A DNA stretch of 40,575 nt from Spirochaetaceae bacterium (GTDB lineage: Bacteria > Spirochaetota > Spirochaetia > DSM-27196 > PWMO01): NCBI GenBank assembly GCA_046540795.1, contig JBKHEN010000003.1, positions 1-40,575 of the forward strand, given 5' to 3'. Below the pieces are notes generated by a model. The model was not told the DNA's origin, did no database searches, and saw nothing but the letters and a program-made list of their open reading frames with translations. The translations under genes and the position numbers were made by a program. This document shows positions 1 to 40,575 of this stretch, piece after piece; within the stretch, counting starts at the first letter, position 1; every line of letters begins with the position of its first letter.

Positions 1-319
1 TTCCCGCGTGCTGTTCTGCGAGGCGGATCCCCTGCAGATCGCCCTCCGCCGTGGTCTGCATCCGGCCGCCGGCGGACGGGGGCACGCCGCCACGGCCTCC
101 CGCTACGACCTCACCCTCATCGTGGAGCCCCGCGGCGGCGGACAAACGGCCGGCCGAACCGACAAGGCGGAGGCGTTCACCGCGCGCATGGAGGAAGAGC
201 TGCGCCGCCGCGGGGCTCCCGTTATCCGCATCGGCGCAGCGAGCGAGCACGAGCTCCTCGACCAGGCGGTGGCGGAGGTGGAACGGGTGCTTGCCGCCGA
301 GAGAAAGGTGCAACCATGA
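1..319 (+). CDS. 5'-truncated NadR/AAA_28-like nucleotide kinase domain protein (C-terminal part)
   Basis: Open frame from the window edge: SRVLFCEADPL...RYDLTLIVEP...EEELRRRGAPVIRIG...AVAEVERVL, resembling the C-terminal half of NadR-type AAA_28 proteins; TGA at 317-319. Confidence 0.5.
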   Translation, partial: SRVLFCEADPLQIALRRGLHPAAGGRGHAATASRYDLTLIVEPRGGGQTAGRTDKAEAFTARMEEELRRRGAPVIRIGAASEHELLDQAVAEVERVLAAERKVQP

Positions 320-381
320 CTTTACTTCCCGGATACGTGCGGATACGCTGGTAGGTGATAAGCCACTGAAAAGAAGCGAAC

Positions 382-2577
382 ATGTCGTTTCGCCTGGGTC
401 TGCAGATAAGCCAACTCGATATGGGCTATAACCGGCGTTTGATTCGGGGCGTGCAACGCTATGTCGAGGAACGGCACATCGATCTCCGTGTTTTCGTCGG
501 TCGCAGTTTCCGCATCCCCCACGGCTTCGATTATCAGAAAGTATCCGTTTACAACCACATACACACCGGGAACGTCGACGGACTGCTGGTCGCAAGCGGT
601 ACACAATGCAACTACGTCGAGGTCAAGCGGTTGCTGCAGTACGTCGAGCACCTTTCGCCGTTGCCGGTGGTCAGCCTCGGCATAGACCTCCCGGGATACC
701 CGTCGGTATGTATCGACGATGCTCCGGGAATGCGACAGCTGCTGGCACATCTGGTCGATGATCACGGCTGTCGCCGAATTGCGCTGATCAACGGTCCGCA
801 ACGCAATCCCCAAGCAGCCTCCCGCTTTCGCGTGTTTCGCGAGTTTCTCACGCGGCGACAGCTTTACGACTCCAGTATCGTGCTTGAGGGCGACTTTCTG
901 CCCCAAAGCGCTGAGAGGAACCTTCGCGAGCACCTGCACCGCAACGGGCGGGACTTCGATGCGATTCTGGCACTGAACGATCACATGGCCGTGTCCGCCC
1001 TGCAGGTTCTCGCGGCACACGGTGTACATGTGCCCGACCACGTGCTCGTGGCAGGGTACGACAATGTAGACGAGTCGATGTACGCGGTGCCTCCATTGAC
1101 CACGGTGGACCAGCATGTGGAGCAACAGGCATATCATGGGGCGGCTCTGGCGGTGCGCATCGCCACGGGGGAGCAGGAGCCGGCCAACGTCACACTTCCC
1201 ACTGAGATCGTGATACGTAGTAGCTGCGGGTGCTTGCCGGAGCCGGTTGCCACCTTGACGGCAACAGACGCGGAGCCGCTCGTCACGCGCTCCGTGTCGC
1301 CGGAAGTGGAATCGATTCAACGGATCCTGGGGACTGTGCGGGACGTCGAGGAGCTGCCGGCCCGCGCGCGAAGACTGGACTCGCTGCTTCTGGAACGTCT
1401 GGTGCAGGGTGAAAGCCTCTCGGAGTGGGACAACGCACTGACGCAGGCGTATCGTCTGGCGGTGCAAACCGATGGTGGCGATTTCGAGCAAAGACTCCTG
1501 CTCGAGCGAGCATTCCAGGCCGGAAGAGCCCTGCTCGGACGGAGGGCCCCAGTACCGGTTGGGCGGGATCGCTTCGCTCTCGAGACACATATGCTGGAGC
1601 TACGCACGTATTTGTCTCATCTGATATCCCTCGTCTCACTCGACACGCTGGCCGCGGAGCTACCGACGTTGTTGAGCCGTTTCGATGTGGCAAGCTGCGC
1701 CATTGTGGTGTATGAACATGAAACCCGGGTTCACAGAAACGAGGTCCTTCCCTTGCCGGCGGAAGCAAGACTACTCCTGGCCTACGACGAGTCGGGCGTC
1801 ACTTCCCCCGAATCCGATCCTGATAAGCGCTTCGATCCGCGGGTCTCGATAGTACCTGAAGAAACGTTTAGCACGCGGCCCCGAACGCTCATAGCCTACA
1901 CCCTTCACCACCGGGAACAGCAATTCGGATATATTCTGCTGGAGCCGGGCACTCGTGAGGGCTCCATTTATGAAGTGTTGTGCATGCAGGTGGCCGCCAC
2001 GATTCATGGCTCCATGGTATACAGCGCCAAGGAGAAGGCTGAGCAACACCTTCAGACGCTCCTGGAGGACTTGGAAGAACAGAACCGTCGGCTGAATGAC
2101 CTGTCTCACAAGGACGAGCTCACGGGGGTTCTCAATCGCCGCGGCTTTATTGAGCATGCCCGGGATGTGCTCGACCTCGCGTTTCACAGCGGTGCACAGG
2201 GAGTAGTACTCTTTGCGGATCTGAACGATCTGAAAAAGATAAACGACACTTTTGGTCACGACGAGGGTGACAAAGCGCTCCAAGCGGTTGGCAGAGCCCT
2301 GCACTACACCTTTCGCACGAGTGATGTAATCGGCAGGTTGGGCGGCGACGAGTTTGCTATACTCGCGCTCGATCTCGACGCGGAGAACGTAGAGCGCGTG
2401 TGTCAACGCCTACATCGCGAAGTTCGGGAGCTGGGCAAAGAAACGAGCACAGCGTACACCCTCGGAGTGAGCATCGGCTCGGTTGCATTCCACGGGTCGT
2501 CTCGCCCCCTCATCGAGGAGCTGCTAAACGAGGCCGACAAAAGGCTCTATCGACAGAAGCGGGATCGAAGGAAGTAG
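382..2577 (+). CDS. Diguanylate cyclase with N-terminal LacI-type sugar-binding domain (no HTH)
   Basis: N-terminal half has LacI effector-domain motifs (HGCRRIALING, AILALNDHMA, VAGYDN, PPLTTVDQ, IVIRSSCGC). A coiled coil (DELTGVLNRR) precedes the GGDEF domain with DLNDLKKINDTFGHDEGD, an RTSD I-site and RLGGDEF. Confidence 0.9.
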   Translation: MSFRLGLQISQLDMGYNRRLIRGVQRYVEERHIDLRVFVGRSFRIPHGFDYQKVSVYNHIHTGNVDGLLVASGTQCNYVEVKRLLQYVEHLSPLPVVSLGIDLPGYPSVCIDDAPGMRQLLAHLVDDHGCRRIALINGPQRNPQAASRFRVFREFLTRRQLYDSSIVLEGDFLPQSAERNLREHLHRNGRDFDAILALNDHMAVSALQVLAAHGVHVPDHVLVAGYDNVDESMYAVPPLTTVDQHVEQQAYHGAALAVRIATGEQEPANVTLPTEIVIRSSCGCLPEPVATLTATDAEPLVTRSVSPEVESIQRILGTVRDVEELPARARRLDSLLLERLVQGESLSEWDNALTQAYRLAVQTDGGDFEQRLLLERAFQAGRALLGRRAPVPVGRDRFALETHMLELRTYLSHLISLVSLDTLAAELPTLLSRFDVASCAIVVYEHETRVHRNEVLPLPAEARLLLAYDESGVTSPESDPDKRFDPRVSIVPEETFSTRPRTLIAYTLHHREQQFGYILLEPGTREGSIYEVLCMQVAATIHGSMVYSAKEKAEQHLQTLLEDLEEQNRRLNDLSHKDELTGVLNRRGFIEHARDVLDLAFHSGAQGVVLFADLNDLKKINDTFGHDEGDKALQAVGRALHYTFRTSDVIGRLGGDEFAILALDLDAENVERVCQRLHREVRELGKETSTAYTLGVSIGSVAFHGSSRPLIEELLNEADKRLYRQKRDRRK

Positions 2578-2671
2578 GCCGGACGGGGCTTTTTCAAAGG
2601 TTCGCACCACTGCCCCAGGCGTTGGGCCCTACGGACGTGCATCGATCAATACGGGCGGGTTTCGGGGGCAG

Positions 2672-2705
2672 AATGCCGGAATTTCGGTACAAATGTCGGT
2701 TTTTC
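2672..2705 (+). promoter_or_regulatory. Direct repeat AATGYCGGWWTTTC x2 at 20-bp period; candidate AraC-family operator
   Basis: AATGCCGGAATTTC (2672-2685) and AATGTCGGTTTTTC (2692-2705) lie upstream of the ABC operon. Confidence 0.45.
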
Positions 2706-2791
2706 ATTGTTTCGCAAGCTCACAGCCGATGAGAGAATTCCTTGAAGGATAGGATCTCGTAAAGGTCCGGTATGAATTCAAGGAGGTTTCT

Positions 2792-4084
2792 ATGAAGAAG
2801 CGGAGTTTAGTCGCTCTGGTGACGGCCCTATTGCTTCTTGCCTCGACGACGGCGTTTGCCGGGGGCGAGCAGGAAGAAGGGGAGCCGGAAGCCGAAGGCT
2901 TCAACATCTGGCACGTCCAGACCGACGAAGGGAGCCTGCGAGATGTCTTCGACGACGTTGCCGCGGACTTCGAGGAGGACCACGGCGTGGAGGTGGAAGT
3001 GGTCCCGATACAGAACGATCCGTACAAGGATCGGATTCTGGTGGCCATGAGCGCCGGAGATCCCCCCGCCATATTCCAGACGTGGGGCGGCGGGCCGCTG
3101 CACGAGTTCATCGACGGCGACAACGTCCATCCCATCGATCCGATTCATGACGAGCTGCTCGACCGCTATCTCCCGGGCTCCTTCGATCCGGTGACTTTCG
3201 ACGACGACGTCTACGGGGCGGCGTACTCGGGGCTTACCGGCGTGTACTTCTGGTATCGCACCGACATCTTCGAGGAGCACGGCGTGGAGCCGCCCGAGAC
3301 GTGGAGTGAGCTGCTCGATGCGGTAGACACATTCAACGAAGCAGGCATTACCCCGATAAGCCTGGGTAATCAGCACGGATGGACCGGCTCGTTTTACTAC
3401 ATGTATCTTGTGGATAGGCTCGGCGGTGAAGACCTTCTGCAGGAGGCGCTCTTCGGCGGCGAGCGCGACTTCGAGGATGAAGCGTTTGTCCGCGCCGGCG
3501 AGATGATCCGGGAGCTCGTGGAAGCCGATGCCTTCCCGGACGGGTACAACGGCATGGACGAGGAAACCGCTCGGATCCTGATGTACTCCGACCAGGCCGC
3601 CATGTACCTCATGGGCCAATGGCACTACCCGATCCACGAGGGAGAATCCCCGGAGACCGCGGAACACCTCGACTTCTTCCCCTTTCCGGAGGTCGAGGAA
3701 GGCAACGGTGATCCGTCCAATCTCGTCGGAAGCCCGGGGCAAGACTATCTCGCCATTTCCACCAACATCTCGGACGTCGAGTTGGCCTATACCTTCTTCA
3801 CCGACTATCTGATGAACGACCAGTGGGCACAGTTCCTCGCCGACAACGGCCAGATTCCGCCCGTGCAGAACGCCAGAGATTACCTTGATGATTCCACGCT
3901 GGAGGACATCCTGGTAACCTTCGAAGAGGCCAACCATGTCCAGGTTTACTACGATCAGTACATGGATCCGGAGCTCGGGCAGGAGCATATCGAGCTCATG
4001 CAAGCACTGTTCGGCGGCGATATGAGCCCGGAAGAGGTTGCCCGGCGCCACCAGGAGACCTGGGAGGACATCCAAGAGGAGTAG
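2792..4084 (+). CDS. Carbohydrate ABC transporter solute-binding protein
   Basis: SD AGGAGG at 2781-2786; signal peptide ending AFA-GG; family-1 SBP motifs (GDPPAIFQTWGG, WYRTDIFEEHG, PPETWSELL). Confidence 0.93.
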   Translation: MKKRSLVALVTALLLLASTTAFAGGEQEEGEPEAEGFNIWHVQTDEGSLRDVFDDVAADFEEDHGVEVEVVPIQNDPYKDRILVAMSAGDPPAIFQTWGGGPLHEFIDGDNVHPIDPIHDELLDRYLPGSFDPVTFDDDVYGAAYSGLTGVYFWYRTDIFEEHGVEPPETWSELLDAVDTFNEAGITPISLGNQHGWTGSFYYMYLVDRLGGEDLLQEALFGGERDFEDEAFVRAGEMIRELVEADAFPDGYNGMDEETARILMYSDQAAMYLMGQWHYPIHEGESPETAEHLDFFPFPEVEEGNGDPSNLVGSPGQDYLAISTNISDVELAYTFFTDYLMNDQWAQFLADNGQIPPVQNARDYLDDSTLEDILVTFEEANHVQVYYDQYMDPELGQEHIELMQALFGGDMSPEEVARRHQETWEDIQEE

Positions 4085-4156
4085 CCTCGCGAGGGAGTGA
4101 TTCCCCACGGGATCTGCGCCGTGCATGATTCGCTCGACGCAGTGGCAAGGGAATTC

Positions 4157-4191
4157 GGCCCGTCGGAGGCTCTCCGAGCTTCCGGCGGGTC
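4157..4191 (+). terminator. Stem-loop after the SBP gene (mRNA-stabilising or attenuating hairpin)
   Basis: CCCGTCGGAGGCTC-TCC-GAGCTTCCGGCGGG forms a 14-bp stem with two G.U pairs; there is no U-tract. Confidence 0.55.
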
Positions 4192-4214
4192 CATAGTTCG
4201 TGAAACGAGTCCCA

Positions 4215-5114
4215 ATGAAAGAACCCCGAACCCTGAGCTCGCGAGCGGTGGAGAATAGAACCGGGTGGACCTTCGTGCTACCCGCGCTCGCCATTTACTT
4301 GTTCTACTTTCTTGCGCCCATTCCGCTGTCGGCCTATTACAGTCTCTTTCAGTGGAGCGGTGTTTCGGCCCTCGACGATTTCATCGGTTTTTCCAACTGG
4401 AACCGGCTCGTGAGGGACGCCGTCTTCTGGGTGAGCGTGCGAAACAACGTACTGCTCGTCGTTCTCTCGGTGGTGATCCAGTTGCCCCTCGGGCTGCTGC
4501 TTGCGGTCTACGTGTCGTCGAAACTCAAGGGTACGCAGACGCTGAAGTTCGTGTTCTTTCTGCCCATGACGATGTCCGCCGTGGCCATCGGCTTGACCTG
4601 GCGGTACGTATTCGACGCGAACTTCGGCCTGTTGAACGGACTCCTGGAGGCGATCGGCCTGCCGGAGCTCGCGCGCTCGTGGCTCGGGAATCCGCGCTAC
4701 GCGCTACCGGCGGTGGTAGCCGTCGTATGCTGGCAGTTCATCCCCTACTACATGGTTATTTTTGCCGCCGCGCTCGCAGGCATTCCGCGGGATCTGATCG
4801 ATTCGGCAGCTATCGACGGTGCCGGGCCGGTGCAGACGTTCTTTCGGATCAAGCTTCCCCTGCTTGGGAACACGGTCCGCATGGCAATCATTCTCTCGGT
4901 TACAGGCTCGCTGAAGTACTTCGCGCTGGTATTCGTCATGACCGGCGGCGGACCCTACCACGCCTCGGAGTTGATGGCCACCTACATGTACAAGCAGGCG
5001 TTCTCCAACTTCCGCATGGGATACGGGAGTACGGTGGCGGTGTTTATGTTTCTGCTGTCTTTTGTCGTTACCGTGCTCATACTCCGCATTCGAAGAAAGG
5101 ATCAGGCGACATGA
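4215..5114 (+). CDS. Carbohydrate ABC transporter permease (MalF/UgpA-like)
   Basis: Hydrophobic, with EAA loop DSAAIDGAGPVQTFFRIKLP. ATG at 4215 (alternative GTG at 4200). Confidence 0.92.
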   Translation: MKEPRTLSSRAVENRTGWTFVLPALAIYLFYFLAPIPLSAYYSLFQWSGVSALDDFIGFSNWNRLVRDAVFWVSVRNNVLLVVLSVVIQLPLGLLLAVYVSSKLKGTQTLKFVFFLPMTMSAVAIGLTWRYVFDANFGLLNGLLEAIGLPELARSWLGNPRYALPAVVAVVCWQFIPYYMVIFAAALAGIPRDLIDSAAIDGAGPVQTFFRIKLPLLGNTVRMAIILSVTGSLKYFALVFVMTGGGPYHASELMATYMYKQAFSNFRMGYGSTVAVFMFLLSFVVTVLILRIRRKDQAT

Positions 5115-5962
5115 GTTTCGATAGGATTCGGACAAATCCGGGTGGGGCGGCGGTACGAGCGGGCGTCTACGCTCTTGTGGGCGCGTGGACACTCATCGTT
5201 GTATACCCGTTGGTTTTTCTTCTGCAGAACTCCTTCAAGAGCCGCTCCGAGTTCGTCCGGGGAACGGTTTGGGCACTGCCGGAAAGCTTGAACCCGGCGA
5301 ACTACGGCGAAGTGTTCGCGGCGGGCTTTCTTCAGTACTTCTTCAATTCCCTCGTCGTGGTAGCCACGTCTCTGGTAATCCTGGCACTTGCCGGCGGGCT
5401 CGCGGCGTACGCGCTGTCCCGCATCACCTTCATCGGACGGGCGGCGCTCTACCTGATCTTCGTCGGCGGAATGACCATTCCGGTGCACGTCACCCTGGTG
5501 CCCGTGTTCAGCCTTACCAGGCTCATCGGCATCTATGACACGCTCCTTGCACTCATCGGCCCGTTCGTCTCCTTCAATCTGCCGGTAACGGTGTTCATTT
5601 TGCACGCCTTCATGCTCGACCTTCCCCGGAGTGTGGAGGAAGCGGCGTTCATGGACGGCGCGTCGCGGTGGCTCATTTTCCGGCGCATCGCGTTTCCGAT
5701 GACCCGCCCGGCGGTTGTAGCGGTGACCATTCTCAACGCGGTGATCCTCTGGAACGAGTTCATTTTCCCCCTCGTGCTGATCAACTCGCCGCGGCTGCGT
5801 CCGCTGACCCTGGCGTTGTGGGATTTTCAAGGCCAGTATGCCACCAACATACCGGTTACCATGGCGGCGCTTCTACTTACGGCCCTCCCGATCTGGATTG
5901 CCTACGCGATGGCCCGAGAACAACTCATCGAAGGAATCGTGCTCGGAGCGGTGAAAGGGTAG
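5111..5962 (+). CDS. Carbohydrate ABC transporter permease (MalG/UgpE-like)
   Basis: ATGA overlap with the upstream stop; EAA loop EEAAFMDGAS; WNEF motif; C-terminal GAVKG. Confidence 0.93.
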   Translation: MSFDRIRTNPGGAAVRAGVYALVGAWTLIVVYPLVFLLQNSFKSRSEFVRGTVWALPESLNPANYGEVFAAGFLQYFFNSLVVVATSLVILALAGGLAAYALSRITFIGRAALYLIFVGGMTIPVHVTLVPVFSLTRLIGIYDTLLALIGPFVSFNLPVTVFILHAFMLDLPRSVEEAAFMDGASRWLIFRRIAFPMTRPAVVAVTILNAVILWNEFIFPLVLINSPRLRPLTLALWDFQGQYATNIPVTMAALLLTALPIWIAYAMAREQLIEGIVLGAVKG

Positions 5963-5967
5963 AATCA

Positions 5968-8319
5968 ATGACGGACATCTATAAAGACGGTAATGCCCCG
6001 GTTGCCCGCCGGGTGGCGGATCTCATGAGTCGGATGACCCTCGAAGAAAAGGTTGCGCAGCTGGGAAGCGTGTGGGTCTACGAGCTGCTTACCGACAAAC
6101 GGCCCGACGCGGATAAGCTCTCCGCACACCTCGGCGCGGGCATCGGCCACGTTACCCGCGTCGGGGGCGCTTCGGATGTGGCCCCGAAGGATTACATCGA
6201 CATAGCCAACCGCATCCAGCGCCACCTCACGGAAGAGACCCGTCTCGGTATCCCGGCCGTCGTCCACGAAGAATGCTGTAGCGGGCTCATGACCCGCGGC
6301 GCGACGCTATTTCCCCAAGCCGTCGGGCTTGCCTCGAGCTGGGACCCCGAGCTTATAGAGTCGGTCGCCGGGGTGATCCGGCGCCAGGCGCGGCGAGTGG
6401 GCGCCCATCACGCCCTCGCACCGGTGCTCGACGTCACTCGCGATCCGCGCTGGGGGCGCACCGAAGAGACCTTCGGTGAGGATCCCTACCTTGTGGCCCG
6501 GCTCGGCTGTGCCTACATCGAAGGGCTGCAGGGCACGGACTGGAGCGAGCGGATCATCGCGACGGCGAAGCACTTCGTCGGCTATGGTGCGTCCGAAGGC
6601 GGGATGAACTGGGCACCTCCGCACATACCGCCGCGGGAGCTCCGGGACGTGTATCTGTTTCCCTTCGAGGCCGCCGTCCGAGAGAGCGGAATCCGGTCAG
6701 TGATGAACGCCTACAACGAGCTCGACGGCCTGCCCTGCGGGGCCAACCGGCATTTGCTTACCGAAGTTCTCCGAACGCAGTGGGGCTTCGAGGGTACGGT
6801 CGTCTCGGACTACTTCGCCGTGGAGATGCTGCGCGTCTATCACCTGATCGCCCGGGATAAACAAGAGGCGGCGCGCCTTGCGCTTGAAGCGGGCATCGAC
6901 GTAGAGCTTCCCTCTCGGGACTGCTATGGAGACCCGGTGCTTGAGGCGGCGCGATCGGGGGCGATCCCCATGGAACTGATAGACGCGGCAGTCGAGCGGC
7001 TACTGCGGCAGAAGTTCCTCCTGGGCCTCTTTGAGCGGCCCTACGTGGAGCCGGCCGGCGATTCGGTGCTGTTCGATACCGAGCGTGATCGGGCTATTGC
7101 CCGCCGCGCCGCGACTCGCTCGATCGTGATGCTGAAAAACGAGAACAGGCTTCTGCCCCTGGAGAATGCCTATTCGCGGATTGCCGTCATCGGGCCGAAC
7201 GCCGACAGCACGCGCAACATGATGGGAGACTACGCCTACCCCTGTCATATCGAGGCGATGCAGGACATGAAAACGGCCTTCGAAACGGCGGGGCCCGAGG
7301 ATGAGGTGAGCGTCGACACAGAGCCGGTGCCCGTGGTGACGACAGCCGAGGCGCTGCGTGAGCGTCTTGCCCCGGGGGTTTCCGTCACGACGGCGGAGGG
7401 TTGTGACGTCTCCGATGTCTCCCGCACCGACTTCGAAACCGCCGAGCGCATCGCCCGGGAGAGCGACGTGGCCGTTTGCGTCCTCGGCGACCGCTCGGGA
7501 TTGGTGGAGGGATGCACCTCCGGGGAGGCTCGCGATCGGGCGAGCCTGTTGTTGCCGGGAGCTCAACAGGAGCTGCTCGAGCGGGTCGTCGCCACCGGGA
7601 CCCCTACGGTGCTCGTGCTCGTTTGTGCGCGGCCGATGGACCTCCGCTTCGCCGCGCAGGAGGTGCCGGCGATCCTCCTTGCGTGGCTTCCCGGAGAGGA
7701 GGGAGGGAACGCCGTTGCGGACGTTCTCCTCGGGGAGACCGCTCCCGGCGGCAAGCTTCCCATTTCTTTCCCCCGGAGTGTCGGGCAGGTGCCCGCATAC
7801 CACGGGCACAAGCCTTCCGGCGGCAGGTCACACTGGCTTGGCCGCTACGTTGAGATGGACACGTCGCCCCTGTATCCGTTCGGCTACGGCCTGACCTACG
7901 GCAATGTCGCGGTGGAGCAGACCGCCGTGGACCGGGCGGTTCTGCACCCGGGAGAGCGGCTCACCGTCACGTGCCGGCTTCGCAACACCGGCACGCGCGC
8001 CGGAGAGGAAGTAGTACAGCTCTATGTCCGGGACCTCCACTCCCACGTGACCCGTCCCGTTCGGGAGCTCAAGGGCTTTCGCCGCGTGGGGTTGGCCCCC
8101 GGCGCGGCCGTGGAGGTGGCGATCACCGTCTCAACCTATCAGCTGGGCTTCACGGACGCGGATATGCGACACGTCCTCGAGCCGGGTGAGTTCGAGCTCA
8201 TGATCGCCACCTCCGCCCGGGACATCGTCGCGACTCATACCGTGGAGGTAGTAGGCACGGTGCACGAGATCGCGGCCTGCCGCAGCTACTTCTCCGAGAG
8301 CGTCGAGCGGGAAGCGTGA
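5968..8319 (+). CDS. GH3 glycosidase (beta-xylosidase/beta-glucosidase-like), cytoplasmic, with Fn3-like C-terminus
   Basis: MTLEEKVAQL, RDPRWGRTEETFGEDP, KHF, VVSDY (nucleophile Asp), GEARDR, PLYPFGYGL, EEVVQLY and RPVRELKGF; no signal peptide. Confidence 0.93.
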   Translation: MTDIYKDGNAPVARRVADLMSRMTLEEKVAQLGSVWVYELLTDKRPDADKLSAHLGAGIGHVTRVGGASDVAPKDYIDIANRIQRHLTEETRLGIPAVVHEECCSGLMTRGATLFPQAVGLASSWDPELIESVAGVIRRQARRVGAHHALAPVLDVTRDPRWGRTEETFGEDPYLVARLGCAYIEGLQGTDWSERIIATAKHFVGYGASEGGMNWAPPHIPPRELRDVYLFPFEAAVRESGIRSVMNAYNELDGLPCGANRHLLTEVLRTQWGFEGTVVSDYFAVEMLRVYHLIARDKQEAARLALEAGIDVELPSRDCYGDPVLEAARSGAIPMELIDAAVERLLRQKFLLGLFERPYVEPAGDSVLFDTERDRAIARRAATRSIVMLKNENRLLPLENAYSRIAVIGPNADSTRNMMGDYAYPCHIEAMQDMKTAFETAGPEDEVSVDTEPVPVVTTAEALRERLAPGVSVTTAEGCDVSDVSRTDFETAERIARESDVAVCVLGDRSGLVEGCTSGEARDRASLLLPGAQQELLERVVATGTPTVLVLVCARPMDLRFAAQEVPAILLAWLPGEEGGNAVADVLLGETAPGGKLPISFPRSVGQVPAYHGHKPSGGRSHWLGRYVEMDTSPLYPFGYGLTYGNVAVEQTAVDRAVLHPGERLTVTCRLRNTGTRAGEEVVQLYVRDLHSHVTRPVRELKGFRRVGLAPGAAVEVAITVSTYQLGFTDADMRHVLEPGEFELMIATSARDIVATHTVEVVGTVHEIAACRSYFSESVEREA

Positions 8320-10628
8320 GCCGAGGCGAACGTCGTTCGGTACTCACCCGGGGTAGTCCCCACGTGTTGGCGGAAGATCCGGATGAAGTATACGCTGTTT
8401 GCGTAGCCGACGGTCCGGGCAATATCCTTGACGGCCATGTTCGTCGTTTTCAACAGCTCCGCAGCATGCTCCACCCGCTTGCGGGTAAGGTACTCCACAA
8501 ACCGCACACCGGTCTGCTCGCGAAAGACACGCCCGAGGTAACTTGCGTTCACCCCGAGCCAATCGGCGAACTCCGACAGGTTCGAGGCAAGCTGTCGCGG
8601 ATCCTCGAGTTGGTCGATGAGTATGGCCACATTGGCGTTGGTGCGTCCGCCGTAGGCCTCCGAGAGGGCGTGGGCTGCTCGCCCGACCACGTTGCGATAC
8701 CATGCGGTGATCTCATCCACATCCTTCAGTCGTGTGAGGCGATGGTATTCGCTGAACCCGTGCGGGAATACCGTCTCCCAGGGAACTCCCGCTTCCTCGG
8801 CGGTTTCGATCAGTGCGTTGAGCAGGCGGAAGAAGATTTTCTCGACCTCATAAAACGGCACCCGCCGATTTCGAAGCAAGTTCGTGAGCATCGACTCGAA
8901 CACCTCCTGCGCCTGCTCCGGCTCACCGAGTCGGATGTGCCCGCAAAGCTGCTCCTCCATTTCCTTCGGATAGCCCGGTACGACAACCGTGGCCTCGTGC
9001 ACCTCACGTGCCGAGACGGTATGCGCCGCCGACGTGGCACGGGCGTAGTAGGCGGCGACCCGCGCTTCGTCGAGAGCGTCGGGGACCTCGGGAAGCCGGT
9101 CCACCGCCGCACTTATCCCCACGGATACCTGCAGCTCCGTCAGGACGGATTCGTCGAGCTCCGGGCCCCACCCTGATGCTACCGCAAGCACCTCGCCGCG
9201 GCGGCCGGCAACGAGAAGCACGGGGGTGGCCCCGTCGAAAGCCCGGCGCACCTGCGCTTCGTCGACCGCCTGCTGCGAGCCGACCACCACCAGCACGACC
9301 ATCGGCAACGACATGCGCGGACAGTGGGCCGCGACACACATCTCGGATAGCCGCTCTTCGTCTTCGATGCGACCGGTCAACAGGTCCCAGGCGATCGCGT
9401 CCTCCCGCGCCTGCAATTGTCCCTGAAGCTCCCGCTCCAGCTCGGCCTCCCGGCTCTGCAGGGTACGGAAGCAGTTCTGCACCACGATAAACTCGTCGTC
9501 CGTGGGTTCGGGCTGCCCGTCGTCGGTGGAAATGCGTAGGTTGCCCACCCTTCGCGCTTCCCCCAGGATGGCCCGCACCGGTGCATAGAGCTTGTTCCCG
9601 GAGACGAGGATGAGCACCGCTGCCACTACCGCGGCAACGGCTGCCGCGGTGAGGATCACGTTCCGCAGGACATCGAGCCCGTCGTAGATGCCCCGCCCGT
9701 CGGTCAACGTAACAAACCGCCACCCCAGCCGGCCGGACTCTTTCCAGGTGAGGATCCAGGAGTTCTCCTCGGTGGTGTAGGTGCCGCTCGGTGCCGAGGC
9801 GAACAGCGATTCCATGCGGCTCTGCAGGCGGGTGACCGAATCGCTGCGGGGGTCATAGATCAGAGGGTTTCCCGCAGCGTCAACCACGAGCAACTCTACG
9901 ATGTCGTCACTGTCGGGAAAGGTCATAACCGAGTCGTACAACCGCCGCAGGTCGATTTCGACGATGACGCCCGTGTTTCCTCTCCCGGTCATTTGCACGT
10001 AGGGTAGGATAGCCGGTGTGTTCCGCCATGCCCCCGTCTCGGTCCCCGAGGACTGCGCCCCCGTCGCGGTGGCGTGGGACTCCGAAATCGCTCGTTCGTC
10101 ATGGACGGATTCCCACCTGCCCCGGGGTACGTTCTCCCCGGCGTCCAGCAGGCGGGGAACATAGCTGTCCTCGAGTGCATCGAGCGAACGCTGGCTCCAG
10201 TCTCCGGAAAGCAGCAGGTCCTTCTGCCGGTCGAAGAAGTATACCGAGCGGACGTAAGGATTGGAGATGCGCAGTGTATCGAGGACTTGAAACGCCTTTA
10301 CCAAAGCCTCGCGGTAGCGTGTGATATCGCTCGTGTTGACGGGGAGACGATTGCGAATGGCTTGCTCGATTCGCGCTCCCTCGGAAAACTGTATCAAGTC
10401 GAGGAAATCACCCCGCAAGATTGCCTGCTGAACACTCGATTCGATGGTATCGACGACGAGCTCTACAGTACGAGAGGTCTGCCGAATATGCCGCTGTGCG
10501 GCCCGCTCACGTTCGCCGCTCATTGCCTCTTCGGATTCACGGAACAGAATGGCCGCAAGTATCAGGATGGGGAGGATGGAACAGAGCGCCAGAAGCGCCG
10601 TCAGTCGGACCGAGTATCTGACCCGCAT
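8286..10628 (-). CDS. Membrane-anchored AraC-family regulator (TM, Cache-like sensor, TM, HAMP-like region, AraC HTH)
   Basis: Two TM segments flank an extracytoplasmic domain. C-terminal AraC double HTH (SYLGRVFREQTG...VGYANSVYFIRIFRQHVGTTPGEYR). The 3' end overlaps the GH3 gene by 34 bp. Confidence 0.88.
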   Translation of the reverse strand: MRVRYSVRLTALLALCSILPILILAAILFRESEEAMSGERERAAQRHIRQTSRTVELVVDTIESSVQQAILRGDFLDLIQFSEGARIEQAIRNRLPVNTSDITRYREALVKAFQVLDTLRISNPYVRSVYFFDRQKDLLLSGDWSQRSLDALEDSYVPRLLDAGENVPRGRWESVHDERAISESHATATGAQSSGTETGAWRNTPAILPYVQMTGRGNTGVIVEIDLRRLYDSVMTFPDSDDIVELLVVDAAGNPLIYDPRSDSVTRLQSRMESLFASAPSGTYTTEENSWILTWKESGRLGWRFVTLTDGRGIYDGLDVLRNVILTAAAVAAVVAAVLILVSGNKLYAPVRAILGEARRVGNLRISTDDGQPEPTDDEFIVVQNCFRTLQSREAELERELQGQLQAREDAIAWDLLTGRIEDEERLSEMCVAAHCPRMSLPMVVLVVVGSQQAVDEAQVRRAFDGATPVLLVAGRRGEVLAVASGWGPELDESVLTELQVSVGISAAVDRLPEVPDALDEARVAAYYARATSAAHTVSAREVHEATVVVPGYPKEMEEQLCGHIRLGEPEQAQEVFESMLTNLLRNRRVPFYEVEKIFFRLLNALIETAEEAGVPWETVFPHGFSEYHRLTRLKDVDEITAWYRNVVGRAAHALSEAYGGRTNANVAILIDQLEDPRQLASNLSEFADWLGVNASYLGRVFREQTGVRFVEYLTRKRVEHAAELLKTTNMAVKDIARTVGYANSVYFIRIFRQHVGTTPGEYRTTFASAHASRSTLSEK

Positions 10629-10712
10629 GCCGAGGCTATTGTACGTCCACCGGCCGACCGTGGGCAATCCCGCACCTCGGGAGGGCGGACACGTCCCGGT
10701 TCGGCGGTAGCG

Positions 10713-10888
10713 GTGCGGAATGTGTCAACAAGATTGTTGCACTGCCCTGCTCAATTGCCGCTGCCGAAAGGCCTTGCCCACAGACGGCCGGCGCCGACGG
10801 TCTTGGCTCGGTGTTCGTAGTGGAAGTGCCTGCGTTGCCGCGGATTAGGTTCGGGGGCTGCAACAATCTTCTTGATACTCCCGGCGGC
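10713..10888 (+). ncRNA. Rod-like structured intergenic element; candidate 6S-like RNA or degenerate MITE (ends approximate)
   Basis: 16/17 inverted repeat at 10725-10741 / 10859-10875, plus nested inner stems with several G.U pairs on the + strand. Confidence 0.35.
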
Positions 10889-10919
10889 GCGGTTTCTGCC
10901 AGCCCCACGGTTCGGTCCA

Positions 10920-11513
10920 CTAGCCGAACGATTCCACGTAGTCCCGGATACCGGTCAGGAGCATCTGTACCGATAACGTGGCAAGAATCATCCCCATCAG
11001 CCGCTCCATGGCAATGAGAAACCGCTGTCCCAGGCGCCGGCGGAGGATCTCCGCAAAAAGGAGCACCACGAGGGCCGCCACCGATGCGATGACAAGAGCC
11101 AGGAACCACATTCCCATGCGCCCCGGCGCCTGGTTGGAGAAAAGGATCACCGTAGCCATCGCGGAGGGCCCCGCAATGAGCGGAATTGCCAGCGGTACCA
11201 CCAGAGGCTCACCGACGGTGACCTCGGCGCCGCCGTCGCGACCCCAGGGGAAGATCATCCGCACGGCAATCAGGAACAGCACCACGCCCCCGGCGATGCC
11301 GAGGGCGGGCTCGGTGATGTGCAGGGCGCTCAGGATATACTTCCCGAAGAATAAGAACAGCGCAAGCACCACGAAGGCAATGAGCATCTCCCGCAGGATG
11401 ATGGGCTTGCGCCTGCGCTCCTCCACCTGTCTGAGCACCGAGAGGTAGATCGGGATGCTGCCTATGGGATCCATCACGAGAAACAGCGTCACCGTTGCAG
11501 CCAATAAGCTCAC
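10920..11513 (-). CDS. MarC family inner membrane protein
   Basis: LFLVMDPIG, VPLAIPLIAGPSA and ERLMGMIL motifs; SD AAGGAGG upstream of the GTG start. Confidence 0.92.
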   Translation of the reverse strand: MSLLAATVTLFLVMDPIGSIPIYLSVLRQVEERRRKPIILREMLIAFVVLALFLFFGKYILSALHITEPALGIAGGVVLFLIAVRMIFPWGRDGGAEVTVGEPLVVPLAIPLIAGPSAMATVILFSNQAPGRMGMWFLALVIASVAALVVLLFAEILRRRLGQRFLIAMERLMGMILATLSVQMLLTGIRDYVESFG

Positions 11514-11542
11514 GGGGCCCTCCTTCGTGTTCGTGGGGCGCG

Positions 11543-12814
11543 CTAGGGACGCGTGCGCTTGCGGTCCCGGGGAAACAGCGCCGCCTGCTTCACGTTCTCG
11601 AGCCCGAGGATCTTCTGCGTAAGCCGCTCCAGACCGATGGCGAACCCGCCGTGGGGCGGGCAGCCGTACTTGAAGATCTCCAGGTAGTCGGCCATGCCCT
11701 CCTCGGTCAGCTTGAACTTGGGCAGGGTCTCGCGAAGCATATCGTAGTCATGGATCCGAAGTCCGCCCGTGGTTATCTCCAGGCCCCGGAACAGGAGGTC
11801 GAAGCTCTTCGTCTTCTGCCCGTCGGGATAGGTGTAGAACGGGCGCTTTCGCCGCGGAAAGCCGTAGACGAATACCGCCTCCACGCCGTGTTCCTCGGCG
11901 GCCCAGTCGCAGAGCACCCGCTCGCCCTCGGGATTTATCTCGAAGGCGCGCGTTCCGGTGCGCTCCTTGATGAGCGCCTTCGCCTCGTCGTGGGATATCC
12001 GGGGGGTTGCAGAGAGCGCCTCGGCGGTGGGAAGGCTCCGGCCGTATTCCTCGAGGACATCGGGATGCGTCGCGGAGACCGCCTCGAAGACGGCACCGAG
12101 GATCCGCAGCTCCAGATCCATGAGCTCCGACTCACTCTCGATGAAGCCCATCTCCACGTCGAGGGAAACATACTCGTTGAGGTGGCGCGGCGTGTCGTGC
12201 TTCTCGGCCCGATAGGCGGTGCCGATCTCGAAAACCCGCTCCATACCCGAGGCGACCATCGCCTGCTTGTAGAATTGCGGCGATTGGGCCAGATACACGC
12301 TGTCCTCGAAGTACTGTACCTCGAAGAGGCCGGTCCCACCTTCGGTGCCGGTGCCGATGAGCTTGGAGGATTTGATCTCGGTGAAGCCCTCTCCACGCAT
12401 GACCTCGCCGAAGGCTCGGAGTATCTCCGACTGCACATGGAAAATGCTGCGCACCTTGGGATTGCGAAGCGCCACAAGGCGATGGTCGAGCAACGTCTCG
12501 AGGCCTACCTCGTCGAGGTTGCCGTTTACCGAAAGCGGCAGCTCCGGTTGGGCGGCGGCAAGCAGCTGTGTACGCTCGGCGCGCACCTCGAAGCCGCCGG
12601 GGGCCTTTTCGTTCGCCGCGCAGGTCCCGGTGACCCGGATCACCGACTCCAGCGTCTGCTCGACCTTGCCTTCGTAGACCAACTGCACGATGCCGCTTCG
12701 GTCGCGCAAGAGCACGAATGAGACCGAGCCGAGCTCCCGGATCCGATGAACCCACCCGGCAACCGTAATCGTCGCCCCCTCATGCGAAGCCACCTCCCGT
12801 GCGAGCACTCTCAT
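11543..12814 (-). CDS. aspS: Archaeal-type non-discriminating aspartyl-tRNA(Asp/Asn) synthetase
   Basis: 423 aa with no bacterial GAD insertion; OB fold GWVHRIRELG and EKAPGG; LAQSPQFYKQ; motif 2 YRAEKHDTPRHLNEY; motif 3 PPHGGFAIGLERL; ATGA overlap with the gatB stop. Confidence 0.92.
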   Translation of the reverse strand: MRVLAREVASHEGATITVAGWVHRIRELGSVSFVLLRDRSGIVQLVYEGKVEQTLESVIRVTGTCAANEKAPGGFEVRAERTQLLAAAQPELPLSVNGNLDEVGLETLLDHRLVALRNPKVRSIFHVQSEILRAFGEVMRGEGFTEIKSSKLIGTGTEGGTGLFEVQYFEDSVYLAQSPQFYKQAMVASGMERVFEIGTAYRAEKHDTPRHLNEYVSLDVEMGFIESESELMDLELRILGAVFEAVSATHPDVLEEYGRSLPTAEALSATPRISHDEAKALIKERTGTRAFEINPEGERVLCDWAAEEHGVEAVFVYGFPRRKRPFYTYPDGQKTKSFDLLFRGLEITTGGLRIHDYDMLRETLPKFKLTEEGMADYLEIFKYGCPPHGGFAIGLERLTQKILGLENVKQAALFPRDRKRTRP

Positions 12815-15237
12815 ACCTCTTCCTCCATTCGACGCAACACCTGCTCTTCCGTATCGGCGGTCACGAGCGCCGCCACCAACCGCGTGAAGGCCGACTCGGT
12901 GGTGAGCGTTCCCATGGGAATCGCCCCTTCCTTCCACAGCTCGTGGCTCGTGACGTACTCGGAGAAATCCACCACTCCTTCCTGCTGCGAGGTGCAGAAG
13001 AACCTCACCCCGTGCTCCTGGCCGTGACGGAACGCCCGTTTCAGCGAGTAGGGGGTCTCCCGGAGGCTCGCCGTCCCCGTGTCGTAGAGCTCCAGGATAA
13101 AGTAGCGAATCCCCGCGTTTATGAGAGCCACCAGGCTGTCCCCCTGCATGCCCGGGAACACCTTCGCCACGTACACGCTGCGAATGGCGCGCTCGAAACG
13201 CTCGGTAAGCTCCGCCACGGAGAGCTCCGTGAGGGCGTCGGCGGCCACCGGCCGTCCCCTGAACACCGGCTCTTCGAGATTCCAGTTACGAAAGCGCCCG
13301 AGGCCGGCGATGTCGGTGAACCGCTCGAACTTCAGGTTCACCGGCGAGTAATCGGTTTGGTCGAAGACGACGTGAACCCCCGGATCGTTTCCGGCGGCCT
13401 TGGCAACCGCCGCCTTGAGATTCCCGACCGCCTCGGAGTCCTCCTCAAGCCGGGCTTCCGCCCCCTCCCAGGGCACCGCCGCAGCGGTCAGCACGATGGG
13501 AACCCGGGCGTCGGCAAAGAACCAGTACAACAGGGAGGCGGTGTAGGCAAGGGTGTCCGTGCCGTGAGCGATGACGATGCCCGAGGCGTTTCCCTCGGCA
13601 AGGCGCCCGGCGACGCCGGCGATCAGGGCCGCCCAGTCGGCGGGAGTGATCTCCTCGCTCAAAAATGTCCCGAGCTGCACCTCCTCGAAGCGCAGGTTAT
13701 CCGGGAGGCCAGGGTCGGCGCTGACGATGCTTTCCACGTCGCCGAGCTCGCCGGGGACGATCAACCCGTCCTCCCGGCGCCCGCTGATGGCCCCACCGAA
13801 GGACAGGACATAGATGAAGCTCAGCGCCAGGCGATCGCGAAGCAGCGCATTCACCAGCTGCGGCTCCGCGCGGCCGTTGGTGGCCTTCATCACCTGCCCC
13901 ACGAGGAACCCGAGAGGCTTCGCGTCCCCCGCGCGGATCTGCTCTACCGCCCGCGGGTGCGCGGCGGCCACCTCGTCGACGTAGCCCGAGAGCACGGCGG
14001 AATCCGTTATCTGCTCCCAGCCGTTTTCGGAGATGATGGTCTGCGGATCACGATCGTCCCGAAAGACCGTCCGCAGAGTCTGTTTGGCGATTTTGCCGTG
14101 TATTCGATGCTCGGCAAGGAGCACGAGAAGCGAGGCAAAGCGCTCCGGGGTAAGCGGACTGCCAACAAGGGTGAGCCCTTCCCGATTCAGCTCCTTCTGC
14201 ACGTCACCGGCCAGCCAGGTCGCTGCGGTTCCGGGATCCGCGCCGAGCTTCACGCTCTCCTCGAAGAAATCCGCCACCGGACGTTCCTCGCAGATGAACG
14301 CCGCCTGCGAGGGTGAGAGGTGATACTCCGTCGCCAACCGCTCGCGTCGCGCCACCGGCAACTCAACGAGCCCCTCCTCCACCCGGGAGAGGAACTCCGC
14401 GTCCGCGTGAAACGGCGGCAGATCGGGCTCGGGGAAATACCGGTAGTCGTTCGCGCTCTCCTTGACCCGCATGGTCTCGGTGACGTCCCGGTTTTCGTTC
14501 CACAGTCGGGTTTCCTGCAGGATGTGGCCGTTTCGGTCGAGGATATCCTCCTGCCGGGCGATTTCGTAGGAGAGCGCACGGCGGACGAAACGCGGAGAGT
14601 TCATGTTCTTGATCTCCACCTTCTCGCCGAGCCCCGCACCGCGACGATTGATGCTGACATTGGCGTCGCAGCGCAGCGAGCCCTCCTCCATGTTGCCGTC
14701 GCATACGCCGAGGTAGCGCACGATGCGGCGGAGCTCGTGCAGAAGCACCTCCGCCTCCTCGCCGATCTCCATATCGGGCTCGGTTACGATCTCCAGTAGC
14801 GGCGTGCCCGCACGGTTATAATCAACGAGGGAGATGTCGCCGGCGTGTACCATCTTTCCGGCGTCCTCCTCGAGGTGAACCTCGTGGATGCGCACCCGCT
14901 TCTTCTTGCGGTGAAACTGCAACTCGAGGTGCCCGTTGCGCCCGATGGGACGGCGGTACTGGCTGATCTGGTAGTTCTTGGGCAGATCCGGATAGAAGTA
15001 GTTCTTCCGGTCGAACATCGCCTGCGGGGCGAGATCGCAATTGAGCGCCCGGGCGACAAGGTACCCCATCCGAACGGCTTCCGCGTTGAGCGCGGGCAGG
15101 GTGCCGGGATAGCCCAGGCACACGGGACAGACATTGGTGTTCGGCTCCTCACCGAAGCCGGTGCGGCAGGAGCAGAAGACCTTCGTCGCGGTAAGCAGCT
15201 GTACGTGGATTTCCAGACCGATGAACGACTGATACAT
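12811..15237 (-). CDS. gatB: Asp/Glu-tRNA amidotransferase subunit B fused to a C-terminal asparaginase/GatD-like domain
   Basis: GatB motifs (IGLEIHVQL, RKNYFYPDLPKNYQISQ, HLEEDAGK, RCDANVS, DYRYFPEPDLP, Yqey-like tail GFLVGQVMK) run to ~13830. About 335 aa then follow in frame with SFGGAIS, AHGTDTLAYTAS, PIVLT, KVFPG and CTSQ. Alternative GTG start at 15246. Confidence 0.93.
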   Translation of the reverse strand: MYQSFIGLEIHVQLLTATKVFCSCRTGFGEEPNTNVCPVCLGYPGTLPALNAEAVRMGYLVARALNCDLAPQAMFDRKNYFYPDLPKNYQISQYRRPIGRNGHLELQFHRKKKRVRIHEVHLEEDAGKMVHAGDISLVDYNRAGTPLLEIVTEPDMEIGEEAEVLLHELRRIVRYLGVCDGNMEEGSLRCDANVSINRRGAGLGEKVEIKNMNSPRFVRRALSYEIARQEDILDRNGHILQETRLWNENRDVTETMRVKESANDYRYFPEPDLPPFHADAEFLSRVEEGLVELPVARRERLATEYHLSPSQAAFICEERPVADFFEESVKLGADPGTAATWLAGDVQKELNREGLTLVGSPLTPERFASLLVLLAEHRIHGKIAKQTLRTVFRDDRDPQTIISENGWEQITDSAVLSGYVDEVAAAHPRAVEQIRAGDAKPLGFLVGQVMKATNGRAEPQLVNALLRDRLALSFIYVLSFGGAISGRREDGLIVPGELGDVESIVSADPGLPDNLRFEEVQLGTFLSEEITPADWAALIAGVAGRLAEGNASGIVIAHGTDTLAYTASLLYWFFADARVPIVLTAAAVPWEGAEARLEEDSEAVGNLKAAVAKAAGNDPGVHVVFDQTDYSPVNLKFERFTDIAGLGRFRNWNLEEPVFRGRPVAADALTELSVAELTERFERAIRSVYVAKVFPGMQGDSLVALINAGIRYFILELYDTGTASLRETPYSLKRAFRHGQEHGVRFFCTSQQEGVVDFSEYVTSHELWKEGAIPMGTLTTESAFTRLVAALVTADTEEQVLRRMEEEV

Positions 15238-15242
15238 GTGAA

Positions 15243-16676
15243 TCACGCCCCTCTCTGCGGAAACGGAACATATCCCTCCGGTCGGGCCGGCGGGTGTACG
15301 GCCTCGAGCGCTGAAGCGGCCCGAAAGAGCCGCTCCTCACCGAAGGCGGGCGCCATGAGTTGAACCGCCGTGGGCAGCCCCGCGACAACGCCGGTCGGCA
15401 CCGAGATCGCCGGGACACCCGCGAGGTTGGCCGTGGCGGTGAACTGGTCGGCGAGCTTCTGCTGGAAGGGGTCCATGGCACCTTCACCCCGGGGAAAGGG
15501 TTGCACCGGAAAGACCGGGCTCATGATAAGGTCGACTTCCTCGAACACGCGGGCAAGGTCACGGCGAATGGCGGTACGAATCCTCTGTGCCCGCACGTAA
15601 TACTCGTCCTGAAACCCCGAGCGAAGCACGTACGTTCCCGCAAGGATCCGCAGCTTCACCTCCCGACCGAACCCCTCTTCCCGGCTGCGGCGAACGAGCT
15701 CCTCGGGGTTCTCCGCCTCCTCCGTCCGACGGCCATAGCGCACCCCGTTGAACCGCGCCAGGTTCGCGCTCGCCTCGGCGGTGGCAATGGTGTAGTAGAC
15801 CGGCACCACGTACTCGAAGGTGGGAAGCTCGACTTCCACCACCTCATAGCCCAGCGCCGCGTAGCGCTCTCGCGCCTCCGCGAGAGCCCGTGCCGGCACC
15901 GGATCGGCCTGCCCCGGCGGAAGGACGCCGATGCGGCCCCTCGGGGCGGTTCCGCCGGCGCCTTCCTCCGCGCCGCCTTCCTCCGCGCCGCCGCCCGCGG
16001 CTTCGGGGTACGCCACCGACGACTGATCCCGGGGATCGAGTGCGCGCATCGCGGCAAAGACCTCTCGGCACAGCCCGGCCCTCTCGGCAATCACGCCGAT
16101 CGTCTCGAGGGAGGAGGCATAGGCGACCAGGCCGTAGCGCGAGACGGACCCGTAGGTCGGTTTGAAGCCGAACACGCCGCAGAATGCCGCAGGCTGCCGC
16201 ACCGATCCGCCGGTGTCAGAGCCCAGGGCAAAGGGCACCAGACCTGCGGCCACCGCGGCCGCCGAGCCGCCGCTCGACCCGCCGGGCACCCGCGCGTGGT
16301 CCCAGGGGTTTGCGGTGCGCCCGAGCGCGGAGTTCTCCGTAGAGGAACCCATGCCGAACTCGTCCAGGTTGGTCTTTCCAACCACCACGGCGCCTGCTTC
16401 TTGCAGCCGTTCCACGGCGGTTGCGGTGTAGGGGCTCTCGAGCTCTGCGAGCATCCGCGAACCGCAGGTAAGGGGAAAGCCGGCCGCCGCGATGTTATCC
16501 TTCACTGCAAAAGGCAGGCCTGCCAGGGGACCGTTCCCCCCGGCACGCTTTCTCAATCCCGCCGGATCGAAGGAGAGAAAAGCGCCGAGCTCCTCGTCCA
16601 CCTCATGGACGAACCGCTCATAGGCATCTATTCCGTCGGTGCCGGCTACACTGTTCTTCCAGGCTTCATTATTCAT
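15243..16676 (-). CDS. gatA: Asp/Glu-tRNA amidotransferase subunit A
   Basis: Amidase signature: VKDNI (Lys), GKTNLDEFGMGSS, GGSSGGSAAAV, GSDTGGSVRQPA, ARFNGVRYG. Confidence 0.95.
   Translation of the reverse strand: MNNEAWKNSVAGTDGIDAYERFVHEVDEELGAFLSFDPAGLRKRAGGNGPLAGLPFAVKDNIAAAGFPLTCGSRMLAELESPYTATAVERLQEAGAVVVGKTNLDEFGMGSSTENSALGRTANPWDHARVPGGSSGGSAAAVAAGLVPFALGSDTGGSVRQPAAFCGVFGFKPTYGSVSRYGLVAYASSLETIGVIAERAGLCREVFAAMRALDPRDQSSVAYPEAAGGGAEEGGAEEGAGGTAPRGRIGVLPPGQADPVPARALAEARERYAALGYEVVEVELPTFEYVVPVYYTIATAEASANLARFNGVRYGRRTEEAENPEELVRRSREEGFGREVKLRILAGTYVLRSGFQDEYYVRAQRIRTAIRRDLARVFEEVDLIMSPVFPVQPFPRGEGAMDPFQQKLADQFTATANLAGVPAISVPTGVVAGLPTAVQLMAPAFGEERLFRAASALEAVHPPARPEGYVPFPQRGA
15961..15990. 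repeat. Perfect 15-bp in-frame tandem duplication within gatA
   Basis: CCTTCCTCCGCGCCG x2, encoding the GAEEG-GAEEG low-complexity loop. Confidence 0.9.
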
Positions 16677-16746
16677 GAGAATGCTCCGAGGGGCCTCTAC
16701 AGACCGCCTTCGCGTCCGAATGACCGGGGAAGCGGCCGGAGCCCGA

Positions 16747-17025
16747 CTACAGTACGTTCGGTATGAGGATGAAGCGGTCCTCCACTTCGGGAGCCGCATC
16801 GAGGAGGGCCTCAGGGTCCACCGCGTCGCTCGGCTCATCGGGACGCACGCGATTGTGCTCGAGGTGCACGTGGGTGGTCGGTTCGAGATCGGTCACGTCG
16901 ACCGACTGCATGAGGGAGAAGTATTCCAGGATGCGTGAGACCTCTGCCCCGAGGGAGGTGCGCTCGTCCTCTCCGAGCTCGAGCCGGGCGAGGTCCGCCG
17001 TGACCTCGAGTTCTCGTGTGTCCAT
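16747..17025 (-). CDS. gatC: Asp/Glu-tRNA amidotransferase subunit C
   Basis: 92 aa: ADLARLEL...ILEYFSLMQSVDV..EPT..RPDE..AP...FILIPNVL; directly upstream of gatA. Confidence 0.93.
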   Translation of the reverse strand: MDTRELEVTADLARLELGEDERTSLGAEVSRILEYFSLMQSVDVTDLEPTTHVHLEHNRVRPDEPSDAVDPEALLDAAPEVEDRFILIPNVL

Positions 17026-17034
17026 GATGCGCCG

Positions 17035-17063
17035 ACTATTACATCCCCGACGCTTGGTGTCAA
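17035..17063 (-). promoter_or_regulatory. Sigma70-type promoter of the gat operon
   Basis: TTGACA (17063-17058), 16-17 nt spacer, (T)AATAGT, about 10 nt before the gatC ATG. Confidence 0.5.
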
Positions 17064-17138
17064 GGTAGCGAATTTGACCGCGGGGCGCGGTCGGAGTATT
17101 TTCAAGTCGCCAAATTCCGCGCCGGAAACAAATAAGAT

Positions 17139-17166
17139 TTGACTACGTACTGACGGGTGATACAAT
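17139..17166 (+). promoter_or_regulatory. Sigma70-type promoter with extended -10
   Basis: TTGACT, 16 nt spacer, TACAAT preceded by TGn. Confidence 0.6.
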
Positions 17167-17180
17167 TGGACATCACGGAT

Positions 17181-18620
17181 ATGACACAAAATGCCCGCGT
17201 GGCAAAGAAAGAGTTCCCCACCATCCACTTCTACGATCAGGACTTCGTGGATCTGTACAATCAGAGCTGGGCATGGATTCAGGACGGCTGGCACAAGGGG
17301 ACACAGAAGAACGGCCTGCAGAGCCGCTACTTCAACTATCCCGATAATGAGACAATCAACCAGTTCGAGTCCATCATGTCCACCTTCTACCTGGTGTACT
17401 CCAACCGCGTGTTTCCCGCAAACCCGCAGCTCGACAACTTCTACGCCAAGCAGGAAAACTCCGGCGCCATTCGCAGTGACTACTCCGTTCGGGACGGCAA
17501 GGCGGTCCTCTCCCCGGATAACCCCGAAGGGGTAAATCCGCCGCTGTTCTCCTGGGCGGAGTACAACATGTATCACAAGGTGGGAAACAAAAAGCGCATT
17601 CGGGAGGTGCTGCCGATACTCGAGCGCTACTGGGAGTGGCTGGAATCGACGTTCAAGCACGAAAACGGCTTGTATGCGGTGCCCCTTGCAGCGACGCTCA
17701 TGCACAACAGCCCTCGGGAGGAGACGGTCTACCCGGTTGACTTCAACACGCAGCAGGCCGTCAACGCCCTCTACATGTCGGAGCTCGGTGATATCCTCAA
17801 CGACAAGGAAATCGGCTTCAAGTACAAGCGCCTGTACTTCTCCCTGAAGACACGGATCAACAACCTCATGTGGAATGAGGAGGACGGGGTCTACTACGAT
17901 CTCGACGCGGGGGAAGAGCAGGTGCGTCGCAAGACCATTGCCTCATTCTGGCCCCTGCTCGCGGAGCTCCCTAATGAGGCGCGGATGGAGCGACTCCTTG
18001 AGCACCTAAAGGACCCGAACACCTTCGGGCTGGAAAACCCCTTTCCCTCCCTCTCGGCGGATGACCCGGACTTCAGTGAACGGGGCGAGGGTTTTCGCGG
18101 CTCGGTATATCCTCCCTTCACGTTCATGGTCATCAAGGGCCTGGAGAAGTATGCCGCCTATGAGCTCGCCCGGGAGTGCGCCATTCGCCACCTGTACTAT
18201 GTCCTCGACACTCTTCACCCGGAAGGCAAACAGCGGGGGAACATCTGGGAGGCCTACGCGCCCACCCGCGACGGCCCCGCCCGATGGGAAGGAAGAGACG
18301 ACTTCCCGCGGCCGCTGTTCGTCACCTACACCGCGCTCTCTTCGATCGCCCTCATGATAGAAAACGTCATCGGGCTGTTGATCAGCCTCCCGCGTAAGAC
18401 GGTGGACTGGATCGTGCCTACCCTGGAGATCATGGGCGTGGAGAATCTGAGCCTCAAACGCAATATGATCACCATTCTCAGCAACAAGAGCGGCCGCGGC
18501 TGGGAGATCCGCCTGGAGTCGGAGAAGCTCTACTACTTCACCATCGATATTCTACGGGAAAAGAAGAAAACCCTGCCCATCCCCTCGGGCAAGTGCTCCA
18601 TGCTCATCGACAAGCTCTGA
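17181..18620 (+). CDS. MGH1/GH63/trehalase-like (alpha/alpha)6 glycoside hydrolase homologue
   Basis: NPPLFSWAE, MHNSPR, INNLMWNEEDGVYYD, TIASFWPL, FPSLSADDP, FRGSVYPP and IWEAY. The start is ATG 17181 or GTG 17199, because the promoter overlaps the GTG at 17157. Confidence 0.8.
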   Translation: MTQNARVAKKEFPTIHFYDQDFVDLYNQSWAWIQDGWHKGTQKNGLQSRYFNYPDNETINQFESIMSTFYLVYSNRVFPANPQLDNFYAKQENSGAIRSDYSVRDGKAVLSPDNPEGVNPPLFSWAEYNMYHKVGNKKRIREVLPILERYWEWLESTFKHENGLYAVPLAATLMHNSPREETVYPVDFNTQQAVNALYMSELGDILNDKEIGFKYKRLYFSLKTRINNLMWNEEDGVYYDLDAGEEQVRRKTIASFWPLLAELPNEARMERLLEHLKDPNTFGLENPFPSLSADDPDFSERGEGFRGSVYPPFTFMVIKGLEKYAAYELARECAIRHLYYVLDTLHPEGKQRGNIWEAYAPTRDGPARWEGRDDFPRPLFVTYTALSSIALMIENVIGLLISLPRKTVDWIVPTLEIMGVENLSLKRNMITILSNKSGRGWEIRLESEKLYYFTIDILREKKKTLPIPSGKCSMLIDKL

Positions 18621-18651
18621 GGGGCACCTACGCCGGCCTCGTCGAGACCGA

Positions 18652-19476
18652 TTAAGTCACCCGTGCCCGGGCGATCAGCCGGTCAAGCAGCCCGGGGGCA
18701 TAACGATGGAGAAACATCCCGATCCGAGTACGGCAGTCGGAGGGGATACGAACCTCCCGCCTGCCCCGCAGGATCCCGCGGAGAATCCGATCGGCGCACA
18801 CCTCCGGGGGCATGCCCCGCCGCTGCACCTCGTCGACCACGCCGTGGAGGCTGCCGTCGGCGTTGAGGGCGTGCTTGGAGATCTCGGTGCGCACGAATCC
18901 CGGGAGCGCGAGGGTCACGGCGAGCCCCGTCCCCTGTAGCTCCCGCCGCAGCACCACGAGGTGCGTCTCCAGGGCGATCTTCGAGGCCGCGTATGCCGAA
19001 CGCTGCGGCGTGGGAACCCGGGTGGCAAGGGTGGAGACGCCCACCACCCGGCCGCCGCCGACCTCGATCATCCGGGGAACCAGGTGCCGTAAGATCACCG
19101 CCGGGGAGAGATAGTTCAGGGTGTGTACCTTTCGCACCACCGCGGAGTCGGTCTCTACCGCCGTTCCCCGCTGGCTCACCGCCGCGTTGAGAACTACCAT
19201 GTCTATACGGCCAAAGGCCGACCAAGCCGCCGCGGTGACCGCCTCGAGCCCGTCGAGGTCGGCCAGGTCGGCGGTGACTACCGCGCTTCGCTCCGCACCG
19301 CCGCAGCGCTCCTGCGTGCGACGAAGCGCCTCCTCACGGCGCGCGGTAAGCACCGTCCGCGCGCCCCGGGCGGCACATCCGGCCGCAAGCTCCGCACCTA
19401 TTCCGGCGCTCGCTCCGGTGATCCACACCACTCGGCCATCGAGCTTGCCTTTCCGGAGATCACCATGTCCTTTCAT
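18652..19476 (-). CDS. Short-chain dehydrogenase/reductase (DHRS7-like)
   Basis: WITGASAGIG, LNAAV, YAASK, PGFVRT. Confidence 0.92.
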   Translation of the reverse strand: MKGHGDLRKGKLDGRVVWITGASAGIGAELAAGCAARGARTVLTARREEALRRTQERCGGAERSAVVTADLADLDGLEAVTAAAWSAFGRIDMVVLNAAVSQRGTAVETDSAVVRKVHTLNYLSPAVILRHLVPRMIEVGGGRVVGVSTLATRVPTPQRSAYAASKIALETHLVVLRRELQGTGLAVTLALPGFVRTEISKHALNADGSLHGVVDEVQRRGMPPEVCADRILRGILRGRREVRIPSDCRTRIGMFLHRYAPGLLDRLIARARVT

Positions 19477-19479
19477 TAT

Positions 19480-20778
19480 CTACCCCATGAACCACCCGGG
19501 AATGGTCATCGAGAGGAAGGGCATGAACGTTACCATGAGGAGCACCACGATCATAGCCGCGTACATGGGAAGCATGGCCTTGGTGGCCTTCTCAATGGTC
19601 GTGCCGCCCACGGCCGCGCCCACGAACAACGCCGTGCCTACCGGCGGGGTCGCCAAACCGATGCCGAGGTTCAGCATCATGACGATCCCGAACTGGATGG
19701 GGCTCATACCGATCTCATGCACCACTACCGGGAACAGGATGGGGGTAGTTATCACGATTAGCGGCGCCATGTCCATGATCATGCCCAAAAGAAGGAGCAT
19801 GAGATTTATCAGCAACAGAAGCACCACCGGGTTCTCGCTGAGCGTGAGAAGCCCCTCGGTCACCAGCGCCGGCACACGGAGGAGCGCCAGAAGCCAGCCG
19901 AAGGCGTTTGCCATGGCGATCAGGCTGAGAACCATGGCCAGAGTCCGGAGGGTGGAGTAGAGGATGTTCCACAGCCGAAGGAAGCTCATCTCCCGGTAGA
20001 TAAACGTGGAAACGAGAAACGCGTAGATACACGCGATCGCGGCCGACTCGGTAGCGGTGAAAATACCGCTGATGACGCCGCCGATAATGATGACCGGCGT
20101 GAGCAGGCCGAAGAAGGCATCCTTGGTGATTGTCTTCGCTTCCTGCCACGTGTAGCCCGCCTCGGCCGGATAGCCGCGTCGCACGGCGAGCCAGTAGGCC
20201 AGAACCATCAACACCAGCCCCAGCAGAATGCCGGGAACGATCCCGGCAAGGAACAGCGCCCCGACCGAGAGACCGCCTGCCGCAAGGGAATAGATAATGA
20301 CGTTGTGGCTGGGCGGGATGACGATGCCCTGGCACGCACTGGTGATGGTAATGGCGGTGCTGTAGTCGGCGTCGTATCCCTTCTTCTTCATTACCGGGAT
20401 CATGATCGAGCCGATGGAGGAGACGTCCGCCACCGCGGAGCCGGAAATGCCGCCGAAGAACATGCTCGCGAGCACGTTCACCAGCCCCAGGCCGCCCCGT
20501 ACTCGCCCGACAATAAGGTTGGAGAACTTGATGAGCCGTGTAGCGATACCTCCCTTGCTCATCAGCTCCCCGGCGAGAATAAAGAAGGGGATGGCGAGGA
20601 GGGAAAAGATCCGCACACCGGAGGCCATCCGCTGGACAATGCTCATGAGACTCACGTCCAGATAGAAGGCCGTAGCAACGGTGGACACCGCAAGGGCAAA
20701 GGTGATCGGCAGCTTGAGAACGATCAGAACCAGAAAGGAACCGATGAGCAGATAGGTCGCAACGGTATGATCAGCCAC
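19480..20778 (-). CDS. dctM: TRAP transporter large permease
   Basis: LLAIPFFILAGELM, FFGGISGSAVAD, IPPS, FTATES, TPPVG. Confidence 0.94.
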   Translation of the reverse strand: MADHTVATYLLIGSFLVLIVLKLPITFALAVSTVATAFYLDVSLMSIVQRMASGVRIFSLLAIPFFILAGELMSKGGIATRLIKFSNLIVGRVRGGLGLVNVLASMFFGGISGSAVADVSSIGSIMIPVMKKKGYDADYSTAITITSACQGIVIPPSHNVIIYSLAAGGLSVGALFLAGIVPGILLGLVLMVLAYWLAVRRGYPAEAGYTWQEAKTITKDAFFGLLTPVIIIGGVISGIFTATESAAIACIYAFLVSTFIYREMSFLRLWNILYSTLRTLAMVLSLIAMANAFGWLLALLRVPALVTEGLLTLSENPVVLLLLINLMLLLLGMIMDMAPLIVITTPILFPVVVHEIGMSPIQFGIVMMLNLGIGLATPPVGTALFVGAAVGGTTIEKATKAMLPMYAAMIVVLLMVTFMPFLSMTIPGWFMG

Positions 20779-21391
20779 GGTGATGCTCCTCTCCTTCGGC
20801 GCCGTTTTGTTCTTCGGCGCCGTGTTGAATCAGCTCCTGCTGCGTCGCCTGTACATCTTCCTCCGGAATTTCGAGCTCCTCGCCGATATAGGGAGCGAGC
20901 CACTCGTCCTTCCGCTTCACGCCGAAGAGGTTCAGCAGCGCCTCGATCACGATGAGCCCGCCCCCGACCGGAACGGCCAGATAGAGAAAACCCGATCGCA
21001 ACCCCATCGCCGGCAGCACCGAGCGCATCGTGGAGGACACCAGCTGCTCGCCGTAGATGACCATGATAATGCCCACGCCCATCGTCAGCAGGGCGTGCAG
21101 GCGCGCAAGCGCCCAATTGAGTGCCGTCGAGAGCTTTTCCGGCATGATGTTGAGGGAAATATGGAGACCCCTGCGCACGCCGAGAGCCATCGCTATGAAG
21201 GTGAACCACACTTGCAGCACCAACGCCAGCTCGTTGGCCCAGCGAATGCCCATTCCCATCACGTAGCGCATGAACACCATGATCCCGATCACCACGGTCA
21301 TGGCGACGATCATGAGCTTCGCGACGGTTATGAGCACCAGGAAAACCATGTTGAACGCGTTGCGTGCGTGGGCCGCTATCGTCCCGATCAT
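20771..21391 (-). CDS. dctQ: TRAP transporter small permease
   Basis: Four TM segments; RYV...WANEL...W.TFIAMALGVRRGLHI. Confidence 0.9.
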   Translation of the reverse strand: MIGTIAAHARNAFNMVFLVLITVAKLMIVAMTVVIGIMVFMRYVMGMGIRWANELALVLQVWFTFIAMALGVRRGLHISLNIMPEKLSTALNWALARLHALLTMGVGIIMVIYGEQLVSSTMRSVLPAMGLRSGFLYLAVPVGGGLIVIEALLNLFGVKRKDEWLAPYIGEELEIPEEDVQATQQELIQHGAEEQNGAEGEEHHRG

Positions 21392-21434
21392 CCGCTTCTT
21401 ACCACCTCTTTCGCTATCTCGTATACATCACACA

Positions 21435-21469
21435 CGCACGCGACCGGGCATTGCGCCCGCCCGCGTGCG
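21435..21469 (-). terminator. Stem-loop between dctP and dctQ (likely mRNA-stabilising)
   Basis: CGCACGCG...CGGGC-GCAAT-GCCCG...CGCGTGCG inverted repeat. Confidence 0.5.
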
Positions 21470-21531
21470 CCGAACGCCTCCTAGCGTCCGGGTAGAAGCC
21501 GCTTGTCGAAATCGGCTACCGGTAAACCGGC

Positions 21532-22554
21532 TCAGTCGCGCACCGCCCGGATGCGCTCGATCATGTCCCGCACCTCTTCAGGCTGCTCATCATAGAGCGG
21601 TTGCATCCGCTCCTGCATCTCCGAGAGCACTTCCGAGCTCGGCTCGGTCACTTCCACACCGGCGTCGAGGACGGCCTCTTTAGATTCCTCCACGAAGGCG
21701 GCCCACTCCTCACGCTGATAGTCGATGGAGTCCCACGCCGCCTGCTTGATGATCTCCTGATCCTCCTCCGAGAGCTCGTCAAAGATCTCCTTGTTCATGA
21801 TGGTAATCTCCGGGACCATCGTATGCCGGTTCTCGATGTAATACGGCGCAACCTCGTAGTGGCTCGTTGAGTAATAGCTCGGCCAGTTGTTCTCCGCCCC
21901 GTCGATGACGCCGGTCTGCAGACCGCTGTAAACCTCGCCGAAGGGCATCGGAGTCGGGACGGCGTCGAGGAGCTCTACCATGTCCATCATGAGCGGCGCT
22001 TCCTGCACGCGAATGTTCATGCCTTCGAGGTCCTCCACCGTCTCTACCTTTTCGGTGGTATAGAAGCTCCGGGCACCGGCCTCGTACCAGGTGAGACCTA
22101 CGAAGTTCGAGTCCTCGAGCTTGTCGAACATCTCCTCACCGATCTCACCGAGTAGCACCTCCCACATGTGGTCGGGATCCTCGTAGAGAAACGGCATCTG
22201 AAATGCGTCGAGCTCCGGGACGAACGACGAGACCGGTGAGATAGACACCCGGGTCATGTCGATGCCACCGAACTGTACCTGCTCGATGACGTCACTCTCC
22301 TCGCCGAGCTGCGAGTCCGGGTAGACCTCGATCTGGATCCGACCGTCGGTGCGCTCCTCCACCAGCTGCGCAAATCGGTAATTGCCCTGGGTGGTGGGAT
22401 AGTCCTCGGCATGCGTCTCGGCAAGCCGGAAGACGTAGCTCTCCTCCTCTTCCTCGGCTGCTTCTCCTTCTTCGGCTTCGCCCTGTCCACCGGCAAACGC
22501 AACGAGCGCGCCCGCAAGCAGCAGGACGGCCATCAGCAGGAATAGCTTTTTCAT
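21532..22554 (-). CDS. dctP: TRAP transporter solute-binding protein
   Basis: SD AAGGAGG; signal peptide ending AFA-GG; YPDSQLG, GARSFY, IRVQ, GEVYSGLQTGVIDGAENN. Confidence 0.94.
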   Translation of the reverse strand: MKKLFLLMAVLLLAGALVAFAGGQGEAEEGEAAEEEEESYVFRLAETHAEDYPTTQGNYRFAQLVEERTDGRIQIEVYPDSQLGEESDVIEQVQFGGIDMTRVSISPVSSFVPELDAFQMPFLYEDPDHMWEVLLGEIGEEMFDKLEDSNFVGLTWYEAGARSFYTTEKVETVEDLEGMNIRVQEAPLMMDMVELLDAVPTPMPFGEVYSGLQTGVIDGAENNWPSYYSTSHYEVAPYYIENRHTMVPEITIMNKEIFDELSEEDQEIIKQAAWDSIDYQREEWAAFVEESKEAVLDAGVEVTEPSSEVLSEMQERMQPLYDEQPEEVRDMIERIRAVRD

Positions 22555-22625
22555 CTCGACCCTCCTTTAAACGGGTAGTTTTGATGTGTACGGCTCTATG
22601 ATACCCGGGGTCGCGACTCTACACG

Positions 22626-24368
22626 CTATAGAATCTTGCGATCTGTAGGACGATTTTCACCTGTTTGCTTCGAAGGCACCGCCGAGTCCGGCCCGGATGT
22701 CGGATTTTGTCCGAGTAGCACAATCTCGTTTCGGTACTCACTCGGGGTGAGCCGTGCCTGTTGTTTGAACACTCGACTGAAGTAGTTGGCGTCGCCGTAA
22801 CCGACCGCGGCACTGATCTCCTTTACGCTGAGGTTCGTGTCCCGCAATAGCTCCTTCGCCCGGTGCACCCGTACGGCGTGCACGTAATCGACAAAGCTCA
22901 GCCCGACATGCCTCTTGAACGCGCGACTGAGATACTGCGGCGAAAGCCGAACCCACCCCGCGGCCTCCTCGAGAGAGATGTCCCGCTCCGGATTGCGTTC
23001 GATGAATCTACGAACCTGCTCGATGCGACCGTCCGCCGCCTCGGCGCCTGCCCCCCGGGACTGCCGGCAAAGGAGCTCCGCCGCCTCAGTGATGATCCTT
23101 CCCAAGTGCGCAAAGGAGCCCGCCGTCTCGAAACGGTCGATGACCGTCACCCCGTCGGAGGCGACGTGCGTCGGTTCGATCCCGAGTCGCCGCGACACGA
23201 CGGTAAACAGCTCGACCAGCCTGCGGCGAATGACCGCAAGGCGGACCTCGTCCACGGCAAGCCGGTCGAGGGCCTGCTGCGCGAGGCGCCGGGCACGGTC
23301 GCGGTCTCCCGCGCGAACAGCCTCGAAAAAGCTGCTCTCCAGATCGTAGGGGTATGCGTCCCTGCCTGCCTCCTCCGGGCCGGAGACCCGGAGCTCGCCG
23401 CGCGCCCGGGCGTCCCGACCGTCGATGACCGCGACGCGGTGACCCACAGCGGCCGCCTCCGCACGGGCCACGCAGGCGTGACGAAACCCACGATGCGAAA
23501 GCTCCGGCTTACGAAGGGTCGGATCGACTCCGAGATGAACCGGTATGGAGAACTCCCGGTACACCGCCTCCGCCGCCTCGCGAGCGGTTTTCAGAATATG
23601 TGAGCGAACCTCCTCGTCTTCGGAAGCGGGAGGTGCGAGCAGGAGGAAATGTACCACGCCGCTCTCGCGGGCCTCGAGAACCCGGTAACCGGCCCGGATG
23701 AACCGGTGGGAAAGCCCCGCAGCGCAACGCCGGGTGAGCGCGTCTCGGTGAGAGACCGTCTCCACCCGGGCGGGATAACCGTCGGTGGAGATCTCCGCCG
23801 AAATTGTGCACGCACGGCGTTCCTCCGCGGTCCCTGCACCCAATCCGAGGATTTCGAAGTACCGCGCCACTTCCTCCGGGGCGAGCGCCTCGCCGACGAG
23901 CCCGCTTACCAGCTCGCGCTCGAGCACCTCCGAGGCCTCCCGGAGCCGTTTCTCGGCTTGCGCGTGTTGTTCCCGCGAGCGGCCCTCTTCATCGAGCTCG
24001 GCGATGATCTCAGAGAGTACCTCCGTGACCCGCTCGTCGGCGGCGGGCTTGACGATGAAGTCCGCCGCCCCTAGGCGCACCGCTTCCTGGGCATACTCGA
24101 AGTAGTCGTAGGCGGTGAGGAACACGATACGGGTAGCCGGATTGACCGAGAGTATGCGCCGCGTAGCCTCAAGTCCGCTCAGCCCCGGCATCTTCACGTC
24201 CATGAGCACGATCTCGGGGGCGACCCTCGAGACCACCTCTTCCGCCTCCCGGCCGTTTGCGGCATCGTATACGCGGCCGATTCGCGTGCAGGTGCGTTCT
24301 ATGATATAGCGCAGCGCTTCCCGCTCGAGGGGCTCATCGTCGGCAATGAGCAGATCATAGCTCGTCAT
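22626..24368 (-). CDS. YesN-like response regulator (REC + AraC HTH)
   Basis: IADDE, LMDVKMP, FLTAY, FIVKP; C-terminal AraC HTH (YLSRAFK...VGYGDANYFSRVFK...TPSEYR). Confidence 0.93.
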   Translation of the reverse strand: MTSYDLLIADDEPLEREALRYIIERTCTRIGRVYDAANGREAEEVVSRVAPEIVLMDVKMPGLSGLEATRRILSVNPATRIVFLTAYDYFEYAQEAVRLGAADFIVKPAADERVTEVLSEIIAELDEEGRSREQHAQAEKRLREASEVLERELVSGLVGEALAPEEVARYFEILGLGAGTAEERRACTISAEISTDGYPARVETVSHRDALTRRCAAGLSHRFIRAGYRVLEARESGVVHFLLLAPPASEDEEVRSHILKTAREAAEAVYREFSIPVHLGVDPTLRKPELSHRGFRHACVARAEAAAVGHRVAVIDGRDARARGELRVSGPEEAGRDAYPYDLESSFFEAVRAGDRDRARRLAQQALDRLAVDEVRLAVIRRRLVELFTVVSRRLGIEPTHVASDGVTVIDRFETAGSFAHLGRIITEAAELLCRQSRGAGAEAADGRIEQVRRFIERNPERDISLEEAAGWVRLSPQYLSRAFKRHVGLSFVDYVHAVRVHRAKELLRDTNLSVKEISAAVGYGDANYFSRVFKQQARLTPSEYRNEIVLLGQNPTSGPDSAVPSKQTGENRPTDRKIL

Positions 24369-24396
24369 GGGAATCTCTCCATGAAGACGCTCCGGC

Positions 24397-25929
24397 CTAT
24401 GGGCTCCGTACGCCGCCGGTACCGCCCGCCTCGTCGGTGCGCACCGGAATATCGGGTTCCACGTTCGGAATCTCCATGATTACCGCCGTGCCGCCGTCGG
24501 GCGGTCGTTCAATGAAGAACCCCGCCTTGCCGTGGTAGAGAAGCTCGAGCCGGCCCATGACGTTGGAAATCCCGATTCCCGGGGAAACGGGATTTCCCTT
24601 GAGAATACGGGAGATCTCCTCCCGGGGCATACCTGTGCCGGTATCCTCCACCCGAATCCGCACACCCTCCCGTGCCTCGGCGATGTGCACCCGTACCTCT
24701 CCCCCCTCCTCCAGCGGTTCGATGCCGTACTGCACGGCGTTTTCCACCAGCGGCTGGATACTGAAGCAGGGGACCTGCACCTTCTCGACGTCGACATCGC
24801 AGCGAAGGCTGAACCGCAACCGATCACGGAAACGATACTCCTGGATGTATACATACTCCCGCACCACCCGCAGCTCATGCTCGAGCGCGACAAGGGCATC
24901 CGGAGTACTCAAATGATACCGCAGGAGACCGGCAAGCGACCGGATAAGGGCGGTCGTGTCGGGGGCGCCTTCGAACATCCCGACCCGCGAAATGGTGTTG
25001 AGGGAATTGAACAGAAAATGGGGGTTTATCTGTGCCTGCAACCCCTGAAGACGCGCCGCCTCGAGGAGATGCTGGGTATGGAGTGTCTTTAACTCTTGCT
25101 CGTGCAACTGCCGTTCCACCGCCGCCTTGTCCTTGAGGTCCGCCACCATCGTGCGAATGTTCCGTTGCATCAGATTGAACGATTGGCACAGCGTCGCAAT
25201 TTCGGAGACCGCAAAGCGGCGGCCCGCGGTTTCGACCGCTTCTCCGTCGAGCTTCCCGTGAGCCATGTCATGGGCCGCTCCGGCGAGTCGCCGGATGGGC
25301 ACCGTTATCCGGCGCGCAAACACCGCGGCAAACAGGCTCATCAGAATACCGACGACCAGAAGGCCGATCTGCGCGGACAGTGCAAGGATCCGTGCATGAC
25401 CGCGCAGCTGTTGATGAGTCTCGAGCTCCTCATCGAGGCGCAGTCGCATCAGTCGTTGGATATAGGTATAAACATAATCCGAGATACGCTCCGCCCGCAC
25501 GAAGGCGGTGTAGTCGGTCTCCCAGCCGCTTCGTCGACCTATCGCCCGCTCCGCCGCATCGAAATAGGCGGCAAGCCCGTGCCGAATCGCGCGGATTTCG
25601 AAGCCCGTTTCCACGGTCGTATAGTTCCGCTCCGCCACCTCTCGGCGCAGGATGTTGATATGGGCTCGGGAAGCGTTATAGCCGCGCAACGGCTCCGACT
25701 CCTGCCTCCGCAGATACTGAGAGAGCGCGGACCGGTTGGTGTCGAGGGCGGTGTGCAATCTCTGAATGCTGTAGTATCCGAGGAGATTGCGGTCGAAGAT
25801 CGAAAAGTAGCGCTGCGTGTGGTAGAGCGTGATCATGTTGAGCACGATCGCGGTCAGGATGATGCCCACGAATAGCAGCAGCTGGGTGGTACGAAGAGAG
25901 AGTTGCTTCTGAGAGCTCCACCGTCTCAT
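24397..25929 (-). CDS. YesM/LytS-like sensor histidine kinase
   Basis: Two TMs, HAMP, LQAQINPHFLFNSLN, QPLVENA, EDTGTGM, GIGISNV. Confidence 0.93.
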   Translation of the reverse strand: MRRWSSQKQLSLRTTQLLLFVGIILTAIVLNMITLYHTQRYFSIFDRNLLGYYSIQRLHTALDTNRSALSQYLRRQESEPLRGYNASRAHINILRREVAERNYTTVETGFEIRAIRHGLAAYFDAAERAIGRRSGWETDYTAFVRAERISDYVYTYIQRLMRLRLDEELETHQQLRGHARILALSAQIGLLVVGILMSLFAAVFARRITVPIRRLAGAAHDMAHGKLDGEAVETAGRRFAVSEIATLCQSFNLMQRNIRTMVADLKDKAAVERQLHEQELKTLHTQHLLEAARLQGLQAQINPHFLFNSLNTISRVGMFEGAPDTTALIRSLAGLLRYHLSTPDALVALEHELRVVREYVYIQEYRFRDRLRFSLRCDVDVEKVQVPCFSIQPLVENAVQYGIEPLEEGGEVRVHIAEAREGVRIRVEDTGTGMPREEISRILKGNPVSPGIGISNVMGRLELLYHGKAGFFIERPPDGGTAVIMEIPNVEPDIPVRTDEAGGTGGVRSP

Positions 25930-26065
25930 TCAGGTTTTCAACCGTTCGGAGAGCCCGAGATTGACTCGGCTCCCCGATCCGGATTGGCGTATAATAGAAT
26001 GAGCCGTCGTCCCTGCGCAAGCGGCGGCAGGCGACGACGGCTCCGGGACAGAGAGAATCTCCGGT

Positions 26066-26683
26066 TCAGCCGGAGAGCTTTGCCGTAACTTCGGCTACGT
26101 AGCGACCCTGTGTCCGCGCGCCTTCGAGCTCATTCTCGCTCGGCATGCGGCTACCGTCGCCCCCGACAATGGTGGACGCCCCGTAGGGAGAGCTGCCGGT
26201 AATCTCTTCTACAGTCATTTGACCCGGGAAACGACCGTAGGGCAGTCCGACGATCACCATGCCGTGATGCAGGAGGGTCACGTGCGTAGTGAGGATGGTA
26301 CTTTCTTGGCCGCCGTGCTGTGTCGCCGATGAGGTGAACACGCTGCCGGCCTTACCGATGAGCGCACCGCTCTCCCACAACGGACCCGTTGAATCGAGGA
26401 ACTCCCTCATTTGGCCGATCATGTTTCCGAATCGGGTCGGCGTGCCGAATATGATGCCGTCCGCCGCTTCGAGATCGGCGTGGGTCACCTCGGCATACTG
26501 CTCGGCCATCTGCTTCTGCGCGTCGGCGGCGCCCATTGCCTCGAGAATATCCGTGGAGAGCGTCTCGGGGACCCGTTTTATCTCCACGTCGGCACCGGAT
26601 ACCTGCCTTGCGCCCTCGGCAACAGCCTCCGCCATAGAGCGAATGTGGCCGTACATGGAGTAGAAAACCACAAGAACCTTCAT
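26066..26683 (-). CDS. wrbA: NAD(P)H:quinone oxidoreductase WrbA
   Basis: [35 protein letters not shown]. Confidence 0.96.
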
Positions 26684-26749
26684 GAAACCCCCTATTAGAG
26701 AAATACTATAGTGTTATTGTAAGATATAATAATGGGGGGCTGCGGTCGT

Positions 26750-27349
26750 CTACTCCGATTCCGCGTTGCCGGAGCCGTCTCCGCCGTGCATGACGAAGGC
26801 CAGCTTCAGCATGGCCGCCTGCAACAGATTGGTCAGCCGGTATTCCGACAGATCCTCCGGCGTCTCCGATTCACTGAGAATCTGCGCCGTTCTCTCGGGG
26901 TTGGACAACGCGTAGAGCACGCTGAAGGCCCGGACCGCTGCGTCGTCGAGGCGGGACTCATCCTCCATCCCTCCGGCAAGGCGAAATCCCCGCAGGAAAC
27001 CGCCGGCAAGCTCACGGGCCGTGCCGATCAGCTCCTCGTCCGGATCCTCGTTTTCCAAGCCGTAGCCCGCCGCGGGCTCTCCGGTGGTAATCTCTTCATA
27101 GGCTTCGTTGAATCCCGTCTCACAGGTCTTGACGTATTCCCGAAGCCGGGGGAAGGAATCGAAGCTCGGCATGCTCTTCGCGCCCTCGGTGTCACGGAAG
27201 AAGAGCTCGGACAACCAGACGTTCTCCTTGACTTCCTCGGGGCCGGCCATGAGACCGAGGAGAAACCCGTGAATCTGGGAAGGGGTCATGGGCTCGACAC
27301 AAAACTGCTCGAGCATCGTATTGAGACTGCGGGCAGTATGTTTCAACAT
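26750..27349 (-). CDS. UPF0149/YecA-family protein lacking a SEC-C motif
   Basis: PMTPSQIHGFLLGLMAGP...WLSELF...ELAGGFLRGF; the start at ATG 27349 is inferred. Confidence 0.6.
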   Translation of the reverse strand: MLKHTARSLNTMLEQFCVEPMTPSQIHGFLLGLMAGPEEVKENVWLSELFFRDTEGAKSMPSFDSFPRLREYVKTCETGFNEAYEEITTGEPAAGYGLENEDPDEELIGTARELAGGFLRGFRLAGGMEDESRLDDAAVRAFSVLYALSNPERTAQILSESETPEDLSEYRLTNLLQAAMLKLAFVMHGGDGSGNAESE

Positions 27350-27443
27350 GTCGTTCTTCCGGCAGGCCCGAGAAATCCAACAAGCGGGTGCCCCGGGAAC
27401 CGACGACTTCCGACCAAGGCACCCGCCCGACCCTTCGGGGCAG

Positions 27444-27836
27444 CTATTCTTCCTCGAGGGTCTTGGTGAATTTCTCGTACTCCGAGGCGTCGAGGAGATT
27501 CTCGTACTCACTGATATCACTGGGTTTGATCTTGATGATCCACCCGTCGCCGAAGGGAGACCGGTTGATGGTCTCCGGGCTGTCGGAGAGAGCTTCGTTC
27601 ACCTCGGCGATCTCACCGCTTACCGGCATATACACGTCGCTCGCGGACTTGACGCTCTCTACCACGCCGAAACTCTCGCCCTCCTGGAAGCTATCACCGA
27701 CTTCGGGCAGCTCCACGTACACAACATCTCCGAGGCTGTCCTGGGCATAGTCGCTGACACCGACGACGACCAGGTCTCCCTCTTTACGGGCCCACTCGTG
27801 AGACTTGCGGTACTTCACCGAATCATCAAACGTCAT
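27444..27836 (-). CDS. gcvH: Glycine cleavage system H protein (lipoyl carrier)
   Basis: SHEWA, GVSDYAQDSLGDVVYVELP, VESVKSASD (lipoyl Lys), SPFGDGWI; SD GGAGG. Confidence 0.96.
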   Translation of the reverse strand: MTFDDSVKYRKSHEWARKEGDLVVVGVSDYAQDSLGDVVYVELPEVGDSFQEGESFGVVESVKSASDVYMPVSGEIAEVNEALSDSPETINRSPFGDGWIIKIKPSDISEYENLLDASEYEKFTKTLEEE

Positions 27837-27907
27837 CGCTTTCCTCCCTTGAGTTTTTCGGGCCGAAGTAGACAGAATGTGGTTTATTTCTTTTGAAGGA
27901 AACGGAT

Positions 27908-28142
27908 TAATCCCCGCTATCCCCGAGTTATCCACAATCCGTCCACACGTCTATGTCGATCCGCAATCGGCTCGGTATCTCTACCGTACTCCCCGTTGGC
28001 CCACAGTGCAACCCCGAAAACGCGCAACTTACCCTCTGCCCGACGCCTGTAAAGGTGTTCTTCCTCGTTGAATCCGCCCGACTCGCCGTCCGCGGACGAA
28101 GGAGTACCAACCGCCCCAACGCTTGTCCACAAGATATCCACA
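27908..28142 (+). promoter_or_regulatory. DnaA-box cluster outside oriC (between jag and gcvH)
   Basis: TTATCCACA 27928-27936 (perfect), CCGTCCACA 27939-27947, TTGTCCACA 28123-28131 and ATATCCACA 28134-28142, plus weaker co-oriented boxes. Confidence 0.65.
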
Positions 28143-28152
28143 AGCGTAAGAA

Positions 28153-28815
28153 TTATCGATCCGCATCGCCTGTATAGTAGACGCGCACCTGCTTGTACAG
28201 CCCTTCCCCTTCGCTGCGCGTAGCAATCCCGGCTACGTCGTTGAGGGTGGTATGAATGAGGCGGCGCTCGAAGGGATTCATCGGCTCGAGCAGTTTCGAT
28301 CCCCCCGAGCGTTTGACCTCGTCTCCAACCTTGTGGGCGAGTCGTATCAGGCTCTCCTCCCGGCGATTGCGGTAGTTTTCCGCATCGACAACCACTTTGA
28401 TGTCCTCGTGACCGAGCCGCCCGGCCACGACATTCGCCAGAAGCTGAATCGCGTCCAGATTCTTTCCTTTGCGTCCGATCAGAATGTTGGAGTGCTTCGA
28501 GTCGAGCTTGAGCCCGATTTTGTTGTCCTCACGATAGGCAATGCGGACGTCGGCCGAATACCCCATCTTCTCGGTGACGTTGTGCACGAAATCGACTAAT
28601 CCGTGCTCGAAATCGTCCTCCGCCTCGCCGCTGCGCACGGCGGTTCCGCCGCCGTCGTAATGCACGCGAATCTTCACGCGCTTACCCATGCCGAGAAAGC
28701 CCGCTTTCTGACTATCTACGATCTCGACATCGAACTCGTTGCGCTCGATCCCGAGATCGGCTATCGCCTGATCGATTGCCTCCTTCTCGGTGCGCCCTTC
28801 GAACTCTTGTACCAT
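28153..28815 (-). CDS. jag: Jag/KhpB (EloR) RNA-binding protein
   Basis: Jag_N (EFEGRTEKEAI, GFLG), KH (LIGRKGKNLDAIQ), R3H (MNPFERRLIH). Confidence 0.95.
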   Translation of the reverse strand: MVQEFEGRTEKEAIDQAIADLGIERNEFDVEIVDSQKAGFLGMGKRVKIRVHYDGGGTAVRSGEAEDDFEHGLVDFVHNVTEKMGYSADVRIAYREDNKIGLKLDSKHSNILIGRKGKNLDAIQLLANVVAGRLGHEDIKVVVDAENYRNRREESLIRLAHKVGDEVKRSGGSKLLEPMNPFERRLIHTTLNDVAGIATRSEGEGLYKQVRVYYTGDADR

Positions 28816-28830
28816 AGTCTTGCTCCTGTT

Positions 28831-30615
28831 TTAGGCATGCCTGTGTTTGACTTTATTATTGTAGTACTGCTGCCCCGCGGTAAGGATGTTCGTGGTAATC
28901 CAGTACACCAAGAGTCCCGACGGCATGTTGTAGAGAACGAAGAAGAACACGATCGGCAGCACATAGGTAATCATGCGCATCTGTTGAGTCGACGCGCTCG
29001 GGCTCTGCATGATCTTGCTCGTAATGAGCTGCGTACCTACAAACAGAATGGGCAGCAGTCGCAGATCGTTCCATCCGAGAATCGGCAGGGTGAAGTCCCC
29101 GAAGCTCAAAATCGATTCCGGGGCGGAGAGGTCATCTATCCAGCCGGGAATGAAAGTTGCCCCCCGCAGGTCAAAGTGATTGTTGAACAACCCGAACATG
29201 GCGATGAAGAACGGCAACTGCAGGAGCATCGGCAGACATCCGCCCAAGGGGTTCACCCCGGCCTTCTTGTAGAGACTTGCCATCTCCTGGTTCATCTTCT
29301 GCGGGTTGTCTTTGTACTTTTGGCGGATCTCCTGCATCTGGGGACTAAGCTCCTGCATCTTCGCCGTGGAGTCGTAGCTCTTGCGGGTGAGCGGATAGAG
29401 GAGCCCCTTTACTATCAGCGTGAGAATAATGATGGCTACGCCGTAGTTCGGCACAAAGCGGCTTATGAAGTTGAGCGCGGCTTTCAGAACGTTTTCGAGC
29501 CAACCGAGGAGCAACCGCGTGTCCACCGCCTCCTGCAGATCCAGGTTGCGCATGCCCCAGGCATTGTCCCGGGCGTCGTTGTACCGCTCGAGCTCCCGCG
29601 GCACCTTCGGTCCCAGGAAGAACCGAAAGGTATCCGCATTGCGGGAACTCTCGATCGTCGAGCGCGAAAAGAAGACCTTTGAGGCGTCCGGGATACCCGA
29701 CTCCGGCTCCGTGGAGAACACCGTTCGGTAACGCGCGGAATCGAGCACACCGATGACCGAGAAATACTTACCGCTTATCGCCGCCCAATCGATCTGCTCT
29801 TCGATGGTCTCCTGCTCGCCCGTGTCGAGCCCGTAGGACTCGCGGTTACCCCCGGCGTATGTGAAGTACCGGCGGTATTCCATCTCTCTCGGCCCGGCAC
29901 GTCCTCCCGCGAGATCCTCGAACTCGGGACCTATCTGCGGGCCGAACTCCAGGGTATAGGCAATGCCGTCGTAGTCGAGGGGAATGTAGCGATTCACGCT
30001 GTTCTCCATCTCGACGTCGATCTCGAACAGGTATTCTCCGGGCTCGAAGCTATAGCGCTTCACAACGCGAAACGGCTCATCCTCGTTTCCCACCACGTAG
30101 AAATCCCGATAAAACTCCACCACATTGGGATCCGACGTCTCGCGATAGTGATACAACGCCGTATCGACGTCCGCTTGCGCGTCACCGAAGTGTAGACGGA
30201 ACGCGGCCTGATCCTCGCCGCCCCGCAGGATCATCTCCACGGGCTCATCATCGGAGAAGTGTTCGCGCAGGCGAAACGACGTCACCCCGGCGCCCCGGGG
30301 CGTGAAGGTAACGTCGATGATTTCATTGCTATACTCCTGCGGCGTCTCGGGAATATCATCCTCGGGGACGGGCTCCACCGCGCCGGCGCGCCGTGGCTCC
30401 GCTGCCTCTGCCGACTCGGCTTCAGGCTCCTCCTCGGTGACCTCCGGCTCTTCACCCTCCGGCTGAGTGGGTTCCTGCCGCCGAGACGGTTCTTCGGCGT
30501 CCTCTTGCACTTGCTCCGGTGGAGGTTCGGGCGGATACAGAATGTTCTGCACCATGAACCCCACGGTAATGACGATTACCGACAGGACTACGGCTATTAC
30601 GGTGTTCTTGTCCAT
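28831..30615 (-). CDS. yidC: Membrane protein insertase YidC
   Basis: N-terminal TM, large periplasmic domain, NYGVAIIILT, NPLGGCLP, WIDDLSAP, PSGLLVYW. Confidence 0.96.
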   Translation of the reverse strand: MDKNTVIAVVLSVIVITVGFMVQNILYPPEPPPEQVQEDAEEPSRRQEPTQPEGEEPEVTEEEPEAESAEAAEPRRAGAVEPVPEDDIPETPQEYSNEIIDVTFTPRGAGVTSFRLREHFSDDEPVEMILRGGEDQAAFRLHFGDAQADVDTALYHYRETSDPNVVEFYRDFYVVGNEDEPFRVVKRYSFEPGEYLFEIDVEMENSVNRYIPLDYDGIAYTLEFGPQIGPEFEDLAGGRAGPREMEYRRYFTYAGGNRESYGLDTGEQETIEEQIDWAAISGKYFSVIGVLDSARYRTVFSTEPESGIPDASKVFFSRSTIESSRNADTFRFFLGPKVPRELERYNDARDNAWGMRNLDLQEAVDTRLLLGWLENVLKAALNFISRFVPNYGVAIIILTLIVKGLLYPLTRKSYDSTAKMQELSPQMQEIRQKYKDNPQKMNQEMASLYKKAGVNPLGGCLPMLLQLPFFIAMFGLFNNHFDLRGATFIPGWIDDLSAPESILSFGDFTLPILGWNDLRLLPILFVGTQLITSKIMQSPSASTQQMRMITYVLPIVFFFVLYNMPSGLLVYWITTNILTAGQQYYNNKVKHRHA

Positions 30616-30971
30616 GAATGCTCCAAATCTTCGTCGAGCACGCGGGCGTCCCGCAGGAGGCGCCGAACCTGGTCTATTCGATCATGGAAGGTGTACGAGC
30701 CAGGGTAGATAACGAAGGCACAATCGAACCCGCCCTTCATCTCCGGCTTCACGCGACGATACGCTTCTTTCCCGACTCGCTTGAGACGGTTTCTTCGCAC
30801 GGCGTTTCCCGCCTTCCGGGGCGGGACTACGAGAACCCGGTTATAGGGCAAGCCGTTTTCCGAAACCCGGAGCCTGAGGCCCCGGCAGCCAACGCTCCTC
30901 CCCTGCTCGAAAACCCGACGAATATCGGCTCTTCGCCTCAGCCGCTCGTTTCTAGTAAGGCTTTCGCTCAT
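30597..30971 (-). CDS. rnpA: Ribonuclease P protein component
   Basis: [13 protein letters not shown] and the RNR motif AVRRNRLKR; lies between rpmH and yidC and overlaps both. Confidence 0.9.
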
Positions 30972-31107
30972 CCGATACGGACAGCTTCTTCCGACCTTTT
31001 GCGCGACGACGCTTAAGCACGGCGCGGCCACCGCGGGTCTTCATGCGGGCGCGAAACCCGAATTTTCGGTTTCGCTTGCGCCTGCTCGGCTGATAGGTTC
31101 GTTTCAT
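30952..31107 (-). CDS. rpmH: 50S ribosomal protein L34 (missing from the ORF track)
   Basis: Translated by hand: [51 protein letters not shown]. Confidence 0.97.
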
Positions 31108-31154
31108 ATGTCCAGCTCCAAAAGAGAATTAATCGGTCACGTGAATGGAATCGT

Positions 31155-31184
31155 AGTATAGCGAGGCAGTGAGATACGTGTCAA
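31155..31184 (-). promoter_or_regulatory. Sigma70-type promoter of rpmH
   Basis: TTGACA (31184-31179), 18 nt spacer, TATACT (31160-31155). Confidence 0.65.
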
Positions 31185-31723
31185 TCGGCTGACTCCGTGG
31201 TGTTCTCGTCGGTAAGATCCTCATAGAGTCGAGACAAAGTCTCCTTCAAGTGCTCGTTCTCGATGTGCTCGAGGGCTTCCTGCGCGTTCTCGCTCTCTTC
31301 GGCGGCGCCGCCGGCCGTATCCTCCGCTTTCCCTTTCTCCGTGTCCTCGGCTCCGCTCTTGCTCGGTGCGCCCGGTGCGCTCGCCTTGCGGCCCCGTCCC
31401 CTCGGCGGACCGGGATCCTTCGGTGTATCCTCACCGAAGCTATCCACCAGCCGCATCTGCATGGTGCGGATCTCGAGTTGAGGATACTCCCGGGCAATAC
31501 GAGAGAGAATCTCTTCCCGTTTCATCTGCAACATCTGCATCCATCCCGGATGATCCACCTGCACCTTCAGTGCGCCCCGGTCGATATCAGTTACTTGCGT
31601 GTGTGCCGCCAGGTCGGTACCTACGATGCGATGCCAGCTGCGGAAGAATTGTACGTACTTCTGCCCGCCGGTGATGTTATGCATCCGCAAGAACGCTTCG
31701 ACAAGGTCACCCGCCCGTTCCAT
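31181..31723 (-). CDS. dciA: DUF721/DciA family helicase loader
   Basis: WHRIVGTDLAAHT...LKVQVDHPGWMQMLQMKREEIL; lies immediately downstream of recF. Confidence 0.82.
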   Translation of the reverse strand: MERAGDLVEAFLRMHNITGGQKYVQFFRSWHRIVGTDLAAHTQVTDIDRGALKVQVDHPGWMQMLQMKREEILSRIAREYPQLEIRTMQMRLVDSFGEDTPKDPGPPRGRGRKASAPGAPSKSGAEDTEKGKAEDTAGGAAEESENAQEALEHIENEHLKETLSRLYEDLTDENTTESAD

Positions 31724-32810
31724 ACGGCATAATGGTACCCCCGCGAACGCGATAGATCAATGTGTCGCCGGCGGCGTAGTCGGTGAATCGCTCGTCGGGA
31801 AGGAACGTGAAAAAGGCCTGCTCATAGCTCGGCAGGGCTTCGAGAAAGCGCGCTCGGCGAAGGGGATCGAGCTCGAGGAGTACGTCGTCGAGAAGCAGAA
31901 CCGGCCGCCGGCCGCTGCGCGAGGCGAAGAAACCCGCCTGGGCAACGCGGAGGATGAGCGACACCAGCCGCAACTGCCCGGTAGAAGCGGTCTCGGTAAA
32001 GTCCGCCCCGCGATACCGAAAGATGAATCGATCCCGATGAGGACCCGATGTCGTTGTAGTCATTACCCGATCGCGCTCTCGCCGTCGATAGAGTTGCTCG
32101 ATCGCGGCTTCCGTGTCCGCTGATCCCTCCTTGAGTCGCCACGACGGTCGATACTCAATGTGCATAGGTTCCTCGAACCCCGATACCCGAGAGAATAACC
32201 GCGAGAACGTCTCGTTGAACGCCGATACGGCTTCCCGACGCTTTGCGAGCATCTCGCAGCCCGCTTCCGCCAAGCGCCGATCATAGACGTCGAGGAGGTC
32301 GAGCCGTCCCTGCTTCAACGCGGCGTTTCTCTCCCGTAGAATTCGACGATAGTTACGAAGCACGTCGATAAAAAGCGGATCGTAGAGACTCAGTGTTTGA
32401 TCAAAGAAGAAGCGCTGCCGCTCCGGCGCACCGTACACGAACTCGATGTCGTCGTGGGCAAAGATGATACAGGGGAGAATGAAGACGAGATCCTTGCGGT
32501 CGACAAGGGATTTTCCGTTTAGACGAATGGTCTTTTTTCCGCCGCCCCATCCGTATACGATTTCGTGGCGTTCGCCGCGGGGATCGGTAAGTCGTCCGAG
32601 GAGCTTCAGCCGGTCCGCTCCCTCGCGACAGAGCCTCTCGTCCCGACGTGTGCGAAAGGATGCCCCATAACACAACACGTAGATCGTCTCGAGGAAGTTT
32701 GTCTTGCCCTGACCGTTTTCCCCGACCAGGAATACTCGAGGTGAAGACACCTCGATCTCGGTGTCGGCGAGGTTCCGGAAGTTATACGTTCTGACGCTCT
32801 CGAAACCCAC
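31707..32810 (-). CDS. recF: DNA replication/repair protein RecF
   Basis: FRNL, Walker A GENGQGKTN, GPHRD, STGQ, LLLDDVLLELD. Confidence 0.96.
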   Translation of the reverse strand: MGFESVRTYNFRNLADTEIEVSSPRVFLVGENGQGKTNFLETIYVLCYGASFRTRRDERLCREGADRLKLLGRLTDPRGERHEIVYGWGGGKKTIRLNGKSLVDRKDLVFILPCIIFAHDDIEFVYGAPERQRFFFDQTLSLYDPLFIDVLRNYRRILRERNAALKQGRLDLLDVYDRRLAEAGCEMLAKRREAVSAFNETFSRLFSRVSGFEEPMHIEYRPSWRLKEGSADTEAAIEQLYRRRERDRVMTTTTSGPHRDRFIFRYRGADFTETASTGQLRLVSLILRVAQAGFFASRSGRRPVLLLDDVLLELDPLRRARFLEALPSYEQAFFTFLPDERFTDYAAGDTLIYRVRGGTIMPYGTGG

Positions 32811-32816
32811 GAAGGT

Positions 32817-33920
32817 CTAGTCGAGCTGCATCGGCATGACGATGTGAAAGTAGTCTTTCTCCGGGCTGGAGTAGATACTCACCGCTCGGGTCGGCTCGGA
32901 AAAACGGATGGAGACATCCTCGGTATCAATTACCCGCAGAGGCTCGAGCAGGTACATGTAATTCAGCGCGAGCTTCTGCTCCGGGCCGTCGTAGCTGCAG
33001 GATATCTCTTCCCTTGCCACCCCGACCTCGCTTTCATCCGAAGACAGAACCATCACCTGCGCATCGAGGGACACGTAGATACGTCGGGACTTCTCCACGA
33101 GCAAGGATACCCGCTTCAGCGCGTCGAGAAGCTCATCCTTTTTCACCGTGAACTCGTAGGTCTGCTCCTCGGGTATGACCCGACGGTAATTGGGAAACTG
33201 TCCCTCGATGAGGGCGGAGGAAATGCGCTGATTCTCGAATTGGACGAAGAAGTTCTTCTCGGTGACGGCCAAGGAAAACGCGCCTTCTCCGGATGCAAGT
33301 TTTCGTATGAGATTGAGAACCTTCGGTGGAATGATTACGCCGGCAAAATCGTCGATGGGCTGTTCCGGCGTCTTTTTGATAAGCGATAATCGTCGCCCGT
33401 CGGTGGCCACCATAACCAGATCTCCGTCGAGATGCTCCATGTAGACCCCGTTCATAAAATAGCGGGTTTCGTCGTCGGAGACGGCGAAGATCGTTTGCGA
33501 AATCATGTCTATGAACGCCGCCTGAGAAAGCTCGAAGTACCCCGTGTCCGCCTCGAGCTGGACCTGGGGAAACTTGTCCGCCTCGATACCCCGAAGCTGG
33601 AAATCTATCTTCTTGAACAAGGGTTTTATGGAGAAGCTTCCGTTTGCGTCCACCTCGAACTCGATGTCGCCGGACGGTAGGGAACGGAGAATCCCGAGCA
33701 ACTTTTCACAGAAGACCGTAGTAGTACCGGGATCACTTACCTCCACCGGGATCCGCGTCTCGAAGCTTACCCGCAGATCCGTTGCCCGTATGGTCAGGGA
33801 TTCTTCCGAAGCGTCGAGAAGCACGTTTGAGAGGATCGACATGCTGTTTTTCGAAGAGACGATCTCCTGAGCAACGGAGACTTCCTTCATGATGACATCG
33901 CGCTCGCAGATGAACTTCAT
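32817..33920 (-). CDS. dnaN: DNA polymerase III beta clamp
   Basis: ATDL, DETRYFMNG, VATDGRRL, FPNYRRVIP, VMPM; SD GGAGAGG before ATG 33920. Confidence 0.97.
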   Translation of the reverse strand: MKFICERDVIMKEVSVAQEIVSSKNSMSILSNVLLDASEESLTIRATDLRVSFETRIPVEVSDPGTTTVFCEKLLGILRSLPSGDIEFEVDANGSFSIKPLFKKIDFQLRGIEADKFPQVQLEADTGYFELSQAAFIDMISQTIFAVSDDETRYFMNGVYMEHLDGDLVMVATDGRRLSLIKKTPEQPIDDFAGVIIPPKVLNLIRKLASGEGAFSLAVTEKNFFVQFENQRISSALIEGQFPNYRRVIPEEQTYEFTVKKDELLDALKRVSLLVEKSRRIYVSLDAQVMVLSSDESEVGVAREEISCSYDGPEQKLALNYMYLLEPLRVIDTEDVSIRFSEPTRAVSIYSSPEKDYFHIVMPMQLD

Positions 33921-33939
33921 CAACCTCTCCTTCTTCACC

Positions 33940-34130
33940 TATATGTATATAAAACTAGAAGACGTAGTAGTAGGGGCTGTGAGTTTGTGGAAACCGGTCC
34001 TAATTCCCCGTTTTGCAAGACTCTCGGTATCGGGATAACTACGTTCGGTTATACACAATTTGCTCACTTATTCGAACCCGTTCCTTGTCATTCCCCGATC
34101 GACTCGAGATATCCCGAGCTCATCCACAGC
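33940..34130. other. oriC: oriC unwinding region (dnaA-dnaN intergenic): AT-rich tract, DnaA-trios, GC spacer and DnaA boxes
   Basis: TATATGTATATAAAAC, then TAG AAG ACG TAG TAG TAG (33956-33973), GGGC, TGTGAGTT-TGTGGAAAC (33978-33994); further boxes TTATACACA 34049-34057 and TCATCCACA 34120-34128. Confidence 0.85.
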
Positions 34131-34156
34131 TTATCATGATTCACTTCGGTCGTACC

Positions 34157-35617
34157 CTATCGGAGCTTTGTGCCCTGTTCCTTTATCTGTCGTATAAGGA
34201 ATTGTATTGTGGGTTCTACGGTCGGGTCGGTGCGCATGCGGTGCTCGATACGCTGGCATGCGTGCATCACCGTGGTATGATCCCGCCCTCCGAACTCCAG
34301 ACCCACCTCGGTAGTGGAGTATTCGGTCATCTCCCGGGCAATGTACATAGCAAGCTGTCGAGGAAAGGCGATAACCTTGGTTCTCTTCTTACCTTTGAGC
34401 TCTTGGCTTGAAAGGTTGAAGTAGTCGGCTACGGTGCGCTGAATGATGTCCATGGTGATGTTCGACTGCTTCGGACTGGCAAAAAAGTCTTTGAGCTGCT
34501 GTTGCGCCACTTCGGGGGTAATTTCCTTATCTACGAGGTCTGCGTAGGCGATCAGCTTGGTGAGAGCGGATTCGAGATCCCGCACATTGGTAGTGACGTT
34601 GTTGCAGATAAGCTCCGTTACTTCTTCGGGCATCCGGATACCTGTCCGGTCGATTTTCTTTTTAAGGATCGCGTAGCGCGTCTCGTAGGAGGGAGGCTGT
34701 AGATCAACGTTGAGACCGCGTTCGAAACGGCTCCGAAGCCGATCCGTCAGATCGCGGATATCGGAGACCGGGCGGTCGGAGGTGAAAACCATCTGCTTGT
34801 TCGAGTCGTAGAGAGCGTTGAAGGTATGAAACAGCTCCTCCTGGGTTTCCGGCTTGCCCTGGAGAAAGTGTATGTCGTCGACTAGGAGAATGTCCGCGTA
34901 TCGATAGCGGTTCTTGAAGGTCTGCGTTCGATTCTCGCGGAGGGACTGAATGAAGTCGTTGGTGAAGCTCTCCATCGTGACATAGATGATCTTGAGGTTG
35001 TCGAATTCCTGATGCGCCCAGTTACCGATGGATTGAATAAGATGTGTCTTACCCAGGCCGACCCCTCCATAGATCAGGCACGGGTTGTATCCGGTGCCGG
35101 GGTTCCGGGCGATGGCCATGGCGGCGTTTGCGGCAAAGGAATTGTTCTGTCCGATCACGAAGTTGTCGAACGTGTATTCCTCGCGGAGGGTAGAGTGGGC
35201 CGGCTTCTTCTTGCCGCCGGGCGGAGTCTTTCCTCCGGCCCGTGGGCTACTCCGGGTGTGGTGAGCTTCGTCGGTTTCTTCGGAGGAAGCCTCCTTTTCG
35301 CCGGCCGCGCCGCCACCGGTTGCATGACCGTTCGACCCGTTGTTCCCCGACCCGTTTCGTCTATTGTTGCGTACCTCGAACTCCAGGGCCAGATCGGTGC
35401 CGGAGAGCTCATGGAGCTTTTCTTCGATGACGGGAAGATAACGCTGGCGTACCTGATCGCGATAAAAGGAAGACGGTACGGTGACGACGATCTGAGAAGC
35501 GTTACTGTGGGAGAACTCCATGCGGTTAAACCACATAGAGAATTCGTGCTCGGAGAGCTCCGCCTCCAATTGCTTCATCGCTTCTTCCCAAAAGATATTC
35601 CAGGAGTCGCTACTCAT
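34157..35617 (-). CDS. dnaA: Chromosomal replication initiator DnaA
   Basis: YTFDNFV, GGVGLGKTHL, LLVDDIHF, QEELFHTFN, RLRSRF, NVRDLE, domain IV FPRQLAMY...FGGRDHTTV. Confidence 0.98.
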   Translation of the reverse strand: MSSDSWNIFWEEAMKQLEAELSEHEFSMWFNRMEFSHSNASQIVVTVPSSFYRDQVRQRYLPVIEEKLHELSGTDLALEFEVRNNRRNGSGNNGSNGHATGGGAAGEKEASSEETDEAHHTRSSPRAGGKTPPGGKKKPAHSTLREEYTFDNFVIGQNNSFAANAAMAIARNPGTGYNPCLIYGGVGLGKTHLIQSIGNWAHQEFDNLKIIYVTMESFTNDFIQSLRENRTQTFKNRYRYADILLVDDIHFLQGKPETQEELFHTFNALYDSNKQMVFTSDRPVSDIRDLTDRLRSRFERGLNVDLQPPSYETRYAILKKKIDRTGIRMPEEVTELICNNVTTNVRDLESALTKLIAYADLVDKEITPEVAQQQLKDFFASPKQSNITMDIIQRTVADYFNLSSQELKGKKRTKVIAFPRQLAMYIAREMTEYSTTEVGLEFGGRDHTTVMHACQRIEHRMRTDPTVEPTIQFLIRQIKEQGTKLR

Positions 35618-35629
35618 ACGGACCTCAAC

Positions 35630-37915
<2,286 letters not shown>

Positions 37916-37953
37916 TCGGTGCCCCCGGGCACACACTGTGTAAGGAGTAGCCG

Positions 37954-40392
37954 GTGTCCGATCAGGAACGCCACGGACGAGTCATCCCCGTGGCCATCGA
38001 GGACGAGGTCAAGGAATCCTATCTGAACTATGCCATGTCGGTCATCGTGAGCCGGGCGTTACCGGACGTGCGCGACGGGCTCAAGCCGGTGCACCGGCGC
38101 ATCCTCTATGCGATGAGCGACATGGGGTTGCGTCCCGATCGCCCCTACAAAAAGAGCGGCCGCATCGTGGGGGACGTGCTGGGAAAGTATCATCCCCACG
38201 GGGATCAGAGCATCTACGACGCGCAGACTCGACTCGCGCAGGAGTTCACCATGCGCTATCCCATGGTGGACGGTCAGGGAAACTTCGGGTCCGTCGACGG
38301 AGATCCTCCGGCGGCCATGCGCTACACCGAGGCGCGGATGACGCGCATCTCCGAAGAGATGCTCCGGGATTTGGGCAAGGACACCGTGGACTTCGGTCCC
38401 AACTATGACGATACCATCACCGAGCCTCTGGTGCTGCCGGGGGCCGTTCCATATCTTTTGGTAAACGGCGCGGCCGGTATTGCCGTAGGCATGGCCACCC
38501 TTATGCCCCCGCACAACCTCAACGAGATCTCCGACGCCATCGCGGCATACATCGACAACCCCGATGCCGAGGTGGATGAGCTCATGGAGCACGTCACCGG
38601 CCCGGATTTTCCCACCGGCGGCATCATCTACGGTACCCGCGGCATCGCCGATGCCTATCGCACCGGAAAGGGCCGGATCGTCGTGCGGGCCCGGTTCACC
38701 ATCGAGTCCCTGCAGGGCGGCAAGGACGCCATTGTGGTAACCGAGATCCCCTACCAGGTGAACAAGGCCACCCTGGTTACCCGGATCGCCGACCTCGTGC
38801 GGGACCGACGGATCGACGGCATCAGCGATCTCCGCGACGAGTCCGACCGCACCGGGTTGCGTATCGTCATCGAGCTGAAACGAGGGGCGAGCCCGAAGAT
38901 CATTTTGAATCAGCTTTTCACCCATACCCAGCTCCAGGTCAACTTCAACGTCAACGCACTGGCGCTGGTGCACGGGAGACCGGAGCTCCTCGATCTGAAG
39001 CAGGCCATCCGCCACTTCGTGGAGCACCGCCGGGAGGTGGTGATTCGGCGGACCAGGTACGATCTGCAGAAAGCCGAAGAGCGCGCGCACATCCTCGAAG
39101 GCCTGAAAATCGCCCTCGACAACATCGACGAGGTGGTGCAGATCATCCGTGAGTCGGCGGACGTCAATGAGGCGCGCGCACGGCTCATGGAGCGTTTCGA
39201 GCTCTCTGAGGCCCAGTCTCAGGCGATTCTCGACATGCGACTTCAGAAGCTCACCAGTCTCGAGACGAAGAAGATAGCCGAAGAGCTTGAAGCGACCCGT
39301 GCGCTCATTGCGGAGCTGCGGGCGTTGCTTGCAAGCGAAGAGAAGATCCTCGGCGTGGTCCGCGATGAAACCCTCGAGCTTGCCGAGCGCTACGGCGATG
39401 AGCGGCGCACCGAGATCGTGCCGGAAGAGGTGGAGGCCATCGACATCGAGGACCTCATCCAGCGGGAAGACATGGTGGTGGTCATCTCGAACCGGGGCTA
39501 CATCAAACGTATGCCGCTCTCCTCCTACCGCGTACAGGGTCGCGGAGGCAAGGGGCGAGCCGCGGCAACGCTCAGGGAGGACGACTTCATCCGTCACCTG
39601 TTCATCGGATCCACGCATGACTACATCCTTTTTGCCACGAGCGAGGGTAAGGCCTATTACCTGAAAGTCCATCAGATCCCCGAGGGTTCCCGGGCAGCCC
39701 GGGGACAGCACGTGCGGGGACTTCTCAGTGTCTCGAGCGACGAGGAGATCACCGCGGTGGTGCGGTTCAGCGAGTTCACCGACGAACGCTACCTGTTCAT
39801 GACGACTATGCAGGGCATCGTGAAGAAGGTGAAGGTAAGTGACTTCGCCAATGCCCGTACCCGCGGTATTGCTGCGATCAGCCTGCGTGCGGGGGACAAG
39901 CTTGCCGAGGCGATGCTCACCGGCGGGGAGGACGAGCTGGTGCTGGTCACCCGCAACGGTCGGGGTCTGCGCATGGATGAGCGGAGCGTCCGACCGATGG
40001 GCCGGTCGAGCCGCGGCGTGCAGGGGATGCGGCTCGCCGGTGGCGATGAGCTCGCCGGCGCGGTGTCGGTGGCCGAGAACAAGCAGATGCTGCTCATCAC
40101 TCAGTACGGCTACGGCAAGCGAACCGACTTCCACGAGCTCACGATCCACGGCCGAGGCACCGGCGGGCAGCGAGTTTACGGTGTGAGCGAACGCACCGGA
40201 GAGGTCGTCGGCGTGCAGCCGGTGGCCGAGGACGATGACCTCGTGGTGGTGACCTCTCAGGGCACCTCCATCAAGCTGAAGGTCTCACAGATCCCCGTGC
40301 AGGGCCGTTCCGCCGCCGGCGTGCGGGTCGTCGGAATCGATCGGCCGGACTACGTGGTCGGAGTCGGTCGCGCCGCGACCGATGAGGAATAG
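37954..40392 (+). CDS. gyrA: DNA gyrase subunit A
   Basis: [26 protein letters not shown] (catalytic Tyr), GyrA-box QGRGGKG, beta-pinwheel CTD. Confidence 0.98.
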
Positions 40393-40536
40393 TAACCGGT
40401 CGACCTTTGGGGTGACGTAATGGGGGCCCCGACCCAGGACGCCCGGGGCGCCGGGGCCGCGGGGCCGCCGAGGCCGGGCAGCATGTCCGCGCGCCCACTG
40501 CGGGGGGGGGCCACTCCGGGGGCGCCGGCCCCGCAG

Positions 40537-40552
40537 TGTTTCACGTGAAACA
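40537..40552. other. parS: parS centromere-like site
   Basis: Perfect 16-bp palindrome TGTTTCACGTGAAACA matching the ParB/Spo0J consensus, about 6.5 kb from oriC. Confidence 0.92.
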
Positions 40553-40575
40553 TCCGACCGGAGACGGGACCGCCA

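What the first reader, a model, noticed from the sequence alone, without database searches (positions are those of the whole stretch)
12811..15237. GatB fused to a full GatD/asparaginase-like domain: a GatDE-like chimera inside a bacterial GatCAB operon
Seen: after the normal GatB C-terminus (~13830) the frame continues ~335 aa without a stop. The extension has both asparaginase subdomains: YVLSFGGAIS, AHGTDTLAYTASLL (13552-13566), PIVLT, AVGNL, NLKF, KVFPG and CTSQ..G.V....Y.TS..L...GAIP....TTESA...L. Established: bacterial GatB is ~475 aa and gets ammonia from the amidase GatA, while only archaeal GatDE pairs a GatB paralogue (GatE) with an asparaginase-like subunit (GatD). Inference: the amidotransferase here carries two potential amide-handling modules. 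The extra domain could be a second ammonia source, an Asn/Asp sensor tuning Asn-tRNA formation, or a dimerising scaffold for a transamidosome. I know of no characterised protein with this architecture.
Basis: partly seen in the sequence, partly recalled or inferred. Interest (0 to 1): 0.9.

Follow-up and report, generated by a model that had tools for sequence, protein, structure and literature searches.

The report
GatB fused to dead asparaginase domain
A spirochaete enzyme subunit that helps make asparagine on its tRNA carries an extra asparaginase-shaped domain that has lost its catalytic residues, so it probably acts as a pairing or sensing module rather than as a second enzyme.

Summary
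Window 12811-15237/15246 (-) is one open frame of 808/811 aa with GatB_N, GatB_Yqey, Asparaginase and Asparaginase_C. It lies in the operon gatC-gatA-gatB~ans-aspS.

The fusion is not an artefact. About 800-aa homologues number in the hundreds, all named ones from Spirochaetota. It occurs in 58 of 401 sampled genomes of the class, and dN/dS is 0.10-0.20, like the GatB core.

The "second amide-handling module" reading is not supported:
- The nucleophile Thr of TGGTIA is Phe/Met/Leu/Ala in every member examined (0 of 107; 0 of 27).
- The catalytic-Lys column is Phe/Leu, while HGTDT is kept.
- GatA keeps its amidase signature.

The domain is a separate, long-stemmed clade of the type I asparaginase fold. 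It is not nested in GatD, although a sister relation to GatD is not rejected.

A homodimer of the classical intimate asparaginase type is predicted (ipSAE 0.91, best control 0.01).

The genome also has AsnRS, GlnRS and a second AspRS, so the operon resembles the Thermus/Deinococcus tRNA-dependent asparagine module.

Best reading: a pseudo-asparaginase that dimerises GatCAB and may bind a ligand. I found no paper describing it.

A diverged orphan paralogue survives in relatives where no GatA was found.

The parts
17035..17063 (-). sigma-70-like promoter match (TTGACA-17-AATAGT) just upstream of gatC; likely operon start
   Evidence: consensus scan only: 3 sites found against 0.9 expected in the region. 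No Rfam leader element was found.
16747..17025 (-). gatC (92 aa)
   Evidence: Pfam GatC 1e-16; ORF.
15243..16838 (-). gatA, given as the maximal ORF of 531 aa. A more likely start is the Met at 16676. The amidase signature GGSSGGS and the AVKDN lysine are present. A low-complexity Gly/Glu insert lies at 15936-16001.
   Evidence: Pfam Amidase 2.3e-126; motifs and coordinates. Its stop TGA 15245-15243 overlaps the GTG at 15246.
13822..15246 (-). Canonical GatB core of the fused gene (residues 1-475): cradle domain, helical domain and YqeY tRNA-binding tail. The start is the GTG at 15246 or, more likely, the ATG at 15237.
   Evidence: GatB_N 1.2e-115 and GatB_Yqey 7.8e-44. NCBIfam GatB equivalog NF004012 scores 623.9 bits against a cut-off of 338. 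It is the only GatB found in the assembly.
12811..13821 (-). Asparaginase-fold domain (residues 476-811) plus the stop codon; a pseudo-asparaginase. Phe483 (13798-13800) stands where the nucleophile Thr should be. HGTDT is residues 561-565 (13552-13566). Phe640 (13327-13329) is in the catalytic-Lys column.
   Evidence: Pfam; PDB alignments; column counts. The AF2 model has pLDDT 83.7 and pTM 0.87. Foldseek's top hits are type I asparaginases with TM about 0.75. A homodimer is predicted. dN/dS is 0.10-0.20.
11543..12814 (-). aspS, an archaeal-type non-discriminating AspRS (423 aa). Its ATG (12814-12812) overlaps the TGA of gatB~ans (12813-12811) as ATGA.
   Evidence: NCBIfam NF003483 aspartate--tRNA(Asn) ligase scores 508.2 bits against a cut-off of 353. 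Pfam tRNA-synt_2 and OB fold. Junction read.

Best explanation
The gene encodes a normal GatB, the kinase/transamidase subunit of GatCAB. The last helix of its tRNA-binding YqeY tail runs, after about two residues, straight into a complete type I asparaginase fold.

That fold is a pseudoenzyme. The nucleophilic Thr is replaced by Phe483, and no conserved Lys sits in the catalytic-Lys column. It therefore cannot hydrolyse Asn or Gln by the canonical mechanism. Ammonia still comes from the intact GatA.

The domain keeps the classical 'intimate dimer' surface of asparaginases. It most likely pairs two GatB tails, giving a (GatCAB)2 particle whose two-fold symmetry matches the dimeric non-discriminating AspRS. 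That AspRS is encoded by the translationally coupled next gene.

The genome also has AsnRS, GlnRS and a bacterial-type AspRS. The operon is therefore best read as a Thermus/Deinococcus-type module that makes asparagine on tRNA-Asn.

The former active-site pocket lies at the predicted dimer interface and is lined by family-invariant residues. It may additionally bind a small ligand.

Shown: the architecture, its conservation, the loss of the catalytic residues and the operon context. Predicted: the fold and the dimer. Inferred: the scaffold role, the (GatCAB)2 stoichiometry and any ligand binding.
For: Architecture and conservation:
- Four Pfam domains in one frame.
- 550 homologues with E<=1e-5 among the 8000 candidates scored; the listed ones are about 800 aa and, where named, come from Spirochaetota.
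- 58 of 401 sampled genomes of the class carry the family-type domain in long frames. Five more have only 29-31%-identical standalone asparaginases.

Purifying selection:
- dN/dS is 0.10-0.20 for the domain, 0.11-0.16 for the GatB core and 0.12-0.14 for AspRS, in 4 pairwise comparisons with dS near saturation.
- There are 24 invariant columns among 27 domains.

Loss of catalysis:
- At the nucleophile position the counts are F 69, M 29, L 9 and T 0 in 107 motif hits among 121 proteins. The other 14 did not fit my regular expression.
- In a 99-row alignment the column is F16 M5 in type 1 and M5 A1 in type 2, i.e. 0 of 27 Thr. It is Thr in 8 of 8 GatD-like rows and 52 of 64 standalone rows.
- The catalytic-Lys column is F26 L1 in fused rows, K in 8 of 8 GatD-like rows and K in 50 of 64 standalone rows.
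- GatA keeps GGSSGGS and AVKDN.

Fold and dimer:
- The AF2 domain model has pLDDT 83.7 and pTM 0.87.
- Best Foldseek hits are the Pyrococcus/Thermococcus type I asparaginases 4q0m, 5ot0 and 1wls (TM 0.74-0.77). GatD 1zq1 is at rank 11.
- The two-copy prediction gives ipSAE 0.91, with 0.01 as the best of 3 controls. The runs agree in at least 94% of contacts and the partner's pLDDT is at least 87. The mark was reached by 20 of 30 solved homo-pairs and 1 of 23 single chains. My own alignment was used, so these counts hold only roughly.
- The interface joins residues 53-60, 88-94 and 165-169 of one copy with 213-259 and 278-293 of the other. This is the asparaginase active-site interface.
- In the full-length monomer model the loops 723-733 and 757-767 have pLDDT below 50. 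They are highly conserved and fall within this interface.
- The junction is helix 462-473 followed by strand 476-483.

Context:
- aspS follows the domain in 25 of 26 genome-contig loci (the other is cut), and in L041 and L044.
- gatC-gatA precede in 22 of the 26 loci; 4 are cut by contig ends.
- The stop and start overlap as ATGA.
- G000 has AsnRS at 618.9 bits, GlnRS at 705.8 bits and a second, 608-aa-frame AspRS-like hit on C29.
- tRNA-Asn(GTT) has U1-A72, the pair that bacterial GatCAB requires (PMC2811023, passages read).
- Thermus and Deinococcus use a second, archaeal-type AspRS with GatCAB to make Asn on tRNA while also having AsnRS and GlnRS (PMC4206432, abstract and passages read).
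Against: - Nothing here is biochemical.
- The dimer score may come from the model's memory of solved asparaginase and GatD dimers. It shows likeness, not binding.
- HGTDT (Thr563, Asp564) and Ser530 are kept. A mostly conserved Lys/Arg (K164 in domain numbering, K639 in the protein) lies 1-3 residues before the catalytic-Lys column. MAFFT and phmmer place the column differently (F640 against R642), so a shifted Lys cannot be excluded.
- Close relatives run the same gatB-aspS arrangement without the domain. G094 and G210 have 475-aa GatB at 61-65% identity. Genus g155 of the same family has GatB at 69-70% identity covering residues 4-474 only. Dimerisation is therefore not needed for the pathway.
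- The domain also persists in orphan paralogues without gatC, gatA or aspS beside them. This points to a function that does not depend on the transamidosome.
- The full-length model has pTM 0.49, so the position of the domain relative to GatB is unknown.
- G000 also has AsnA at 391.4 bits, so the tRNA route is not its only route to Asn.
Confidence: 0.6

Rival explanations
1. Ligand sensor. The remodelled pocket still binds an amino acid (asparagine, the end product, or aspartate) without hydrolysing it. Through the rigidly attached tRNA-binding tail it allosterically tunes tRNA-dependent asparagine synthesis. This can coexist with dimerisation.
For: - The residues that hold the substrate's alpha-amino and alpha-carboxyl groups in asparaginases are kept. 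Their roles are recalled knowledge of E. coli AnsB, not tested here. Ser530 is invariant; Thr563 is kept in 24 of 27 and Asp564 in 26 of 27.
- Family-specific invariant residues (E531, E532, D722, G724, T725, A726, R729, E730, C751 to E756, D760, F761) lie in the segments that form the predicted inter-subunit pocket.
- The operon context is asparagine formation on tRNA.
- The linker to the tRNA-binding tail is only about 2 residues.
- E. coli AnsA, a type I relative, has an allosteric Asn site (title of PDB entry 2p2d).
Against:
- Presence of the domain shows no link with lack of AsnA/AsnB in the five genomes checked. Fused G000 has AsnA and fused G679 has three AsnB-type hits. Fused G380 and G332 have neither. 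Unfused G210 has AsnA.
- The nucleophile and Lys positions became bulky hydrophobic residues, which may fill the pocket rather than leave it open.
Confidence: 0.25
2. AspRS docking platform. The domain binds the archaeal-type non-discriminating AspRS and holds a protein-tethered transamidosome together. It would replace the scaffold tRNA or the GAD-domain contacts used elsewhere.
For: - aspS directly follows the domain in 25 of 26 genome-contig loci, plus L041 and L044, with an ATGA overlap.
- One metagenomic protein (P0353) reads from the domain's C-terminus straight into the AspRS N-terminus. It looks like a fragment from an error-prone assembly, so this is weak.
Against: - gatB-aspS adjacency exists without the domain in G094 and G210.
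- The orphan type 2 proteins keep the domain with no aspS within about 6 kb.
- I did not test this pair; the one complex job went to the homodimer.
Confidence: 0.15
3. Active second glutaminase/asparaginase. The domain liberates ammonia by a non-canonical mechanism and feeds the GatB transamidase site.
For: - HGTDT is kept in 120 of 121 homologues.
- Purifying selection is strong.
- GatD is a precedent for an asparaginase-type ammonia donor paired with a GatB paralogue (PMC2330236, passage read).
Against: [quoted passage not shown] Here the nucleophile position has no Thr: 0 of 107 and 0 of 27. The Lys column is Phe or Leu.
- Some type 2 members also lose HGTDT, reading HGSNT, HGKDT and HGADT.
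- GatA is intact.
- The domain hangs on the mobile tail, not at the GatA-type ammonia channel entrance. This last point is inferred.
Confidence: 0.06
4. Artefact. A missed stop or frameshift in a metagenome assembly has joined gatB to a separate asparaginase gene.
For: The window comes from an 81%-complete assembly of 217 contigs.
Against: - The same uninterrupted frame occurs in single-contig genomes: G380, G332, G679, G549, G317 and G323.
- It occurs in named isolates, Alkalispirochaeta americana and A. sphaeroplastigenens.
- It occurs in 26 of 26 independent loci.
- No convincing standalone member of this clade was seen. The short hits start inside the YqeY tail or the motif and mostly come from 1-3 kb contigs.
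Confidence: 0.01

Closest known systems
GatD, the asparaginase-type glutaminase subunit of archaeal GatDE (PDB 1zq1, 2d6f)
   Same: - Same type I asparaginase fold (Foldseek TMq 0.71-0.73; phmmer 6e-17 and 1e-14).
- Associated with a GatB-family protein.
- GatD is a homodimer holding two GatE (PMC2330236), as predicted here for the fused domain.
   Different: - GatD is a separate polypeptide with an extra N-terminal domain (PF18195), which is absent here.
- GatD is catalytically active with Thr nucleophile and Lys (8 of 8 GatD-like rows keep both), and it replaces GatA.
- Here the domain is fused to the C-terminus of a true GatB, lacks Thr and Lys, and coexists with GatA.
- It scores 99.7 bits against the gatD_arch cut-off of 324.
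- It is a separate clade in the tree, although a sister relation is not rejected.
Type I L-asparaginases of Pyrococcus/Thermococcus (4q0m, 5ot0, 1wls) and E. coli AnsA (2p2d)
   Same: These are the best sequence and fold matches (7e-20; E 1.9e-18 and TM 0.75-0.77). They share the two-subdomain layout, the HGTDT motif and the intimate dimer.
   Different: - They are standalone enzymes of about 330 aa with the TGGTIA Thr and the catalytic Lys.
- The fused domain is only 23-24% identical to them.
- It scores 101.1 bits against the TIGR00519 cut-off of 260.5.
- It has hydrophobic residues at both catalytic positions.
Thermus thermophilus / Deinococcus radiodurans tRNA-dependent asparagine module (GatCAB + archaeal-type ND-AspRS in genomes that also have AsnRS and GlnRS)
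   Same: The gene set is the same: AsnRS, GlnRS, a bacterial-type AspRS, an archaeal-type ND-AspRS and GatCAB. tRNA-Asn has U1-A72.
   Different: - In the passages and abstracts I read, those GatB proteins are not described with an appended domain.
- Here gatCAB and aspS form one operon with the extra domain between them.
- G000 also has AsnA.
Other chimeras of the indirect pathway: D. radiodurans GlnRS with a YqeY tail, and the AspRS-GatC bifunctional protein (NCBIfam NF009460)
   Same: Both are precedents for fusing amidotransferase pieces to partners of the same pathway. The GlnRS-YqeY fusion protein appears as NF011291 and is mentioned in PMC2811023. NF009460 is listed.
   Different: Those fusions join functional pathway parts. 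Here the added part is an inactivated enzyme fold with no known role in the pathway.

Membership tests
GatB (Asp-tRNA(Asn)/Glu-tRNA(Gln) amidotransferase subunit B) | GatB_N cradle domain plus helical/YqeY tail, scoring above the curated equivalog cut-off | tested here: met
   NF004012 scores 623.9 bits (cut-off 338) and TIGR00133 scores 544.1 (cut-off 314.8) over residues 4-474. Pfam GatB_N and GatB_Yqey.
GatB (Asp-tRNA(Asn)/Glu-tRNA(Gln) amidotransferase subunit B) | Encoded with gatC and gatA partners | tested here: met
   gatC at 16747-17025 and gatA at 15243-16838 lie directly upstream on the same strand. The same order is seen in 22 of 26 related loci; the other 4 are cut by contig ends.
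GatB (Asp-tRNA(Asn)/Glu-tRNA(Gln) amidotransferase subunit B) | Transamidase/kinase activity on Asp-tRNA(Asn) | not testable with these tools
   Only inferred, from the equivalog-level score and from 141 core residues that are invariant among the 16 type 1 sequences aligned.
Type I L-asparaginase (enzyme, TIGR00519 / PF00710+PF17763) | Two-subdomain asparaginase fold | tested here: met
   Pfam hits are above their cut-offs. The AF2 model has pTM 0.87. Foldseek TM is 0.74-0.77 to 4q0m, 5ot0 and 1wls.
Type I L-asparaginase (enzyme, TIGR00519 / PF00710+PF17763) | Nucleophilic Thr in the TGGTIA motif | tested here: not met
   Phe483 in the window. 0 of 107 motif hits and 0 of 27 aligned fused domains have Thr, against 52 of 64 standalone and 8 of 8 GatD-like rows.
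Type I L-asparaginase (enzyme, TIGR00519 / PF00710+PF17763) | Thr-Asp of HGTDT | tested here: met
   HGTDT at residues 561-565. It is present in 120 of 121 homologues. Among the 27 aligned domains, Thr is kept in 24 and Asp in 26.
Type I L-asparaginase (enzyme, TIGR00519 / PF00710+PF17763) | Catalytic Lys of the Thr-Lys-Asp triad | tested here: not met
   The MAFFT column holds F26 L1 in fused rows, against K in 50 of 64 standalone and 8 of 8 GatD-like rows. phmmer puts the PDB Lys opposite the non-conserved R642. A K/R at position 639 lies 1-3 residues upstream, so a register shift is not strictly excluded.
Type I L-asparaginase (enzyme, TIGR00519 / PF00710+PF17763) | Score above the curated subfamily cut-off | tested here: not met
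   TIGR00519 scores 101.1 bits against a cut-off of 260.5. NF006998 scores 64.8 against 376.
GatD (archaeal Glu-tRNA(Gln) amidotransferase subunit D) | GatD-specific N-terminal domain (PF18195) before the asparaginase fold | tested here: not met
   No such Pfam hit. The asparaginase fold starts 2-5 residues after the YqeY tail. The GatD-like database proteins do carry PF18195.
GatD (archaeal Glu-tRNA(Gln) amidotransferase subunit D) | Score above the equivalog cut-off | tested here: not met
   TIGR02153 scores 99.7 bits against 324. NF003217 scores 97.9 against 310.
GatD (archaeal Glu-tRNA(Gln) amidotransferase subunit D) | Phylogenetic placement inside or beside the GatD clade | tested here: inconclusive
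   In the free tree the fused domains form their own clade (SH-aLRT 100, stem 1.18) and the GatD clade is separate (SH-aLRT 100). Forcing fused + GatD together costs 6.08 lnL with p-AU 0.365, so it is not rejected. The tree used the quick method and has long branches.
Thermus/Deinococcus-type tRNA-dependent asparagine biosynthesis module | GatCAB plus a second, archaeal-type ND-AspRS in a genome that also has AsnRS and GlnRS | tested here: met
   for G000. The same holds in G380, G332, G679, G210 and G094.
Thermus/Deinococcus-type tRNA-dependent asparagine biosynthesis module | No AsnA/AsnB, so the tRNA route is the only source of Asn | tested here: not met
   G000 has AsnA at 391.4 bits against a cut-off of 292.8. 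The feature is met in fused G380 and G332, where no AsnA and no AsnB over the cut-off were found.
Thermus/Deinococcus-type tRNA-dependent asparagine biosynthesis module | tRNA-Asn with a U1-A72 first pair | tested here: met
   ARAGORN finds tRNA-Asn(GTT) on C44. I read the acceptor stem by eye as U1-A72.

The most novel reading that the evidence does not exclude
The asparaginase-fold domain is a product sensor. A catalytically dead asparaginase pocket binds free asparagine (or aspartate). Through the rigidly attached tRNA-binding tail it switches tRNA-dependent asparagine synthesis on or off. That would be the first amino-acid feedback device built into a tRNA-dependent amidotransferase. The orphan type 2 proteins (dead GatB plus dead asparaginase, kept in relatives where no GatA was found) would then be free-standing tRNA-linked or amino-acid-linked signalling proteins derived from it.
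Probability: 0.2. Interest if true: 0.8.

Novelty: new variant of a known kind. Interest (0 to 1): 0.62.

Why it matters
GatCAB is a textbook three-subunit enzyme. Its archaeal counterpart GatDE is the only known case in which an asparaginase fold works with a GatB-type subunit. This finding shows a widespread bacterial lineage in which GatB itself carries an asparaginase fold that has been disarmed and then kept under strong selection.

If the domain dimerises GatCAB, it gives a new architecture for the particle that makes Asn-tRNA(Asn). If it docks AspRS or senses Asn/Asp, it gives a new control point for that particle. Either way it would be a clear example of an enzyme fold reused as a non-catalytic module in tRNA-dependent amino-acid synthesis.

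The orphan paralogues in Treponemataceae-like genomes, in two of which no GatA was found, show that the fused module can have a life of its own.

The practical consequence is for annotation. These proteins are currently named plain 'GatB', and fragments are named 'asparaginase' or 'asparaginase domain-containing protein'. That invites wrong metabolic inferences.

Tried and rejected
**Standalone close relatives of the domain.** Searches gave only fragments, then a gap down to ordinary asparaginases and GatD. The fragments start inside the YqeY tail or at the Met of the SMGGAIS motif, and mostly come from 1-3 kb contigs (sequences read). The gap runs from E 1e-32 to 1e-16, and only 32 representatives reach 1e-30. 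A few short forms lie on long contigs (P0274, P0275, P0330, P0341, P0141). I did not resolve whether they are split genes.

**Descent from GatD.** This was not settled. The free tree says no, but the AU test does not reject it.

**Link between the fusion and lack of Asn synthetases.** Five genomes were checked and no pattern emerged. That is too few for any claim.

**RNA leader.** There were 0 Rfam matches in the whole window.

**Full-length AF2 model.** pTM is 0.49, so it says nothing about how the domain sits against GatB.

- The tools return no coordinates. I could not check where K639 points, or measure the pocket.
- The phylum-wide search lists only part of its matches (307 were not listed), so I took no count of fused forms from it.
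- The complex of the domain with AspRS, or with GatA/GatC, was not tried.
- Supplementary tables S1/S2 of PMC4206432, which list bacteria with two AspRS, could not be opened. They may already list spirochaetes with this operon.
- For papers I saw only search listings, abstracts and the passages returned by 'find'.

**Recalled, not from any call.** The roles of Ser58, Thr89, Asp90 and Lys162 in E. coli AnsB, and the comparison with GCN2-type pseudoenzyme sensors.

Full report
**1. What is there.** On the minus strand the window holds four tightly packed genes.
- gatC lies at 16747-17025.
- gatA lies at 15243-16838 as the maximal ORF, with a likely start at 16676.
- A long gatB lies at 12811-15246.
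- aspS lies at 11543-12814.

The long gatB is 811 aa from the GTG at 15246, or 808 aa from the ATG at 15237. The 808-aa form is the one stored in the protein database (P0002). Pfam finds GatB_N (8-286, 1.2e-115), GatB_Yqey (326-473, 7.8e-44), Asparaginase (478-632, 6e-26) and Asparaginase_C (691-803, 1.2e-9).

The GatB part is canonical: NCBIfam GatB equivalogs score 624 and 544 bits, well above their cut-offs. It is the only GatB in the assembly.

The downstream gene is an archaeal-type non-discriminating AspRS (NF003483, 508 bits, cut-off 353). Its ATG overlaps the gatB stop as ATGA. A promoter-like site precedes gatC, and no promoter-like or terminator-like site lies on the minus strand inside the operon. 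No Rfam element was found.

**2. The fusion is real and conserved.**
- A search with residues 470-811 found 550 proteins with E<=1e-5 among the 8000 candidates scored. The 120 listed are mostly about 800 aa and carry all four domains. The names they carry are only 'GatB', from Spirochaetaceae, Spirochaetia and Alkalispirochaeta americana/sphaeroplastigenens.
- All 26 loci found in one-genome-per-species contigs are spirochaetal.
- In a sample of 401 genomes of the window's class, 63 had a match at E<=1e-15. Of these, 58 are the family type (34-84% identity), mostly in stop-free frames of 658-1257 aa. G117, G734 and G697 have shorter or contig-end frames. The other 5 are ordinary standalone asparaginases at 29-31% identity in 342-362-aa frames.
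- The distribution is patchy. In the same family, genus g155 (3 of 3 genomes) has GatB at 69-70% identity covering only residues 4-474. G094, G030, G230 and G210 have about 475-aa GatB at 61-65% identity.
- dN/dS of the domain against four relatives is 0.10-0.20. The GatB core gives 0.11-0.16 and AspRS gives 0.12-0.14. dS is near saturation, so these values are rough.

**3. The domain is an asparaginase fold without the asparaginase chemistry.** The phmmer alignments to Thermococcus asparaginases put 'lsFggAis' opposite 'lgTggTia'.

| Position | Fused domains | GatD-like | Standalone |
|---|---|---|---|
| Nucleophile Thr, motif hits | F 69, M 29, L 9, T 0 of 107 hits in 121 homologues (14 did not fit my pattern) | not counted | not counted |
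| Nucleophile Thr, 99-row alignment | F16 M5 in type 1; M5 A1 in type 2 (0 of 27 Thr) | T 8 of 8 | T 52 of 64 |
| Second Thr of the motif | Ala in 23 of 27 | T 8 of 8 | T 58 of 64 |
| Catalytic-Lys column | F26 L1 | K 8 of 8 | K 50 of 64 |

HGTDT and the conserved Ser are kept. The register around the Lys is uncertain by 1-3 residues. phmmer aligns the PDB Lys with R642, and a mostly conserved K/R sits at position 639, so I call the Lys 'not met' with that caveat.

[quoted passage not shown] GatA keeps its GGSSGGS signature and the AVKDN lysine. The amide donor site of the complex is therefore presumably the usual one.

**4. Fold, relatives and origin.** The AF2 model of the domain has pLDDT 83.7 and pTM 0.87. 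Foldseek's best hits are type I asparaginases of Pyrococcus and Thermococcus (TM 0.74-0.77), followed by Yersinia and E. coli AnsA, guinea-pig asparaginase, and GatD at ranks 11 and 47.

In a quick maximum-likelihood tree of 99 rows, all fused domains form one clade (SH-aLRT 100) on a stem of 1.18 changes per site. The rows were 27 fused domains, 8 GatD-like proteins and 64 standalone proteins, and every second standalone representative was left out to save time. One fragment, P0159, falls inside the fused clade. GatD forms its own clade (SH-aLRT 100) among the standalone enzymes.

Forcing fused + GatD together costs only 6.08 lnL (p-AU 0.365), so the data cannot tell whether GatD is the nearest relative. 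The domain has no GatD N-terminal domain and falls far below the GatD and type I asparaginase cut-offs.

**5. Predicted dimer.** Two copies of the domain, given with my 27-row alignment, scored ipSAE 0.91 in three runs. The best of three controls scored 0.01. The runs agree in at least 94% of contacts and the partner's pLDDT is at least 87. The tool's calibration is 20 of 30 solved homo-pairs and 1 of 23 single chains reaching the mark, and it holds only roughly because my own alignment was used.

The interface joins the N-subdomain active-site segments (residues 53-60, 88-94 and 165-169 in domain numbering) to the C-subdomain segments 213-259 and 278-293 of the other copy. This is the classical intimate asparaginase dimer. 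Because such dimers are solved, the pass may reflect likeness rather than binding.

The family-specific invariant motifs fall in these segments: LSEE, DTGTA..RE and CTSQQEG.VDFS. Two of them (723-733 and 757-767) have pLDDT below 50 in the monomeric full-length model, as expected for loops ordered only in a dimer.

The full-length model has pTM 0.49. It shows helix 462-473 followed directly by strand 476-483, so the linker is very short while the overall domain arrangement remains unresolved.

**6. Pathway context.**
- The assembly is 81% complete. It has AsnRS (618.9 bits), GlnRS (705.8 bits), a further AspRS-type hit in a 608-aa frame on C29, and AsnA (391.4 bits). No AsnB over its cut-off was found.
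- The complete fused genomes G380 and G332 have AsnRS and GlnRS but neither Asn synthetase. The unfused G210 and G094 also have AsnRS, GlnRS and a gatB-adjacent ND-type aspS.
- tRNA-Asn(GTT) has U1-A72, the pair that bacterial GatCAB recognises (PMC2811023).
- This is the gene set described for Thermus and Deinococcus. There a second, archaeal-type AspRS works with GatCAB to make asparagine on tRNA-Asn, and binding of that AspRS stabilises GatCAB (PMC4206432; PMC3367201).

I therefore read the operon as an asparagine-on-tRNA module. The extra domain is an addition made within the spirochaetes, not a requirement of the pathway.

**7. Best reading and rivals.**
- Most likely (0.6): the domain is a non-catalytic module that pairs two GatB tails and so two GatCAB complexes, matching the AspRS dimer.
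- Open additions: the conserved pocket may bind Asn or Asp (0.25), or the domain may dock AspRS (0.15). These two can coexist with the scaffold reading.
- An active second ammonia source is unlikely (0.06).
- An assembly artefact is excluded for practical purposes (0.01).

Three things weigh against my reading. The dimer rests on prediction only. Close relatives do without the domain. The domain also survives outside any GatCAB context (next section).

**8. A second, orphan form.** Six loci (L040, L042, L043, L045, L046, L047, from families f4 and f10) hold a diverged GatB fused to the same domain.
- The GatB part is 31-41% identical to the window's core. The domain is 39-50% identical and also lacks the Thr.
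- No gatC, gatA or aspS lies within about 6 kb.
- The divergently transcribed MGH1-like glycoside hydrolase gene that flanks gatC in the window (17157-18620) also flanks these orphan genes, at 61-64% identity. The orphan therefore sits at what looks like the ancestral operon site.
- Of 141 residues invariant in 16 type 1 GatB cores, 62 are changed in at least 5 of the 6 orphans. These include H14R, E152R, D194N and the DYRYFPEPD stretch. Pfam GatB_N falls to 108-134 bits.
- G323, G329 and G338 also have an ordinary gatA-gatB pair elsewhere. G317 (one contig, 98% complete, 16 kb withheld) and G305 (99% complete) show no gatA at E<=1e-30 and no other gatB.
- In the tree the orphans nest inside the fused clade.

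This suggests that the fused module has a role that can outlive the amidotransferase.

**9. Novelty.** The architecture is in sequence databases under the plain name GatB. I found no paper on it in seven full-text searches. Six targeted the fusion and one sought transamidosome background. The library searched is incomplete, and supplements were closed. I file it as a new variant of a known kind: a GatB with an appended pseudo-asparaginase. Interest is 0.62.

Noticed in passing
L040 5995-8370(-), L042 6136-8535(+), L043 627-3008(-), L045 6077-8620(+), L046 6175-8418(-), L047 5895-8201(+): Orphan 'type 2' proteins: a strongly diverged GatB fused to the same Thr-less asparaginase fold, with no gatC, gatA or aspS nearby. 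62 of the 141 type 1-invariant core residues are changed in at least 5 of the 6, including His14 to Arg. In two near-complete genomes (G317, G305) no GatA was found at all. This looks like a double pseudoenzyme of unknown role.
   Followed up: partly
window 17157-18620 (+): An MGH1-like / trehalase-like glycoside hydrolase is transcribed divergently from gatC (Pfam PF22422, 7.9e-33). The same neighbour is kept at 61-89% identity in 30 related loci, including all six orphan type 2 loci. It marks a shared ancestral locus.
   Followed up: partly
L042 933-4572 (-), L045 629-4399 (-), L040 9988-13772 (+): The type 2 loci also share a Ppx/GppA phosphatase and a polyphosphate kinase next to the glycoside hydrolase. 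Pfam was run on the L042 genes only. The L045 and L040 neighbours were judged alike from ORF size and N-terminal sequence. I did not check whether the window has them further out.
   Followed up: no
G000 contigs C38 (asnS), C16 (glnS), C48 (asnA), C29 (second aspS-like), window (ND aspS, gatCAB): The genome has redundant routes to Asn and Asn-tRNA: AsnA, AsnRS and the tRNA-dependent route, plus GlnRS. GatCAB is therefore not needed for Gln-tRNA, and apparently not strictly needed for Asn either.
   Followed up: partly
protein P0353 (270 aa, from a 55-kb metagenome contig): One database protein reads in frame from the C-terminus of the asparaginase-like domain into the N-terminal OB fold of AspRS (PF17763 + PF01336). 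Its odd start and end suggest frameshift errors, so it is not counted as a true triple fusion.
   Followed up: partly
window 15936-16001 (-), inside gatA: A low-complexity Gly/Glu/Ala insert (22 residues, AAGGGAEEGG...TAPRG) lies within the amidase domain of GatA. I did not check whether relatives have it.
   Followed up: no
G664 (same genus, 96% complete) and G659 (same family, 93% complete): No GatB match at all was found with the whole protein as query. Either an assembly gap or loss of the whole operon in close relatives would explain this.
   Followed up: no
window 8286-10667 (-) and 10920-11513 (-): Downstream of the operon lie a 793-aa ORF and a 197-aa hydrophobic, membrane-like ORF. 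The C-terminus of the first looks to me like an AraC-type helix-turn-helix, but this was read by eye and no family search was run.
   Followed up: no
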